Assembly: GCA_002773415.1 (NCBI GenBank)
Contig: PFBD01000020.1
Span: forward strand, 25,667 to 89,666
Direction: 5' to 3'
DNA length: 64,000 nt
From: Candidatus Harrisonbacteria bacterium CG10_big_fil_rev_8_21_14_0_10_49_15
GTDB lineage: Bacteria > Patescibacteriota > Minisyncoccia > UBA6257 > 1-14-0-10-44-23
Below, in pieces: positions 1 through 64,000 of this stretch (position 1 is its first letter; each line of letters starts with the position of its first letter). Below the pieces are notes generated by a model. It worked only from the letters and a program-made list of their open reading frames with translations, did not search any database and was not told the origin of the DNA. Both the position numbers and the translations under genes were made by a program.

Positions 1-1
1 A

Positions 2-2182
2 AAGGGTGATGACTATGTCACTGTCTTGGCACCGGTAGTGCGCGGACGGAAAGGGGAGTATTTTCAACTTTTACAGGATTTGTTTAGAGAGGGCTTTAGT
101 GAGGCGCGGATAGACGGGGAGGTTGTGTCACTGCGCGACAAAGTGGAGTTGAAGCGGTACGGCATGCATGACATTGAGGTGGTTGTGGATAAGGTGTTGC
201 TGCGGGATATCGGCAAGAGTAAGGAAAATATGACCCGGTTGACTGAGGCGGTGGAGACAGCTCTTCATAAGGGCGGCGGGTTGCTGACGGTTATTTTCGG
301 TGATGCGAAGAAGCCCCGCGTCGCTCCTAAAGGAGCTATGCGGGACAATGAGCTGATGTTATCAGCTCATTGGACTTGTCCGCGAGATAGCTTTTCTTTT
401 CCAGAGATAGAGCCGAGGCTGTTTTCGTTTAACAGTCCGTATGGAGCGTGTGAAGAGTGTCATGGTATTGGCCGAGATATGGTGACTTCAACGCCGTGCC
501 CGGCTTGTAATGGTAAGCGGCTGAAGCCGGAGGTGCTTTCTATTAAAATTGAAGGGAAAAATATTGATGAGATAGTGGCGATGGCCATTGATAAGGCGTA
601 TGAGTTTTTTGGTACTTTGGAAAACCACTTAACCGAGAATGAGAATAAAATAGCGCGGAATGTTTTGAAAGAGCTGGTGGACAGGTTGGAGTTTTTGATG
701 CAAGTCGGACTTGATTATCTTTCTCTAAATAGAGAGAGTGGTACGCTTTCGGGCGGGGAGAGCCAGCGGATAAGGTTGGCTAGCCAGATTGGGTCAAAGC
801 TGTCGGGGACGCTGTATGTGCTGGACGAGCCGACAATTGGTTTGCACGAGCGGGATAACGAGCGGTTGATCGCTATTTTGAAAGAGTTGCGGGCACTTGG
901 AAATACGCTTATTGTGGTGGAGCATGACGAGCGAGTTATTAAAGAGTCAGACTTTTTTGTAGAGATAGGCCCCGGCCCGGGGAGGCATGGCGGCGAGATC
1001 GTGATTGCGGGAGCGACTTCCTCCTTTCTTAAAGGAGGTGGCGCGGAGCGCCGGAGGACTTCTAAAATCCCTCTCGCCTCCGGCGGACTCCCTTTAAAAA
1101 AGGGAGAATCCCTAACTCTCAAATATCTAAATGGAGAGCTTGAGATCGAGGTGCCGGAGAAGCGAAGGAATAAGGATAAGGGAGTGTTAAAAATTGTTGG
1201 CGCAACCAAACACAATGTCAAAAACCTGGATGTGAATGTTCCGCTGAACAGACTTGTTTGTGTGACCGGGGTAAGTGGTAGTGGGAAGAGCACACTGGTG
1301 CATTTGATCTATAAAAATCTGCAGAGAAAATTGCACGGCTTTGAAAGCCGGATAAAGGGGGTGAGCAAGATAATGGGGACAGAGTATGTTCGCAAGGTTA
1401 TTGAGATAAATCAGTCGCCTATCGGGCGGACACCAAGGTCAAACCCGGCGACGTATACCGGGGTGTTCACTCCTATCAGGGATCTGTTCGCGCTCACGGC
1501 AGACGCGCGAGAGCGGGGTTATAAACCAAGCCGGTTCAGTTTTAACGTGCCAACGGCTAAGGGTGGCGGCCGATGCGAGGAGTGTCAGGGAGCGGGATTT
1601 AAGGTGATTGAGATGCACTTTTTGCCGGATGTGCTAGTGAAGTGTGATATTTGCAATGGAAAGCGATTTAATAGAGAGACGTTAGAGGTGAAGCACAAGG
1701 GGAAGAGTATTGCAGATGTATTGGAGATGACGGTAGAGGAGGCGTTTGATCTTTTTGAGGATGTGTACACCATTTCGGATAAGCTGCGGGTGTTGCGGGA
1801 TGTGGGCTTGGAGTACATCAAGTTGGGCCAGGCGGCAACCACTCTATCGGGCGGAGAGGCGCAGCGAATAAAGCTATCTAAGGAGTTGGCGCGGCCGATG
1901 GCGCGCAACGACTTGTTTATTTTAGACGAGCCGACAACGGGTTTGCATTATCAGGACGTGAAGATGCTTTTGGCGGTTTTGGAAAGATTAATAGACAAGG
2001 GGAATACTGTTTTGCTGATAGAGCACAACATGCACGTTATTAAAACGGCGGATTACTTAATAGACATGGGGCCGGAAGCCGGGGATGGCGGCGGAAAGTT
2101 GCTGGTCGCCGGTACACCAGAGGAGGTGGCGCGGCATCCAAAGTCGCACACGGGAAGGTATTTGAAGGAGTATCTAAGTTAA
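2..2182 (+). CDS. uvrA: Excinuclease ABC subunit A (UvrA), 5'-truncated by the window edge. Carries an in-frame ~90-bp palindromic element at ~1018-1109
   Basis: The frame is open to the window start. Tandem ABC ATPase motifs (LSGGESQR, Walker B DEPT twice) and zinc-finger cysteines (CEECHG, CNGKR) are present. The inserted peptide SSFLKGGGAERRR...KKGES is encoded by the repeat element. Confidence 0.9.
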   Translation, partial: KGDDYVTVLAPVVRGRKGEYFQLLQDLFREGFSEARIDGEVVSLRDKVELKRYGMHDIEVVVDKVLLRDIGKSKENMTRLTEAVETALHKGGGLLTVIFGDAKKPRVAPKGAMRDNELMLSAHWTCPRDSFSFPEIEPRLFSFNSPYGACEECHGIGRDMVTSTPCPACNGKRLKPEVLSIKIEGKNIDEIVAMAIDKAYEFFGTLENHLTENENKIARNVLKELVDRLEFLMQVGLDYLSLNRESGTLSGGESQRIRLASQIGSKLSGTLYVLDEPTIGLHERDNERLIAILKELRALGNTLIVVEHDERVIKESDFFVEIGPGPGRHGGEIVIAGATSSFLKGGGAERRRTSKIPLASGGLPLKKGESLTLKYLNGELEIEVPEKRRNKDKGVLKIVGATKHNVKNLDVNVPLNRLVCVTGVSGSGKSTLVHLIYKNLQRKLHGFESRIKGVSKIMGTEYVRKVIEINQSPIGRTPRSNPATYTGVFTPIRDLFALTADARERGYKPSRFSFNVPTAKGGGRCEECQGAGFKVIEMHFLPDVLVKCDICNGKRFNRETLEVKHKGKSIADVLEMTVEEAFDLFEDVYTISDKLRVLRDVGLEYIKLGQAATTLSGGEAQRIKLSKELARPMARNDLFILDEPTTGLHYQDVKMLLAVLERLIDKGNTVLLIEHNMHVIKTADYLIDMGPEAGDGGGKLLVAGTPEEVARHPKSHTGRYLKEYLS
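1018..1109. repeat. In-frame nested-palindromic element (family A), copy 1, inside uvrA. Module order B-C-A
   Basis: Hairpin tcctccttt..aaaggagg, then ggcg.gag.gccggagga, then atccctc..cggactccctttaaaaaagggagaat. The same modules recur at 2596, 11411 and 14147. Confidence 0.8.
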
Positions 2183-2202
2183 TTTCCAATTTCCAATTTT
2201 CA

Positions 2203-3573
2203 ATGAGAACGGTATTGGAAAAACTAAAAAAGGTGGCGAAGGGGTTCCCGGATAAGCCAGGGGTCTATTTTTGGCGGGACGCGAAAGGCAAGCCGTTGTA
2301 CATTGGCCGGGCGGGGAGTTTGAAAAAGAGGGTGGCGAGTTATTTTATCGCGAAAGATGCTCGGATTGCGGAGATGGTGTCGCAGGCGCGGAAGTTAGAC
2401 TATCAGCAGACGGAGACCTTGTTGGAGGCTGTTATCTTGGAAGCGAATCTTATTAAGAAGCACTGGCCGAAGTACAATGTGCGGGAAAAGGATGATAAGA
2501 GTTTCATCTATCTCGTTATTACTAAAGATCCTTCGACAAGCTCAGGACAGGGAGAATTTCCGCGCCTAGTCATTGTGCGCGGGCGGGAGCTGGAGAAATC
2601 CCTCCCGGCTATGCCGGACTCCCTTTGTAAAAGGGAGAATTATTCCTCCTTTATTAAAGGAGGTGGCCGGAGGCCGGAGGATTTTTTGGCGGTGTTTGGT
2701 CCGTATCAAAGCTATCGGATGTTACGAAAGGTGTTAGAGATCGTGCGGAAGATATTTCCGTTCGCGACGTGCAAGCCGGGAGTAGGTAGGGCGTGTTTTC
2801 ATTATCAGATTGGGCTGTGTCCGGGCGTGTGTATCGGGGCTGCGGATAAAAAAGAGTATCAAAAGACAATAAAAAACTTAATCCTGTTTTTCCGGGGCGA
2901 TAAGAAACGGTTGCTGGCGAAGTTGAAAAAAGAGAATGTTGAGGCAGTGGTCGCGCTGAAGCATATTAACGATGTGGCACTGCTTGCGGAGTCGGATTCT
3001 TTTGTGCGTGGTTCGACTGCGCTTACCACAAGGCGGATTGAGGGCTATGACATTAGCCATTCGGCCGGGAAGGAGGCAGTGGGGGCGATGGTTGTTTTTG
3101 AGAATGGGGAGGCGGATACGTCTCAATATCGGCTATTTAAGATAAGGGGCGATATTGAGGAGGTAAGAGGTAAGAGCAAAGAGGTAAGAAGGGGGTATAC
3201 GCAGGACGATATCGCGATGTTGAAGGAGGTGGTGAGTCGGAGACTAAAGCATACCGAGTGGCCGGCGCCGGATATTGTGTTTGTGGATGGGGGAGCGAAT
3301 CAGGTGCGGGCGGTGGTGGCAGTGCTGAAACAGGCAAATGTGTATGTGCCGGTTGTGGGTTTATCAAAAGGCGGCAAGCACGCCGGAAGTGCATATGCGA
3401 CGGATAAGCTAGTAATTGCTAATGCTAAGCCGGTTGGTAGAGAACTGCTGGCCGGTTCGAAGAAGTTGTTTCAAGAAGTGCGGAACGAGGCGCATCGGTT
3501 TGCGATTAGTTTTCATAGAAAACGAACACGGATAAACACGGATAGGAAACGGATGAGCACGGATAAAAAATAG
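2203..3573 (+). CDS. uvrC: Excinuclease ABC subunit C (UvrC), short form (456 aa) lacking the C-terminal RNase H/HhH region. Contains family-A and family-B in-frame repeats
   Basis: GIY-YIG N-terminus (GVYFWRDAKGKPLYIGRAGSLKKRVASYF), a UvrC homology region, and EAHRFAISFHRKR near the end. Confidence 0.85.
   Translation: MRTVLEKLKKVAKGFPDKPGVYFWRDAKGKPLYIGRAGSLKKRVASYFIAKDARIAEMVSQARKLDYQQTETLLEAVILEANLIKKHWPKYNVREKDDKSFIYLVITKDPSTSSGQGEFPRLVIVRGRELEKSLPAMPDSLCKRENYSSFIKGGGRRPEDFLAVFGPYQSYRMLRKVLEIVRKIFPFATCKPGVGRACFHYQIGLCPGVCIGAADKKEYQKTIKNLILFFRGDKKRLLAKLKKENVEAVVALKHINDVALLAESDSFVRGSTALTTRRIEGYDISHSAGKEAVGAMVVFENGEADTSQYRLFKIRGDIEEVRGKSKEVRRGYTQDDIAMLKEVVSRRLKHTEWPAPDIVFVDGGANQVRAVVAVLKQANVYVPVVGLSKGGKHAGSAYATDKLVIANAKPVGRELLAGSKKLFQEVRNEAHRFAISFHRKRTRINTDRKRMSTDKK
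2530..2551. repeat. In-frame mini-repeat (family B), ccttcgacaagctcaggacagg, inside uvrC
   Basis: Near-identical 22-25-mers occur in nfo (6884-6908) and typA (28129-28153). All are in-frame and encode (T)RST(S/G)SGQ(A/G). Confidence 0.7.
2596..2687. repeat. In-frame nested-palindromic element (family A), copy 2, inside uvrC. Module order A-B-C with terminal inverted repeats aatccctcccgg / ccggaggatt
   Basis: Read directly from the sequence. Encodes SLPAMPDSLCKRENYSSFIKGGGRRPEDF. Confidence 0.8.
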
Positions 3574-3608
3574 CCCGAGCGCGAGGAGTGGTTACCTGCG
3601 CTCGGGCT
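3574..3608. terminator. Hairpin terminator after uvrC (gcccgagcgc...gcgctcgggc)
   Basis: 10-bp GC stem. Confidence 0.5.
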
Positions 3609-3715
3609 GCCAGTTGCTACTAGGCCTCTCCCAGTGTCTATGCGCTCTGTAGCGCAATCACAGGGATAGTAGCAGCTGCCCTTTGCGCCTCCGTAGGGGG
3701 CGCGGCCCGGCTTGG

Positions 3716-3859
3716 CTACCTGGCGTTGCGACGCAGCGAGCTGGAGTTGCTCACGACGCGCTTGGAATCGCTTCCGACGCCAGCGCGACCGGACTCGCTT
3801 CCGACTCCGGCGCGGCTGAACGTGTTGGCTCGGCGACTGTAGATGACTTTGTTGGTCAT
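3716..3859 (-). CDS. Gly/Ser-rich micro-ORF (47 aa), tandem copy 1. Preceded by the conserved leader caacccccacGgagttgggagaaaggagaa
   Basis: ATG with SD ggagaaaggag. Peptide MTNKVIYSRRANTFSRAGVGSESGRAGVGSDSKRVVSNSSSLRRNAR. Lies in a GC-rich islet. Confidence 0.45.
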   Translation of the reverse strand: MTNKVIYSRRANTFSRAGVGSESGRAGVGSDSKRVVSNSSSLRRNAR

Positions 3860-3949
3860 CTGGCTTCTCCTTTCTCCCAACTCCGTGGGGGTTGCGCCGT
3901 GAAAGGGAGTTCCACGGCTGTGCCTAGGTTCGTGACGTCAGCCGCGGGC

Positions 3950-4132
3950 TCACCCGTCCAGGGTGGTGCAGGCGCGACTGTACGTCGTCACGGCTCGGCG
4001 GAGGTTGTTGGTGTCGAGGCCGCGTCCCGAGTTGGACGAGCCACTCCGGTCGGAGTTCACGCCGCCGCTCTGGATCTTCCCGCCGTCCATGATCCCGCCC
4101 CGGGCGATGCCGTGGTCTTTGATCGGATTCAC
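3950..4132 (-). CDS. Gly/Ser-rich micro-ORF (60 aa), tandem copy 2, GTG start. Same conserved leader as copy 1
   Basis: Leader caacccccacAgagttgggagaaaggagaaagcaGTG. The C-terminal ..NNLRRA.. motif is shared with copy 1. Confidence 0.45.
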   Translation of the reverse strand: MNPIKDHGIARGGIMDGGKIQSGGVNSDRSGSSNSGRGLDTNNLRRAVTTYSRACTTLDG

Positions 4133-4261
4133 TGCTTTCTCCTTTCTCCCAACTCTGTGGGGGTTGTGCGGCTCTGGGAGCCGCGAGTCCAGTTTTTATG
4201 ATATAGGAAAAAAGCGTAGCTGGAAAGATAGTTCCGGAATTCTACGGACGCGCTTTGCGCG

Positions 4262-4738
4262 TTAGCCTTTGATGTCTACTTCGCCGTCAACTAGCGGACT
4301 GGTCGCGACTTGGAAGCGCATGGTGACTACGGCGCCGCTGGTGTCTTGGGCTGGGGCGTCGGTGGCGGCGGAGAAGATGCCATTGCCGTCGTCAACGTGG
4401 AGCATGGCGTGGTAGGAGGCGCCGGCAGTGGTGGACATGACGATAGAGACGTTTTGGTGAATGCCCGGTTGGAGAAGCTTGCTACTTGCGACGATGTCGT
4501 CAGGGGCGCCGTTGCTATCGGCGTGGATGACAACAAATCCTGGCTGGGTGAGCTCTACTTGGTCAACCACAACCGCGACTTTACTTGGGTCTTGCAGGCC
4601 GATGGTCAGGCTGTTGGCTTCGGCAGTCGTGGCTACCTCCTCAGTTGGTGCGCCGGAGCGGGTGAACATAAATATTAAAAGAGCGACGACTACGATGGCA
4701 ACGATTATCCAGAAGACTGTTTTATTTTTATTCTCCAT
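4262..4738 (-). CDS. Secreted/membrane-anchored hypothetical protein (N-terminal TM helix)
   Basis: N-terminus MENKNKTVFWIIVAIVVVALLIFMF. The ORF is followed by the hairpin cgcgcaaagcgcg. Confidence 0.6.
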   Translation of the reverse strand: MENKNKTVFWIIVAIVVVALLIFMFTRSGAPTEEVATTAEANSLTIGLQDPSKVAVVVDQVELTQPGFVVIHADSNGAPDDIVASSKLLQPGIHQNVSIVMSTTAGASYHAMLHVDDGNGIFSAATDAPAQDTSGAVVTMRFQVATSPLVDGEVDIKG

Positions 4739-4804
4739 ACATGTATTTAATTACTTATTTAAAGGTAGTATACCACTGCCCTGAGTGAAAAAGAAATGAA
4801 GAAT

Positions 4805-5743
4805 TTAGGGCTGAATGCGGAGGCGATAGGTGACTTCGCGAATATTGCGGAGCACAGAATCCTGTTCATAATCGTCGGTTATACGGATGTTTTGATTTCG
4901 GGATTTATCTTTAACGATCTCCTGGATGAGTGCTTTGAGGGTGCTGACTCGATCTAAGAGAAGTTGTTGATCTTTTGTGAGGGTGCGCTTGCTGAATACT
5001 TCTTCATAAAAATCGAGTTGGACCTCAATTTGTTTTAGGAAGACTATCTGGGCCGGGTGGTTCTCGATCGCGGTCCGACGTTCTAAAAATTTTTCTTGTA
5101 GTGCTGGTGTTCTATTCTTATTTTCTTGGAGACGGATAAGCTCTGAAAGGAGATCAATAAGTTCTTTGCAGTGCTGAGTATCAAGCCCGATCACTACAGG
5201 AACAATACCATCTAGTGATCCTCTGAAATCATCAGCCAAAGAGGCAAAGTATTTCACTCTAGTTTCGGGTTTCTCGTTTAGTATTTTGCGGAGGTTGCGC
5301 TCTATTTTTTTGGTGATTATGGTTTGATCGGCCGCGCGAGTAGCGTCAATTGCGAGCGCCATGCGTTCGAATATTTCTTCATTTGTGAATTCTGCGACCG
5401 CATCAACGCCATTTCGGATATCGTCATGTGCGGATGTGCGGACGATCTCTGTTGTAAGACCAAGCCAGGCACTTCTGCGGGTTTGATCTATGACTATTCC
5501 TTCCAGCGCTTTGCTTATCTGTTCGCTGTCTGCGATAACTTCTCTATCCTTGAATTGATGTTCAAGGTGATTGGCATCGGCTATGTCGCGTTCAATCTCT
5601 TCCGCGGGAAAGATGTCTGTAAAATCTCTTGGATCTAGTCTCGGATATTCTTTCTTTACGTATTGAGTGACAGCTTCGGCGTCCTTGAGGCGTTCGCGTT
5701 GCCTGTTTAAGCCGGGAAATTGATCTGGTTTCATATTACTCAT
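4805..5743 (-). CDS. Hypothetical protein (312 aa). Near-leaderless start behind a TACAAT box
   Basis: Long ORF at host-like GC. Upstream gctacaatgagtaatATG. Confidence 0.6.
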   Translation of the reverse strand: MSNMKPDQFPGLNRQRERLKDAEAVTQYVKKEYPRLDPRDFTDIFPAEEIERDIADANHLEHQFKDREVIADSEQISKALEGIVIDQTRRSAWLGLTTEIVRTSAHDDIRNGVDAVAEFTNEEIFERMALAIDATRAADQTIITKKIERNLRKILNEKPETRVKYFASLADDFRGSLDGIVPVVIGLDTQHCKELIDLLSELIRLQENKNRTPALQEKFLERRTAIENHPAQIVFLKQIEVQLDFYEEVFSKRTLTKDQQLLLDRVSTLKALIQEIVKDKSRNQNIRITDDYEQDSVLRNIREVTYRLRIQP

Positions 5744-5766
5744 TGTAGCTTTTTATATAGAAATGC

Positions 5767-5803
5767 AAAAGGCGCTTCCATGTCCGGCGGAAGCGCCCTT
5801 TCT
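5767..5803. terminator. Bidirectional rho-independent terminator (ggcgcttcc..ggaagcgcc with flanking T/A runs)
   Basis: 9-bp stem with U-runs on both strands. Confidence 0.6.
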
Positions 5804-5853
5804 GCGTGTGCTTGGCCTTAGCCAGGGGCACGAGCGGCGAGACCCCGCCTTTC

Positions 5854-6360
5854 TTATCGGGCTTTGGCGCCGCGTTTGCCAAGCTCGGAGAAGAGGTGGT
5901 GACTTATCTGAGCCCGACGCTCCTCGTTGCCCTTGCCATCCCAGTTGTAGTTGGAGAGGGTGTGATTGACGGCCTGGATGACATGGCTGTCGTGCGAGAC
6001 GTCGCTGCTTCTGAGGGCGTCTTGCTCACAGACCCAGGCCAGGAAACGAGCAGCCTGGTCGACGAGCTGGCGAGGCGAGAGGAAGGAGCCTCTTTTTGCC
6101 CAGTTGTCGTTTTTCCGCTGACCTCCCCGCTGCCGGACAAGGTACCCGATGGCGGCCTTGTAATCGTGGAAGGTATCGTCGTCGCTTGGCCCGAAGTGTT
6201 CGGAAACGACCTCTGTGATGATCGTGTCCATCGGGTTCTGGTCACGACCACGGACGGCGTACTTATCCAGTGCTGCGCGAGCAGCGTCCTGAACCCGTTG
6301 CTCGTTGATGAGCGGCGGCGGCTTCTTTCTTCTTGCGCTCACTTGGTTGCCCCCTGTCAA
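5854..6360 (-). CDS. Hypothetical protein in a GC-rich islet. Start is TTG at 6360 or the GTG 15 nt downstream (SD agggggc)
   Basis: 168-aa ORF in a ~63% GC segment. It has its own TATAAT box (rc of 6406-6411) and a downstream terminator. The overlapping plus-strand ORF 5806..7347 is a read-through artefact fused to nfo. Confidence 0.5.
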   Translation of the reverse strand: MTGGNQVSARRKKPPPLINEQRVQDAARAALDKYAVRGRDQNPMDTIITEVVSEHFGPSDDDTFHDYKAAIGYLVRQRGGQRKNDNWAKRGSFLSPRQLVDQAARFLAWVCEQDALRSSDVSHDSHVIQAVNHTLSNYNWDGKGNEERRAQISHHLFSELGKRGAKAR

Positions 6361-6427
6361 AAGACAGGAGTGTGCGCAGGTGAAGCAACCCAGTGCTACT
6401 TCTATCTATATTATAACATTTTTTTAT

Positions 6428-6459
6428 TTGAAAATCAAGGGTGGGACGTGTGGTACAAT
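6428..6459 (+). promoter_or_regulatory. nfo promoter: extended -10 (TGtgGTACAAT) with an upstream TTGAAA. Leader only ~6 nt
   Basis: Sequence ttgaaaatcaagggtgggacgtgtggtacaatggcgagATG. Confidence 0.5.
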
Positions 6460-6465
6460 GGCGAG

Positions 6466-7347
6466 ATGGCAAAGTTAGGCAAGCCACTTCTAGGCGCGCA
6501 TGTTTCTGTGGCCGGCGGATATGAAAACGGCATTACTGCGGGTGAAGCCATGGGCGCGGAAGTTATTCAGATCTTTGGCGCGAGCCCGCGGCAGTGGGCT
6601 GTTAAAGTTTCGAGTGAAACGAAGGTCGAGGCATTTAAAAAACAGTTTGCGACTAGTTCGCTGCAGGCGCTGTATTTACACGGCGCGTATTTGGTGAATT
6701 TAGGAGCGGCTAATCCGGAGGCGTGGCAAAAATCAGTAGCGAATCTGATCGCGCACTATCAGATCGCTACTCATCTGGGCGCGGATGGACTGATCTTTCA
6801 TGTGGGCAGCCCAAACGGAGACGATAAGCAGCAGGCTATGGACAGGGCTATTAAGGGTATGAAAGAGGTGCTGAAAAAAGTAACCCGTTCGACAAGCTCA
6901 GGGCAAGCCGGCAAAAGTTGGCTGATTATGGAGAACTCGGCGAGCCATAAAAAGCTGGGGGCGACGCCGGAAGAGATGCGGTATATGTGGGATGGCGTTG
7001 GCTCGGATCGGGTTAAGGTTTGTATTGATACGGCGCATGCGTTTGAGGCGGGGCTTATCATGGAGTACGCGCCGGCCAAGATCAAAGTATTTTTAGACGA
7101 GTGGGACGCGGCAGTTGGTTTGAAAGAAATTCCGGTGCTTCACGTCAATGATTCTAAGACCGCAGCCGGGTCTAATAATGATCGGCATGAGAATATCGGC
7201 GAGGGTTTGATTGGTAAGCAGGGGTTTGCGCATTTGGCTCGGGAGAAGAGGATGGCGGGCAAGCACTGGATATTAGAGGTGCCGGGATTTGACGGGAAGG
7301 GGCCGGATAAACGGAATTTGGATATTTTAAAGCGCTGTGTATACTAA
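6466..7347 (+). CDS. nfo: Endonuclease IV (Nfo, AP endonuclease family 2) with an in-frame family-B mini-repeat
   Basis: MAKLGKPLLGAHVSVAGGY..; the HVGSPNG and NDSKT..GSNNDRHENIGEG motifs. The inserted TRSTSSGQAG peptide is encoded by the repeat at 6884-6908. Confidence 0.85.
   Translation: MAKLGKPLLGAHVSVAGGYENGITAGEAMGAEVIQIFGASPRQWAVKVSSETKVEAFKKQFATSSLQALYLHGAYLVNLGAANPEAWQKSVANLIAHYQIATHLGADGLIFHVGSPNGDDKQQAMDRAIKGMKEVLKKVTRSTSSGQAGKSWLIMENSASHKKLGATPEEMRYMWDGVGSDRVKVCIDTAHAFEAGLIMEYAPAKIKVFLDEWDAAVGLKEIPVLHVNDSKTAAGSNNDRHENIGEGLIGKQGFAHLAREKRMAGKHWILEVPGFDGKGPDKRNLDILKRCVY
6884..6908. repeat. Family-B mini-repeat (cccgttcgacaagctcagggcaagc) in-frame in nfo
   Basis: See 2530 and 28129. 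Confidence 0.7.
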
Positions 7348-8197
7348 AAGCATGAATAAAAGGATTCTCTGGGTAGTGCTCATTATTATAGTAATCCTGG
7401 TTGTGGTCGGCTTTGTGTTGCCGGCTTCAGAGCGGGTGCCGGTTGAAGACCCGGCTGACGAAGAACCGCTTCTGCCGAGCGTGTCGGCAAATGGGAATAT
7501 GAAGGTGTGGTGGCCGTGGCCGGGAGTGGAGGTGATGCGCCCGCTACGCATCTTGGGCGAGGCGCGGGTATTTGAGAACGCGCTTAGTTATCGTGTTAGG
7601 AATAATTCCGGCGAAATAATTGCCGAGGGATTCACGACTGCGTCCGCGCCGGATATTGGTCAGTTTGGTCCGTTTGTCGTGAGTGTGCCATATGAGGCTC
7701 AGGCGGAACTCGCCGGTACGGTGGAGGTTTTCGCGCACAGTGCTAAAGACGGTTCAGTAATTGAGCTGGTGAGCATTCCGGTTAAACTGGCGCAAGTTGA
7801 GTCAACCGCCGTGGCCGTCTATTTTGGTAATGCAATTAGCGACCCGGAAGTGCAGGCATGTGAGCGAACTTATCCGTCCGTTCGGATAGTGCCGAAGACG
7901 ACCGCGGTGGCGCGTGAGGCGCTGGAGCAGTTGCTCTCCGGACCGACTGAAGTTGAGCAGGAGCTTGGATTTTTTACAAGTATTCAGGACACGAAAGCCG
8001 TGAAAATTCAATCCTTGACCATTAAGGACGGAGTTGCTACGGTTGATTTAAGTGCCGCCTTAAGCGCAAGTGCGGGCGGTAGTTGCCGAGTAGTCGCTGT
8101 CCGTTCACAGATCATAAATACCTTGCTACAATTTGAGACTGTAGACGAAGTAGTTATATCGGTTGAAGGCGAGACAGATGAAGTCTTACAGCCGTGA
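7337..8197 (+). CDS. GerMN-domain (spore-germination-like) lipoprotein/secreted protein
   Basis: N-terminal TM segment. The C-terminal region AREALEQLLSGPTEVEQELGFFTSI..VATVDLS is typical of the GerMN domain. Confidence 0.6.
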   Translation: MYTKSMNKRILWVVLIIIVILVVVGFVLPASERVPVEDPADEEPLLPSVSANGNMKVWWPWPGVEVMRPLRILGEARVFENALSYRVRNNSGEIIAEGFTTASAPDIGQFGPFVVSVPYEAQAELAGTVEVFAHSAKDGSVIELVSIPVKLAQVESTAVAVYFGNAISDPEVQACERTYPSVRIVPKTTAVAREALEQLLSGPTEVEQELGFFTSIQDTKAVKIQSLTIKDGVATVDLSAALSASAGGSCRVVAVRSQIINTLLQFETVDEVVISVEGETDEVLQP

Positions 8198-8273
8198 TAG
8201 TATTCGCTAATAATGCGAATAAACTCAAGTAATAATGCTAATGGTCGCTACATAAAGAAGAGTACGTAGAAGT

Positions 8274-9125
8274 TTGGTAATTATTAATTCATTAATTAAA
8301 ACTATTATGTTAAAGAATATTATTTTGAGTGTTGCCGCGCTTGCGATTGCTTTGCCGGTCGGTGCGCAGACGCCGCCGCCACTCCGGGTGCGAACTGAAG
8401 CGCAGGCAGAGATGCGCGCTGAGACACGTACAGATGTTCGTCCGGTTCAGATGCACGCGGGAGAAGAGGTGCGCGTACAGGTGCGCATGGAGGGCGAGGG
8501 CGAGCTTCGCGGTGAAGCTATGCGAGAGCACATGATGGAAGAGCGGGCTATGATTATGGAGAATCGTGAGGCTCGTCGGATGGAGCGCACTGAGTTGCGG
8601 GCCGAGCACCGTACAGAGTTACGAGCGCGTGTGGGGGATTTGCAAGACGAGAAGCGAGCAGAGCGCGTTTTGAAGATCGATGAGCGGTTGGCTGCAATTA
8701 ATGAGCGGATGACGACTCATTTTTCTGAGAAACTATCTAAGCTACAGGATCTAACCCTTAGGATTGCCGCTCGGGCAGATGCGGCCGAAGAGAATGGTGC
8801 TGATGTTTCGACGGTGCGCGAGGCCTTGGCAAACATTGATAAGCAGGTTGATATCGCCCAGGAAGCTGTTACTGCCCAAGTTGGCATGACCTACGAGATT
8901 ACCTTTGAGAGCAGTGACACTCTGCGGGCGGATATTCAGGCGGTTAAGGAGGAGTTGCGCTTAGAGTTGGTGGCTGTGAAAGAAGCTGTGCAGGCCGCGC
9001 AAAAGACGGTCCGAGACGCGCTGGTTGCTTTGGCCGCGGTTGTTGATGCTCGAGACGATGTAGAGGTAGAGGTGGAAGCTGAAGCAGAGGTTGAGGTCGA
9101 AGAAGAAGTGGAGTCGGAATCATAA
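8274..9125 (+). CDS. Secreted coiled-coil protein with a Glu/Val-rich acidic tail
   Basis: Signal peptide, Arg/Glu-rich heptad-like region, C-terminal EVEVEAEAEVEVEEEVESES. Confidence 0.6.
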   Translation: MVIINSLIKTIMLKNIILSVAALAIALPVGAQTPPPLRVRTEAQAEMRAETRTDVRPVQMHAGEEVRVQVRMEGEGELRGEAMREHMMEERAMIMENREARRMERTELRAEHRTELRARVGDLQDEKRAERVLKIDERLAAINERMTTHFSEKLSKLQDLTLRIAARADAAEENGADVSTVREALANIDKQVDIAQEAVTAQVGMTYEITFESSDTLRADIQAVKEELRLELVAVKEAVQAAQKTVRDALVALAAVVDARDDVEVEVEAEAEVEVEEEVESES

Positions 9126-9143
9126 TCAATAATCTAATTTGCT

Positions 9144-9392
9144 ATGAATAAACAAAAAGGTTCAGCGGGAGTTGTTTGGGTCATAATCATTGTTATCGTG
9201 GTGGCGCTACTGATCTGGTGGCTCGCCGGTACAGGTCCTGCAGAAGCACCTGCAGTTGAGGAGAACGAGACGCTTTCCGAGCAGATTGAAGATCAAGAGG
9301 CAGCTGAGATTGCGGCCGAGCTCGAGGGCCTGGGCGAGGCTGACTTGGAGGCAGAGTTTTCTGATGTTGAGACAGACTTAGAGCAACTGTAA
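9144..9392 (+). CDS. Small membrane-anchored acidic protein
   Basis: N-terminal TM segment VWVIIIVIVVALLIWWL, then an acidic tail. Confidence 0.5.
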   Translation: MNKQKGSAGVVWVIIIVIVVALLIWWLAGTGPAEAPAVEENETLSEQIEDQEAAEIAAELEGLGEADLEAEFSDVETDLEQL

Positions 9393-9418
9393 AAAATAGT
9401 AAGTAACAATTAGTAGAA

Positions 9419-9452
9419 ATCGGCTCCGACGTAGGTCGGAGCCGATTTCGTT
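9419..9452. terminator. Rho-independent terminator (atcggctccgacgtaggtcggagccgat + T-run). A TATAAT box follows directly
   Basis: 11-bp stem. Confidence 0.6.
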
Positions 9453-10494
9453 GTATAATGGAATAATGGAGAAGAAAGAAACTAGAAACTCGAATATAGA
9501 AACTGGAATAGCTGCCCGGGCTGCGATTTTGATTCTATTTTCTAGTTTTTATTTTCTAGTTTCTGCGCCTTTGGCGCATGCGCAGGAGTATGGTTTTTTG
9601 GAGCGGAATATTTGGTTTTCACAGGAGCTGCTTTTTGCCGGTGAGACAGTGCGGATCTACACAGTTGTTTTTAATGGTAGCGAAGAGGATGTTACCGGTA
9701 CTGTTGAGTTTTATGATCAGGCGGAGAAGCTCGGCGAAGCCAAGTTTTCTTTGGCAAAAGGAGAGCAGTTGCGCGATGTTTGGATAGATTGGTTGGCGAA
9801 AGAGGGCGAGCATGCAATTACCGCTCGCATAAATGGTGCTAGCTCAGCAATTTTGACTAAGGTCGTGGATGGCGATCGGGATGGTGATAAGATTGGCGAT
9901 AGGGAAGATCTGGATAATGATAATGATGGTATCTCTGATGCTCAAGAAAAAAAAGACGGCACAGATCCTTTTAAGGCGGATACAGATGGTGATGGTCTTA
10001 ACGACTTGGAAGATCCGGCACCACTTGTTTTTAATCTAAAAGAGGAAAAACAGGAACAAGTACAAAAAGAAGAAAAGCCGACTTTAAAAGATACGGCGGA
10101 GGTGGCAACTGCGAATGTTCTTGGGGTAATGGAGGGTTTTCGGGAGCGATACGAACAGGGGCTAGAAGATAAAAAACAGGAACTGCGGGGCGAGCTCGAT
10201 GCGTATAAAGAGGAGGATGCCTTGGCTCGGCAGGAGCAGTCAAATAGTCGCAATACTTCCGGTCAACGTCTTAATGAGGCGGCCGGAGAGGAGTTTGTGC
10301 GTTTGACTGACAGTGAAGATGGCCTGCCAAAGTTGTCCGGGGCGAGGATTGTTAAATTTTTGTATTACGGAGTTGTCTCTGTTGGATTGTTTATTTTTGA
10401 ACACAAGCCTGTGTTCTACGCGGTGCTGGGGTTGATATTCCTGAAGTTCATCTTTATTATCATCGGCAAATTTCGCAAGAAACGCTACGGGTAA
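9451..10494 (+). CDS. Secreted/membrane protein with thrombospondin-type-3-like Ca-binding Asp repeats and C-terminal TM helices
   Basis: Signal peptide, then DGDRDGDKIGDREDLDNDNDGISD..DTDGDGLNDLEDP, then C-terminal hydrophobic segments. Confidence 0.65.
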   Translation: MYNGIMEKKETRNSNIETGIAARAAILILFSSFYFLVSAPLAHAQEYGFLERNIWFSQELLFAGETVRIYTVVFNGSEEDVTGTVEFYDQAEKLGEAKFSLAKGEQLRDVWIDWLAKEGEHAITARINGASSAILTKVVDGDRDGDKIGDREDLDNDNDGISDAQEKKDGTDPFKADTDGDGLNDLEDPAPLVFNLKEEKQEQVQKEEKPTLKDTAEVATANVLGVMEGFRERYEQGLEDKKQELRGELDAYKEEDALARQEQSNSRNTSGQRLNEAAGEEFVRLTDSEDGLPKLSGARIVKFLYYGVVSVGLFIFEHKPVFYAVLGLIFLKFIFIIIGKFRKKRYG

Positions 10495-10560
10495 CATCAG
10501 ACGAATTACGAATTGGTTACGAATTTACGAATCAGGTCTTTTCCGCTACGCTAGAGCGAT

Positions 10561-11643
10561 ATGAACAGAGGGTTTTGGAGTGAATTAAAGAAGCCAATAA
10601 TGGTGCTGGCGCCGATGGCGAATGTCACGGATGCGGCTTTTCGGCGCATTATTGCCAAGTACGGTAAACCGGATGTTTTTTGGACAGAGTTTGTTTCGGT
10701 AGAGGGATTGTTGTCGGTAGGTCGGGAGAAGTTGCTGATAGATTTTTGGCATACAAAAGAGGAGAAACCGATTGTGGCGCAGATTTTCGGTGGGAAACCG
10801 GAGCAGTTTTACGAAGTGGCCAAGCTTTGCGTGGAGTTGGGTTTTGATGGGATTGATATCAATATGGGTTGCCCGGATAAGGGTGTAGAGAAAAGCGGCG
10901 GCGGCGCGGCTTTAATAAAAGATCCGGCGCGTGCGCAAGAGATAATTTTGGCGATTAAGGGCGGCGTGAGAGACGTGGGTAGTGCCATCCCTGTCTCGGT
11001 TAAAACTCGGCTGGGCTATAACAAAAATGAGCTGGAAACTTGGGTACAGGCGCTTTTAAAAGCTGAGCCGGCGGTGATAACCATGCACTTGCGCACGCGC
11101 AAAGAGATGAGCAAGGTTCCGGCGCACTGGGATCAGATGCGAACGATGGTGGAACTCGTTACACGTTATACGAATCGTGATACACGGCCATTGCTTTTTG
11201 GGAATGGTGATGTGATGAGCGTTGAGGAGGCGCGGATGAAAGTTGCGGAAACTGGCGCAGATGGAGTGATGCTTGGCAGGGCTATTTTTGGTAACCCCTG
11301 GTTATTCGCGAAAGATCCTTACTCCAATGTTCTTGAGAACATTGGAGTAAGTGAAAGGCTGCAAGTGATGGTAGAGCACACCAAGCTTTTTGAGGAGTTG
11401 TATGGATTGAATTCCTCCTTTTCTAAAGGAGGTGGCCGAAGGCCGGAGGATTTAAATCCCTCCCGGTTGCGCCGGACTCCCTTTACAAAAGGGAGAATTA
11501 AGCCGTTTGATCTTATGAAAAAGCACTATAAGGCGTATTGTAACGGGTTCGATGGCGCGAAAGAGTTGCGAGTGAAGTTAATGGAAGCGGAAACCGCGGC
11601 GGAGGTAGAGGAGTTGGTGAGCTTGTTTTTGAAAAAGAGCTAG
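10561..11643 (+). CDS. dus: tRNA-dihydrouridine synthase (Dus family) carrying an in-frame family-A element
   Basis: MVLAPMANVTDAAFRRI.., NMGCP, and the catalytic-region hallmarks. Insert NSSFSKGGGRRPEDLNPSRLRRTPFTKGRIKPF. Confidence 0.85.
   Translation: MNRGFWSELKKPIMVLAPMANVTDAAFRRIIAKYGKPDVFWTEFVSVEGLLSVGREKLLIDFWHTKEEKPIVAQIFGGKPEQFYEVAKLCVELGFDGIDINMGCPDKGVEKSGGGAALIKDPARAQEIILAIKGGVRDVGSAIPVSVKTRLGYNKNELETWVQALLKAEPAVITMHLRTRKEMSKVPAHWDQMRTMVELVTRYTNRDTRPLLFGNGDVMSVEEARMKVAETGADGVMLGRAIFGNPWLFAKDPYSNVLENIGVSERLQVMVEHTKLFEELYGLNSSFSKGGGRRPEDLNPSRLRRTPFTKGRIKPFDLMKKHYKAYCNGFDGAKELRVKLMEAETAAEVEELVSLFLKKS
11411..11498. repeat. Family-A element copy 3 (inside dus), module order B-C-A
   Basis: attcctccttttctaaaggaggtggccgaaggccggaggatttaaatccctcccggttgcgccggactccctttacaaaagggagaat. 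Confidence 0.8.
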
Positions 11644-11653
11644 GTGCGAATCG

Positions 11654-11684
11654 GACCCGCGCGACGCTGTGCGTTGCGCGGGTC
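11654..11684. terminator. Hairpin terminator (gacccgcgcg...cgcgcgggtc) serving dus and the minus-strand micro-operon
   Basis: 10-bp GC stem. Confidence 0.5.
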
Positions 11685-11704
11685 CGTAGTCCTTGTCCGG
11701 GCCT

Positions 11705-11863
11705 TTAGTGGGCCCGGACCGGAGACGATTCACCCGAGTTCGGCACGGGTGAGTCCGAGGAGTGTAGTAGCAGGCAAAGCCCTCCTACTACAACCACAAT
11801 CGTCCAGAACCAGACGAGCAGCTTCATATACATCTGGCCGTCTCTGGACTCTTCTGTCGTCAT
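11705..11863 (-). CDS. Unannotated 52-aa single-TM peptide
   Basis: SD ggagaactagATG sits 16 nt after the upstream stop. Hydrophobic core KLLVWFWTIVVVVGGLCLLL. GC-rich. Confidence 0.45.
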   Translation of the reverse strand: MTTEESRDGQMYMKLLVWFWTIVVVVGGLCLLLHSSDSPVPNSGESSPVRAH

Positions 11864-11879
11864 CTAGTTCTCCTTGGGG

Positions 11880-12221
11880 CTAGGCGAACTCGAGTCCGGC
11901 CTCAAGTTCCTCCCAGGACATCGACCCCCCTGACTCTTCGTCTCGGGGGTCGGCCTCCTTTACGGGTCGACCGGCCGGCCGCCCGGTGGGGGCGGAGTAG
12001 CGGCGGTCCGTTCTGGGATGGGGCTTCGAGTCCAGGATCCCGCTTGGTGTTCTCGGCTCTCGTACGGTGGCGCGTTGTGTTCGGGCCAAGGTACCCTCCT
12101 CTTCTTTTTGCCAGCTGATGTAGCCGGCACCTTTCTTTTTATAGCGCTTGCATAAGGAATAGTCAAATAGCCAGTTCATTTTAGATAGTGGTACACTGGG
12201 TAATATATGCAATTTGAGCAA
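11880..12221 (-). CDS. Hypothetical protein in a GC-rich islet. The true start is probably internal (MNWLFDY..). Co-oriented with the micro-peptide gene
   Basis: ORF with GC-rich, Arg/Pro-rich composition. Its stop is immediately followed by the SD of the next micro-ORF. Confidence 0.4.
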   Translation of the reverse strand: MLKLHILPSVPLSKMNWLFDYSLCKRYKKKGAGYISWQKEEEGTLARTQRATVREPRTPSGILDSKPHPRTDRRYSAPTGRPAGRPVKEADPRDEESGGSMSWEELEAGLEFA

Positions 12222-15200
12222 GAACTAAAAAGATTAAATCTGGCTCAGCGGCTGGCGGTGGAAACCATTGAAGGGCCGGTGATGGTCATTGCCGGGCCAG
12301 GTACGGGTAAGACGCAGATCTTGACGCTGAGAATTGCGAATATTTTGGCTACGACGGACACTGAGCCGGAGAATATCTTGGCCATCACCTTTACGGAGAG
12401 CGGTGTTGCGGCGATGCGCAAGCGTTTGGCGAGCATTATCGGAGCGCCGGCGTATCGTGTATGCATCACGACGTTTCACGCGTTTTGTAATTCGATAATC
12501 CAGGAGCACGCGGAGAGCTTTCCGCGAGTAATCGGCAGTACGGCGATGACTGAGGTGGATCAAGTTCTAGTTCTTCAGTCACTAGTCACTAGTCTTAAGT
12601 TAAAGGCCTTAAGGCCTTTTGGCAACCCTTTCCATTATCTGAAGGATATTTTAAATGCGATAAACGAGATGAAGAGGGAAAATGTCAGCCCGGAGAAGTT
12701 TGCCAAGATTGTGGCCGAGGAAGAGGCAGTTTATGAGCGACTTGATGAGAGCGAGACGCATCACCAAAAAGGCGCGCATCAAGGGAAAAAGAAGTTGGAG
12801 TATGTAAAAAAAGAAAAGCAGATAGCGAAGAGCAAAGAGTTGAGTGCTGTATATTCTCAATATCAAGACGAACTAGGCAAGCAAAAGCGCTATGACTACA
12901 CGGACATGATCATGGAGGTGGTGCGGGCGCTTGAGCAAGACAAGGATCTTTTATATGAGTTGCAGGAGCAGTATCAGTATGTGTTGGTGGATGAGCATCA
13001 GGATACGAATAACGCGCAGAACAAGTTGTTGGAGTTACTGCTAAGCTTTCACGATAATCCAAATTTGTTTGTGGTGGGGGATGCGAAGCAGGCTATTTTT
13101 CGTTTTCAGGGGGCGAGTTTGGAAAACTTTTTGTATTTTAAGAATTTGTATCCCGAGGCAAAGCTTATTGAGCTGGAGCATAACTATCGAAGTACTCAGA
13201 CTATTTTGGATTCGGCGCATGGTGTTCTACCAAGTCCAAAGCCGCTTCAAGCTCAGGCTCAGCATCCAAAGAAGCAGATTCTTTTGGCAGAGCTGACTAG
13301 CCCAGACGCGGAGCTGTATTGTGTCGCAAAACATATTCAAGAGCGAATTTCCGCTGGAGCAGCTAGAGAGGAAATAGCTGTTTTGTATCGGGACAACAAA
13401 GATGTTTTGGGGGTAGCTAAGATGCTGGAGCGGTTGGAGGTGCCGTTTGTGATTGAGTCTAACCAGAATTTGTTTGAAGATAAAGAAGTAAAAAAACTGC
13501 TTGGTTTGTTATACGCGACTCACCATCTTGGTAATCAGGAGTTGTTGACCGCCCTGTTGCATACGGATTTTTTGAACATTGATCCGCTGGACGCGTACAA
13601 GCTCGTTATTTTTGTAACCAGAAAAAAGAATGCGGAAAAAGGAAGGAGGTTGGGATTGTATGATGTGCTGCGGTCAGAAAAACTACTGAGCGCCGCGGGG
13701 GTGGGAGATCCAAAACCGTTTTTGGAGCTGTACGCGAAGTTGGCAGGCTGGCGAAAGTTGAGCGAGTACTCGAACGTGGCCGAGGTGTTTGAAGTAGTTG
13801 TGCGCGAGAGCGGCTTGTTGGCACATATTCTGGCGCTACCAAATGCGGTCGAGGCGCTGGCGAAGATCAATACTTTGTTTGACGAGGCAAAGAAGTTGCT
13901 GGAGGCTCACCCGCGCTACTCTTTGGCGCAGTTTGTGGAGTACTTGGATATGCTGCGCGAGCACGATCTACTAGTGAAAAACACCCGGCCCGGACGAGTG
14001 AGCCACGCGGTGCGGCTAATGACCGCGCACGGCTCTAAAGGTCAGGAGTTTGAGTATGTGTATATCGTCAATGCTTTTGACGGGCACTGGGGGAATAAGC
14101 GGCGGATAGAGAAGTTGAAGCTGCCAGTTGGTGTTTATACTCTAGGAGGATCCCTCCCGGCTACGCCGGACTCCCTTTACAAAATGGAGAATAATTCCTC
14201 CTTTACTAAAGGAGGTGGCCGTAGGCCGGAGGATTTTTTCAAGGATGACAAAGATGACAAAAACGCCGACGAACGAAATCTTTTTTATGTGGCGTTGACG
14301 CGGGCCAAGCGGGAGATTGTTATTTCGTACGCGCAGGCGCGCGCGGATGGTAAAGAGCAGTTGCCGAGTCAGTTTGTGGCAGAGATACCAGAGGGGTTGC
14401 TGGAAAAAATGGATGTGAGCGGTTATGAACGAGAGCTTAGCGAGCGACAGGAAATCGTTTGGACAGGACCCTCCTTCGCTAAAGCTACGGAAGGGCAAGG
14501 TAGGGTGGCGGAAAAAGAATTTGTGCGCGAATTATTTTTGGAGCGGGGACTAGCCGTTACGGCACTCAATAATTATCTGACCTGCCCGTGGCAGTGGTTT
14601 TATTCAAATCTGTTGCGTGTGCCCGAAGCGCAAAATAAGCATCTGTTGTATGGCACGGCGATTCACGCGGCGTTAAAAGATTTTCATGATTGGCGTCAGG
14701 CAGATAATAAAAAGGGGAAGGCCGAGGAGTTTTTGATTGGGGCTTTTGAAAATGCATTAACGCGACTCCCCTTTTCGGAGCGTGATTTAGCAGAGACTTT
14801 GGAAAAGGGTAAGCTGGCTTTAGCCGGATATTATGAGGAGTATAAAAAAACATGGAACTCTCCCCTGCTTTCAGAATTTGCCGTGGCCGGCGTGCATGTG
14901 CCGGTTAGTGGTGTAAAGGATGTTAAGGAGTTGCGTTTGACCGGAAAACTAGACGCGGTGGAGGTGTTAGCGAACGGGCGAGATGTAAGCGTGATAGATT
15001 ACAAAACCGGCAAGCCCAAGAGCCGGAACGAGCTTATGGGTAAGACAAAGAGTGCGGACGGAAACTACTACCGGCAGTTGGTTTTTTACAAATTATTGTT
15101 GGATAATTATCCAAGCGCCGGGAAGAAGAAGTATGAAATGGTCTCCGGCGTGATTGACTTCATAGAACCAAATGACCGCGGGAAGTACATTCGCGAGGAG

Positions 15201-15344
15201 TTTGAGATAGCTGACACCGAGGTGGAAGAGCTGCGAAGCCTTATCCAAGCCAAGGCCAAAGAGATTTTGAATCTGGACTTTTGGGACAACCGCTGCGACG
15301 CTCAGGATTGTCGCTACTGCGAATTAAGGAGCTTTATGAGATAA
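12207..15344 (+). CDS. UvrD/PcrA-like superfamily-1 helicase fused to a C-terminal PD-(D/E)XK (Cas4/AddB-like) nuclease domain. Carries an in-frame family-A element
   Basis: Walker A AGPGTGKT, VDEHQDTN, and the later VDEHQDT/GDAKQAIFRFQGA motifs. C-terminal VIDYKTGKPK..QLVFYKLL..CDAQDCRYC. Insert GGSLPATPDSLYKMENNSSFTKGGGRRPEDFF. Confidence 0.85.
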   Translation: MQFEQELKRLNLAQRLAVETIEGPVMVIAGPGTGKTQILTLRIANILATTDTEPENILAITFTESGVAAMRKRLASIIGAPAYRVCITTFHAFCNSIIQEHAESFPRVIGSTAMTEVDQVLVLQSLVTSLKLKALRPFGNPFHYLKDILNAINEMKRENVSPEKFAKIVAEEEAVYERLDESETHHQKGAHQGKKKLEYVKKEKQIAKSKELSAVYSQYQDELGKQKRYDYTDMIMEVVRALEQDKDLLYELQEQYQYVLVDEHQDTNNAQNKLLELLLSFHDNPNLFVVGDAKQAIFRFQGASLENFLYFKNLYPEAKLIELEHNYRSTQTILDSAHGVLPSPKPLQAQAQHPKKQILLAELTSPDAELYCVAKHIQERISAGAAREEIAVLYRDNKDVLGVAKMLERLEVPFVIESNQNLFEDKEVKKLLGLLYATHHLGNQELLTALLHTDFLNIDPLDAYKLVIFVTRKKNAEKGRRLGLYDVLRSEKLLSAAGVGDPKPFLELYAKLAGWRKLSEYSNVAEVFEVVVRESGLLAHILALPNAVEALAKINTLFDEAKKLLEAHPRYSLAQFVEYLDMLREHDLLVKNTRPGRVSHAVRLMTAHGSKGQEFEYVYIVNAFDGHWGNKRRIEKLKLPVGVYTLGGSLPATPDSLYKMENNSSFTKGGGRRPEDFFKDDKDDKNADERNLFYVALTRAKREIVISYAQARADGKEQLPSQFVAEIPEGLLEKMDVSGYERELSERQEIVWTGPSFAKATEGQGRVAEKEFVRELFLERGLAVTALNNYLTCPWQWFYSNLLRVPEAQNKHLLYGTAIHAALKDFHDWRQADNKKGKAEEFLIGAFENALTRLPFSERDLAETLEKGKLALAGYYEEYKKTWNSPLLSEFAVAGVHVPVSGVKDVKELRLTGKLDAVEVLANGRDVSVIDYKTGKPKSRNELMGKTKSADGNYYRQLVFYKLLLDNYPSAGKKKYEMVSGVIDFIEPNDRGKYIREEFEIADTEVEELRSLIQAKAKEILNLDFWDNRCDAQDCRYCELRSFMR
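14147..14238. repeat. Family-A element copy 4 (inside the helicase), module order A-B-C
   Basis: atccctcccggctacgccggactccctttacaaaatggagaataattcctcctttactaaaggaggtggccgtaggccggaggatttttt. Confidence 0.8.
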
Positions 15345-15345
15345 A

Positions 15346-15867
15346 ATGGAGAATTTGCTAGATATTGTAAACGAACAAGACGAGGTGATAGGGCGGGCGA
15401 CTGCTCAGGAGATCCATGCGAAGTTGCTGCATCATCGAGTGGCGGCAGTGTTTGTGTTTTGCGGAGATAAGCTGTTGGTGCAACAGCGGGCAAGGGTGAA
15501 AGATGGACTGCTGGATCACTCGGTTGGTGGCCACGTGGATGCCGGCGAGTTTTATGAAAAGGCGGCAGCACGGGAGATGCAAGAAGAGATCGGGCTAGAG
15601 GTGTCTTTACAGTTTGTTGGTCGAGTACCAGGTGCTGACAGAAGGAATCATGTTTTGAGTTTATTTGAAGTTGAGATTGACAATGTTCAGTTTGAATCCC
15701 TGGAAATTGATATGCGGGAGATGGAGGAGTTAATCCCGATGACTCTGGAAGAGGTGTCACAAAAGATGAACGAGAATCCGGCGGCATTTACGGACGGGTT
15801 TTTGAGTACGTTTAATTTTTATGTTACCAAGAAGGGGCTGTCGATCCCTCTGGTACCAAGAAAATAA
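15346..15867 (+). CDS. NUDIX hydrolase
   Basis: Nudix box GGHVDAGEFYEKAAAREMQEEIGLEV. Confidence 0.8.
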   Translation: MENLLDIVNEQDEVIGRATAQEIHAKLLHHRVAAVFVFCGDKLLVQQRARVKDGLLDHSVGGHVDAGEFYEKAAAREMQEEIGLEVSLQFVGRVPGADRRNHVLSLFEVEIDNVQFESLEIDMREMEELIPMTLEEVSQKMNENPAAFTDGFLSTFNFYVTKKGLSIPLVPRK

Positions 15868-15877
15868 ACGTACTAAC

Positions 15878-15909
15878 CTATTTCACAATTTGGTTAAATT
15901 GTGAAATAG
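15878..15909. promoter_or_regulatory. Perfect-armed 32-bp palindrome ctatttcacaatt-tggtta-aattgtgaaatag (putative operator), followed by a TATACT box
   Basis: 13-bp arms. A second copy lies downstream of the same regulator gene and a variant lies at 20602. Confidence 0.6.
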
Positions 15910-15923
15910 GGTATACTGGGATC

Positions 15924-16202
15924 ATGAACAATAAGGAGTGGGTGAGAGTGTTTAAGGCGTTGGCGAATCCGAATCGTTTGATGATCATTCGGATGCTAGC
16001 CGATGGTCGCGAGCGGCACGTGACTACCATCTCCTCGGAGATCCATGTGACTATGTCGGGAACATCACGACATCTACGGCAACTTACGAATTTAGACATT
16101 CTGCTTGAGTCGGGGAAGGCGAATCATGTTTTTTATTCGCTCAATCCGAGTATGCTGCCGGAAACGAAAAAGGCGGTTGAGCTGTTTTTAAAGTCGCACT
16201 AG
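15924..16202 (+). CDS. ArsR/SmtB-family winged-HTH transcriptional regulator
   Basis: ALANPNRLMIIRMLADGRERHVTTISSEIHVTMSGTSRHLRQL. Confidence 0.75.
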   Translation: MNNKEWVRVFKALANPNRLMIIRMLADGRERHVTTISSEIHVTMSGTSRHLRQLTNLDILLESGKANHVFYSLNPSMLPETKKAVELFLKSH

Positions 16203-16221
16203 TAATTTATTCTAGTTAAAC

Positions 16222-16253
16222 CTATTTCACAATTTAACCAAATTGTGAAATAG
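16222..16253. promoter_or_regulatory. Second copy (inverted orientation) of the 32-bp palindrome, downstream of the ArsR gene and upstream of the kinase gene
   Basis: ctatttcacaatttaaccaaattgtgaaatag. Confidence 0.6.
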
Positions 16254-16277
16254 GTTATGGTTTTTTTATGTTGTTTT

Positions 16278-16319
16278 TAACGGCTCACGTGGATATATTT
16301 CTCCACGTGAGCCGTTAAA
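16278..16319. repeat. Perfect 15-bp-arm inverted repeat (aacggctcacgtgga..tccacgtgagccgtt)
   Basis: Read directly. Function unknown; it could be a terminator, an insulator or a binding site. Confidence 0.5.
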
Positions 16320-16373
16320 TTTGAGCCGTTGCTAACTTGATTTTTCTCGAATTGGAACGCATGATAGAACAAT

Positions 16374-16931
16374 ATGAAACTAGTTGTATTATTTGGACCG
16401 CCGGCCGTGGGGAAGATGACGGTGGCGCAGGAGCTGGCCAAGATAACGGATATTAAGGTTTTTCATAATCACATGACCATCGACTTGCTGACCAAGTTTT
16501 TTGAGTTTGGCAGTGAGCCGTTTCGAAAACTGTCACGTACTTTTCGTCGTGGAGTGATTGAGGAGGCGGCCAAAAGCAAGGTGAGTATAGCTTTTTCTGT
16601 AGCCTGGGATTTCAGCCAGTCTAGCGATACTGAAGAGATGAGGCATATTAAGGGTTTGGTAGAGAGTAATGGTGGGAGTGTGTATTTCGTGGAGTTAGAA
16701 GCGCCGCTTGAGGTGCGGCTGGAGCGAAACACGACGCCAAACAGATTGATGCATAAAGATAAGGCGAACGTGGCGGCGACAGAGAAAAATATTAGAGAGT
16801 GGCACAAGGTGTATCAGTTGAATAGTGCGCTAGGGGAGTTTCCGTTTCCGGAGCACTACCTGCGTCTAAGTACGGAGCATATGAGCGCGGCCGAGGCGGC
16901 GGTTGAGATTAAAAAAAGATTTGGTTTTTAA
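16374..16931 (+). CDS. P-loop NTPase / small-molecule kinase-like protein (AAA_33-like)
   Basis: Walker A GPPAVGKMT at the N-terminus. Size is 185 aa. Confidence 0.6.
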   Translation: MKLVVLFGPPAVGKMTVAQELAKITDIKVFHNHMTIDLLTKFFEFGSEPFRKLSRTFRRGVIEEAAKSKVSIAFSVAWDFSQSSDTEEMRHIKGLVESNGGSVYFVELEAPLEVRLERNTTPNRLMHKDKANVAATEKNIREWHKVYQLNSALGEFPFPEHYLRLSTEHMSAAEAAVEIKKRFGF

Positions 16932-16939
16932 AATGTACA

Positions 16940-16972
16940 GCGCCCGCCGAGAGAAGGTCTCTCGACGGGCGC
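16940..16972. terminator. Hairpin terminator (gcgcccg-ccgagagaaggtctctcg-acgggcgc)
   Basis: Nested GC stem. Confidence 0.5.
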
Positions 16973-16991
16973 CTGATTTGCGGTCGGCGCG

Positions 16992-17228
16992 TTAGGCGCC
17001 GGTGATTGCGGTCTTCAGGAACTCTTGAAGACCGCCGAAGGTGGTGACGCGCTCGGGTACCGGAACGCGTATGGCGCAGGGTACGCAGATGAGAGCCCAT
17101 CCCCTGGTGCCACGTCGAGCCCAGACCTTCGCCTCACAGCCCTTGTGGTGGCCGAGGGCTGTGTTCGGTCCTGGCGAGATCAAGGCCGAGGTTGGGGTTG
17201 GGTTGTGGAAGACGAGAATTTCTGGCAT
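16992..17228 (-). CDS. Doubtful Cys-containing small ORF in a GC-rich 280-bp islet. Its ATG is supplied by the IS terminal inverted repeat
   Basis: Peptide ..GHHKGCEAKVWARRGTRGWALICVPCAIR... The start codon lies inside the IS TIR (17224-17253), so the ORF is either created by the insertion or spurious. The region also contains strong hairpins. Confidence 0.2.
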   Translation of the reverse strand: MPEILVFHNPTPTSALISPGPNTALGHHKGCEAKVWARRGTRGWALICVPCAIRVPVPERVTTFGGLQEFLKTAITGA

Positions 17229-18303
17229 AAGGTGGAAAAACGGTGGGCTGTTTTAGCCCTTTTTTGATTTTCGAAGCGCCGTGCTGGAGTTAAGCATAAT
17301 GAGGTGTAATATCTTTTCTTGTTGTTGCTTGGAAGCGCCCCGATGTACTCGTATCAGATCACGCACATGCGAAAAATGACCTTCTAAAGAGTTGGTGTTC
17401 TTGGGAATGGTTGGATTAGATTCGTAGGTGAAGAGATAGGGAAAGAGCTCGCGGAGCGAGCGCGCGGCTTTTCTGAGCTCCTTGTGCGTGTACGACCAGA
17501 AGCCGTCCGGATGAGTAGTGGTTTCTGAAAGAAACGAGCCATACTTTTTCCAGTATAAAGAGATGCGAAGTTGCAGTGTTTTTCGGTCAGTGGTGTGCAG
17601 GCTTTTGCCTAGAGCCAGCAGTACCTCGCCAGCCTCGGTCTTGGGGTTTCGGGTGGTGCCGCGGATGATCAACCGCTCCATGTGCACTAGGCACATCTGA
17701 AAGGGAATCTTGAAAAACGCTGATCTGATGCCGCTAAAGCCGTCTCCGGTGACCGAGAGGATGGTGTAGCCCAAGGACTCCAAAGCACCCTTGCCCTGGG
17801 CATACGCCCAGGTGGTTTCTGTGTCCGTGCAAGTCCACCACAGGTCTTCGTGAGTCTGCCCATCTCGAAACACTAAAATACACCAGCTGTCTCCGGTGGT
17901 GCGCTTGCCGAAATATAAGGCGTCCACGAGCAGATGGACAGGTCTGGGGTGGTGGATTTTCTCCGGTATGAGGTATTGAGCCATCAGCTCTCTGATGGTC
18001 TGCGGATCATGCCCGGAGGTGGTGGCTAATTGACGGACTGTCTGTTCGCCAAAGACGTACGCATACCAGAGATTTTTGCTTTCTCTGGTATGAGCGCGTT
18101 TGGAGTTTCGGAATTGCTGTTTGCAGTGGTGACAACGATATGTCTGAATGCTCCGAGCAATACCATCTTTCTTAGTTTTTAAAGAGCCACGCTTCGGACA
18201 TTTTTTTGTTTTTTTTAATCATATGAGTTAAAAAATACGGCTAAAGCCGCATGAATGCAAGGGAAAGTGGGCGAAACAGCCCACCGTTTTTCCACCTTAT
18301 GCC
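17224..18303 (-). mobile_element. IS1595-family-like insertion sequence (~1080 bp) with 30-bp perfect terminal inverted repeats and an 8-bp target-site duplication (gaatttct)
   Basis: Left end ggcataaggtggaaaaacggtgggctgttt (17224-17253) is the reverse complement of 18274-18303. The flanking direct repeat gaatttct sits at 17216-17223 and 18304-18311. Confidence 0.8.
17253..18222 (-). CDS. IS transposase (DDE, IS1595-like with an N-terminal zinc-ribbon). The ORF is continuous for ~315 codons, but the only ATG (MIKKNKK) is in the +1 frame across an A7 run, so it needs a -1 slip or a homopolymer correction
   Basis: In-frame upstream extension KKTKKCPKRGSLKTKKDGIARSIQTYRCHHCKQQF... of the track ORF 17253..17984, then MAQYLIPEK... 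The ATG at 18220-18222 reads MIKKNKK and stops soon after in its own frame. The sequence cannot distinguish programmed frameshifting from a homopolymer-length error. Confidence 0.6.
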
Positions 18304-18481
18304 GAATTTCTCCTTCTCTTGTGATTTCGAGCTCCCTGATCTTTTCCGTCGTGCGAATGGTATCGGTCACGAGCCCTTCCTTCCTTCAAGACACAGACCT
18401 CCCTGTTGGGTCCTACTCTATTGGTAACATGGTATCGCTTTTTGGGTCAAGGATTTTTTTGGCAGTGATATACTGAGGGGG

Positions 18482-19663
18482 ATGCGGATAGTTTTGCACG
18501 TGGATATGGACGCTTTTTTTGCGGCGGTGGAGGAGCGGGATAAGCTGCGTCTTCGTGGTCGGCCAATTGTAGTTGGCTCTGATCCAAAGGCCGGCAAAGG
18601 CAGAGGTGTGGTGTCTACAGCAAACTATGCGGCGCGCAAGTATGGAATTCATTCGGCGTTGCCGATTACGAAAGCTTGGCAGTTATCACAGCAAGCCAAA
18701 AAAGCCGGGAAACCGGAGGTGGTTTTTATGGGCGTGGATATGGCCAAATACGCGAGAGTATCTGCGAATATCATGCAATATTTAGAGTCGCTAGTAACAA
18801 GTGGCGAGTGGCAAGGTGGAGCATTTGAGCAGGCTAGCGTGGATGAGGCCTACTTAGAATTTCCAATTTCCAATTTCCAATTATCAAACAATGATGAAAT
18901 GTGGCAATGGGCTGCAGAAAAGGCGGGGGAGATTAAGGCGCATATTAAACATGAGTTTGGGTTGACGGCGTCTATTGGCGTGGGGCCGAATAAGCTGATT
19001 GCAAAGATTGCTAGCGATCGCCAAAAACCGGACGGGTTGACGGTCGTGCCGGAAGAAGCTGTGCAGGATTTTCTAGATCCTCTACCGGTGCGAGTTATCC
19101 CGGGGATTGGACCAAAGGCTGAGGCGCAGTTGATGAGTTTGGGAGTTAAGAGAGTTGGGGAGTTACGAGGAATGCCAAAGGAAAAATTGCTGGCTGAATT
19201 TGGGAAGCATGGTGAGGGGATGTATCGCCAGGCGCGCGGTATCAGCGATAGCGTGGTCGCCCCGGGCGGGCCGGCTAAGTCTATTGGTCTGCACCGAACG
19301 TTTGGAAAAGATACCCTGGACAGTGTGGTGCTTATGAGCGAGCTCAAGGATATGGCGGCGGAGATTGGGGCCGATGTGGCGCGCGACGGCCGGCTGTACC
19401 GAACAGTTGTGCTGACAGTACGATTTTCAAATTTTAAGACGCAGACGCGGTCGCATACTTTAGAGGCGCCGGATAAGGATGTGAAAACCTTGGAGACTGA
19501 AGGGCTAAAGCTATTGATGCCGTTTTTGGATAGTCGAGAGAATCCGGGGAGGCAGAAGATACGGTTGATTGGATTGAGGGTGGAGAAATTTGTCGCGCAC
19601 GGCAATGAAGAAAAAGGAAGCATGAAAAAGGAAAAAGGAAATGCTCAGCAAGGGCTTTTTTGA
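18482..19663 (+). CDS. dinB: DNA polymerase IV (DinB, Y-family) with an in-frame insertion of an intergenic-type repeat (ISNFQLSNNDEMWQW)
   Basis: MRIVLHVDMDAFFAAVEERD.., SVDEAYLE. The insert DNA ttccaatttccaattatcaaacaatgatgaaatgtggcaatgg matches the intergenic repeats at 23772 and 46985. Confidence 0.85.
   Translation: MRIVLHVDMDAFFAAVEERDKLRLRGRPIVVGSDPKAGKGRGVVSTANYAARKYGIHSALPITKAWQLSQQAKKAGKPEVVFMGVDMAKYARVSANIMQYLESLVTSGEWQGGAFEQASVDEAYLEFPISNFQLSNNDEMWQWAAEKAGEIKAHIKHEFGLTASIGVGPNKLIAKIASDRQKPDGLTVVPEEAVQDFLDPLPVRVIPGIGPKAEAQLMSLGVKRVGELRGMPKEKLLAEFGKHGEGMYRQARGISDSVVAPGGPAKSIGLHRTFGKDTLDSVVLMSELKDMAAEIGADVARDGRLYRTVVLTVRFSNFKTQTRSHTLEAPDKDVKTLETEGLKLLMPFLDSRENPGRQKIRLIGLRVEKFVAHGNEEKGSMKKEKGNAQQGLF
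18848..18900. repeat. In-frame copy of the ttYcaatt/caaacaatgaa intergenic repeat (family C) inside dinB
   Basis: Compare 2183-2205, 23772-23860, 46985-47115 and 62836-62912. Confidence 0.6.
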
Positions 19664-19673
19664 AATGCGAAAC

Positions 19674-19707
19674 CCCCTACCGGAAGACGGGTCTTCTGGT
19701 AGGGGGT
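19674..19707. terminator. Bidirectional terminator hairpin (ccccctaccggaagac..gtcttctggtaggggg)
   Basis: 14-bp stem with one mismatch, immediately after dinB. Confidence 0.6.
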
Positions 19708-19732
19708 GCGATTGGTTGCGCTTGGCCGACAG

Positions 19733-20497
19733 TTAGTCGGCGCGCAGGATCTGCAGTTGCTCGCTCAGCGTCATCAGGAGGAAGAAGCTGGCGCTGACCT
19801 GTTCCAGGAACAGCTGGCCGAGCCCGTGGCCACGCAGTTCGGGCTGGGGATCTTCTGCGAGCCATGCTCCTCCCGGGGTGAGGACGTGTGTCTGCACGGC
19901 CTTGATTCGCTCGGGTGGAGCGACGAACTCTACCCGGTGGAAGTTGTTGCCATAGTGGTCGCGGTGGTTTTCCGCGGGTGGGCGGAGCCAGGCGGTGACA
20001 GCATTGCTCAGTTCGCCGCGGAAGGTCTTCTCGTCGTCGCGGATGTAGAAGTGGGCGGAGCGGCACTTCGCGTTCCTGGCCAGGAGCCAGAGCGTGTGGC
20101 CGGCCCTTAACTCTGCGGGCGGCGTCAGTGTCCTGGCTTGGGGGCCATGTTCAGATTTTGCCTGCTTGAACTGGGCGAGATAGTCCAGTAGCGCCAGCAT
20201 GGTGCCGCCGGCGAACTCGTTACTGAACTCGTCCGCGGCCTTGGTCTCGATATTGGCATCGAGGTGAGTGACGCTGTGACCGTCGGTCTCCAGTAGCGCG
20301 CGGATGACGCGACGGATTGGGCGCCAGCCGGGGCTTCGCGCGCAAAGCCGTATGATCTCTTCGCGAGCATCCTGGTTGTTGCCGTGGTCGGCGATGATCA
20401 GGACGGACCGCCGAGTGAGCCAGTCGTCAGACCAGCCTTTGCTGAGGTGATCTCCGAATTGTTCAACGGTGCGCCGCTTTTCCGAGTCTTGCATGTT
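19733..20497 (-). CDS. Hypothetical protein in a GC-rich islet. Contains an ..LIIADHGNN.. motif reminiscent of alkaline-phosphatase-superfamily metal sites (not assigned)
   Basis: Strong SD aaggaggactcaacATG at 20497. The track ORF starts further upstream at 20602, inside the palindrome. GC ~64%. Confidence 0.5.
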   Translation of the reverse strand, partial: NMQDSEKRRTVEQFGDHLSKGWSDDWLTRRSVLIIADHGNNQDAREEIIRLCARSPGWRPIRRVIRALLETDGHSVTHLDANIETKAADEFSNEFAGGTMLALLDYLAQFKQAKSEHGPQARTLTPPAELRAGHTLWLLARNAKCRSAHFYIRDDEKTFRGELSNAVTAWLRPPAENHRDHYGNNFHRVEFVAPPERIKAVQTHVLTPGGAWLAEDPQPELRGHGLGQLFLEQVSASFFLLMTLSEQLQILRAD

Positions 20498-20601
20498 GAG
20501 TCCTCCTTTCAAAGGACAGCGCCCCTTGCAGGGCTTGTTGTGCGGGGCAATGAGCCCCGGGCTGTCTGTAGCATGCCATGGGCTTTTGGCGTGTGTCAAC
20601 A

Positions 20602-20633
20602 CTATTTCGCAATTTCGCGAAATTGCGAAATAG
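20602..20633. promoter_or_regulatory. Variant 32-bp perfect palindrome ctatttcgcaatt-tcgcga-aattgcgaaatag next to a TTGACA (-35) for the minus-strand GC-rich gene
   Basis: Same outer half-site ctatttc.caatt as the ArsR-flanking palindromes at 15878 and 16222. Confidence 0.55.
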
Positions 20634-20713
20634 GGATTTCGATATTGAGTGCTGGGTGTGGTAGGATAACTATGCTTCTTAACTCATAATTCTTAGTTCA
20701 TATCTTTTTTTTC

Positions 20714-21568
20714 ATGTCCAAATACTACAACCCACCGAAGAAAACTACGTATCAACCAGGCAGTGCAACTCCTTATCGGTTGAGTCGGTCTAAGATAGAC
20801 ATGTTTATGAACTGTGCACGCTGTTTTTATATGGATCAGCGTTTGGGGGTGGCGCAGCCGCCGGGGTACCCTTTTAGTTTGAATAGTGCCGTAGACGGTT
20901 TGTTGAAAAAAGAGTTTGATGTGCACCGCGCTAATGGAACGGCGCATCCGATGATGTCCGCTCATGGATTGGATGCCGTCCCCTTTCCGCATGAGAAGAT
21001 GAATAGGTGGCGCGAGGCGGACTTTGGTCGCGGCGGCATTCGAGCGATGCACGCGCCGACGAACTTTGATGTTGGTGGCGCGGTGGATGATGTTTGGGTT
21101 AATCCGGCTGGCGAGTTAATAATTGTGGATTACAAGGCGACGGCTAAACTGGGTGAGGTGAGTTTGGACGCGGATTGGCAGATAGGATACAAGCGGCAGA
21201 TGGAGGTGTATCAGTGGTTGTTTGAGCAGAACGACTTTTCGGTCTCAAAGACGGGTTACTTTGTATATGTGAATGGGAAGATGGACGCGGCGGCTTTTGA
21301 TGGGAAGCTGGAGTTTGACGTGAAGCTTATTCCGTATGAGGGTGATGGCAGCTGGATTGAGCCGACACTGATGCAGATCAAGCAGACGTTAGAGGCAGAG
21401 GAGATCCCGCCGGCGAATAAGGAGTGTGATTATTGTTTGTATAGAAACTGGGCGATTAAGGTGGTGCAACCCCTACTTCGCCAAGGCTCCGCAGGGCAAG
21501 CTTCAAAAAAAGAGGTTTCTTTGCCGAAAAAGCCGCTGGTAGAGCCGGAACAGGGGAGCTTACTTTAG
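20714..21568 (+). CDS. PD-(D/E)XK nuclease-family protein (Cas4/RecB-like, standalone) with N- and C-terminal Cys pairs
   Basis: Core GELIIVDYKAT..QMEVYQWL. Cysteines NCARC near the N-terminus and ECDYCLYRNW near the C-terminus. Confidence 0.65.
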   Translation: MSKYYNPPKKTTYQPGSATPYRLSRSKIDMFMNCARCFYMDQRLGVAQPPGYPFSLNSAVDGLLKKEFDVHRANGTAHPMMSAHGLDAVPFPHEKMNRWREADFGRGGIRAMHAPTNFDVGGAVDDVWVNPAGELIIVDYKATAKLGEVSLDADWQIGYKRQMEVYQWLFEQNDFSVSKTGYFVYVNGKMDAAAFDGKLEFDVKLIPYEGDGSWIEPTLMQIKQTLEAEEIPPANKECDYCLYRNWAIKVVQPLLRQGSAGQASKKEVSLPKKPLVEPEQGSLL

Positions 21569-21746
21569 AAAATTGGAAAATTAGGCGATTGGGCATCTGG
21601 AAAATTGTGTTTTTGACATCTGGATTGCCCGTGGTATCGTTGTATTACTGTTCGTAGGTATCCTTTGAGGAACGCGTTTTACGCGCCATCATAAGGAGGG
21701 TCTTTCTTCGTAACAGGATTACAAGTAGATTTTACAAATCCTTCTT

Positions 21747-22037
21747 ATGGATGGAGAGAACAAGAAGCGCCTGTTTGTAGGCAATCTTCCGTTTACTTCT
21801 ACTGAGGATGATCTGCGCAGTCATTTTGCCGTCGCTGGCACTGTGAAAGACGCGCACATTGTCTTGGACAAGTTCCGAGGCAACCGCCCGAAGGGCATCG
21901 CCTTTGTAGAGTTTGAGACAGAAGAGGAAGCCCAAAGGGCCATCGAGATGCTGGATGGTAAGGAGCTTGGTGGTCGTCCGCTGAAAGTGGACGTGAGCCG
22001 CCCGGCTGCAAGCCGCCCGGTTGGTGACCGCTTCTAA
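21747..22037 (+). CDS. RRM-type RNA-binding protein
   Basis: RNP motifs LFVGNLPF and KGIAFVEF. Terminator at 22049-22080. Confidence 0.8.
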   Translation: MDGENKKRLFVGNLPFTSTEDDLRSHFAVAGTVKDAHIVLDKFRGNRPKGIAFVEFETEEEAQRAIEMLDGKELGGRPLKVDVSRPAASRPVGDRF

Positions 22038-22048
22038 GAACAAAAAAC

Positions 22049-22080
22049 AAAAGACCCTTGTAACGGGGTCTTTTGTTTTT
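22049..22080. terminator. Rho-independent terminator (aaaagaccc..ggggtctttt)
   Basis: Stem plus T-run. Confidence 0.7.
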
Positions 22081-22097
22081 TGTGATATTATATTCAT

Positions 22098-23771
22098 ATG
22101 TTGAAAGAAGATCTGCAAAAGATTATCAAGGGCGAGGTGAAAGATGATCCGGAGACGCTGAAAAAATATAGTCGGGACGCCAGTATTTTTGATATCAAAC
22201 CAAAGGCGGTTGTTTTCCCGCGGGATAGCGCGGATATTGGAGAACTTGTGCGTTATGTGAGTGAGCATAAGGAAGCGGAGAGGGACTTAAGTTTGACGGT
22301 GCGGAGCGGCGGTACGGATATGAGCGGCGGTCCGCTTTCGGAATCTCTTGTGCTTGATGTGACGGCGCATTTAAACAAGATCCACGAGGTAACGAATGAG
22401 TACGCGATTATGGAGCCGGGGGTGTATTATCGCGATCTGGATAAAGAGACGCGGCAGAGAGATGTTTTTATGCCGGCGTATCCGGCGAGCCGAGATATCG
22501 CGACTGTGGGTGGGATGACTGCGAATAACTCCGGTGGGGAAAAGACGCCGGCTTATGGAAAAGTTGAAAAGTTTGTGGAGGAGCTTTCCGTCGTTCTTTC
22601 AGATGGGAATGAGTATGTTATAAAGCCGCTTACAAAGGCGGAGCTGGACGCGAAGATGAAGCTGGAGAGTTTTGAAGGGAAGTTGTATCGGGATTTGTAT
22701 AAGTTGTTGACGGAAAATGCTGATCTGATAAAAAAAGCAAAGCCGAATGTATCAAAGAATTCCGCCGGGTATTATCTGTGGAATGTCGTAGGCGCCAATT
22801 TTGGCGCCGGAGATCCCGCCAAAGGCGGGATTGATGACAAATTCGATCTTACACAGTTAATAGTTGGATCACAGGGAACTCTGGGAATAATTACAAAGGT
22901 AAAGTTTCGTTTGGTCCGAGTGAAGCCGGTCTCTAAAATGGCGGTGATGTTTTTGCATAAGTTGGATCACTTGGGCGAGGCAATTTTGGATGTTTCTAAG
23001 CTTGAGCCGGAGAGCTTGGAGTCTTATGACGACAAGACATTGCGACTGGCAATTCGTTTTTTCATGGATATTGTCCGGATTTTGAAGCCGAAGAATGTGC
23101 TTGTGTTGGCTTGGAAGGTCTTGCCGGAGATACTGCATATTATTTTCGGGGGGATGCCGAAGCTGGTGGTGATGGCAGAGTTTACCGGCGAGAATGAGGC
23201 GGAGGTGGATGCTAAGTTGGCACAAGTTGTTGAGCACATGAAGAAGTTTAAGGTGCGGGTGCATATTACGACCAGCCAGGAAGAGGCAAATGAGTATTGG
23301 ACTATTCGGCGGGAAAGTTTTGGTTTGTTGCGAGCGAAGGTTACAAGTAAGCTGGCGGCGCCGTTTATTGACGACTTTTGCGTGCGCCCGGAGGTCCTGC
23401 CCGAGTTTTTGCCGAAATTAACCGTGATCTTGGAAAGAGCGAAGATCCGGTACGCGATTCAGGGGCATCCGGGAGACGGCAATTTTCATATCTTCCCGCT
23501 TTTGGACGTGAAAGATCCGGCGCAGAGGGCGTTGATACCAAAGTTATCTGATGAAGTATATTCGCTGGTTTTGGAATATAAGGGTTCTATTACAGCCGAG
23601 CATAATGATGGGCTTATCCGCACGCCTTACTTGGAAAAGATGTATGGTCCGGATGTGATTCGTTTGTTTGAGAAAACAAAGCTTATCTTTGATCCAAAGA
23701 ATATCTTTAATCCGGGCAAAAAGGTTTGGGGGAATTTGGCGTACGCGATGGCGCATATCAAAAGGGGTTAA
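22098..23771 (+). CDS. FAD-binding oxidoreductase (FAD_binding_4; GlcD/D-lactate dehydrogenase-like)
   Basis: RSGGTDMSGGPL.., the C-terminal FAD-oxidase domain, 557 aa. Confidence 0.75.
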   Translation: MLKEDLQKIIKGEVKDDPETLKKYSRDASIFDIKPKAVVFPRDSADIGELVRYVSEHKEAERDLSLTVRSGGTDMSGGPLSESLVLDVTAHLNKIHEVTNEYAIMEPGVYYRDLDKETRQRDVFMPAYPASRDIATVGGMTANNSGGEKTPAYGKVEKFVEELSVVLSDGNEYVIKPLTKAELDAKMKLESFEGKLYRDLYKLLTENADLIKKAKPNVSKNSAGYYLWNVVGANFGAGDPAKGGIDDKFDLTQLIVGSQGTLGIITKVKFRLVRVKPVSKMAVMFLHKLDHLGEAILDVSKLEPESLESYDDKTLRLAIRFFMDIVRILKPKNVLVLAWKVLPEILHIIFGGMPKLVVMAEFTGENEAEVDAKLAQVVEHMKKFKVRVHITTSQEEANEYWTIRRESFGLLRAKVTSKLAAPFIDDFCVRPEVLPEFLPKLTVILERAKIRYAIQGHPGDGNFHIFPLLDVKDPAQRALIPKLSDEVYSLVLEYKGSITAEHNDGLIRTPYLEKMYGPDVIRLFEKTKLIFDPKNIFNPGKKVWGNLAYAMAHIKRG

Positions 23772-23860
23772 TTTTCAATTTACGAATTTTCAATTTTCAA
23801 ACAATGTACTAATGAAGCAATGTTTTAAACATTAAGAAATTGAGAATTGGAAATTATTCA
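23772..23860. repeat. Intergenic repeat family C (ttttcaatttacgaattttcaattttcaaacaatg..aatgttttaaacatt..gaaattggaaatt)
   Basis: Near-identical copy at 46985-47115; partial copies at 2183-2205, 18848-18900 and 62836-62912. Confidence 0.7.
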
Positions 23861-24896
23861 TTGGTATACTAAAGAAATGGAGATGTTGTATGAAGTAATT
23901 CCGCTGTTTGCCGCTTTTGGTGGGTTTTTAATAGCGGCGTATATTTATCACACCAAGCATAACAAGCGGGAGACATTGGTCTGCCCGATTGGGCACTCTT
24001 GCGACCCGGTGGTGCATAGCAAATACTCCCGGTTTCTTGGCATTCCGGTGGAGCTTATTGGAATGCTGTACTACGCACTGGTTGCTATCGCTTATGGATT
24101 ACTACTTGCGTATCCGATGGATGTAACTATGCTGGGGAGGTTTTTCTTGGTCGCGGTTACGACCGGGGCTATGTTTTTTTCAATTTATTTAACTTTTATC
24201 CAGGCGTTTAACTTGCGGGAGTTTTGCAGTTGGTGTTTGGCTTCGGCCGGGCTGTGTACGATTATTTTCCTGAGTACCATCTTTTCTTTAGAGAGCGGAC
24301 TCATCTTATTTTTAGCGGAGAGTCACTCTTTGCTGATTATTTTGCATACGATTGGGTTTGCGGTTGGAGTGGGCGCGGCTACGGCCACGGATATATTTTT
24401 CTTTAAGTTTTTGAAAGATTTTCGGATTTCAGAGCAAGAAGCCGGGACGCTACACACCTTAAGTCAGATTATCTGGGCGGCACTGGGGTTGGTTGCTTTG
24501 TCTGGTTTGGGTTTGTTTTGGCCAGAGGCGAGCACACTTTTGGCAACAGATAAGTTTTTAGTGAAGGTGTTAGTGGTAGGGGTGATAATTGTTAATGGAG
24601 CTTTATTAAATCTGCTGGTTGCGCCGCGGTTGGTGAATATCTCGTTTGGCGTAAAGCATGAGCATATGCGAGGTGAGTTGCATCGCATCCGGAAGTTGGC
24701 GTTTGCTTTGGGAGCTATCTCAATGGTTTCTTGGTACACGGCGCTTATTCTTGGATCGCTGCACGACCTGCAATTTGGTTTTGCGCAGATTCTTGGAACG
24801 TATTTGGTGGTTTTAGCGGTGGCGATTGCGGGAAGCCAGGTGGTGGAAGCAGCAGTGGCGAAGCGCGGGATCATTTTGGAAAATCCTAAATCCTAA
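23847..24896 (+). CDS. Polytopic membrane protein with an N-terminal VKOR-like domain (CxxC) fused to an extra TM domain
   Basis: C..C then CSWC in TM loops. About 9 hydrophobic segments. Confidence 0.55.
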   Translation: MEIIHWYTKEMEMLYEVIPLFAAFGGFLIAAYIYHTKHNKRETLVCPIGHSCDPVVHSKYSRFLGIPVELIGMLYYALVAIAYGLLLAYPMDVTMLGRFFLVAVTTGAMFFSIYLTFIQAFNLREFCSWCLASAGLCTIIFLSTIFSLESGLILFLAESHSLLIILHTIGFAVGVGAATATDIFFFKFLKDFRISEQEAGTLHTLSQIIWAALGLVALSGLGLFWPEASTLLATDKFLVKVLVVGVIIVNGALLNLLVAPRLVNISFGVKHEHMRGELHRIRKLAFALGAISMVSWYTALILGSLHDLQFGFAQILGTYLVVLAVAIAGSQVVEAAVAKRGIILENPKS

Positions 24897-25005
24897 GCAC
24901 TAAATCCTAAATAATATCCAAGCAAGGAAATTCTAAGTTATTAAAATTAGAATTTGAGATTTTGAATTTATTTAGAGTTTAGAATTTAGTGATTGGAGTT
25001 TAATA

Positions 25006-25233
25006 TTGATTATGCGTATCATCGTGCAAGTCCGGGCAAATGCTAAGCAAGCGAAAGTAGATTGCCTGGGAAACGACACTTACAAGGTCTGGGTGGACGC
25101 GCCGGCTAAGGAGAATAAGGCGAACTTGCGGCTGATAGAGATTATGTCGCGGCACCTGGGCGTGCCGTTTGGTGCGATTCGGTTTGTCTCGGGGATGACG
25201 AGTAAAATGAAGGTGCTGGAGGTTAGGGAGTAG
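25006..25233 (+). CDS. DUF167 (YggU-like) protein
   Basis: Small protein with the YggU-like pattern ..VWVDAPAKENKANLRLIEI.. Confidence 0.65.
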   Translation: MIMRIIVQVRANAKQAKVDCLGNDTYKVWVDAPAKENKANLRLIEIMSRHLGVPFGAIRFVSGMTSKMKVLEVRE

Positions 25234-25268
25234 AATAATGTACACAGATAGTGTAGGGTAGACAAACT

Positions 25269-26303
25269 ATGCTTATTGATGAAGTTGAAATAATTGCGCG
25301 GGCTGGCGATGGTGGCGCCGGCTTGGTTGCGTTTTCCAAACAGATGAAGATGCATGCCCCGACCGGCGGCGATGGTGGTGCGGGCGGTGACTTGTATGTG
25401 GAGGGAGTCTCGGATTTGAACGTGCTGAACCAGTATCGTAATCAAAAGGAGTTTAGCGCGGAAAAGGGAAAGCCGGGCGGGCAGAATCGTCGGCATGGTG
25501 CGGATGGCGAAGACGTTGTTTTAAAGGTGCCGGTCGGTACGATTGTGTATAAACTGGAGACTATTTTAGATGCTCCGGAGGAGTTTACTCGGAAGCAGGC
25601 CGAGGGGCGATTTCCGTTTGAGGTGACAGAGGTTGATCAGCGGATTTTGGTGGCGCGCGGTGGCAAGGGCGGAAAGGGAAATGCTGAGTTTCGCAGTAGT
25701 CGGAAGACTAGCCCGGAGTATGCACAGAAAGGTTTAGCGGGCGAGGCGTTTAAGGTTCGCTTGGAGTTGCGACTGATTGCGGATATTGGGTTGATTGGTT
25801 TGCCGAATGTGGGTAAGTCTAGTTTGCTGAATGAGCTGACGCCAAAAGCGGCGGCTAAGGTGGCTAATTATGAGTTTACGACGCTAGAGCCGAACTTAGG
25901 CGCGTACTGGGTTACGGGCGCGGATTGGGAGCGCGATAAGCCGGTTATTTTAGCTGACATTCCCGGGTTGATTGAGGGTGCGGCCGAGGGCAAGGGCTTG
26001 GGGCATAAATTTTTGCGGCATATTGAGCGAACTAAAGTATTGTTCCATTGTGTGGCCGCGGATAGCGCGGATCCGGTCGCGGATTACAAGGCGATACGAG
26101 CAGAGCTGACAAAATATAATCCGGAGTTGATGAAGAAAGAGGAGTATCTGTTTGTGACGCGGACGGATACGGTGTCGCCGGAGAGCGTCGCCAAGACAGT
26201 GAAGGCGATGATGAAGCTCAACAAACGAATAACAGCGATTTCTATCTATGACGATGAGTCTCTTGATAGTGTCCGAAGTTTGCTCGATGAAATAACCGAA
26301 TAA
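25269..26303 (+). CDS. obg: GTPase Obg/CgtA
   Basis: Gly-rich Obg fold (GGDGGAG, GGDGGAGGD) and G-domain motifs GLPNVGKSS, DIPGLIEGA. Confidence 0.9.
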   Translation: MLIDEVEIIARAGDGGAGLVAFSKQMKMHAPTGGDGGAGGDLYVEGVSDLNVLNQYRNQKEFSAEKGKPGGQNRRHGADGEDVVLKVPVGTIVYKLETILDAPEEFTRKQAEGRFPFEVTEVDQRILVARGGKGGKGNAEFRSSRKTSPEYAQKGLAGEAFKVRLELRLIADIGLIGLPNVGKSSLLNELTPKAAAKVANYEFTTLEPNLGAYWVTGADWERDKPVILADIPGLIEGAAEGKGLGHKFLRHIERTKVLFHCVAADSADPVADYKAIRAELTKYNPELMKKEEYLFVTRTDTVSPESVAKTVKAMMKLNKRITAISIYDDESLDSVRSLLDEITE

Positions 26304-26380
26304 GGATTTAAGTAAAAAGTATGCGGTCGCACCCTTTTTACTTATTTTGAAAATCGTAAAAAATTTGTTAGTATTTTTCA

Positions 26381-26884
26381 ATGAATATCAATAAAATAAT
26401 TGGGTTTGTTATTGTAGCTCTGGTGGTTTTGCTTGGAGCGCAGTGGTATGTTAAAAATAATGACTTGCCGGAGATTAGCCTTGAGGCTGATGAGCAAGTC
26501 GTTGTTTCTGAGGAAAGTGAACAAGAAGGGGAAGATCAACCTAATATTTTAACTATGGATAACGGATTACAAATTGAAGATGTGAAAGTTGGTGAGGGTG
26601 CGGAGGTGAAGGTTGGTGATAATATCACCGTGCATTATGTTGGTGCGTTGACTGACGGCACTGTGTTTGACAGCTCGCGCGAGCGGGGTACGCCGGCGAC
26701 TTTTGGTCTTAACCCGGGTGGTTTGATTGAAGGGTGGATCCAGGGAATCCCGGGCATGAAGGTTGGTGGCGTGCGAAAACTGGTCATCCCGTCGGAGCTT
26801 GGGTATGGCGCGGCTGGGGCCGGCGCGAGTATTCCGCCAAACGCGACTTTGTTGTTTGAAGTGGAGCTTGTAGACATTAAATAG
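26381..26884 (+). CDS. FKBP-type peptidyl-prolyl cis-trans isomerase, membrane-anchored
   Basis: FKBP domain VHYVGALTDGTVFDSS..G.LIEGW..GMKVGG.RKLVIP..GYG. Confidence 0.85.
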   Translation: MNINKIIGFVIVALVVLLGAQWYVKNNDLPEISLEADEQVVVSEESEQEGEDQPNILTMDNGLQIEDVKVGEGAEVKVGDNITVHYVGALTDGTVFDSSRERGTPATFGLNPGGLIEGWIQGIPGMKVGGVRKLVIPSELGYGAAGAGASIPPNATLLFEVELVDIK

Positions 26885-26951
26885 GAAATCGGGTATAATA
26901 TCTGACATGCTGACAAAGGTGGCAGTAAGCCGCTTTTGTCTTTGTTTAATT

Positions 26952-37732: not shown

Positions 37733-38932
37733 ATGGCAGAAAAGCAAAAATTTGAGCGGACTAAGCCGCACGTTAACGTCGGGACTATTGGTCACGTTGA
37801 CCACGGCAAGAGTACGCTGACCGCTGCCATTACCCACGTTCTGCATAAGAAGGGGCTGGCGGCGAAAGAGGTGAGTGTTGACGACCTGGACAAGAGTCCG
37901 GAAGAAAAGGCTCGTGGTATCACGATTGCCTTGCACCACTCTGAGTATGAGTCGGAGAATCGGCATTACGCGCACATTGACGCGCCGGGTCACGCTGATT
38001 ACATCAAGAACATGATTTCCGGTGCCGCCCAGATGGATGGCGCGGTTTTGGTTATCTCTGCCGCGGACGGTCCGATGCCGCAGACTCGCGAGCACATTTT
38101 GCTTGCCAGGCAGGTGGGCGTGCCTTCGATTATTGTTTTCCTAAACAAGGTAGATATGGTGGATGACCCAGAGCTCATTGACTTAGTGGAAGCTGAGGTT
38201 CGTGAGTTGCTGAAGAAGTACGAGTATCCTGGTGACGAGACTCCGATTATCCGCGGAAGTGCTTTGAAGGCGCTGGAAGCCTCGACTGCTGAAGACGATG
38301 CAGCGAAGCCTATTATTGAGTTGGTGGCCGCGATGGATAGCTTTATTCCGGAGCCGGTTCGTGATATTGAAAAGCCGTTTGCGATGCCGGTGGAGGACAT
38401 CTTCTCCATTGATGGACGCGGTACGGTTGTGACCGGTAAGATTGAGCGTGGTATCATCAAAGTTAACGATGAAATCGAGATCGTTGGTCTGCGCGACACG
38501 CAGAAGACGACTATCACCGGTGTGGAGATGTTTAACAAGTTGATGGACGAGGCGCAGGCCGGTGACAACGTCGGTTTGCTGCTACGTGGTCTCAAGAAGG
38601 AAGACGTTGAGCGAGGGCAGGTGTTGGCTAAGCCGGGAACCATTACTCCGCACACGGAGTTTGAAGCTGAAGTGTACGTGTTGAGTAAGGAGGAAGGCGG
38701 TCGGCACACTCCGTTCTTTAAGGGTTACAAGCCGCAGTTCTATATTGGTACGACTGACGTGACCGGCGAGGTTATATTGCCGGATGGAACTGAAATGGTC
38801 ATTCCGGGCGACACGGTGAACATCAATGTGAAGTTAATCGCGCCGATTGCGCTTGAAGAAAAACAGCGCTTTGCTATCCGTGAAGGTGGTAAGACTGTTG
38901 GTGCCGGTGTGGTAATCAAGATCACGAAATAG
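37733..38932 (+). CDS. tuf: Elongation factor Tu
   Basis: [21 protein letters not shown]. Confidence 0.95.
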
Positions 38933-38934
38933 TT

Positions 38935-39264
38935 ATGGCAACCAAGAAGAAGGAGACACAAGATCGCCTGCGCCTGCGCATCAAGGCTTACGACAGTAAG
39001 TTGATTGATACCAGTTGCAAGCAGATAGTAGAAACGGCTAAGCGGCACGACGCTGACGTTGTTGGTCCAACCCCGCTACCGACAGAGTTTCACAAGTACA
39101 CTGTCAACCGTTCTACTTTCATTGACAAAGATTCTCGGGAGCAGTTTGAGATGCGTGTGCATAAGCGATTGATCGACATCTTGAACCCGAATCACGGGAT
39201 CATTGAATCTCTCTCCTCTTTGAACTTGCCGGCTGGAGTAGACATCGAGATCAAGATGCTGTAA
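38935..39264 (+). CDS. rpsJ: 30S ribosomal protein S10
   Basis: 109 aa, conserved S10. Confidence 0.95.
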
Positions 39265-39288
39265 AGAGCAGATTGAGATGAAGCTAGC

Positions 39289-39312
39289 AAAAGACCCCGA
39301 AAGGGGTCTTTT
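39289..39312. terminator. Strong rho-independent terminator directly after rpsJ (aaaagaccccgaaaggggtctttt)
   Basis: Unusual position: in most bacteria rplC follows rpsJ directly in one operon. Confidence 0.7.
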
Positions 39313-39332
39313 GCGTATGGAAGAGGGTGTAT

Positions 39333-39360
39333 TGACAAATTAGTATAAATATGCATAATA
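39333..39360 (+). promoter_or_regulatory. Sigma-70-like promoter (TTGACA ... CATAATA) driving the inserted HTH gene
   Basis: Read directly. Confidence 0.5.
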
Positions 39361-39442
39361 AAGAAAGCTCGCTACTTGTCCAGCTGTGCTGGCGTAGACG
39401 GGAACGGTTCTTTGATTTGGGCTTAGGCCCAAGGAGCTCGGA

Positions 39443-39919
39443 ATGTCAGAGATTCTGCTCAAGGTCCCCAACGTCCGTCCCGGGTCCCTTGCCAAGCTGG
39501 CGGCTTTTCTCGAGAGTACCCAGAATAGGGTCTCTGAGCGGGACAAGAGCCCAATGGCTACGCTCGTGGTGGCGAAGCGGTACAGTGGCAACGACAACCG
39601 CTACGGCCTGACGCTCAAGGTGGAGTTCTGGTGCGATTCGGAGATCGGCGAGTACGTTTCCATCCCCGCAGCGCAGCTCCAGCAGATCTGGGACGCGCTC
39701 GGGCTGTATCCGAACCAGGGTACGGTGACGAGCGCTCCCGCGCAGATCGGCGATGGCACGCTTAATGTCGCTGTGGAGGCGGCCGAGAAGGCGGCGATCC
39801 GTGCGGCACTGGAGCAGACCGGTGGACACAAGGACGAGGCCGCAGCGTTCCTCGGAATCTCCCGGAAGATCCTGTGGGAGAAGTGCAAGGTCTACGAGAT
39901 CGATTTCGGGATCGAGTAG
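39443..39919 (+). CDS. GC-rich inserted gene encoding a protein with a C-terminal Fis-type HTH (HTH_8-like)
   Basis: SD aaggagctcggaATG. C-terminus AAIRAALEQTGGHKDEAAAFLGISRKILWEKCKVYEI. Inserted between rpsJ and rplC. Confidence 0.65.
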   Translation: MSEILLKVPNVRPGSLAKLAAFLESTQNRVSERDKSPMATLVVAKRYSGNDNRYGLTLKVEFWCDSEIGEYVSIPAAQLQQIWDALGLYPNQGTVTSAPAQIGDGTLNVAVEAAEKAAIRAALEQTGGHKDEAAAFLGISRKILWEKCKVYEIDFGIE

Positions 39920-40035
39920 TGCGAAGTACCCCATCGCTGACCGGGGAGAGAATAGGTCAGCAGCCACGCTGAAGCCCGCCAAAGGTGGGTGAAGCGGACG
40001 GGCTCGACAGTAGGAACACCCTACAGTCGAGCTCG

Positions 40036-40134
40036 TTTTTTGTTATTACGCGTGTAATAACATATGTAAGGACATTGTTACGTAGCATGTTACGTAACAC
40101 TTCTGATACTGTTAAAACATGAATGTTTTAACAG
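40036..40134. promoter_or_regulatory. Cluster of three perfect palindromes: gttattacgcgtgtaataac; tandem TTACGTA(g/a) palindromic boxes; ctgttaaaacat-ga-atgttttaacag
   Basis: Read directly. They lie downstream of the HTH gene terminator (39993-40034). Confidence 0.55.
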
Positions 40135-40184
40135 TTTTTTTGGGCCAAAGGGCTGCATTTGAACCGTTCTTGTCGGGGGCTTTA

Positions 40185-40253
40185 CCCCCACACCAATCGG
40201 CCAGGACTGGCTTTGCCAGCTGGGCCGCACCTGCTGGCCGATTGGTGTGGGGG
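40185..40253. repeat. Long hairpin with a 20-bp perfect stem (cccccacaccaatcggccag / ctggccgattggtgtggggg) and a structured loop
   Basis: Read directly. Immediately followed by a TTTACA-17-TATACT promoter for rplC. Confidence 0.6.
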
Positions 40254-40282
40254 TTTACAAATATGAAGAGCTTGTGTATACT
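40254..40282 (+). promoter_or_regulatory. Promoter (TTTACA-17 nt-TATACT) re-initiating the rplC..operon after the insertion
   Basis: Read directly. Confidence 0.5.
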
Positions 40283-40411
40283 AACCGGCATAGTTAGGTA
40301 AAGGTCTTGTGGAGCATGTTCTTCGCCGACCTGCAAAAACTAGTAATCAGCGTCTTATTGGAAGCTGAGCTAGGCTCAGTTTTTTAATTACTGGATTTCC
40401 GAATAAAAGCT

Positions 40412-40861
40412 ATGACAACCCTGAAGGGCACAAAACTAAAGATGACGAGTCTTTTCAAAGACGGACGCGCCTATGGTGTTACTCCGGTATCTTTGGATAC
40501 CAATGCTGATCTTTCCGTTCTGGAAGCAGGCTCTCTTATTCGAATTAGCGGCATTAGTAAGGGTAAGGGGTTTGCAGGCGTAGTAAAGCGACACAATTTT
40601 AGAGGGGGCCCGGCAACACACGGTCAGAAAGATAAGCACCGTAGCCCGGGCTCTATTGGTTCTACGGCGCCGCAACGCGTTTTGCCGGGTCGCCGGATGG
40701 CCGGCCGTATGGGTAATGAGCGAGTGACTATTAAGAATCTTCCGCTTGTTTCCGTTGATATTGAAAATAAGATCCTGATGCTGAACGGTTCAGTACCGGG
40801 TATTACTGGCCGAGAAGTCGAGATCGAATTACCGGTGGAGTTAGTAGAAGCTGGAAATTAG
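40412..40861 (+). CDS. rplC: 50S ribosomal protein L3 (short, 149 aa)
   Basis: L3 core KGKGFAGVVKRHNF.GGPATHG. Confidence 0.9.
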   Translation: MTTLKGTKLKMTSLFKDGRAYGVTPVSLDTNADLSVLEAGSLIRISGISKGKGFAGVVKRHNFRGGPATHGQKDKHRSPGSIGSTAPQRVLPGRRMAGRMGNERVTIKNLPLVSVDIENKILMLNGSVPGITGREVEIELPVELVEAGN

Positions 40862-40864
40862 AAT

Positions 40865-41500
40865 ATGGAAACCACCAGTATGAAAACGGATGTTTTAAAT
40901 CTGAAAGGCGAGAAGGTTGGCGACGTTGAGCTCAATGAGGCTATTTTTGGTCGCGCTTGGAACGGAGACTTGGTTCACCAGGCCGTTGTTACCGCGGCCG
41001 CCAATCGCCGGAAGCCTTGGGCGCATGCGAAGACTCGGGATGAGGTGTCTGGTGGTGGTAAGAAGCCTTGGAAGCAAAAAGGTACCGGCCGAGCTCGTCA
41101 TGGATCTACCAGAAGTCCTATCTGGGTTGGTGGTGGTGCCGCGCATGGCCCACGCAATGACCGCGATTATTCTAAAAAGTTGAACAAGAAGATGGCCAGA
41201 GCGGCTTTGTACTGCGCTCTTTCCAAAAAGCTTGCTGATGGTGAAATGCGTTTTGTTGACTCTTTAACAATTGAGAGCACGAAGACCAAAGACTTGGTTG
41301 GCGCCTTAAAGAATTTTTTCAAAGCTAATCAGCCGCCGTCAACCTTGCTTGTGTCCGCTGATGGTAATAACTCTTTGGTTCGGATCTCCAACAATGTCCC
41401 TAAGGTAGATACTATCCACGGTAGCTCTATTGGTATTTCGGACCTACTGAGCCATCAGAATGTATTAATCGAGAAGGAGGCGATTGAACAGATCCGATAG
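40865..41500 (+). CDS. rplD: 50S ribosomal protein L4
   Basis: Conserved L4. Confidence 0.9.
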   Translation: METTSMKTDVLNLKGEKVGDVELNEAIFGRAWNGDLVHQAVVTAAANRRKPWAHAKTRDEVSGGGKKPWKQKGTGRARHGSTRSPIWVGGGAAHGPRNDRDYSKKLNKKMARAALYCALSKKLADGEMRFVDSLTIESTKTKDLVGALKNFFKANQPPSTLLVSADGNNSLVRISNNVPKVDTIHGSSIGISDLLSHQNVLIEKEAIEQIR

Positions 41501-41529
41501 AAAATTGGGAAATTAGAAGATTAGGAAAC

Positions 41530-41808
41530 ATGAATAAGCTTTTAGTAAAACAACCTATACTGACTGAAAAGGCGACCAGCTTGACTGCCGGAAACACCTA
41601 TACTTTTTTGGTAGAAGGTCATGCGAATAAGTCCGAGGTGAGTAAGGCGATTGCCCAGCTATATAAAGTTAAAGTTGAGGCTGTGCGCATAATTAACGTC
41701 AAGCCGAAGAAGCGTCGTTTGGGGCGGACCGTTGGCACTAAGCCGGGTTATAAAAAGGCGATGATCACTTTGAAGGCCGGAGATACTATTGATATAGTGG
41801 GAGCGTGA
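41530..41808 (+). CDS. rplW: 50S ribosomal protein L23
   Basis: Conserved L23. Confidence 0.9.
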   Translation: MNKLLVKQPILTEKATSLTAGNTYTFLVEGHANKSEVSKAIAQLYKVKVEAVRIINVKPKKRRLGRTVGTKPGYKKAMITLKAGDTIDIVGA

Positions 41809-41909
41809 CGAGCTTTTTAGCTGATTAGCTTCTTAGGAAAGTAGCCGCACAGAGAAAATCGAAACCCTAATAAGCTAAACAGCTAATAAGCTAAACAGCT
41901 AATAAGCAT

Positions 41910-42752
41910 ATGAAAAAGTATAATCCAACAAGTCCAGGAAAGCGTCAGCAGGTCTCGGTTGAGTACCGGCAGGTTTTGTCGCGTGGTACAAAGAACAAGC
42001 CGAAGAAGTCTCTTTTGAAAACAATACACGCGGCCGCGGGGCGAAACCATCATGGCCGCATCACAACCCGACACCAGGGTGGTGGTCATAAGAAGCGTTA
42101 CCGGATGGTTGATTTTAAACAGCTGAAGCACGCTATTCCGGCAACTGTGAAAACGATTGAGTACGATCCATATCGGACTGCTTTTATCGCGCTTGTGGTG
42201 TTTGCTGACGGTGAGCAGAGATATATAATTGCGCCTCAGGATGTTGCTGTTGGTGACACTGTTATTGCCGCGGAAAAGACCGAAATAAAGCCGGGTAACC
42301 GGATGAAGCTTGAGAACATCCCGATTGGGCAGTTTGTGCACAATGTTGAGTTGAGGCCAAACGGTGGTGGAAAGCTGGCCAGAGCGGCCGGTTCTGCCCT
42401 TGAGGTGCTTGGTTCAAGCGAAGGAGTTACAGACTTAAAGATGCCTTCTAAAGAGGTGCGCCGAGTGCCGTCCGCTTGCTTTGCCTCTATTGGTAAGGTT
42501 TCTAATCCGGAGTATAACTTGACCAATATCGGAAAGGCCGGGCGCAGTCGCTGGCTTGGTATTCGCCCGACTGTTCGCGGTAGCGCGATGAACCCGGTTG
42601 ACCACAAATATGGTGGTGGTGAGGGTGTGCAGCCGCGTGGTACGAAGCGACCGAAGGATATTTTTGGTAATATCACTGGCGGCGTGCGTACTCGAAACAA
42701 GAAGAAATGGTCCAAGAAATTTATTGTTAAGCGTCGACCAACGAAACGATAA
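41910..42752 (+). CDS. rplB: 50S ribosomal protein L2
   Basis: Conserved L2. Confidence 0.95.
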
Positions 42753-42757
42753 AAACT

Positions 42758-43072
42758 ATGTCTAGATCACTAAAAAAAGGACCGTACGTTTACGATCGGT
42801 TGCTGAAAAAAATGGAAAAGACTAAGCCGGGCGGCGCCCCTATCAAGACTTGGGCGCGCGACTCTATGATTGCGCCGGAGATGGTTGGTTTTATTTTTTC
42901 CGTCCACAATGGTAAGGATTTTATTGATGTGAGTGTGAAGGAGGAGATGGTTGGTCACCGTTTTGGTGAGTTCGCGCCGACTAAGAAGTTCTTGCGCCAC
43001 GGTGGTAAGATGCAGAAGCAGTTGGAGGCTTCCGCCGCTCAAAAACAAGCACCTGCTAAATCGGGTAAATAA
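42758..43072 (+). CDS. rpsS: 30S ribosomal protein S19
   Basis: Conserved S19. Confidence 0.95.
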
Positions 43073-43077
43073 GGCAT

Positions 43078-43602
43078 ATGACAAAAACTCAAAAAGCACA
43101 ATTAAGATATTTGAATATCACTCCCCGAAAGGTGCGTTTAATCGCGGCGACTTTGCGAGGCTTGTCTACTCAGGAGGCTGAGGCACAGTTACTCTTGCGC
43201 AGTCAGCGAAGTTCAATGCCGCTGTTAAAGTTGTTGCGTAGCGCTGTTGCAAACGCAAAGAACAATGAGCTTGATACTGACCGTCTTGTTATTTCTGAGA
43301 TATTGGTCAATGGCGGTCCGGTGTTGAAGCGTTATCTGCCGCGTGCCCAGGGGCGAGCGAGTTTGCTGCTGAAGCGGACGTCTCACATCAGCTTGACCTT
43401 AACTGAGCTGGAGGCTGGTCCTCGGAAGCGATTTGCGATTGTGCCGAAGGCAAAGAAGGACAAGAAGAAAGACTCTGATAAGCCGGCAAAGGCGGCTGTG
43501 AAAAAGCCGGCTAGCGCGGTGAAGAGGGAAGATGATAGCAAAGCGGCGAAGGAGGCTAAGCCGGGCACGTTGAAAAAGATGTTCCAGCGGAAGTCAGTGT
43601 AA
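43078..43602 (+). CDS. rplV: 50S ribosomal protein L22 with a Lys/Asp-rich C-terminal extension
   Basis: L22 core plus a KKDKKKDSDKPAKAAVKK.. tail. Confidence 0.9.
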   Translation: MTKTQKAQLRYLNITPRKVRLIAATLRGLSTQEAEAQLLLRSQRSSMPLLKLLRSAVANAKNNELDTDRLVISEILVNGGPVLKRYLPRAQGRASLLLKRTSHISLTLTELEAGPRKRFAIVPKAKKDKKKDSDKPAKAAVKKPASAVKREDDSKAAKEAKPGTLKKMFQRKSV

Positions 43603-43683
43603 CATCAACGAACCGCGAACGAAGAGCGAAATTACGAAACATTGCAAATTAGATAAAAATACAGTAAAATATAGCGATTCATC

Positions 43684-44397
43684 ATGGGACAGAAGATAAG
43701 ACCAGATTCTTTCCGTCTTGGGATCACGCAGGGGTGGACCTCCCGCTGGTTCCCGAAGAGGGGATATAAAAACAAGCTTGAAGAGGATGTGCTCATCCGT
43801 CGGGTTATTAATGATCGCATTAAACTGGCGGGTATCGTTAGAATAGAGATAGAGCGCAACGCGAACAATCAGTACCGCTTGTTTATTAAGGCGGCTAAAC
43901 CCGGTATTATCATCGGACGAGGCGGTGCCGGTATTGAGGATCTGACAAAGATACTGACTAAAGAGTTGCAGGCTTTGCTCCGAAGCCGGGGAGTTACGGA
44001 TCCGAACGTGGCTATTAATTTGAATATTGAAGAGCTGAAGCGAACTGAAATAGCGTCAACTTATGTCGCGCAGACCATTGCTTGGGAGTTGGAGAAGCGT
44101 ATGCCGTTTCGGCGGACCATAAAGAAAACTCTGGAAGGAGTGCTTCAGAATCGGGATGTAAAAGGCGCGAAGATCCAGGTAGCCGGCCGTTTGGACGGAG
44201 GCGAGATAGCTCGCAGCGAATTTTTGTCTAAGGGTAAGTTGCCGCTACAGACCTTGCGCGCGAATATTGATTACGGTCGGGCAACTGCTTACACGACCTA
44301 CGGTACCATCGGGATCAAAGTTTGGGTTTATAAAGGTGATATTTTTTCCAAGGATGTTAAGGACGAAGCGACTGGTAAGTTTAAACAAGCCGTCTAG
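43684..44397 (+). CDS. rpsC: 30S ribosomal protein S3
   Basis: KH domain and S3 C-terminal domain. Confidence 0.95.
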   Translation: MGQKIRPDSFRLGITQGWTSRWFPKRGYKNKLEEDVLIRRVINDRIKLAGIVRIEIERNANNQYRLFIKAAKPGIIIGRGGAGIEDLTKILTKELQALLRSRGVTDPNVAINLNIEELKRTEIASTYVAQTIAWELEKRMPFRRTIKKTLEGVLQNRDVKGAKIQVAGRLDGGEIARSEFLSKGKLPLQTLRANIDYGRATAYTTYGTIGIKVWVYKGDIFSKDVKDEATGKFKQAV

Positions 44398-44506
44398 TCA
44401 CGAATCACTAATAAGCATTAATCAAACTAATCTAATACAAAAAATCTGAAAGCTATTCGTCTGATTCGTGATTATCCGTGATTAGTGAAAAATTTTACAA
44501 AGTAAA

Positions 44507-44917
44507 ATGTTAACTCCAAAGAAAGTAAAACATCGTAAGTGGCATAAGGGTCGTAACCGCGATCGCAAGTTTAGTTTTCGTGGAACGACTTTGAGCTATG
44601 GCAGTTGCGGTATCAAGGCAACTACTTCTTCTTGGGTTAACTCTCGTCAAATAGAGTCTGCGCGAAGAACGATTACCGGTTTTTTGAAACGTGAAGGAAA
44701 AGTGTTTATCCGTATCTTCCCGGATAAGCCGGTTACAAAGCGGCCGCCGGAGGTGACCATGGGTGGCGGTAAGGGTGCCGTTGATCACTATGTTTTCCCG
44801 GTGAAGCCAGGTAGGATTCTTTTTGAAGTTGATGGAGTGAAAGAGGACAAGGCAAAAGAGGCCTTGCGCCGAGCAAGTCATAAATTACCGGTAAAGACTC
44901 GATTTGTCAGCCGCTAG
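44507..44917 (+). CDS. rplP: 50S ribosomal protein L16
   Basis: Conserved L16. Confidence 0.95.
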   Translation: MLTPKKVKHRKWHKGRNRDRKFSFRGTTLSYGSCGIKATTSSWVNSRQIESARRTITGFLKREGKVFIRIFPDKPVTKRPPEVTMGGGKGAVDHYVFPVKPGRILFEVDGVKEDKAKEALRRASHKLPVKTRFVSR

Positions 44918-44940
44918 AAGAATCAAATGAATTTACGAAT

Positions 44941-45192
44941 ATGAAACGAAAAGAGGTTCAAAAAATCAAAGAAAAGTCTGTCAGCGAGTTGCAGAAAGAT
45001 GCGGCTTCTTTGAAGGTGAAGACTGGTGAGATGCGCCGGGATTTGGTTGTTGGTAAGCTGAAGAATCCGCGTTTGATTGGGCAGACCAGAAAAGATATTG
45101 CTCGCTTGCTGACTGTTATGAATGAGAAGAAAATGATGATAGAAAGCAATAATACAAAGGTCACGAAGAATGATGTCACGAATCACGAATAA
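44941..45192 (+). CDS. rpmC: 50S ribosomal protein L29
   Basis: Conserved L29. Confidence 0.85.
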   Translation: MKRKEVQKIKEKSVSELQKDAASLKVKTGEMRRDLVVGKLKNPRLIGQTRKDIARLLTVMNEKKMMIESNNTKVTKNDVTNHE

Positions 45193-45285
45193 TCACGAAT
45201 CAAACTAATCTAGTTAAAAATTCTGAGAGCTATTCGTGCGATTGGTGATGATTAGTGATTAGTGAAAACTTTTACGAAGTAAAAT

Positions 45286-45594
45286 ATGAAAAGAACTCTT
45301 CAAGGAACAATTGTTTCCGACAAAATGAATAAAACAGCGGTGGTTGCTGTGGCAACTAAGCAAAAGCACCCGAAGTATCTTAAGTACTACACGGTGACTC
45401 GGCGTTTTAAGGCTCATAATGAGGGCGACCAGTATAAAGTCGGTCAGGTTGTTGTTATTGAAGAAGCTCGACCAATGTCTAAAGATAAGCGGTGGGTTGT
45501 CACCGGTTTGGTTGAAGGGGCGCCGCAGCCGGAATTGTCTCCGAATAACGAATTACAAACCGAATCAACGAATGTAGAAAAAGATATTGGATAA
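45286..45594 (+). CDS. rpsQ: 30S ribosomal protein S17
   Basis: Conserved S17. Confidence 0.9.
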   Translation: MKRTLQGTIVSDKMNKTAVVAVATKQKHPKYLKYYTVTRRFKAHNEGDQYKVGQVVVIEEARPMSKDKRWVVTGLVEGAPQPELSPNNELQTESTNVEKDIG

Positions 45595-45639
45595 GGATTC
45601 GCTGATTCGTTATCCTATTCGATATTCGCAAACAAAAAT

Positions 45640-46017
45640 ATGTTGCAATTACGATCATTAGTAAAAGTTGCCGATAACAGCGGCGCGAAGAGCGTCAGGG
45701 TGTTTACTGTTCTTGGTGGTACCCGAAAGCGTTATGCGCAGATTGGTGATCTTGTGGTTGCGTCTGTGCAGACTGCTGAGCCGCGGCACGCTGGCAAGGC
45801 TATAAAGAAGAAGGACGTAGTTAAGTGTTTGGTTGTTCGTCAGCGTCACCCATTGCGTCGACCGGATGGTTCGGTTGTTCGCTTTGACGAGAACGCGGTG
45901 GTTATAATCGATGACAAAAAGCAGCCGCGCGCGACTCGTGTTTTCGGTCCGGTGCCGCGCGAGCTTAAGGAAAAAGGTTTTGACGCTGTATTTTCATTAG
46001 CCGAAGAGGTTGTGTAG
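45640..46017 (+). CDS. rplN: 50S ribosomal protein L14
   Basis: Conserved L14. Confidence 0.95.
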   Translation: MLQLRSLVKVADNSGAKSVRVFTVLGGTRKRYAQIGDLVVASVQTAEPRHAGKAIKKKDVVKCLVVRQRHPLRRPDGSVVRFDENAVVIIDDKKQPRATRVFGPVPRELKEKGFDAVFSLAEEVV

Positions 46018-46020
46018 AAT

Positions 46021-46248
46021 ATGAAACTTTTTAAACAGTTAAAAAAAGGCGTTACGGCTACCGTTATCGCCGGTAAAGATAAGGGAAAGAGTGGCAAGGT
46101 TATTGCGCTTGTACCGGAGAAGAATCGAGTATTGATCGATGGTGTGAACATGTTCAAAAAACACAAGCGACCGACCAAGCAGGGCGAGAAGGGGCAGGTC
46201 GTGAGCGTCGCTCGTTCAATTCACGTATCTAACGTTAAAGTAAAGTAG
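46021..46248 (+). CDS. rplX: 50S ribosomal protein L24
   Basis: KOW motif. Confidence 0.9.
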   Translation: MKLFKQLKKGVTATVIAGKDKGKSGKVIALVPEKNRVLIDGVNMFKKHKRPTKQGEKGQVVSVARSIHVSNVKVK

Positions 46249-46273
46249 AGATTAAAAAATTGGGAAATTAGGT

Positions 46274-46771
46274 ATGAAAAACAGTATTGAAAAAGTTGTT
46301 GTGAATACGAGCTTTGGTAAGCAGGCAACCGCCATGTCTGATTTTGAGTCTAAGGTACTGCCGGAGATCCGTACTGAGTTGGCTGCGATTATCGGGCAGA
46401 TGCCGCAAGTTCGGCCGGCGCGAAAATCAATTGCCGGTTTTAAGCTGCGCGAAGGTATGGCTGTAGGTATGCGGGCAACACTGCGCGGTGCTAAGGCGAG
46501 ACAGTTTGTTAGTAGGGTTGTGAACATTGTGTTGCCGCGTATCCGAGACTTCAGAGGGATTAAGTTAAGCGGGATAGATAGAGACGGTAACTTGACCTTT
46601 GGGATCAAAGAACATATTGTGTTCCCAGAGATCGTCCTGGAAGAATCAAAGGCCAACTTTGGCTTGCAGATAACGGTTGTGCCGCGTGAGCCAATGGAGA
46701 ACGAGGAGGCGATCGCCTTTTATCGCGAGTTAGGTATTCCATTTGAGAAAGAAGCAGTCGCGACTAGGTAA
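46274..46771 (+). CDS. rplE: 50S ribosomal protein L5
   Basis: Conserved L5. Confidence 0.95.
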   Translation: MKNSIEKVVVNTSFGKQATAMSDFESKVLPEIRTELAAIIGQMPQVRPARKSIAGFKLREGMAVGMRATLRGAKARQFVSRVVNIVLPRIRDFRGIKLSGIDRDGNLTFGIKEHIVFPEIVLEESKANFGLQITVVPREPMENEEAIAFYRELGIPFEKEAVATR

Positions 46772-46798
46772 TATTGAAACATTTAAACATTCATTCGT

Positions 46799-46984
46799 AT
46801 GGCTAGAAAAGCACTCATCGCAAAAGCAAATAAGACACCGAAATTTTCTTCGCGGATAATCAATCGTTGTTTTAAGTGTGGCCGGAAGCACGGTTACATG
46901 CGAAGATTTGGGCTTTGCCGAATTTGCTTTAGAGAGATGGCGAGCAGTGGTCAGCTGCCGGGAATTAAAAAATCAAGCTGGTAA
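46799..46984 (+). CDS. rpsN: 30S ribosomal protein S14 type Z (zinc-binding)
   Basis: [23 protein letters not shown]. Confidence 0.9.
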
Positions 46985-47115
46985 AGTAATGATCAATCAA
47001 TTTTCAATTTACGAATTTTCAATTTTCAAACAATGAATCAATGAATAAATGTTTTAAACATTGAGAAATTAAATCATTAAAAATTGTTTAGAAATTGAAA
47101 ATTGGAAATTAGACA
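46985..47115. repeat. Intergenic repeat family C, long copy (between rpsN and rpsH)
   Basis: Matches 23772-23860 over >60 nt. Confidence 0.7.
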
Positions 47116-47124
47116 TTCACTGAT

Positions 47125-47511
47125 ATGTATACAGATCTACTTATAAGAATAAAAAACGCGCAGCAAGCTAAGAAGCTTTCTTTGAAGATGCCGTATTCGC
47201 GGATGGATATGACCATAGCGGAGCAGCTCGTGAGCCACGGCTTTATTAAGTCCGCGAACAAGAAGGGAAGGATGCCAAAGCGAGCTATTGAGATCGAGTT
47301 GAAGTATGATGAAAGTGGTGAGGTCGGCGCTATTACTGATGTTCGTTTTTTGAGCAAGCCATCCCGTCGTTTGTATTCCGGTTATCGTGAACTGAAGCCA
47401 GTGAAGCAGGGGTATGGCTTGGCGATGGTCTCGACGCCAAATGGTGTTATGACCGCGAACCAGGCTCGCAAGGAAAAAATAGGCGGACAGCTTTTATTTG
47501 AGATCTGGTAA
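47125..47511 (+). CDS. rpsH: 30S ribosomal protein S8
   Basis: Conserved S8. Confidence 0.95.
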   Translation: MYTDLLIRIKNAQQAKKLSLKMPYSRMDMTIAEQLVSHGFIKSANKKGRMPKRAIEIELKYDESGEVGAITDVRFLSKPSRRLYSGYRELKPVKQGYGLAMVSTPNGVMTANQARKEKIGGQLLFEIW

Positions 47512-47697
47512 GGGCTTTGTATGAGCGAAGCGAATTTACAAAACCTTACCCAGCACCATTTTTGACAAATATGAAAATTTCAACTAAAATAATCCAACTA
47601 CGAATTAAAAGCTTGCAGAGTTATTCTGTTGCACTCAAAAATGGCGCTGGGTGCTCAGTTTTAGAATTACTCACTAGCGTTCGTAAATAAAACTGGC

Positions 47698-48273
47698 ATG
47701 TCAAAGATCGGAAGAAAACCAATTGAAATCCTTGAGGGCGTAACCGTCTCTATTGAAGACGGTAAGTTTAAGGTTGCCGGTAAGCTGGGTACTTTAGAGA
47801 CGCCTATTTTAGCCGGAGTAACCGCGGAGCAGTCTGACCCCGAAAAATCGCAGAGCGATCACGGGGCAAGTGGCACAATAGTACTCAAGATTAGTGACGA
47901 TAATAAACAAACTCGGGCTAACTGGGGTACGACAGCGGCTTTACTCCGCAATGCCATTACTGGAGTTTCAGAGGGCTTTAAAAAAGATTTAGAGATTCAG
48001 GGTGTTGGTTTTCGAGCCTCCATGGAAGGGAAGACCCTTGTGATGGGCCTTGGCTTTAGCCATCCGGTTCGCTACGAGACTCCGGAGGGAGTAACGATTG
48101 CGGTTGAAAAGAACGTTATTATTGTGACCGGTATTGATAGTGCGGTGGTGGGGCAGACAGCGGCTGAAATCAGGAAGTTTAAGAAGCCGGAGCCATACCA
48201 GGGTAAAGGGATCCGCTATGTTGGCGAGCATGTACGTCGTAAACAAGGCAAGAAGGTTGCAGGCTCCGCGTAG
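47698..48273 (+). CDS. rplF: 50S ribosomal protein L6
   Basis: Conserved L6. Confidence 0.95.
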   Translation: MSKIGRKPIEILEGVTVSIEDGKFKVAGKLGTLETPILAGVTAEQSDPEKSQSDHGASGTIVLKISDDNKQTRANWGTTAALLRNAITGVSEGFKKDLEIQGVGFRASMEGKTLVMGLGFSHPVRYETPEGVTIAVEKNVIIVTGIDSAVVGQTAAEIRKFKKPEPYQGKGIRYVGEHVRRKQGKKVAGSA

Positions 48274-48318
48274 CATCAGACGAATTACGAATCCATTACG
48301 AATTTACGAATAAAAGGT

Positions 48319-48690
48319 ATGCGAAGACACAAGAAACAACAAGTAGTTACCAAAAAGCGGACCGTTCGGACACGAGCTCGTATTTTGGGCACTTCAACTC
48401 GTCCGCGATTGTCTATATTCCGGAGCAATAAAGGATTGTATGTTCAGCTTATTGACGATGCTAGTGGCAAGACAGTTGTTTCAAGTTCTGTCCGAGACGC
48501 GGCTGCGGCTCCAAAGGGTATGGATTTAACACCTGGCCGAGCAAGGGCATTTGAATTAGGCAAACAGATTGCTGATAAGGCTGTAAAGGCTGGGGTGTCT
48601 GAAGTTGTTTTTGACAGGGGTAGCTATCGTTATCATGGTAGAGTGCAGTCATTTGCGGATGGCGCGCGTGATGGAGGCTTAAAATTCTAG
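48319..48690 (+). CDS. rplR: 50S ribosomal protein L18
   Basis: Conserved L18. Confidence 0.9.
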   Translation: MRRHKKQQVVTKKRTVRTRARILGTSTRPRLSIFRSNKGLYVQLIDDASGKTVVSSSVRDAAAAPKGMDLTPGRARAFELGKQIADKAVKAGVSEVVFDRGSYRYHGRVQSFADGARDGGLKF

Positions 48691-48703
48691 GTAATGACTG
48701 AAT

Positions 48704-49342
48704 ATGGAAAATAATAACAAACAACAGGGCGGGCAGGGATCGGTTAAGACCAAGACCGCTGAAGGAGTAAAGACTACGTTTCGCGGTGGGGCTCCAACTG
48801 GACCTCGAGGACGTCGGCCGGGGGGGGCACGTGGCAAAAAGCCATTTGTGCGAGCGAAGCAGGAGTTTAAAGAAAAAGTTATTGACCTGCGGCGCGTGAC
48901 TCGAGTTATGGCTGGTGGTAAGCGTTTTCGTTTCCGAACTACGATCATTATTGGTGATGAGCGCGGTCGGGTTGGCGTTGGTACCGGTAAAGGTGTAGAT
49001 GTTGTTCAGTCTATTGGAAAAGCCAAGAATGACGCAAAGAAGAACATGATTAAGGTTTCGCTAGAAAAGAACACTATCCCGCACGAGGTGGAGGCAAAGT
49101 TTTCGGCAGCGAGGGTTTTGTTGAAGCCTGCGAAGGAGGGGAATGGTTTGGTTGCCGGAGGCGCTGTGCGAACAGTTTTGACTTTAGCCGGCGTGAAAGA
49201 TATCACGGCAAAGTGTCTTGGTGGAACTACAAATAAGTTAACAAATGCATGGGCGACGATTGAGGCACTGAAGCGAATAAAACCAAAGACCGCGCGTGTT
49301 AAGTTCAGTAATAGATGGAAGCCAGAAGTGGAAAGTGAATAA
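48704..49342 (+). CDS. rpsE: 30S ribosomal protein S5 (with a Gly/Arg-rich N-terminal extension)
   Basis: S5 dsRBD and C-terminal domain. Confidence 0.95.
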   Translation: MENNNKQQGGQGSVKTKTAEGVKTTFRGGAPTGPRGRRPGGARGKKPFVRAKQEFKEKVIDLRRVTRVMAGGKRFRFRTTIIIGDERGRVGVGTGKGVDVVQSIGKAKNDAKKNMIKVSLEKNTIPHEVEAKFSAARVLLKPAKEGNGLVAGGAVRTVLTLAGVKDITAKCLGGTTNKLTNAWATIEALKRIKPKTARVKFSNRWKPEVESE

Positions 49343-49350
49343 TTTTACAT

Positions 49351-49770
49351 ATGCAACTGCACGAACTAAAACCAAAAAATAAAAGGATTGCCAAGCAGAC
49401 CAGGATCGGGCGTGGTGGTAAGCGTGGTACCACTTCCGGTCGCGGTCAGAAGGGACAGCGGGCTCGTTCCGGTCACCGGATTCGTCCGGCGGTGCGGGAT
49501 CTGTTGCAGCGCTTGCCAAAGTTGCGTGGATACAGCAACAACCCGAAATCCGCCTCTTTCCAGGTTCTTAATGTTGGCGATTTGAATCGTTTGGCGGGAT
49601 CAGAGATCTCTTTAAAGACTTTAGCCGAGGCTAGTTTGATTCGTGGAAAAAAGCCGGTGAAGATCTTGGGTTCGGGCGTTATCGACCGAAAGATGACTGT
49701 TACAGGTATTGTCGTTTCAAAGACAGCCAAGGAGAAGATTGAGGCCGCCGGCGGTACAGTCTCCGAATAA
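49351..49770 (+). CDS. rplO: 50S ribosomal protein L15
   Basis: Conserved L15. It follows rpsE by 8 nt, so there is no L30 gene. Confidence 0.9.
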   Translation: MQLHELKPKNKRIAKQTRIGRGGKRGTTSGRGQKGQRARSGHRIRPAVRDLLQRLPKLRGYSNNPKSASFQVLNVGDLNRLAGSEISLKTLAEASLIRGKKPVKILGSGVIDRKMTVTGIVVSKTAKEKIEAAGGTVSE

Positions 49771-49858
49771 CGAATTATAAATCGAATCAGCGAATGTAAA
49801 ATAAAGTGATGGATAAGGATTCGATGATTCGTTAATCTATTCGATATTCGCAAACAAT

Positions 49859-51136
49859 ATGATTGGAAATTTTTTCAAAGCATTCACTGTACCGGAGATT
49901 CGGAACAAGATCTTGGCGATCGCTGGCTTGATTATTGGTTTTCGGCTTTTGGCGACTATCCCGATTCCCGGCGTTGACCTTGCCAGCTTGCAACAGCTTT
50001 TTGGTTCTAATCAGTTACTGGGCTTTTTGAACTTATTTTCCGGTGGTGGTTTGAGTAATCTTTCCATCATGATGCTTGGTGTTGGTCCGTACATTACGGC
50101 GACGATTATCATGCAGCTGCTGACGATGATCAGCCCGCGAATAAAAGAGATTTATTATGAGTCTGGCGCGGCTGGCCGGGCTAAGTTTAACCAGATCTCT
50201 CGGTACCTAACCGTTCCTTTGGCAGCCTTGCAGGGATTTGGTTTTTTGAACTTACTGCGTAGCCAGGGCGTGCTGCCGGAGATGACCGCCATTGGCCTGA
50301 TTGAGAACATCGTCATTATTACCGCCGGTTCGCTTGTTTTGACCTGGATTGGTGAGCTTATCAGTGAATATAAAATAGGTAATGGTATTTCTATAATCAT
50401 TTTCGCGGGTATTGTCGCCGCCTTGCCGGGAACAGTTCGGAATTTGTTCGCGACTTATTCTCCGGAGCTTTTGCAGACGTACATTGTCTTCGCCTTGCTG
50501 GCGGTGGTTATTATTGCCGGTGTGGTCTTTGTTTCCGAGGGTGAGCGTAAAGTGCCGGTGACATATGCGAAACGAGTTAGAGGTAACAAAGTCTATGGGG
50601 GTGCGACCAGCTATCTGCCACTGAAGGTGAACCAGGCCGGTGTTATCCCGATTATCTTTGCTATCTCGATACTGCTCTTCCCGCAGTTTGTGGCTCAAAT
50701 AGCTGCTTTGTTTTCTCCAGACTTGTCACTTACGCTTCAAAACTGGGTAAATATTGTTTTCAATAACCAGATCATTTACATTCTTTTTTACTTTTTGCTT
50801 GTGGTTGTGTTCACTTACTTTTACACCGCGATCACTTTCAATCCGGAAGAGATCTCAAAGAGCTTGCAGCAGAGTGGCGGATTTGTGCCGGGTATTCGGC
50901 CGGGTCAGCCAACGACCGACTTTTTGAAGAGTACGACCGGCAGGATAACTCTTTTTGGCGCTATTTTCTTGGGTGTTGTCGCGGTTTTGCCGAACATTGT
51001 TCAGCTCTTTACCGGCGTTCAGGCTTTTGCTCTTGGCGGCACCGCGCTTTTGATCGTGGTTGCTGTGGCGCTGGAAATAGCTCGGCAGATATCTTCCCAG
51101 CTTACGGTTCGGGAGTATGAGGGGATTGGGTATTAG
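49859..51136 (+). CDS. secY: Preprotein translocase subunit SecY
   Basis: 10 TM helices and SecY signature regions. Confidence 0.95.
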   Translation: MIGNFFKAFTVPEIRNKILAIAGLIIGFRLLATIPIPGVDLASLQQLFGSNQLLGFLNLFSGGGLSNLSIMMLGVGPYITATIIMQLLTMISPRIKEIYYESGAAGRAKFNQISRYLTVPLAALQGFGFLNLLRSQGVLPEMTAIGLIENIVIITAGSLVLTWIGELISEYKIGNGISIIIFAGIVAALPGTVRNLFATYSPELLQTYIVFALLAVVIIAGVVFVSEGERKVPVTYAKRVRGNKVYGGATSYLPLKVNQAGVIPIIFAISILLFPQFVAQIAALFSPDLSLTLQNWVNIVFNNQIIYILFYFLLVVVFTYFYTAITFNPEEISKSLQQSGGFVPGIRPGQPTTDFLKSTTGRITLFGAIFLGVVAVLPNIVQLFTGVQAFALGGTALLIVVAVALEIARQISSQLTVREYEGIGY

Positions 51137-51276
51137 AAACTAGAAACTAGAAACAAGCGGAAGATGGAAAAAGGAAGAATGAAGGAGGAAGGAGGAAGGA
51201 GGAACTGGAAACCTAGATTAAAAATGGCTCACACGGTAAAAATGACCATGTGAGCCGTTTTTGGTATAATGAAAGT

Positions 51277-52404
51277 ATGCAATTTCTTAAGGATATTCAG
51301 GAGGAGCTGGCCGGCAAGACGGTTCTTTTGAGGACCGACCTAAACGCTGAGTCTGCGGAGGATTCTTTTAAGATTGAAAAATCTATTGGGACCCTGCGTT
51401 TTTTGTTGGAACGGGGGGCGAAGGTGGTGGTGATGAGCCATCGTGGCCGGCCTACTGAGGACCAGGTTTCTCCGAGGCGACCTGAAAATATCCCGGAAGA
51501 ATTTAGTTTGCGGTTTGTACTGCCTTTTTTAGAAGAGCATTTGAAAGTAGTTCCCAAGTTTTTACCGGATTTTGATTTTGGGGCGCATAAGCAGTCTGTC
51601 GCCGCGGTGCCAGCCGGGTCTTTGTTTGTTTTAGAGAACGTCCGTCTGCATTCGGGAGAGAACTCTGGTGACCTTGAGTATGCCAAGCAGATGGCGAGCT
51701 TGGGAGATATTTACGTTAATGACGCTTTTGGTTCTTGGCATCCGGGTGCTAGTGTCACGGAGCTGCCAAAGCTTTTACCGGCATATGCGGGCTTGCTGAT
51801 GGAGGCGGAGCTGGAGCATTTGAATCATGTTATGGATGGCGCGCCAACGCCGCGAATAGTTATTTTAGGCGGTGGAAAGGCGGCGGATAAGTTCTCGGTC
51901 ATCAAAAATCTGTATGACCGCACGGACGCCTTTTTAATTGGTGGTATTTTAGCCAACACGTTTTTAAAAGCTCGGGGTATGGATGTTGGTAGTTCTGTGA
52001 TTGATGAAGAGATAGTAGAGCAGGTGAATAGTTTTTCATCTGACGCGAAAATAATTCTGCCGATTGATTTTATAAAAGATGCTGAAGGTAAGATATTGGA
52101 TATTGGCCCAGAGAGCCGAAAATTATTTAGTGAGCATGTCGCGGTCAGCAAGACGGTTATTTGGAACGGTCCGTTAGGTTACTTTGAGGATCCGGCCTTC
52201 CGGGCGGGTTCAGAGCGGATAGCAAAGGTGATCGCGGATACGAGTAATTGTGCCGTTGTTGGCGGCGGTGAGACTACGCAGCTTATCTTAGAGATGGGCA
52301 TGAGTAATGCCTTTACCTGGCTTTCGACGGGCGGCGGTGCTATGCTGGCGTTTCTAGCCGGAAAACGTTTAGCTGGGTTGGAGGCCCTTGGATATTATGA
52401 ATAA
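51277..52404 (+). CDS. pgk: Phosphoglycerate kinase (leaderless start overlapping a TATAAT box)
   Basis: PGK N- and C-domains and the GGGA.L motif. ATG lies right after tggtataatgaaagt. Confidence 0.85.
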   Translation: MQFLKDIQEELAGKTVLLRTDLNAESAEDSFKIEKSIGTLRFLLERGAKVVVMSHRGRPTEDQVSPRRPENIPEEFSLRFVLPFLEEHLKVVPKFLPDFDFGAHKQSVAAVPAGSLFVLENVRLHSGENSGDLEYAKQMASLGDIYVNDAFGSWHPGASVTELPKLLPAYAGLLMEAELEHLNHVMDGAPTPRIVILGGGKAADKFSVIKNLYDRTDAFLIGGILANTFLKARGMDVGSSVIDEEIVEQVNSFSSDAKIILPIDFIKDAEGKILDIGPESRKLFSEHVAVSKTVIWNGPLGYFEDPAFRAGSERIAKVIADTSNCAVVGGGETTQLILEMGMSNAFTWLSTGGGAMLAFLAGKRLAGLEALGYYE

Positions 52405-52458
52405 GTTTTGGAGGTTTTATCTTAGGTAAATTAGAACAATTAGTATAATTAGAAATTC

Positions 52459-53055
52459 TTGGATATGGACACCGATAATGTAATGAGTACAGAGGACGTA
52501 AAGCAGTTTTTTGTTCAGGATGCTGATTTGGTTGTCGTTGATACTGAGTTTACGAGTTTGGAATTTATGAAGAGCGAGCTTGTGGAGATTGGTTTAGTGA
52601 AGCTTAAGGCGAAGACTTACGAGGTTATTGGCGAGGAGGATATTAAAATAAAGCCGACGAGGATTGAAACTGCTTCGCCGAAGTCGCTGGAAATAATTGG
52701 CTATTCGCAGGAAGAGTGGGATCGGGATGGTGTATCGCTAACTGAAGGCTTGCAGCGATTTTTGAACTATACTGACCAATGCATGCTGGTGGCGCATAAC
52801 CTACCGGCGGACTGGATGGTCTTGCGGCGCGCATTTGAAGAGGTGGGGCTGAAAGAGAATTTTTACTATAAGGGTTTAGATACTTTTTCGTTGGCGTTTG
52901 CGAAGTTGGGCGGAGTCAGTAGCTCCACGGGGTTTGAGCGTTACTCGCTTGGAGAGTTGGCAAAACACTTTGGAGTTGACGAAGGGCAGAAGCACCGGGC
53001 AATAGATGACGCCAGGGCGACAGCGGAGATATTTAAGAAGTTAATGGCACTATGA
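52459..53055 (+). CDS. DEDDh 3'-5' exonuclease (DnaQ-like)
   Basis: Exo I VVDTEFT, Exo II AHN, Exo III H....DA. Confidence 0.75.
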   Translation: MDMDTDNVMSTEDVKQFFVQDADLVVVDTEFTSLEFMKSELVEIGLVKLKAKTYEVIGEEDIKIKPTRIETASPKSLEIIGYSQEEWDRDGVSLTEGLQRFLNYTDQCMLVAHNLPADWMVLRRAFEEVGLKENFYYKGLDTFSLAFAKLGGVSSSTGFERYSLGELAKHFGVDEGQKHRAIDDARATAEIFKKLMAL

Positions 53056-53465
53056 GTAATAAGTTAATTATTTACACGGACGGGGGGTCGCGTGGCAATC
53101 CCGGTCCGGCGGCGGCTGGCTGGGTTATTGATGGCAAGGGGTATGGAGCATATCTTGGCACAGAGACGAATAACATCGCGGAGTACACGGCCATTGTGCT
53201 GGCGCTGGAGAAGGCGAGGGCACTGCTTGGAAAAACAAAGGCAAAAGCGACAGAGGTAGAGATGCGGATGGATAGCGAGTTGGCTGTGAAGCAGTTAAAT
53301 GGAGAGTATCGAATAAAGAACGAGGGGATTCAACCGCTGTTCTTTAAGATCTGGAACCTGAAGTTTGATTTTAAATCGGTTGAGTTTGTACATGTGCGTC
53401 GCGAGCTAAACAAAGAAGCGGATGCGATGGTGAATAAGGCGTTGGATGAGAAATTAGGAAATTAG
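53052..53465 (+). CDS. rnhA: Ribonuclease HI
   Basis: IYTDGGSRGNPGPAAAGWV, NNIAEYTAIVLALE. Confidence 0.85.
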   Translation: MSNKLIIYTDGGSRGNPGPAAAGWVIDGKGYGAYLGTETNNIAEYTAIVLALEKARALLGKTKAKATEVEMRMDSELAVKQLNGEYRIKNEGIQPLFFKIWNLKFDFKSVEFVHVRRELNKEADAMVNKALDEKLGN

Positions 53466-53484
53466 GAAATTGGGAAATTGAACC

Positions 53485-53508
53485 AAAAAAGGCCCGAAGG
53501 CCTTTTTT
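53485..53508. terminator. Bidirectional terminator (aaaaaaggcccgaaggcctttttt)
   Basis: Perfect stem with A/T runs on both sides. Confidence 0.7.
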
Positions 53509-53510
53509 GG

Positions 53511-53912
53511 TTGGTAGCGATAAGCCGGATTCTGTTACCCAGCCCCACTTTTTCAATGAATTTTTACCATTCATTGAAAAAGTGGGGCTGGGTGACAGCG
53601 ATTTATCTAGGTCAGTAATTACTTACTGACTCAAGCGACTCTTCCACGATCTTGCGATCGGGACGCGGTCTTGCACCCCGTAAGAATTTAGCCGTTTCAC
53701 CCCAGCTTTTCTATCTCTATAGCTGGATTAGACCTTTTGGCCTGAGATTAGGTCTTCTTTGGCTTTCGCCTCAGACGTCACTGCTCGCATCTCTTGGTTG
53801 CCCATGGCGGCTGTTAGCCGCTACGTTTTTGACCCCGGCAAAAGCCGGAGAAATGGAGTCCGGACTTTCCTCCCCTTGGTTTTATCCAAAGAGTAGCTGT
53901 CCTGCTACCGAA
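53511..53912 (-). ncRNA. rnpB: RNase P RNA (bacterial type A), ~400 nt
   Basis: Minus strand contains GGGAGGAAAGUCCGGACUCC (P4 5' strand), GGGGUGAAACGGC, and ACAGAAUCCGGCUUAUCGCUACC (P4 3' strand) pairing with the 5' GGUAGC (P1). It overlaps the spurious ORF 53652..53993. Confidence 0.8.
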
Positions 53913-54140
53913 GGCAATTATACCAGCATTTTTATTTTTTGCAATTGTCTATATTTGACCACATGTGCAATAGCCTGGGCACGGATTTCTTGACACGTTT
54001 GCCGACTTATTAAGAACACATGAAGAAGGCATTGACAAGACCACTAGACAATGCTAGGTTGATTGTTGCCTGGTTTTCTGGGCGTTTCTGATTTTTTTCT
54101 TTGGTTTTTCCGCCCTGGTGGCGGAGGAAGGAGCGGTGCG

Positions 54141-55073
54141 ATGAGCACTCGCTTTCTCGCCGCCTTGATGGCGGTTCTGGCTCTGGCTGCGATTAGCGTG
54201 GCTGGGCAGAGGATTCGGGCGGAGATCGAACTCCGGAATCCGAACGGGGCGGACTTGATCTTCAAGGTCGTCGTCGTGAACGCAGAGGATGGAAATGCCA
54301 AGCGAAAGCTGGCCAAGACTCGCATTCGCGGCGAGGGCGAGACTGAGCTCCGTCTTCGGGGCCGCGACTACTCCGAGAATTCTCGGCTTGTCGCCAAGGT
54401 TTCGGTGCGGCGCCGTGGTAAGTACTGGGATGCAGAGCTCGGGGAGATGCGTCGGCGGAACTGGTGGCCGGTCGCTGAGGCGGCGGTCCACGCTACCAAC
54501 GAAACCGGATCTGAGAGGATCCGATTCGTGATGGACATCCCTCTGCTTACGCAGATGCCGTTTGCCGATTTCGACGGCGACGGCGTGGCGGACGAAGACG
54601 ATGCCTGCCCGACTGAAGCCGGACCGGCCTCGAACCAGGGCTGCCCGGTGGACGATCCGGAGCCGAATCCGGCTCGTTCCGGCATCGTCTTGCACAACAT
54701 GACGACCGCCGGCACCATCTGGAACACGCCTGACGGGAGCAATCCCGCACGGTGTTTCCAGATAACGGAGGCCGGACACCCCGGTGTTCGGTGGACCTTC
54801 CGGCTGACCTCCGTCTCGGAGTTGCTGCCGGAGGACCTGACCTCGACGGATTCTCGTCGATGGCCGGTCCTGTTCAGCGAACAATCCCTTCGGGGGGCGA
54901 TGGGGGCGACGTTCCCGTCGTCCACTTCGTACCGGGAGATTTTCCGGCCGGAGAGCCCTCTTCTCTGGGAGTTCCAGGCCTTCGGCACCGATGTCGGTGA
55001 CGGGTGGAGCAACCTGGACTTCCACTGGGAGGAAGACACAGAGAAGTGGCTGCTGCACATCTACGTGCGGTAG
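54141..55073 (+). CDS. GC-rich secreted protein with a thrombospondin-type-3/OmpA-like Ca-binding motif
   Basis: SD ggaggaaggag, signal peptide MSTRFLAALMAVLALAAISVAG, then DFDGDGVADEDDACP. About 65% GC. Confidence 0.6.
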   Translation: MSTRFLAALMAVLALAAISVAGQRIRAEIELRNPNGADLIFKVVVVNAEDGNAKRKLAKTRIRGEGETELRLRGRDYSENSRLVAKVSVRRRGKYWDAELGEMRRRNWWPVAEAAVHATNETGSERIRFVMDIPLLTQMPFADFDGDGVADEDDACPTEAGPASNQGCPVDDPEPNPARSGIVLHNMTTAGTIWNTPDGSNPARCFQITEAGHPGVRWTFRLTSVSELLPEDLTSTDSRRWPVLFSEQSLRGAMGATFPSSTSYREIFRPESPLLWEFQAFGTDVGDGWSNLDFHWEEDTEKWLLHIYVR

Positions 55074-55160
55074 CCAGAGGTCTGCTTGAGCCTTGGCTCG
55101 GGCGGACAGCATGAGAGGGTCGGCAAGTTGCTCACGCGCTTGCCGGCCCCCTCGGAAACA

Positions 55161-55189
55161 TTGACAATTTTTAAAAAATATTCTATACT
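55161..55189 (+). promoter_or_regulatory. Sigma-70-like promoter TTGACA-17-TATACT for the surface-protein gene
   Basis: Read directly. Confidence 0.55.
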
Positions 55190-55198
55190 TAATTTAAC

Positions 55199-57118
55199 TT
55201 GAAAAATATGAAAATGAAATTCAAAAAACTTTTTGCATTTTCTTTGGCGCTGGCGATGGTTTTCCAGTATGCGCCGGCTTTGGCGGCTTATAATACCGGC
55301 ACCGGTTCTGCGGTTGATACCAGTTATAATACTGGCTCCGGTACTCAGAACACTACCTATAACACCGGCAGTGGTTCTTCGGTAACCGATTCTAGCTATA
55401 ATGTCGGCTCCGGTTCTGCTGTGAGTTCGAGTTATAACACTGGTAGTGGCTCTGCTGTTCAGGATGATTCTACCTATAACACTGGCAGTGGCTCTGCTGT
55501 TCAGGATGATTCTACCTATAACACTGGCAGTGGCTCTGCTGTAACTACAACCTATAACACCGGTGCTGGTAGCGCGGTTAACTCCGATTATAACACCGGT
55601 ACTGGAACGGAGGTAACGACCAATTACAACACGGGCTCGGGTTCGGCTGTGACTACGACTTACAATACAGGCACCGGTACGGCTATTTATGCTTGTAATG
55701 ATGGTATTGATAACGACGGGGACGGTTTGGTTGATTTAAATGACCCGGGCTGCGTTAGTAGCACTGATACCAGTGAGCAGAATGTGGTTGTGCAAAACAA
55801 TCCGCCTATCTGGAATCAGGTCAGTAACCGGACGGTGAATGTTGGCCAGGGTTTGAACATCAATGTTTCCGCTTTTGATCCGGACGGCGACGCGCTGACT
55901 TACAGCAGTGTTACTTTGCCGGCGAACTCTAGCTTTAACGCAACCACTCGTTTATTTAGTTTTACTCCTTCTAGTGGCCAGGCTGGCAACACCTATCAGG
56001 TTACTCTGCGAGTTAGTGATGGCGTGAACTCGCCGGTGCAGATGAGCTTTACTGTGTTTGTGAATCAAAATCAACAGCCGCCGTTTGATGATAATGACGC
56101 GCCTCTGTGTACGTTTGTGAATAGCCGAACCGTTGACGTGAATGACACGGTAAGTTTCTTTGTGAATGCGTTTGACCCGGATGGCGATAACCTGACCTTT
56201 AGCGTCAGCGACCGGCCGTCTAACTCAAGCCTGAATAGCAGTACCGGATTTTTCAGTTTTTCACCGAGTCGCAGTCAGGAGGGGAATACTTACTTCTTGC
56301 AGTTTACGGCACGGGACCCGGAGGGCTTGAGCTGTACGACCTCTGCTCAGATCAGGGTGTTTGAGGATGATGACGACGATGATTTTGACTTTGATGATGA
56401 CGACCTGGAGTGGCCGTTCTTTAGCACTCAGCGGTTAGATGTTGGGGAGAATTTTGATAGGACTTTTAGGGTGCGTGATCATAACTCCCGTGTTGACTAC
56501 GACGCTTCTAACCTCCCTTCCGGAGCGGATTATGATGATAATGGGCGCTTTGAATGGAGGCCGCGTAGCAACCAAGAGGGTACTTGGTTTATCACCTTCC
56601 GAGCGGAGCGAGACGGCGATAGAGCAACTCGTACGGTGCGCTTTGAAGTTGGCGATGATGACTTTGACGACGATGATGACTTTAATCGCCGACCGGTCTT
56701 TATTTCAAGTCCGCAGACAGCCGCGGTTGTAAATCGGGTTTACCAGTATGACGCGAACGCGTTTGACCAAGATGGAGATACTCTTCGTTACAGTCTGGCC
56801 AGGGCGCCATCTGGTGCATCCATAGATCAGAACACAGGCTTTGTGACTTGGGTGCCGACACTTTCTGATGCTGGTCGGAGTTTCCAGTTCACTGTTCAGG
56901 TGACAGATAGACGGACAAGTCCGGTGGATCAGTCTTTTACAGTCTTTGTGCAGCCGCAGGGGCAGGTCTTGGGTACCAGCGACACACCTGGTTTTCCAAA
57001 CACCGGTGCCGGTGGTTCAGCGATGAACAGAATGCTTTTGCCGCTTAGCCTTGTGGCTGCCTTGAGCGCGCTTGGACTATTCTTGCTTCGCCGGATGAAT
57101 GCTTCGCGAGTACGATAA
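55199..57118 (+). CDS. Cell-surface protein and predicted sortase substrate. Has 11 tandem YNTG(S/T)GSAV-type repeats, a Cys-bracketed Ca-binding Asp-rich module, three cadherin-like/putative-Ig domains, and a C-terminal FPNTGAGG sorting signal with TM and basic tail
   Basis: Signal peptide. Repeats span 55290-55700. DPDGD(A/N)LT(Y/F)S repeats are typical of the putative-Ig domain. C-terminus ..GFPNTGAGGSAMNRMLLPLSLVAALSALGLFLLRRMNASR. Confidence 0.75.
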   Translation: MKNMKMKFKKLFAFSLALAMVFQYAPALAAYNTGTGSAVDTSYNTGSGTQNTTYNTGSGSSVTDSSYNVGSGSAVSSSYNTGSGSAVQDDSTYNTGSGSAVQDDSTYNTGSGSAVTTTYNTGAGSAVNSDYNTGTGTEVTTNYNTGSGSAVTTTYNTGTGTAIYACNDGIDNDGDGLVDLNDPGCVSSTDTSEQNVVVQNNPPIWNQVSNRTVNVGQGLNINVSAFDPDGDALTYSSVTLPANSSFNATTRLFSFTPSSGQAGNTYQVTLRVSDGVNSPVQMSFTVFVNQNQQPPFDDNDAPLCTFVNSRTVDVNDTVSFFVNAFDPDGDNLTFSVSDRPSNSSLNSSTGFFSFSPSRSQEGNTYFLQFTARDPEGLSCTTSAQIRVFEDDDDDDFDFDDDDLEWPFFSTQRLDVGENFDRTFRVRDHNSRVDYDASNLPSGADYDDNGRFEWRPRSNQEGTWFITFRAERDGDRATRTVRFEVGDDDFDDDDDFNRRPVFISSPQTAAVVNRVYQYDANAFDQDGDTLRYSLARAPSGASIDQNTGFVTWVPTLSDAGRSFQFTVQVTDRRTSPVDQSFTVFVQPQGQVLGTSDTPGFPNTGAGGSAMNRMLLPLSLVAALSALGLFLLRRMNASRVR

Positions 57119-57134
57119 GTTTAATAATCTTATT

Positions 57135-57809
57135 ATGCAAACGACAGGACCGCAAAAATTCGTTGCCGGCTGTACCTTAGTATTAGCCATGGGCGGCGTA
57201 GCACTGGCGATAGTGTATCTTTCACTGCTACTAACTTCGCCGCGAGAGAGCGAGGCTCAAGACCTTAGCGCTTTGACTGTTTCTAACAGAGTGGCATTTG
57301 CAAAGATGCTGGAGCGATCTGGGACAGCGACTAGGTTTCCTGTCTCAGCCGTTCTTGTTGATCCGGTACAGATTGTTATTCCGGCTTTAGGAGTTGATAC
57401 GAAGATCCAGGCGGTTGGTTTGACCGCCTCAGGTAAGATGGGTACCCCGAAGGGGGACCGGAAGTACAAAGACGTAGCCTGGTATAAAGATGGCTTTAAA
57501 CCGGGCGAGAAGGGAGCCGCAGTCATTGCCGGCCACTTAGACAATGGTTATGGGCTTGCGGCTGTGTTTAAAGAGTTGCAGAGTCTGAAGCTCGGTGACT
57601 CTATATTTGTTTCTGATGCTGACGGTAAGACGCTGCATTTTAAGGTGAGTAAAAAGGTTTTGTATCCGGCAGGTAATGAGCCGGTGAGTGATGTGTTTGG
57701 GGAGAGTGATGAACCGCGCTTGAATTTGATAACTTGTGATGGTGATTGGATAGAGAATGAGAGGGGGTACAGTCAGAGACTAGTGGTGTATACAGAGCTA
57801 GTTCGGTAG
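57135..57809 (+). CDS. Sortase-family transpeptidase
   Basis: N-terminal TM segment, catalytic His region (AVIAGHLD), LITCDG (Cys), downstream Arg. Confidence 0.75.
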   Translation: MQTTGPQKFVAGCTLVLAMGGVALAIVYLSLLLTSPRESEAQDLSALTVSNRVAFAKMLERSGTATRFPVSAVLVDPVQIVIPALGVDTKIQAVGLTASGKMGTPKGDRKYKDVAWYKDGFKPGEKGAAVIAGHLDNGYGLAAVFKELQSLKLGDSIFVSDADGKTLHFKVSKKVLYPAGNEPVSDVFGESDEPRLNLITCDGDWIENERGYSQRLVVYTELVR

Positions 57810-57836
57810 GCGTTTTTGTGAGTGGAAAAAAGGAAT

Positions 57837-57865
57837 TCGCGCTCTATTGACAGAGTGTTTTTTGT
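57837..57865 (+). promoter_or_regulatory. Consensus promoter TTGACA-17-TATAAT
   Basis: Read directly. Confidence 0.6.
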
Positions 57866-57882
57866 ATGCTATAATTTAACTT

Positions 57883-58860
57883 ATGAACGATAAAAAACTA
57901 GCTACATATCGAGTTTTGCGCGTGCTTGGGGCCGGTTTTTTGGCTCTAGGACTGGTTTTTATTGAGATCCCGACTACAGAGGCGGCTTTGCGCACAGTTT
58001 CTTTTGATTCGTATGCTGCTCGGGAAAGGGCACAGTCGCAGAGAAACAGCTCTTTTAATGATTACTACAGTGGCTCTGGATATAGCTATTACTACGGGCC
58101 GAATTATCAGCCTTTGCCGGTAGTGGACTTTGCGAGCACACGCCCGCCGACTATCGTACGTCAGACAAAGACCGTAGCTTTCGCGGATGCATTTAGCCGG
58201 GATGCTGATGAAAGTGACTCGTCTTCTGGTTCTGTGGCTGGTATTTCTGAATCTTCGTTTGTTGTATCTGACATAAAGATAGATGCCAGTTTGGCGACTA
58301 TTCGAGCGGCCGGTGAAGCCGGGACTGAGATCTGTGGGATTCAGGTAACTTGGAGAACAGATGAGCCGACTGCCGGCCAGGTGCTCTACGGTACTAAGTC
58401 GCAGGCGGATCTTAGCTTGGAAGAGATGAGCTACCCTTTCTCTGTTCAAACCAGTCCGAGTTTTAGTCGGGTGCATGGAGTAACTTTTGACTGTCTGCAA
58501 AACCAGACCTATTACTTTCGGATTGTTGCTTTGAGCCAGATAGATAGGGCTGTGAGCGACGAACGGATTTTGGTTCCGTTTACACCAGAGGCCGGAGTTG
58601 CCGCCGCGGTTGACTCTGACGAGGTAGATACGGACAGGGATGGCGCTTCGGTGCTTGGAACGATTGGTCGCTTTGGTATTCCGATTGCGTTTATTATCTT
58701 CTTGATCGTTATTGGTTATTATGTGGTTCGGTGGATCCGCGGTCAGATGGGCGGCGGTGAAAGAGTTCTTTTGAGTAGAGGCGAGGCAGACGCGGAAGAA
58801 CCGCTTTTGAACATTCCCGGTTTGCCTAAGAACGGTGATGATTTAGAAGAAAGTAATTAG
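57883..58860 (+). CDS. Secreted protein with a C-terminal TM anchor
   Basis: Signal peptide and C-terminal IPIAFIIFLIVIGYYVV. Confidence 0.6.
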   Translation: MNDKKLATYRVLRVLGAGFLALGLVFIEIPTTEAALRTVSFDSYAARERAQSQRNSSFNDYYSGSGYSYYYGPNYQPLPVVDFASTRPPTIVRQTKTVAFADAFSRDADESDSSSGSVAGISESSFVVSDIKIDASLATIRAAGEAGTEICGIQVTWRTDEPTAGQVLYGTKSQADLSLEEMSYPFSVQTSPSFSRVHGVTFDCLQNQTYYFRIVALSQIDRAVSDERILVPFTPEAGVAAAVDSDEVDTDRDGASVLGTIGRFGIPIAFIIFLIVIGYYVVRWIRGQMGGGERVLLSRGEADAEEPLLNIPGLPKNGDDLEESN

Positions 58861-58922
58861 CAGGTAGCTAGTAACAAAATCTCCGTAAGTACGGAGATTT
58901 TGTGCTATGATTCCCAGGTATT

Positions 58923-59651
58923 ATGAATATGAGCAATGAACAGTTCCCGATGAGGATAAATAAGTATTTGGCCCATAAGGGTATTTGTACTCGTCGTCAG
59001 GCTGATGATTGGATCGCACAAGGCCGGGTGATGGTGGGTGGCGAGCCGGCGGTCATTGGTCAGCAGATTCAAGCTGAGGATGAGGTGGTTGTGCGCTCAA
59101 AAGATCTGGCAAAAGCCGCTTCTGATAGAGTGTATTTTGCATTCAATAAGCCGATTGGCTTGGCAACGGAAGATGTTTTAGAAAAGTTGGTACCGACTCT
59201 GCCTAAAAAAGCCAAAGACGTATTTCCGGTCGGCCGCTTGGACAAAGTGTCGCATGGCCTACTTGTTTTAACTAATGACGGGAGGGTGACCGATCGATTG
59301 TTGAATCCAAAATATGTGCATGACAAGGAGTACGTTGTCCGGACTGATAAACCGATTACGCAGAATTTTTTGACTCGGATGGGTAAGGGTGTGAAGTTAG
59401 AGGATGGCTATATTACAAAGACGGCGATGCTGGCCGGTGAAGTTGGCGCCAAGCGCTTTTCTATTATATTGACTGAGGGGCGGAAGCATCAGATCCGACG
59501 TATGTGTACTGTTCTTGGCTTTGCGGTTAAGGACTTGCGCCGAGTGCGGGTGATGAACTTAAAGCTCTCCGGATTGGAGCCGGGTGAGTATCGGGAGGTT
59601 ATTGGTAAAGAACTGAAGGTATTTTTGAAGTCGCTGGGGATGGTTAAGTAG
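58923..59651 (+). CDS. RsuA/RluB-family pseudouridine synthase (S4 domain + PsuS)
   Basis: S4 motif. GRLDKVSHGLLVLTNDG (catalytic Asp). Confidence 0.8.
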   Translation: MNMSNEQFPMRINKYLAHKGICTRRQADDWIAQGRVMVGGEPAVIGQQIQAEDEVVVRSKDLAKAASDRVYFAFNKPIGLATEDVLEKLVPTLPKKAKDVFPVGRLDKVSHGLLVLTNDGRVTDRLLNPKYVHDKEYVVRTDKPITQNFLTRMGKGVKLEDGYITKTAMLAGEVGAKRFSIILTEGRKHQIRRMCTVLGFAVKDLRRVRVMNLKLSGLEPGEYREVIGKELKVFLKSLGMVK

Positions 59652-59762
59652 TATTAGCTTATTAGCTTATTAGCTTCTTAGCTGTTTAGGGAAATGGGTC
59701 ACGGCCCAAAACAGCCTGTTTAGCCGCGGCAGTAGCTAATCAGCTAGCCTTCTTTTCTTTGT

Positions 59763-60233
59763 TTAAACTATGGCACGGTCACTTCTGTTTTGAACCCAGA
59801 GGTATGAGCTCAGAATGAAGAGGGTCGTGCTGGTGAGTGCGGAATACATACACCACTCACAGATGGCTTTGAGAAGCACGAGCTGAACAAATACAAACCA
59901 AGCGGAGAAAAGGAAGCCAAAAATAGTGAGTAGCGCGGCGATGTTAAAGAGGCGGGGGTTGCGTCGGTCCAGGTATGCTAGAGAGAGGATGAAGACGGCC
60001 AGATAGTAGATTGCGCCGCCAAGGGCGACCGGAATGCCGAATATTTGCGAATAGGCGCTAGTCGTCACGGCTTCGCAGCCGCTGGCGATATTGCACGGCG
60101 GAACAGAGCCCCGGAAGTGTTCTATAGTCAGGAAGCCGGCGTCAATAAAGCCAATGAAGCTTAAAACAAGGAAGGCGATGACGATGCCGTTAGGAATTCT
60201 GGTCAGTTGTGGTAGTCGCATTGTCGTTGTCAC
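59763..60233 (-). CDS. Vitamin K epoxide reductase (VKOR) family membrane protein
   Basis: Loop cysteines CNIASGC and active-site CEWC in a TM helix. Confidence 0.7.
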   Translation of the reverse strand: MTTTMRLPQLTRIPNGIVIAFLVLSFIGFIDAGFLTIEHFRGSVPPCNIASGCEAVTTSAYSQIFGIPVALGGAIYYLAVFILSLAYLDRRNPRLFNIAALLTIFGFLFSAWFVFVQLVLLKAICEWCMYSALTSTTLFILSSYLWVQNRSDRAIV

Positions 60234-60981
60234 TGTTATTTTCCTTAATTATCTGCAGGGCGCCGTCTATTAGAAGTTTGAAGGTGTCGAGGCTGCGCGG
60301 GTTGCTTATTTGTTGACCATTGATAAAGAAGGTTGGTGTGCCGGTTATTCTGGCGCGCTGGCCGCTGTTTATGTCAGTGGCAACCTTGTTGCGTACTGCT
60401 TCTGATTCGTAGTCAGAGGTGAACTGAGTGGTGTCTAGGCCAAGGGATTCGGCATATTCGGTGAAAAGGTCCTCAGCTCTTGGGTTAGTGGCCCATTTGT
60501 TTTGATTAGCAAAAATCAGGTCGTGCATTTCCCAAAACTTTCCTTGTTGACCTGCCGCCTCGCTTGCCCAGGCAGCCGGGCGGGCGTTTGGGTGAATGGA
60601 CATGAGTGGGAAGTGACGATAGACAAAGGCGATGCGGTCGCCGTATATATCGGCCAGCTCTTCAACTATGGGCGCGTAAAAAGCGCAGGCCGGGCATTGA
60701 AAATCGCTGTACTCAACAAGTAGTAGTTGGGCATCGCGATTACCTTTGACCTGATCTTGTTCATTAATAGCGTCTGTGAGCGCGTTATTCGGGGTTTGGG
60801 AATTGCCACCTGAGAGCATGGCGATGGCGACGATGGCGCCAATGATAACAATAATGCCCATAGTCCAGATAAGCACACTCTTGCTCTTGCGTGCGGTACG
60901 GGCACTATCGCGGGACTGCTCTTTGCTGGCTTTTTGTTGGTCGTACTGCTCTTTTTTTGAAAGTTGTTCGTTGTTGTCCAT
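60190..60981 (-). CDS. DsbA-like thiol:disulfide oxidoreductase (membrane-anchored)
   Basis: Thioredoxin fold, active site CPAC. Confidence 0.8.
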   Translation of the reverse strand: MDNNEQLSKKEQYDQQKASKEQSRDSARTARKSKSVLIWTMGIIVIIGAIVAIAMLSGGNSQTPNNALTDAINEQDQVKGNRDAQLLLVEYSDFQCPACAFYAPIVEELADIYGDRIAFVYRHFPLMSIHPNARPAAWASEAAGQQGKFWEMHDLIFANQNKWATNPRAEDLFTEYAESLGLDTTQFTSDYESEAVRNKVATDINSGQRARITGTPTFFINGQQISNPRSLDTFKLLIDGALQIIKENNSDNDNATTTTDQNS

Positions 60982-61057
60982 ATTTTTTATAGCTTTATTA
61001 CTATTAATTATGCCGGGATTATAGCAGTTTTGGTCTGATTTTGCTATCCTGTAAGGA

Positions 61058-61414
61058 ATGAGGTTATTGAGAAAAGTGAGTCATCCACTGCGTGGGATTA
61101 TGGCTACTACTAAGCGTGATCTGAGTTTTCGTTTGGAAATTTTTGGTGGTTTTTTGCTTGTGCTTATTTTGGGTTGGCTTTGGCCGGTCAGTCAGGTGGA
61201 GCTCTTTGCGATTTTAATTACTTACGGGCTGGTGCTTGTTGCAGAGTTGACTAATACAGCTCTGGAAGCAGCGCTTGATAAACTGCATCCGGAACAGCAT
61301 GAGTCTATTCGAATAAGTAAAGACGCCGCGGCCGGAGCGGTTTTGATAGCTGTTTGCTTGAACGTGACCGTAGTGGCACTAGTTATTTTGGCGCGTTTCG
61401 GTGTGAGCCAATAA
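61058..61414 (+). CDS. dgkA: Diacylglycerol kinase (DgkA family)
   Basis: VAELTNTALEAALD and three TM helices. Confidence 0.8.
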   Translation: MRLLRKVSHPLRGIMATTKRDLSFRLEIFGGFLLVLILGWLWPVSQVELFAILITYGLVLVAELTNTALEAALDKLHPEQHESIRISKDAAAGAVLIAVCLNVTVVALVILARFGVSQ

Positions 61415-61447
61415 AAATAGCTCAAAGTGAATTTTTTTTCATTTAAT

Positions 61448-61473
61448 AAAAAAATGGGCGGCCGCCCATTTTT
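61448..61473. terminator. Bidirectional terminator (aaaaaatgggcggccgcccatttttt)
   Basis: Perfect palindrome with A/T runs. Confidence 0.7.
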
Positions 61474-61573
61474 TAATTAAATGAGAATTTAAGTGATATG
61501 TCGATCTTTGAGAAACCTACGACGAGGCTGCGTGCGACGAGGCTGAACCTCGTAACTTTCGTTTCGGGGTTGT

Positions 61574-61692
61574 TTAGTGTTTGACTGGATGGCTGGGCAT
61601 GACGAGAGCCGCTAAAATGTAGATAATAATACTGGGAACGACTCCGGTGAAGACGAGGATGAAGATCCAGATGACGCGTAGTAGCGTTGGGT
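61574..61692 (-). CDS. Unannotated PspC-domain micro-protein (39 aa)
   Basis: SD aggtgg, then MNVDPTLLRVIWIFILVFTGVVPSIIIYILAALVMPSHPVKH (DPTL.R..F.L.....G...Y...W...P pattern). Confidence 0.55.
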
Positions 61693-61720
61693 CTACGTTC
61701 ATGTATTCGGCTAAGCCACC

Positions 61721-62000
61721 TAAGACCCTGGGTTGCGATATTCGCGCGACGCGTTCTTAGCCAGCTTCGTCAAGCGCAAGGCTTGCCGAGCGAGCGGTAG
61801 CCTGTGTGCTACCGCGACTGAGGCATAACGCCGCGATTGGCGAAGCTGGCCAGAACCATTCGGGATACGGCAAATTGCTTCAGGAGCTTCGTTGCTTCGT
61901 CCTCGGAGTATCACAACAGGATACACCTTCGGACTCGCGCCTTGCTCCTGAAGCAATTTACCAGTATCGCGACCGGCGAATATCGCAACTCAGGGTCTAG
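61721..62000 (-). ncRNA. Candidate structured GC-rich RNA / long 5' leader (~280 nt). It has a closing stem that pairs its two ends and at least five internal helices
   Basis: Pairings: 61726-61746 with 61972-61992; 61764-61773 with 61836-61845; 61870-61888 with 61940-61958 (19 bp); hairpins gcggtagc..gctaccgc and gcaagg..cttgc. A TATAAT box (rc) lies at ~62012-62017. Confidence 0.4.
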
Positions 62001-62081
62001 ACTCCAGCGAAGAATTTATTATAGTTGCTTTTATATAAACGTTTCATGGTTTTAGTTTAGCTCAGGTGTATTAAATTTTCA

Positions 62082-62834
62082 TTAAATCTGAATCTTCTTA
62101 AAAAGCCAGCTACCAATAATGAGTAGGACGAGCGTGACTCCGGCAACTACTGTTAGGTCTAGCCAGATGGGGTGCTCGGCTGAGCCGACCAGGCCGCCGC
62201 GGATGGCGTCTACGCCATAGCTGAACGGGTTGAGTTTGGTGATAAGCTCTAAGGCAGGGGGAATATTGGTTAGTGGAAAAAGCGCGCCGGAGAGGAAGAA
62301 AATAGGGAACATGACAAAGTTGATGATGAGAGGAAAGGCAGAGGTGTCTTGCATGTGACTGGCAATAACCAGTCCCATGGCCGCGAACAGTAAGCCGATG
62401 AGCGCGGCCGCTGTAAGGGCGATGAGCGCGCCGCCAAGAGTAACCTGGGAGATATCAAAGCCGATGAAGATAGCCAAAAAGAAAACAATGATACCTTGAA
62501 AAACGGCGACTGTGGCTCCGCCGAGTGCTTTGCCGAGCATGATATAAAAACGAGGGACGGGCGCGACCAGGGTTTCTTTTAAAAATCCAAACATGCGGTC
62601 GCCGATAAGCTCGATGCCGATAAAAGTAGAAGTGAAGAGGATGGTCATGCCCACGATGCCGGGTACGAGGAAAGAGATGTAGTCGGTAATACCGCTTTGT
62701 TCAACGGTCGGGCCTAGACCATAGCCGAGAGCGATTAGAAAAAGCAGTGGCTGCCCAACAGCGCCCACGATACGGGCTTTATTGCGAAAGTATTTTTTTA
62801 TTTGGCGGAGCCAGAGAATGTATAAGGCGGACAT
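62082..62834 (-). CDS. ABC-2 family transporter permease
   Basis: 6 TM segments, ABC-2 type. Confidence 0.75.
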   Translation of the reverse strand: MSALYILWLRQIKKYFRNKARIVGAVGQPLLFLIALGYGLGPTVEQSGITDYISFLVPGIVGMTILFTSTFIGIELIGDRMFGFLKETLVAPVPRFYIMLGKALGGATVAVFQGIIVFFLAIFIGFDISQVTLGGALIALTAAALIGLLFAAMGLVIASHMQDTSAFPLIINFVMFPIFFLSGALFPLTNIPPALELITKLNPFSYGVDAIRGGLVGSAEHPIWLDLTVVAGVTLVLLIIGSWLFKKIQI

Positions 62835-62912
62835 GGAGAATTTTCAATTTACATTTTTCAATTCCTGCCTGCCGGCAGGCAGGTTCAAACAATTTTCGAA
62901 TTTCCTATTTTT

Positions 62913-63707
62913 CTAAAATCTGCCCATTTTTTTACTACGTTTGATGGAGGCATGGGGGTCGGGTTTTTCTTCGCGGATCTGGTGGCCGGTTAGAGAAATA
63001 AAAGCATCTTGGAGGTTGGAGGTCTTGGTTTGAGCTTTGAGTTCAGTTGGTGTGCCAATGGCAATTATCTTGCCATAGTCAATTACGCCGACGCGGTCGG
63101 CGTAGCGCTCTGCTTCTTCCATGTAGTGGGTCGTGAAGAAGACGGTCATGTTTTCGGTGGTAGATAGTTTTTGGATGTAGTCCCAGATGTAGTTTCGGGT
63201 TTGTGGGTCAAGCCCCAGGGTTGGTTCGTCTAAAAAAAGAATTTTGGGGTGGTGAAGCAGGCCTCGGGCTATCTCCATGCGCCGGCGCATGCCGCCACTG
63301 AATTCTTTAACTAGGCTGTCTTTGCGCTCCCAGAGGTCAACATAGGTAAGCATGTCTTTTATTCGCTTGGTGCGGGTCGGTTTATCTATTCCGTACAATA
63401 CGGCGTGGAACTCCATGTTTTCGTAGCAGGTGAGATCGTCGTCGTGGCTTTGCTCCTGAAAAATAATGCCGAAGTTGTGGCGAACATCGTTGGAGTTAGT
63501 GGCGGGATCGGCTCCGGCGACTAGAACCTCGCCCCCTGTGCGGTGTAGAAGAGTGGTTAGAATCTTGATGGTTGTAGTCTTGCCGGCGCCGTTTGGGCCG
63601 AGAAACGCGAAAATTTCACCGGCGTTCACGTGGAAGGAGGCGTTATCCACGGCGATAAGCTCGCCGTAACTTTTAGTGAGATTAGAAACGGAAATAATTG
63701 TTGGCAT
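62913..63707 (-). CDS. ABC transporter ATP-binding protein
   Basis: Walker A GPNGAGKTT, signature SGGMRRR, Walker B LFLDEPT. Confidence 0.9.
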   Translation of the reverse strand: MPTIISVSNLTKSYGELIAVDNASFHVNAGEIFAFLGPNGAGKTTTIKILTTLLHRTGGEVLVAGADPATNSNDVRHNFGIIFQEQSHDDDLTCYENMEFHAVLYGIDKPTRTKRIKDMLTYVDLWERKDSLVKEFSGGMRRRMEIARGLLHHPKILFLDEPTLGLDPQTRNYIWDYIQKLSTTENMTVFFTTHYMEEAERYADRVGVIDYGKIIAIGTPTELKAQTKTSNLQDAFISLTGHQIREEKPDPHASIKRSKKMGRF

Positions 63708-64000
63708 GGCGCTTAGGGCTCCCGCCTATCAGCGGGTAGGTAGTTTTCAGTGAGTTGAATTATGTTAGTGTACCAGAACGATTGGTGAAAAAACAATGAT
63801 TCGCGGGAGAAATCTTGAGACTTTTTTCGTCTTTACGTGAACTTCATGCGTGATCTGTATAGTTGGGATTGCGAAAGGTCGGTCTGTTTAAAGATCGGTT
63901 TATGCGTATATATGGATGATGCAGAGATAATGATCAAAGACCTTGTCTGTGGCATGGAGATAGCTAAGGGCGGAGCGCCGTCTGCATCGCACATGGGAGA

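Follow-up and report, generated by a model that had tools for sequence, protein, structure and literature searches.

A helix-turn-helix gene of foreign composition with a conserved leader between rpsJ and rplC of a CPR bacterium

Organisation of the rpsJ-rplC region

The window analysed here, a 64,000-nt stretch of the genome of Candidatus Harrisonbacteria bacterium CG10_big_fil_rev_8_21_14_0_10_49_15, carries a gene for a helix-turn-helix (HTH) protein between two ribosomal protein genes, in the order tuf (37733-38932), rpsJ (38935-39264), HTH ORF (39443-39919) and rplC (40412-40861), all on the plus strand. The start of rpsJ (Pfam Ribosomal_S10, E=5.5e-33) lies only 2 nt beyond the tuf stop, so we treat these two called ORFs as one unit (37733-39264), for which a promoter scan predicts a promoter at 37659-37686. 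The rplC gene, identified by ORF call and Pfam, encodes an unusually short L3 of 149 aa and opens the L3-L4-L23-L2-S19... unit; a short L3 is also found in one relative, L082. All elements listed in the original prediction are present, with coordinates off by 1-2 nt at most, and since promoters and terminators across the locus are assigned by consensus matches, their activity is what we infer from these matches.

Downstream of rpsJ, the hairpin GCAAAAGACCCC-GAAA-GGGGTCTTTTGC (39287-39314, plus strand), with a perfect 12-bp stem and a GAAA loop, folds at -22.9 kcal/mol (z=-5.7) and corresponds to the strong terminator first placed at 39289-39312. It probably ends the tuf-rpsJ unit as an intrinsic terminator of bidirectional type, and was not listed by the terminator scan because just 4 T follow its GC core. 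The HTH gene then has its own predicted sigma-70-type promoter, as originally proposed (TTGACA-16-CATAAT, 39332-39359, plus strand, 11/12 consensus positions), followed by a 33-nt leader block, CTCGCTACTTGTCCAGCTGTGCTGGCGTAGACG (39368-39400, plus strand), which begins approximately at the predicted transcription start, folds as an imperfect stem-loop and occurs once in the window. The Shine-Dalgarno sequence AAGGAG (39431-39436) lies 6 nt 5' of the ATG. At the other end, an intrinsic terminator is predicted at 39998-40041 (plus strand), composed of a hairpin at 39998-40036 and T6, with 17-nt arms carrying two mismatched positions (88% complementary), a 5-nt loop and a folding energy of -28.8 kcal/mol (z=-6.0). 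The gene thus has its own promoter, ORF and terminator, and the view of a self-contained transcription unit stands.

The 158-aa product of the ORF (39443-39919, plus strand) carries the C-terminal Fis-type HTH that had been recognised in it, namely HTH_8 (PF02954) at residues 111-149 (E=1e-11, 44.8 bits, above the gathering cutoff of 22). The only other Pfam match, to DUF134, is sub-threshold and falls in the same C-terminal region (15.9 bits, cutoff 27). The N-terminal ~100 aa have no family match in Pfam, NCBIfam, PHROG or PADLOC and are predicted to be arranged as beta-alpha-beta-beta-alpha-beta, which, together with a ligand site, is the fold that characterises ACT-like or ferredoxin-fold sensors. 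This domain is probably ferredoxin-like and may serve in dimerisation or ligand binding; the structure model is of low confidence (pLDDT 56).

The HTH is shared with the C-terminal DNA-binding domains of Fis and NtrC, but the protein differs from the NtrC family in having neither a AAA+ sigma-54-activator domain nor a receiver domain. Sigma-54 enhancer-binding proteins are defined by a central AAA+ Sigma54_activat domain with a GAFTGA loop; in our 158-aa protein Sigma54_activat has no match, and the NCBIfam equivalogs match the last ~50 residues only, far under their cutoffs. Fis itself (~98 aa, a four-helix dimer with a beta-hairpin arm at the N-terminus) was rejected on NCBIfam equivalog scores, the two Fis models giving 18.2 and 21.1 bits where 122 and 99 are required, and the N-terminal 100 aa are unrelated to it.

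The stretch 3' of the gene (40041-40142) contains three inverted repeats that are related through a shared TGTTA...TAACA form. The first (40041-40062) has 9-nt arms and a 4-nt spacer, the second (40076-40099) 9-nt arms and a 6-nt spacer, and the third (40108-40135) 13-nt arms and a 2-nt spacer, followed by T7 in a terminator-like arrangement. They had been described as perfect palindromes, and the sites are there with perfect arms, but their short spacers are not palindromic, so that inverted repeat is the correct term. Their starts lie 35 and 34 nt apart (the third measured from TGTTA at 40110). The pattern TGTTA-N12-14-TAACA matches three times in the window, all inside 95 nt, compared with 0.32 matches expected per 64 kb; the cluster is non-random.

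Further downstream, a 71-nt hairpin (40184-40254) consists of a 21-bp perfect stem (40184-40204/40234-40254) and a 29-nt loop, slightly larger than the 69 nt and 20-bp stem first reported. It folds at -53.6 kcal/mol (z=-5.8), is present as a single copy in the window, and its 3' arm reaches right up to the -35 hexamer of the rplC promoter. The whole spacer (39920-40411) folds far better than shuffled sequences (z=-9). Known ribosomal-protein leaders and other Rfam families were rejected, as no covariance model matched at gathering score anywhere in the window, and within 39200-40500 there are sub-threshold, chance-level matches only (e.g. microRNA models on the hairpin). A minus-strand ORF of 74 aa called by JGI at 40112-40336 overlaps the hairpin, has no Pfam match and is treated as spurious.

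The predicted rplC-operon promoter (TTTACA-17-TATACT, 40254-40282, plus strand) agrees with the consensus at 10/12 positions, and this promoter module resembles the one that precedes rplF. It is followed by a leader of ~130 nt (40283-40411, plus strand) containing a terminator-like hairpin with T6 at 40361-40385, which ends 26 nt 5' of the ATG and is a candidate attenuator.

Foreign composition and the only full-length homologue

The composition of the HTH gene sets it apart from its surroundings, in agreement with the original prediction. GC across the ORF is 0.59-0.65 compared with ~0.49 for the window, and its GC3 of 0.81 is more than 5 SD above that of host genes (0.54±0.05, n=30, range 0.43-0.63). 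A search for homologues, as had been recommended, found one full-length relative, P0002, at an unrelated locus. It was the only match (E=6e-24, 46% identity) not confined to the HTH alone when 1.84 billion representative proteins were searched exhaustively with HMMER. Word-indexed searches of 5.8 billion proteins, with the window protein and with a profile of this protein and P0002 as queries, returned no family matches other than P0002 and a truncated copy of the window protein. The regulator family is very rare, with two members found.

P0002 is encoded on another CPR-like contig (L162), where tRNA-Ser and a tRNA 3' fragment precede its gene. The gene is bracketed by 33-nt direct repeats, lies outside any ribosomal operon, and is atypical there too (GC3 0.85 vs 0.64±0.06 for its host). 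Conserved columns are kept in both domains of the two proteins, and their recognition helices are near-identical (ISRKxLWEKxK). The -35 and -10 hexamers of the HTH-gene promoter are kept upstream of the homologue, and the leader block is 100% identical over its 33 nt (L162 positions 9928-9960), while the proteins have diverged to 46% identity. The fold of the leader is the same in both loci, the base of the stem changing from U-A to U-G between the two sequences compared; the stem-loop is thermodynamically unexceptional (z=-1.2 and -2.5), and in both loci a hairpin precedes the Shine-Dalgarno sequence. The leader is taken, on its conservation, as a candidate autoregulatory operator or 5' RNA element. 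A sigma-54 promoter within the conserved leader was rejected on reading the sequence, which does not have the GG-N10-GC spacing. An upstream ORF found in the leader of both loci (TTG start, 15-16 codons) was judged incidental, because conservation acts at the nucleotide level, synonymous positions included.

Within the species, the insert is identical across 7 contigs from several samples, and the HTH gene is fixed at the rpsJ-rplC position in all contigs recovered, none of which represents an empty-site allele. One contig (L168) departs from the window left of 40361, within the proposed native leader, a hint of a breakpoint at 40360/40361. We found in the window no paralogue or repeat copy of any part of the insert, and no tRNA or tmRNA that could serve as integration target. 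The window shows no recombinase, duplicated target site or flanking repeat from which the mode and the boundaries of insertion could be defined; the direct-repeat alignment score of its flanks is 15, under the shuffle mean of 15.7. No mobilisation machinery was found, and no protein or DNA match pointed to a viral, phage or plasmid origin.

An integron cassette, i.e. a promoterless ORF followed by an attC hairpin, with intI or a cassette array near, was rejected, as the ORF has its own 11/12 promoter, the repeats do not show the attC cores RYYYAAC...GTTRRRY in the required order, and nothing recurs in the window. Insertion sequences and MITEs, which are recognised by terminal inverted repeats, target-site duplication and multiple copies, and in the case of IS also a transposase, were rejected too: the insert has no significant flanking direct repeat and no transposase domain, and is present in the window as a single copy. 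Integrative elements of tRNA genes combine an integrase with att direct repeats overlapping the tRNA 3' end: the homologue's locus is tRNA-adjacent and has the 33-nt direct repeats but no adjacent integrase, and the window has neither tRNA nor repeats. There is a likeness to integron cassettes and to the small genomic islets of hot spots next to tRNA genes or between genes, in that one accessory gene, foreign in composition, occupies different loci in the two genomes that carry it. In contrast to islets and integron cassettes, there is no integrase or transposase nearby, and the window has no direct repeats.

The junction in related genomes

The original prediction regarded the rpsJ-rplC junction as almost universally contiguous in bacteria. 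This does not hold for CPR bacteria, where gaps of more than 600 nt (875-3545 nt) occur at the junction in 5 of 19 CPR-labelled loci; no locus labelled non-CPR has one. The cargo in these gaps is unrelated. When the junction was compared in related genomes, as had been suggested, the HTH gene was absent from the spacers of the closest relatives (L082, L085 and L089), which are themselves distant (S10 72-75% identical).

The spacers of these relatives differ in content. In L089, rpsJ is followed by a terminator hairpin at the position equivalent to ours, a promoter (TTGACA-16-TATACT) as far from the rplC ATG as in the window (130 nt), a 130-nt leader, a hairpin with T6, and rplC. In L085 the spacer contains a promoter and a small ORF, and in L082 it is reduced to 71 nt with a hairpin and T4. 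The arrangement of hairpin, U-run and AATT before rplC is shared by L089, L082 and many CPR loci, and a hairpin with a T-run at most 35 nt from the rplC ATG is found in 7 of 22 CPR-labelled loci compared with 2 of 45 others. Spacers of the relatives cannot be aligned with the window, so that 'native' here refers to shared architecture and not to sequence homology: no homology to the L089 spacer by which the insertion point might be placed was detectable, nor did the unalignable rplC leaders of L089 and the window yield a shared consensus structure.

Relatives that lack the gene nevertheless possess a terminator after rpsJ, a promoter for rplC and a hairpin in its leader; the terminator and the promoter that would 'restart' rplC in the window therefore look native. 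The promoter proposed to restart rplC does exist, but its counterpart in L089 suggests that it was not imposed by the insertion, and the same comparison argues against the idea that the insertion brought or forced transcriptional insulation. Because transcription already appears to break at this junction in relatives, the insert probably used an existing gap without splitting the operon.

Possible origin and target of the unit

We propose, with a probability of about 0.6, that a single-gene transcription unit was acquired horizontally as promoter, invariant 5' leader, ORF and terminator, and became lodged, in a CPR (Patescibacteria) host, in the existing gap that separates the terminator of tuf-rpsJ from the promoter of the rplC operon. 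Its product would be a small regulator combining a novel N-terminal domain with a C-terminal Fis/NtrC-type HTH, whose most likely cis target would be the 33-nt block at its own transcription start, and it might control its own gene through a DNA operator or a 5' RNA stem-loop. The rplC genes would be transcribed from their native promoter and leader, with the clade-typical, attenuator-like hairpin just before rplC. As for the TGTTA...TAACA repeats and the 21-bp hairpin, we infer that they most likely set the insert apart from the rplC promoter, as extra transcriptional insulation or as a structural spacer.

The original prediction instead saw the palindromes as operators for the HTH dimer, and the long hairpin as an att-like or structured-RNA element left by integration. 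The repeats do cluster far above chance directly 3' of the gene, with common TGTTA/TAACA ends and regular spacing, and the perfect stem of the hairpin is striking. But the motif is unique to this site: it is found nowhere else in the window or in 200 other loci, so a scan for a regulon returned a single site and there is no TGTTA...TAACA regulon. It is also absent from the 20-kb locus of the homologue despite the near-identical recognition helix, and there it is the 33-nt leader that recurs, which makes the leader the better candidate for an operator. The hairpin, for its part, lacks a second copy, flanking repeats, an integrase or any viral, plasmid or phage match, and is not clearly att-like, because in this genome it is common for similarly strong, long hairpins to stand immediately 5' of other internal promoters. 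We therefore consider this reading unlikely.

It is also quite unlikely that the foreign regulator binds upstream of the rplC promoter and modulates the L3-L4-L23... unit, with the palindromes or the CCAGCTG loop of the 21-bp hairpin as its sites. Such sites would lie 40-210 nt upstream of the -35 hexamer, the gene is fixed here in every contig recovered, and the leader core CTTGTCCAGCTGTGC matches the hairpin-loop sequence CTTTGCCAGCTGGGC at 12 of 15 positions, a score equalled by many chance pairs in the same comparison. Relatives that lack the gene use the same promoter and leader for rplC, and the homologue lies away from ribosomal genes and has no CCAGCTG near its downstream promoter.

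Equally improbable, in our view, is a recent orphan gene that is functionless in its host and decaying, beside hairpins that are unrelated host spacer elements. The extreme rarity of the family would suit a neutral passenger, and the ribosomal-gene spacers of this genome are rich in hairpin-forming repeats that vary between strains. Against it, the reading frame is undamaged and is preceded by a promoter close to consensus and by a strong Shine-Dalgarno sequence, the conserved columns persist in both domains at 46% identity to the homologue, and the invariant leader implies strong purifying selection on the unit.

A bolder proposal would make promoter, leader and regulator a new minimal, recombinase-less mobile unit of CPR bacteria, landing in terminator-promoter gaps or at tRNA-adjacent sites and recruited here, via the TGTTA...TAACA array and the hairpin, to control the L3-L4-L23 operon; this we regard as a long shot. 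That the gene is ancestral to the lineage, its high GC reflecting its own constraints, is highly improbable and already largely refuted. In its favour, every contig of the species, across several samples, carries the gene in identical form, and CPR genomes often have genes of host-like GC at this junction; against it, its GC3 is far outside the host range, it is absent from the closest relatives, and its sole homologue lies tRNA-adjacent between direct repeats, with atypical GC3 there too.

If the acquisition of a single-gene unit in a pre-existing gap is correct, the classical S10 operon in CPR bacteria appears to start at rplC, with rpsJ joined to tuf, and the rpsJ-rplC boundary would be a recurrent, tolerated landing site for accessory genes, which is relevant where ribosomal-protein synteny is used in binning or phylogeny. 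It would offer a clear, datable case of gene flow from a higher-GC source into a reduced CPR genome. The very rare regulator family, with its two known members, and its perfectly conserved leader would then form a compact, testable protein-nucleic acid pair.

The same picture would add a candidate leader or attenuator of rplC in CPR bacteria. As in the S10-operon leader of E. coli, which acts through L4-mediated attenuation, the window has a promoter, a ~130-nt leader and a hairpin with a U-run before the first gene of the L3-L4-L23-L2 block. It differs from the E. coli leader in lying 5' of rplC and not of rpsJ, in having no Rfam match, and in that a protein ligand is only putative. The likeness is one of the native surroundings of the insert and does not extend to the foreign gene. 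In Archaeoglobi, a candidate L4 r-leader has been proposed directly upstream of rplC (PMC7247131).

A foreign regulator gene in the ribosomal cluster

The HTH gene lying between rpsJ and rplC is foreign to its host, with a GC3 of 0.81 against 0.54±0.05 (range 0.43-0.63) in 30 host genes, and its product is a new and very rare HTH_8 regulator. In word-indexed searches of 5.8 billion proteins, the only family members recovered were P0002, encoded on another contig (L162), and a truncated copy of the protein itself. HMMER, run exhaustively against 1.84 billion cluster representatives, yielded 166 matches; a single one, again P0002, could be aligned along its full length (46% identity over residues 3-154; E=6e-24), and the rest covered the HTH only. 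Neither the insert DNA nor its protein matched any phage, plasmid or viral contig. The insert is fixed within the species (7 contigs from several samples, 99-100% identity), and we recovered no empty-site allele from the same species. Two further ORFs of this genome (54054-55112 and 19733-20602) are also atypical in GC3 (0.74-0.76 against 0.54 in the host), carry no Pfam domain above threshold, and are possibly additional foreign genes.

The host is a CPR bacterium, since the window has no L30 gene between S5 and L15 (L15 directly follows S5), an absence typical of CPR, and the top matches of tuf and L3 are Patescibacteria MAGs; no close sequenced relative was found, the top L3 identity being 57-64%. 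Following rpsL and rpsG, the gene order is fusA (35432-37552), tuf (37733-38932), rpsJ (38935-39264), an interval of 1147 nt, rplC (40412-40861), rplD, rplW and the remaining ribosomal cluster. L3 has just 148-149 aa in the window and in the relative L082 (4001-4447), where some 55 residues of an internal segment are lacking; in other CPR and in most bacteria its length is about 200-210 aa.

All elements listed in the original prediction were found in the interval, the promoters and terminators being consensus-based or thermodynamic predictions throughout. The rpsJ hairpin (39287-39314) is followed by a promoter (TTGACA-16-CATAAT, 39332-39359, 11/12 consensus positions), a Shine-Dalgarno AAGGAG 6 nt 5' of the ATG at 39443, the 158-aa ORF with HTH_8 at residues 111-149 (E=1e-11), and a terminator hairpin with T6 (39998-40036). 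Three inverted repeats (40041-40062, 40076-40099 and 40108-40135) come next, then a long hairpin with a 21-bp perfect stem (40184-40254) and the rplC promoter (TTTACA-17-TATACT, 40254-40282). The prediction is confirmed for these features, and its interpretation is partly supported: the data favour a foreign, self-contained gene, but not a split operon, palindromes that serve as sites for the HTH dimer, or an att-like hairpin. In the window, we looked for a recombinase, a duplicated target site and repeats flanking the insert, and found none. In its behaviour the unit is most like a small genomic islet; it does not qualify as an IS, a MITE or an integron cassette, and has no integrase nearby that would mark it as an integrase-borne element.

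An operon boundary probably older than the insert

Instead of a ribosomal operon split by the insert, our comparative data point to a break already present in relatives without the HTH gene, which is missing from the three nearest by S10 identity (L082, L085 and L089; 72-75%). Their spacers cannot be aligned with that of the window, and what is native was judged on architecture. In L089, a terminator of the bidirectional type comes after rpsJ; about 140 nt separate it from a promoter (TTGACA-16-TATACT, 11/12) and a 130-nt leader ending in a hairpin, T6 and AATT just before the rplC ATG. The window shares with L089 the -10 hexamer (TATACT), the 130-nt leader length and the hairpin-T6-AATT ending (40361-40390). 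The L085 spacer holds a promoter (11/12) and a small ORF, and that of L082 (71 nt) a hairpin with T4. At L085 3330-3560, a degenerate copy of the rpsJ 3' end comes after rpsJ, and then an ORF of about 59 aa, ahead of the rplC promoter.

Across 130 loci holding both genes, the rpsJ-rplC gap has a median of 117 nt and exceeds 600 nt in 12; among genome loci, such gaps occur in 5/19 CPR-labelled, in no non-CPR-labelled and in one unlabelled 'uncultured bacterium' (L006). Their cargo is unrelated and host-like in GC (kinase-like, Hint-domain, membrane or secreted proteins). Stretches of 0.7-3.5 kb of unrelated DNA occupy the junction in about one in four of the sampled CPR genomes and in none of the non-CPR-labelled (L005/L093, L006, L010, L011, L031/L130, L058, L086, L103, L140, L141); most of these gaps hold unrelated ORFs, those of L103 and L140 having no ORF of at least 70 aa.

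A terminator-like hairpin and T-run at most 35 nt before the rplC start is found in 7/22 CPR-labelled against 2/45 other loci, and the labels of the latter two are doubtful because the upstream region of one (L021) is near-identical to that of CPR-labelled L023 and the other (L013) has the same hairpin-T-run layout. A hairpin and U-run ending 0-35 nt before the start codon is seen in the window (40361-40385) and in many CPR genomes (L002, L006, L013, L021-L023, L039, L040, L058, L063, L082, L086, L087, L089, L103, L106, L109, L112 and others). In the window and L089 it lies 3' of the promoter, inside the leader of about 130 nt, and might act in CPR as an attenuator of the rplC operon or as an r-protein leader; the rplC leader matched none of the Rfam families. 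These surroundings resemble the leader-attenuator control of ribosomal-protein operons, as exerted by L4 at the E. coli S10 leader; for Archaeoglobi, a candidate L4 leader has been proposed 5' of rplC (PMC7247131).

The gap, relative, hairpin and promoter comparisons suggest that in this clade rpsJ belongs with the tuf unit, and that the L3-L4-L23 unit is expressed from a separate promoter through an attenuator-like leader. The self-contained foreign regulator gene thus probably sits in a pre-existing operon boundary, occupying a terminator-promoter gap where insertion would cost little. One of the two most useful by-products is that the rpsJ/rplC junction appears to be a boundary at which insertions recur and are tolerated in CPR, and that a conserved hairpin/U-run precedes rplC. 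The right boundary of the insert is uncertain, since the strain-variant contig L168 (660 nt; 99.5% identical downstream) departs from the window left of 40361, within the leader. Its divergent 29 nt hold an ATTCG-type hairpin resembling the strain-variable spacer repeats of the genome, and we read this difference as a likely local repeat insertion.

Inverted repeats, hairpins and promoters

The three repeats, described originally as perfect palindromes, are perfect inverted repeats around non-palindromic spacers of 2-6 nt. All fit TGTTA-N12-14-TAACA, a motif matched 3 times within 95 nt, whereas 0.32 matches would be expected in the whole 64 kb. These repeats and the 21-bp hairpin are real and non-random, but species-specific: they are lacking near P0002, despite nearly identical recognition helices, and neither the remainder of the window nor 200 other loci has them. 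In the window and L162, the gene is instead accompanied by the promoter together with a 33-nt block. T7 follows the third repeat, which makes it a predicted terminator. Most economically, the repeats and the hairpin are read as additional hairpins that lie between the insert and the rplC promoter and have an insulating or structural role. They may also be protein-binding sites for the HTH regulator or a host factor, as the original prediction suggested for the regulator.

The 21-bp hairpin adjoining the -35 hexamer, taken originally as att-like, fits a hairpin-then-promoter pattern of the genome rather than an att site. Every near-consensus promoter of the ribosomal cluster is located in an intergenic spacer on the plus strand (those of rpsL, tuf, the HTH gene, rplC and rplF), and in 4/5 (rpsL, tuf, rplC and rplF) a strong hairpin is directly 5' of, or overlaps, the -35 hexamer. 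The pre-rplC module of the window resembles the pre-rplF module, both having the promoter block T(T/G)ACAAATATGAA; over the GCTCAGTTTTnnAATTACT block they match at 17/19 positions, scoring above all 1000 shuffles.

Hairpin-forming repeat families of 40-110 nt, with ACGAAT/ATTCGT- and TAATCA-type units, fill the spacers of the ribosomal cluster, with dispersed sites at 37563-37647, 44397-44508, 45175-45285, 45522-45635, 49744-49857, 23770-23841, 46999-47070, 10484-10532, 48263-48311, 41865-41907 and 59652-59691. They vary between strains, L168 differing left of 40361 and another contig, L165, having extra units in the rplD-rplW spacer; similar units precede rplC in L085. Perfect AT-rich palindromes (32-40 nt) sharing CTATTTC...GAAATAG occur in pairs around genes (15877-15910, 16219-16256, 20602-20633, 31604-31637, 31937-31976); these, and a hairpin with 30-nt arms (53532-53598), could be terminators or operator sites.

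The homologue and its shared leader

L162 is a 35-kb CPR-like contig also encoding DUF5671, DprA, TopA, ParB and FtsX/ABC genes. The P0002 gene, likewise atypical in GC3 (0.85 against 0.64±0.06), lies outside any ribosomal operon, downstream of a tRNA-Ser and a tRNA 3' fragment, in an 878-nt unit bracketed by 33-nt direct repeats (9825-9857 and 10703-10735).

Common to both loci are the promoter and the 33-nt block CTCGCTACTTGTCCAGCTGTGCTGGCGTAGACG (window 39368-39400; L162 9928-9960), which is 100% identical between the two, even though their proteins share just 46% identity and their promoter spacers differ. It begins 8 nt past the -10 hexamer in the window and 7 nt past it in L162, about at the transcription start, and this perfect conservation across +1 to +33 points to a candidate cis-regulatory element, most simply an autoregulatory operator or 5' RNA element for the HTH protein. 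In both loci the block is predicted to fold into an imperfect stem-loop, CUCG/CUAC/CCAGC-UGU-GCUGG/GUAG/CGRG, with U-A at the stem base in one and U-G in the other; its folding z-scores are unremarkable, and two sequences are too few for a real covariation test. A second small hairpin, of different sequence, adjoins the Shine-Dalgarno in each. This invariant leader carried by the HTH gene is among the most useful by-products of the analysis.

Just 5' of the P0002 gene, at L162 9531-9815, a tRNA-like 5' half (GGAGGGGTGGCAGAG...) lies about 200 nt from the 3' end that matches it (...GTTCGAATCTCACCCCCTCCGCCA), with an intact tRNA-Ser inside an extended 17-bp helix between them; the arrangement resembles a tRNA that is disrupted or contains an intron, or else nested remnants of att sites. 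A 20-nt perfect palindrome, CCTGCCTGCCGGCAGGCAGG, is present in the window (62864-62883), in L162 (9546-9565) and in 35 IMG/VR viral-contig stretches (L169-L203), sometimes 3-4 per contig, and could be a widespread palindromic element or merely a recurrent simple-sequence hairpin.

Follow-up and report, generated by a model that had tools for sequence, protein, structure and literature searches.

A probable wall-anchored cadherin-like adhesin with its own sortase in a Harrisonbacteria-related bacterium, and an N-terminal Tyr-Asn-Thr-Gly repeat array that is probably not a series of sortase sites

The locus and its genes

The window, that is, the whole analysed stretch of 64,000 nucleotides from Candidatus Harrisonbacteria bacterium CG10_big_fil_rev_8_21_14_0_10_49_15 (PFBD01000020.1:25667-89666), carries on its plus strand a gene for a 639-amino-acid (aa) exported, sortase-anchored, cadherin-like adhesin (55199..57118; recognised from the ORF, Pfam matches to He_PIG and Big_9, and relatives), referred to here as the substrate, and directly after it a gene for a sortase (57099..57809). 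Together these are taken as a two-gene operon; the bacterium is a Parcubacteria-type member of the CPR, and its closest relative is Candidatus Harrisonbacteria. A promoter-like site in which TTGACA and TATACT are separated by 17 nt (11/12 consensus match) lies upstream of the substrate gene (55161..55189, plus strand), and the end of the unit is marked by a terminator-like hairpin (57839-57858) that overlaps the next promoter (57847-57875, 12/12 with TG; both within 57839..57875, plus strand). The substrate may be read from TTG 55199 or from ATG 55208, the latter chosen by the gene caller on an identical public contig, and the leader between the promoter-like site and ATG 55208 is at most about 12 nt. 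Among public proteins, P0001 is 98-100% identical to the substrate and P0002 is an orthologue.

The locus is flanked by genes for RNase T/H, hypothetical proteins, an RluA-type synthase, VKOR, DsbA and DAGK. The upstream neighbour (54141..55073, plus strand, taken from the gene call on the identical contig) encodes a 310-aa exported protein with a weak thrombospondin-type-3-like motif (Pfam TSP_3, E 5e-4) and is 36% identical over 140 aa to its Harrisonbacteria counterpart. The downstream neighbour (57883..58860, plus strand) encodes a type-I membrane protein of 325 aa; its N-terminal region is rich in Tyr, Asn and Ser, and it has an FN3-like domain (weak Pfam match to Pur_ac_phosph_N) and 36% identity over 320 aa to its counterpart. 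A disulfide-forming pair is found on the minus strand (59763..60981), consisting of VKOR (59763-60233, 98 bits) and a DsbA-like thioredoxin (60190-60981; Thioredoxin_4 92 bits, DSBA 82 bits, Pfam); the synteny, including VKOR/DsbA, is kept at the orthologous locus. This pair could oxidise the Cys pairs of the substrate. Rfam at its gathering threshold and a tRNA scan gave no matches over the window, and a sub-threshold RNase P RNA was noted.

Architecture of the substrate

The substrate begins with a predicted Sec signal peptide (residues 1-29, 55199..55285, plus strand), read from the sequence as a Lys-rich N-region, a hydrophobic core and an A-L-A site at residues 27-29, with an ...APALA/AYNTG junction and an AlphaFold (AF2) helix at residues 3-22. 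The 573-aa mature protein contains no Lys.

Downstream of the repeat array described below lies an acidic, predicted Ca-binding module of the thrombospondin type 3 / teneurin C-rich type, bracketed by Cys166 and Cys185 (CNDGIDNDGDGLVDLNDPGC; 55694..55753, plus strand), in which the core DxDxDGxxDxxD is present. It scores 33.2 bits (E 3e-8) against the NCBIfam acidic double-disulfide repeat (acid_disulf_rpt, NF033662), below the cut-off of 41 bits, and a PDB sequence search matches it to the C-rich Ca-binding domain of Teneurin-4 (7PLP, E 5e-4). Coordination of Ca in the Teneurin C-rich domain has been described (PMC9058538). The acidic core with its Cys brackets is common to all of these modules; in contrast to the NCBIfam model, which has two disulfides per unit, the substrate has a single copy and one Cys pair (C166, C185) around the motif, and it falls outside that family. 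The orthologue carries four copies, and one orthologue strain three. From these likenesses the substrate would be expected to bind Ca and to form disulfides.

Four tandem cadherin-like Ig domains follow (55787..56959, plus strand), with limits at residues ~197-290, 299-390, 405-487 and 497-587 and with a strand pattern modelled by AF2 as beta-sandwiches at pLDDT 80-95. They are matched by the Pfam families He_PIG (86.4 bits against a cut-off of 24), Big_9 (69.2 against 23.6) and Cadherin_4, and by Foldseek to cadherin EC1-4/EC2-5 arrays (E 6e-19). Poly-Asp/Phe linkers at aa 389-403 and 485-496 are not conserved in the orthologue. Four domains with a DPDGD motif and a cadherin EC fold are shared with the bacterial cadherin-like / He_PIG (dystroglycan-type) and Big_9 tandem Ig adhesins, whereas here the domains, with their poly-Asp/Phe linkers, are the stalk of a small sortase-anchored CPR protein.

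Most of the initial annotation of this gene is upheld: the exported 639-aa protein with FPNTG, helix and basic tail, the 11 tandem repeats, the Cys-bracketed acidic Ca-binding module and the presence of Ig domains were all recovered. The count of three Ig domains has to be raised to four, and the repeat units, given as 12-14 aa, span 11-14 aa.

The sortase

The sortase (57099..57809, plus strand, 236 aa) has an N-terminal membrane helix and the catalytic residues His146, Cys213 and Arg227, as judged from Pfam, NCBIfam, alignment, AF2 and Foldseek. It scores 75.7 bits against Pfam Sortase (PF04203, peptidase C60; cut-off 26.6); H146, C213 (in LITC) and R227 are invariant among 27 aligned sequences, and the AF2 model, a sortase beta-barrel, has a mean pLDDT of 83 with a helix at 17-45. 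That a sortase gene adjoins the substrate gene, as initially annotated, is borne out; the overlap also described holds only for the longest ORF, which extends 20 nt into the substrate gene. A start at Met13 (ATG 57135) would leave a 16-nt gap; the closest sortase orthologues begin at the equivalent position, and ATG 57135 is the probable start.

The best class model is class_F_sortase (NF033748; 133.1 bits, E 6e-39), which the sortase matches below the cut-off of 166, and the enzyme appears class-F-like by sequence, without a formal class assignment. The class_C_sortase model reaches 26.9 bits against a cut-off of 160, and inspection of the sequence that joins the membrane helix to the barrel shows no DP[WFY] lid motif. 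Structural comparison was considered as a means of assigning a class and was set aside, as class C, E, A and D sortases match the model at about the same E-value (~1e-9, Foldseek). Class F sortases are reported to use LPXTG, and the likeness to class F, represented by Propionibacterium acnes SrtF, covers both the best-scoring model and LPXTG use; the clade of the present sortase, in contrast, is found in Patescibacteria and Chloroflexota, not in Actinobacteria.

The sorting signal and its clade

The C-terminal end of the substrate, GFPNTGAGGSAMNRMLLPLSLVAALSALGLFLLRRMNASRVR, contains the sorting pentapeptide F599-P-N-T-G603 (56993..57007, plus strand), extended to G-F-P-N-T-G-A-G-G, and then a hydrophobic helix (aa 612-630, Kyte-Doolittle mean 2.31; AF2 helix 607-637) with the basic tail RRMNASRVR (57032..57115, plus strand). 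Judged by sequence, the substrate has the whole of an LPXTG-type arrangement, namely a predicted signal peptide, a pentapeptide, a hydrophobic segment with basic tail, and a cognate sortase, and it is presumably attached to the wall.

The pairing of substrate and sortase recurs in the orthologous loci and in 17 further Patescibacterial loci among those recovered with the sortase. In these an ORF of the sortase locus, in most cases immediately before the sortase gene, has the C-terminal form x-P-[N/S/D/T]-T-G-x-G-G (N in 12, S in 2, D in 2 and T in 1), followed by a helix and an R/K tail. A set of 18 signals was assembled from these 17 sortase-neighbouring ORFs and the orthologue P0002. Pro is invariant in 18/18, position 1 is loose (L/I/V/T/F/A across the clade, Phe in the substrate), and the consensus extends to PNTGxGG-x-A...N; for this clade of Patescibacterial sortases, xPNTGxGG is the standard signal. 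None of the curated NCBIfam sorting-domain models fits it (best GVDTG_CTERM, 16.4 bits against a cut-off of 29), the substrate's C-terminal signal has no family match in Pfam or NCBIfam, and the literature on CPR/Patescibacteria sortase motifs yielded passing mentions only. Many of the clade substrates are small, low-complexity proteins rich in Ser, Thr and Gly, in which NTG outside the signal occurs 3.0 times per 1000 aa against 1.8 expected. Lys is nearly absent from substrates across the clade.

The tripartite signal, the N-terminal signal peptide and a Cys transpeptidase with His-Cys-Arg are shared with the Staphylococcus aureus SrtA/protein A paradigm, and Asn at the X position has a precedent, LPNTG being a known SrtA motif in streptococci, for example in Streptococcus thermophilus PrtS. 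The present system differs from both in the Phe at position 1, the PNTGxGG extension and, in 17 loci, the placement of the substrate gene at the sortase locus.

The repeat array

The mature N-terminus is occupied by an array of 11 units of 11-14 aa with the core Y-N-T-G-[S/T/A]-G-[S/T]-A-V (55289..55693, plus strand), recognised from the sequence, a DNA pattern and AF2. The units start at residues 31, 43, 54, 67, 79, 93, 107, 119, 131, 143 and 155, and their third position is Thr, with Val in one unit. When three successive units are written as a degenerate DNA pattern, the window gives 3 matches and 100 shuffles give 0; the substrate has no second repeat region. Thr makes up 22% of the array, Ser 18%, Gly 16% and Asn 10%. 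It is modelled at pLDDT ~30 over residues 25-166 in all five AF2 models, from an alignment that contains only three sequences there, and is predicted to be disordered.

Within the array lies a near-perfect 42-nt tandem repeat of 2.6 copies (55433..55542, plus strand; TRF, 98% matches), which is also the site of an indel: the public contig, otherwise identical, has 10 repeats where the window has 11, with a 42-nt gap and 0 substitutions elsewhere in the gene. The indel means that the array truly varies in length or that the repeat was collapsed in assembly. In both lineages that carry the repeats the core is constant despite differing synonymous codons, and within a lineage the units have been homogenised, a pattern suggestive of selection at the level of the peptide.

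The repeats have no family match in Pfam or NCBIfam, and only chance-level matches (E ~0.3) were found among PDB sequences. A repeat-only HMMER search returned nothing at E <= 0.01 and missed even the near-identical P0001, possibly through composition correction, and HMMER may be blind to the array. In place of HMMER, a metagenome collection was scanned with a degenerate DNA pattern for three YNTxxG units spaced by 12 aa. Of the 20 loci returned only two are related, L088 and L102, both from Harrisonbacteria; the remaining 18 hold low-complexity Tyr/Asn repeats of unrelated kind, some of them eukaryote-like.

The nearest known designs are the serine-rich repeat adhesins (Fap1, GspB, SraP) and the 'periscope' proteins, which are LPXTG-anchored and, like the substrate, bear Ser/Thr-rich repeats N-terminal to a folded region; the difference in repeat copy number between near-identical genomes is a further likeness to the length-variable 'periscope' proteins. 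The unit, in contrast to theirs, is a 12-aa Tyr-Asn-Thr-Gly unit and not SASx, and the variable block sits at the distal tip, not in the stalk. Unlike the serine-rich repeat adhesins, the substrate has neither a long C-terminal Ser-rich repeat stalk nor accessory Sec (SecA2/SecY2/Asp) or glycosyltransferase genes at its locus, and it is not placed in that family.

Alternative explanations for the repeats

The initial proposal saw the repeats as mimics of the sorting motif that could serve as additional sortase sites, either cleaved or acting as decoys (pseudo-substrates); such sites would tune anchoring or free fragments. The string N-T-G-x-G is indeed common to the repeats and to the clade consensus PNTGxGG, and unit 8 (YNTGAGSAVN) resembles the signal (PNTGAGGSAMN) over about nine residues with one gap, following NTGAG(G)SA(V/M)N, with 14/15 nt identical in the core. 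The apparent selection on the repeat peptide also fits such a role, as do the internal SPSTGGG that precedes the real VPSTGAGG in one clade substrate (L012) and the acceptance by class E sortases of Ala in place of Pro at position 2, which makes Pro no universal need. The shared string is, however, limited to those five positions, and Pro, present in every clade signal, is absent from every repeat unit. The profile of the 18 clade signals gives 34.0 bits to the true signal and 3.2 bits to the best repeat, a score reached by 14.6% of shuffles of the repeat-region residues (p ~0.15). In the only orthologue, from Ca. Harrisonbacteria, the repeats read YNTATGSQ, with Ala in 10/10 units at position 4, the would-be scissile Gly site, and the orthologue's signal is FPSTG in some strains and FPNTG in others while the repeats are unchanged; with only two lineages carrying repeats, this co-variation comparison is of very low power. 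The expected pairing of repeat and signal in homologues was accordingly not seen: NTG is not conserved in the homologous repeats, although the sortases of the lineage do use PNTG. By the known mechanism, moreover, a cut near the N-terminus would fix no more than a short low-complexity peptide to the wall, separated from the body of the adhesin. The likeness is best explained by the Ser/Thr/Gly/Asn-rich composition, both sequences being made of the same few small residues, and additional sortase sites are very improbable. The idea that the repeats arose when the DNA of the sorting signal was duplicated was likewise rejected: the ten other units are written in different codons, and no such likeness is seen in the orthologue; the nucleotide match of the one unit is treated as coincidence. 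Less probable still is polymerisation, in which the repeats would supply the nucleophile for a protein-protein linkage, pilus-like or head-to-tail through an exposed N-terminal Gly. A dedicated, co-transcribed sortase and the presence of class C pilus sortases among the structural neighbours, with an E-value no different from that of the other classes, would agree with it; the Lys-free mature protein, by contrast, excludes pilin-type acceptor chemistry and with it that part of the initial proposal, the class C score and the missing lid motif point away from a pilus sortase, the operon has no second pilin-like gene, and the head-to-tail route requires a prior cut at a Pro-less site. The combined scheme, in which the Patescibacterial sortase cuts Pro-less YNT/G units and an exposed Gly-Ser-Gly nucleophile leads to head-to-tail polymerisation or trimming of the adhesin, is highly unlikely.

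Two further readings leave the sortase aside. The repeats might mainly be O-glycan acceptors on Ser, Thr or Tyr, giving a mucin-like brush that recalls the Gram-positive serine-rich repeat adhesins, in which a short Ser-rich region likewise sits N-terminal to the binding region. The 40% Ser+Thr content, the regular Tyr spacing and the predicted disorder are in line with this, and a core apparently selected as peptide is what an enzyme recognition site would have. No glycosyltransferase was found among the larger ORFs of 26-37552 and 54063-60981 or in the gene table of the identical contig (window 45208-64000), however, and neither these annotated genes nor the orthologous loci hold accessory Sec genes or glycosyltransferase genes, which leaves glycosylation unsupported; N-glycosylation was discarded in particular, NTG and NTA not fitting the N-x-S/T sequon. 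Glycan acceptance as the main role is thus rather unlikely, though an adhesion or possibly a glycosylation module, the fallback of the initial annotation, stays plausible. Alternatively, the array might take the form of a regular fibre or solenoid rich in beta-strands, for instance on binding of Ca2+ or a partner, one that AlphaFold would have missed from a shallow alignment. The strict 12-aa period, the invariant Tyr and Gly positions, the conserved hydrophobic residue at position 9 and the three sequences that inform the model speak for such a fold, which the low pLDDT in all five models, the missing counterparts among solved structures, Pfam and NCBIfam, and a unit length of 11-14 aa, poorly tolerated by a solenoid, render improbable.

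Proposed model and significance

The substrate is probably an ordinary wall-anchored adhesin with its own sortase, and its repeats a flexible distal module and not sortase sites. In such a model the protein would be exported by Sec and its signal peptide cut after Ala29; the nearby VKOR/DsbA pair probably oxidises two Cys pairs, and the acidic module would bind Ca2+. The C-terminal helix and basic tail would hold the protein in the membrane until the sortase cuts the FPNT/G bond and moves Thr602 onto peptidoglycan. The four cadherin-like domains would then form a rod whose far N-terminal end bears a flexible tail of ~135 residues, made of 10-11 Tyr-Asn-Thr-Gly-Ser-Gly-Ser-Ala-Val units. This tail may act as a disordered, multivalent and length-variable contact element that touches a host or substrate surface, with regularly spaced Tyr 'stickers' in a Ser/Thr/Gly/Asn spacer that is perhaps O-glycosylated; a part in adhesion, or as a glycosylated element, is inferred for the repeats. 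More boldly, and tentatively, the Y-N-T-x-[S/T]-G dodecapeptide array may represent a new, selected module of CPR adhesins, serving for instance as glycan acceptor or host contact within a PNTGxGG-based, Lys-free system; this reading is milder and likelier than the scheme of cutting and polymerisation.

Mimicry of the sorting motif, if true, would constitute a new sortase route for trimming or polymerising surface proteins, which the evidence makes unlikely. The locus instead offers an example of how an ultrasmall, episymbiotic-type bacterium may build a Ca-stiffened, cadherin-like adhesin that is anchored to the wall and carries a variable low-complexity tip. For annotation of the Patescibacterial surface proteome it should be useful in three respects: across the clade a dedicated sortase shares its locus with the gene of a substrate; the sorting signal has the extended form PNTGxGG, as yet captured by no curated model; and the substrates avoid Lys almost totally.

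Locus organization and the sortase

The closest homologues of both the sortase and its substrate are found in Candidatus Harrisonbacteria (Parcubacteria, CPR), with 47-49% identity for the sortase and 39% for the substrate. Gene order is shared with these relatives and comprises RNase T, RNase H, an exported protein of about 310 aa, the substrate, the sortase, a membrane protein of about 330 aa, an RluA-type synthase, VKOR, DsbA and DAGK; the two hypothetical proteins that flank the pair are 36% identical to their Harrisonbacteria counterparts. Core chromosomal genes make up the remainder of the window (UvrA/C, EF-G, a ribosomal protein operon and SecY).

The sortase gene reported by the initial annotation (57099-57809, + strand) is well supported by a Pfam match of 75.7 bits (cut-off 26.6) and by His146, Cys213 and Arg227, which are invariant among 27 relatives. 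Its AlphaFold2 model (pLDDT 83) consists of a membrane helix and a sortase barrel resembling solved sortases. Class F scores best, yet remains under the NCBIfam cut-off (133 versus 166 bits). The overlap described between this gene and the 3′ end of the substrate gene amounts to 20 nt and holds for the longest ORF only; in the three closest orthologues the start codon aligns with Met13 (nt 57135).

Upstream of the substrate gene there is a near-consensus promoter (TTGACA-17-TATACT, 55161-55189), and the sortase gene is followed by a terminator-like hairpin together with an extended promoter that matches perfectly (57847-57875); on these boundaries the substrate and sortase genes make up a two-gene unit. 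The two promoters match the sigma-70 consensus almost perfectly and lie very near the start codons (55161-55208 and 57847-57883). The leader of the substrate gene would be no longer than about 12 nt and lack a Shine-Dalgarno sequence, and the -10 element of the downstream gene ends 7 nt before its ATG at 57883, implying a leaderless mRNA. The product of that gene, the conserved membrane protein (57883-58860; orthologue L002:6742-7737), has a low-complexity N-terminal region rich in Tyr, Asn, Ser and Gly (NSSFNDYYSGSGYSYYYGPNY; orthologue NTYNASYDTAYNSGNNNVYAGQSY), so Tyr/Asn-rich exposed segments recur in the gene cluster.

Architecture of the substrate

The substrate ORF (55199-57118, + strand) encodes 639 aa, beginning with a Lys-rich and then hydrophobic signal peptide that ends in A-L-A. 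The sortase-type C-terminal signal that had been proposed is present as GFPNTGAGGSAMNRM-LLPLSLVAALSALGLFLL-RRMNASRVR, and no other ORF in the 64-kb window has a C-terminus of this type. Domains of Ig-like type were correctly recognized, but AlphaFold2 resolves four rather than the three first counted, and a Foldseek comparison of the four together retrieves cadherin ectodomains in tandem (E 6e-19). Between these cadherin-like domains run two poly-Asp/Phe linkers, EDDDDDDFDFDDDDLE and GDDDFDDDDDFN (56363-56410 and 56651-56686; aa 389-403 and 485-496); the orthologue lacks them and has linkers rich in Asn/Gly or Pro/Tyr/Thr.

The Cys-bracketed acidic module, also described at the outset, was located at C166-C185, where the two cysteines enclose DGIDNDGDGLVDLND. 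It matches an acidic disulfide repeat model with E 3e-8, its score being below that model's cut-off, and also the C-rich domain of Teneurin-4 (7PLP, E 5e-4), a binder of Ca2+ in the manner of thrombospondin type 3 (PMC9058538); Ca binding by the module is thus predicted from resemblance. A second Cys pair, C304 and C379, lies inside domain 2, and the VKOR/DsbA pair encoded 2.6 kb downstream is a plausible oxidant of both. The window also encodes a second VKOR-domain protein of 349 aa (23847-24896, + strand) and a further exported protein (9451-10494, + strand) that combines a Ca-binding repeat of the bacterial TSP3 type with a membrane helix at its C-terminus. Added to the VKOR/DsbA pair (59763-60981), these genes suggest a surface proteome with a substantial number of disulfide-bonded, Ca-binding proteins.

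The sorting signal and substrates of the sortase clade

Scanning the sortase alignment against one genome per species yielded 80 loci, mostly from Patescibacteria and Chloroflexota. At 17 Patescibacterial loci an ORF, usually directly upstream of the sortase, ends in x-P-N-T-G-x-G-G-x-A...N..LL followed by a helix and a basic tail. The Pro, Thr and Gly of this signal are invariant in the 17, and position X is occupied by N in 12 of them, S in two, D in two and T in one. FPNTGAGG is therefore a normal sorting signal for sortases of this clade and a variant of LPXTG; LPNTG is already known as a SrtA motif in streptococci, and the Chloroflexota relatives carry (M/V/L)P(G/N/Q)TGSDP. None of the curated NCBIfam sorting-domain models fits the signal, the best being GVDTG_CTERM with 16.4 bits (cut-off 29).

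In many Patescibacteria a tiny protein of about 70-180 aa is encoded at the sortase locus, usually directly upstream (L007, L012, L020, L021, L030, L048, L057, L060, L062, L068 and L072), and has no parts other than a signal peptide, low-complexity sequence rich in Ser, Thr and Gly, and the extended PNTGxGG signal. Substrates of the clade other than that of the window resemble its repeat region in being Ser/Thr/Gly-rich, with stray NTG about as often as expected.

The mature substrate (573 aa, 55286-57004) contains no Lys and 29 Arg. Patescibacterial substrates of this sortase clade avoid Lys almost completely: 16 of the other 17 (L005-L072) have none, and pooled they contain 3 Lys versus 22 Arg in 2092 aa. 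Folded proteins with mature lengths of about 300 and 430 residues are in this set. Lys makes up 4.8% of the cognate sortases, and it is present in the substrates that related sortases have in Chloroflexota and Firmicutes. Possible reasons for the avoidance are escape from stray sortase cross-linking or from Lys-specific proteases.

The repeat array

The 11 tandem YNTG repeats noted at the N-terminus span residues 31-165; the units, each 11-14 aa long, share the core Y-N-T-G-[S/T/A]-G-[S/T]-A-V, in which V replaces T in one unit. Three successive units, written as a degenerate codon pattern, match three times in the window and not once in 100 shuffles. Of this array, Tandem Repeats Finder detects just the most recent portion, where a 42-nt unit occurs in 2.6 almost perfect copies (55433-55542). 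A public contig (ENA ERZ27293386 k141_346228, 265 kb; L001) is identical to the window over 18.8 kb save for one mismatch and exactly one missing 42-nt unit, giving 10 repeats instead of 11. One unit pair is a very recent duplication, and the unequal copy number reflects either length variation in the population or the collapse, during assembly, of a perfect tandem repeat.

When a metagenome collection was scanned for the codon pattern, relatives were found in Harrisonbacteria only, and the Harrisonbacteria orthologue of the substrate is the sole one with such repeats. It keeps the 12-aa register, its units reading Y-N-T-A-T-G-S-Q. Core residues are constant in both lineages while synonymous codons vary (four Thr, three Gly, both Tyr and both Asn codons), a pattern at odds with mere slippage debris. 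The residue at position 4 is lineage-specific and fixed in every unit of each array (Gly in 11/11 units in the window, Ala in 10/10 in the orthologue). As judged from these sequences, the constant core, varied codons and fixed position 4 suggest peptide-level selection with concerted evolution.

The repeats (22% T, 18% S, 16% G, 10% N) are predicted to be disordered, with pLDDT of about 30 across five models, and matched no solved structure and no family in comparisons with structures and Pfam/NCBIfam. The rod is anchored by its C-terminus and bears the block at its N-terminus, so that the block would form the distal tip.

Do the repeats imitate the sorting motif?

The initial annotation had suggested that the NTG core of the repeats imitates the sorting motif and supplies additional sortase sites. 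Unit 8, YNTGAGSAVN, does resemble PNTGAGGSAMN, with 14/15 core nucleotides identical, and in class E sortases Ala can stand for the Pro of the motif. The invariant Pro is, however, replaced by Tyr in every unit, and on a log-odds profile made from 18 other clade signals, leaving out that of the window, the best repeat scores 3.2 bits against 34.0 for the true signal; when the residues of the repeat region are shuffled, 14.6% of the shuffles attain the 3.2 bits (13% with repeat-region background). Nor does the pairing of NTG repeats with the signal recur in the orthologue, given its Ala at position 4; what the two arrays conserve is Y-N-T...G-S, not N-T-G. The signal and repeats do not co-vary: between two Harrisonbacteria strains the signal differs at X (FPSTGGG versus FPNTGGG) with identical repeats (L106:3084-5567, L002:3359-5842; also L088), and the acidic Cys modules number three in L088 and four in other strains with the YNTATG repeats unchanged. 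With two lineages only, this comparative test of mimicry is a weak one.

The acyl-enzyme of a sortase retains the portion N-terminal to Thr, so that if the N-terminal repeats were cleaved, no more than a short peptide would become anchored. A role of the repeats as pilin-type acceptor sites fails because a mature protein devoid of Lys offers no Lys nucleophile. Sortase action on the repeats is accordingly considered very improbable. O-glycosylation of the repeats is possible but unsupported, because no glycosyltransferase was seen among the genes annotated here. The sequence features first observed are real, substrate and sortase belong to an already known type, and the motif mimicry is, as far as present evidence goes, a compositional coincidence. 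The repeats are best read as a flexible element, serving multivalent contact and length, in which Tyr residues recur regularly within a Ser/Thr/Gly/Asn spacer.

Other features of the window and outlook

A divergent RNase P RNA of bacterial class A is present at 53506-53912 (- strand) as a full-length match (model positions 1-367, 86.3 bits, E 1.2e-26); this lies under the Rfam gathering score of 100, and the gene is therefore missed by a standard scan. The region is conserved in the Harrisonbacteria loci, where it accounts for spurious ORFs. GC skew on the + strand is strongly positive in every 2-kb bin of the window (1-64000; +0.07 to +0.37), so that cumulative skew rises monotonically, and it stays positive over minus-strand genes (59763-60981), making it a strand-level property. 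A comparable G/C strand disparity has been reported for some Microgenomates genomes (PMC7143001). The Lys-free substrates, the uncurated PNTGxGG signal with its tiny low-complexity substrates, the strand-wide GC skew and the divergent RNase P RNA are perhaps worth separate attention.
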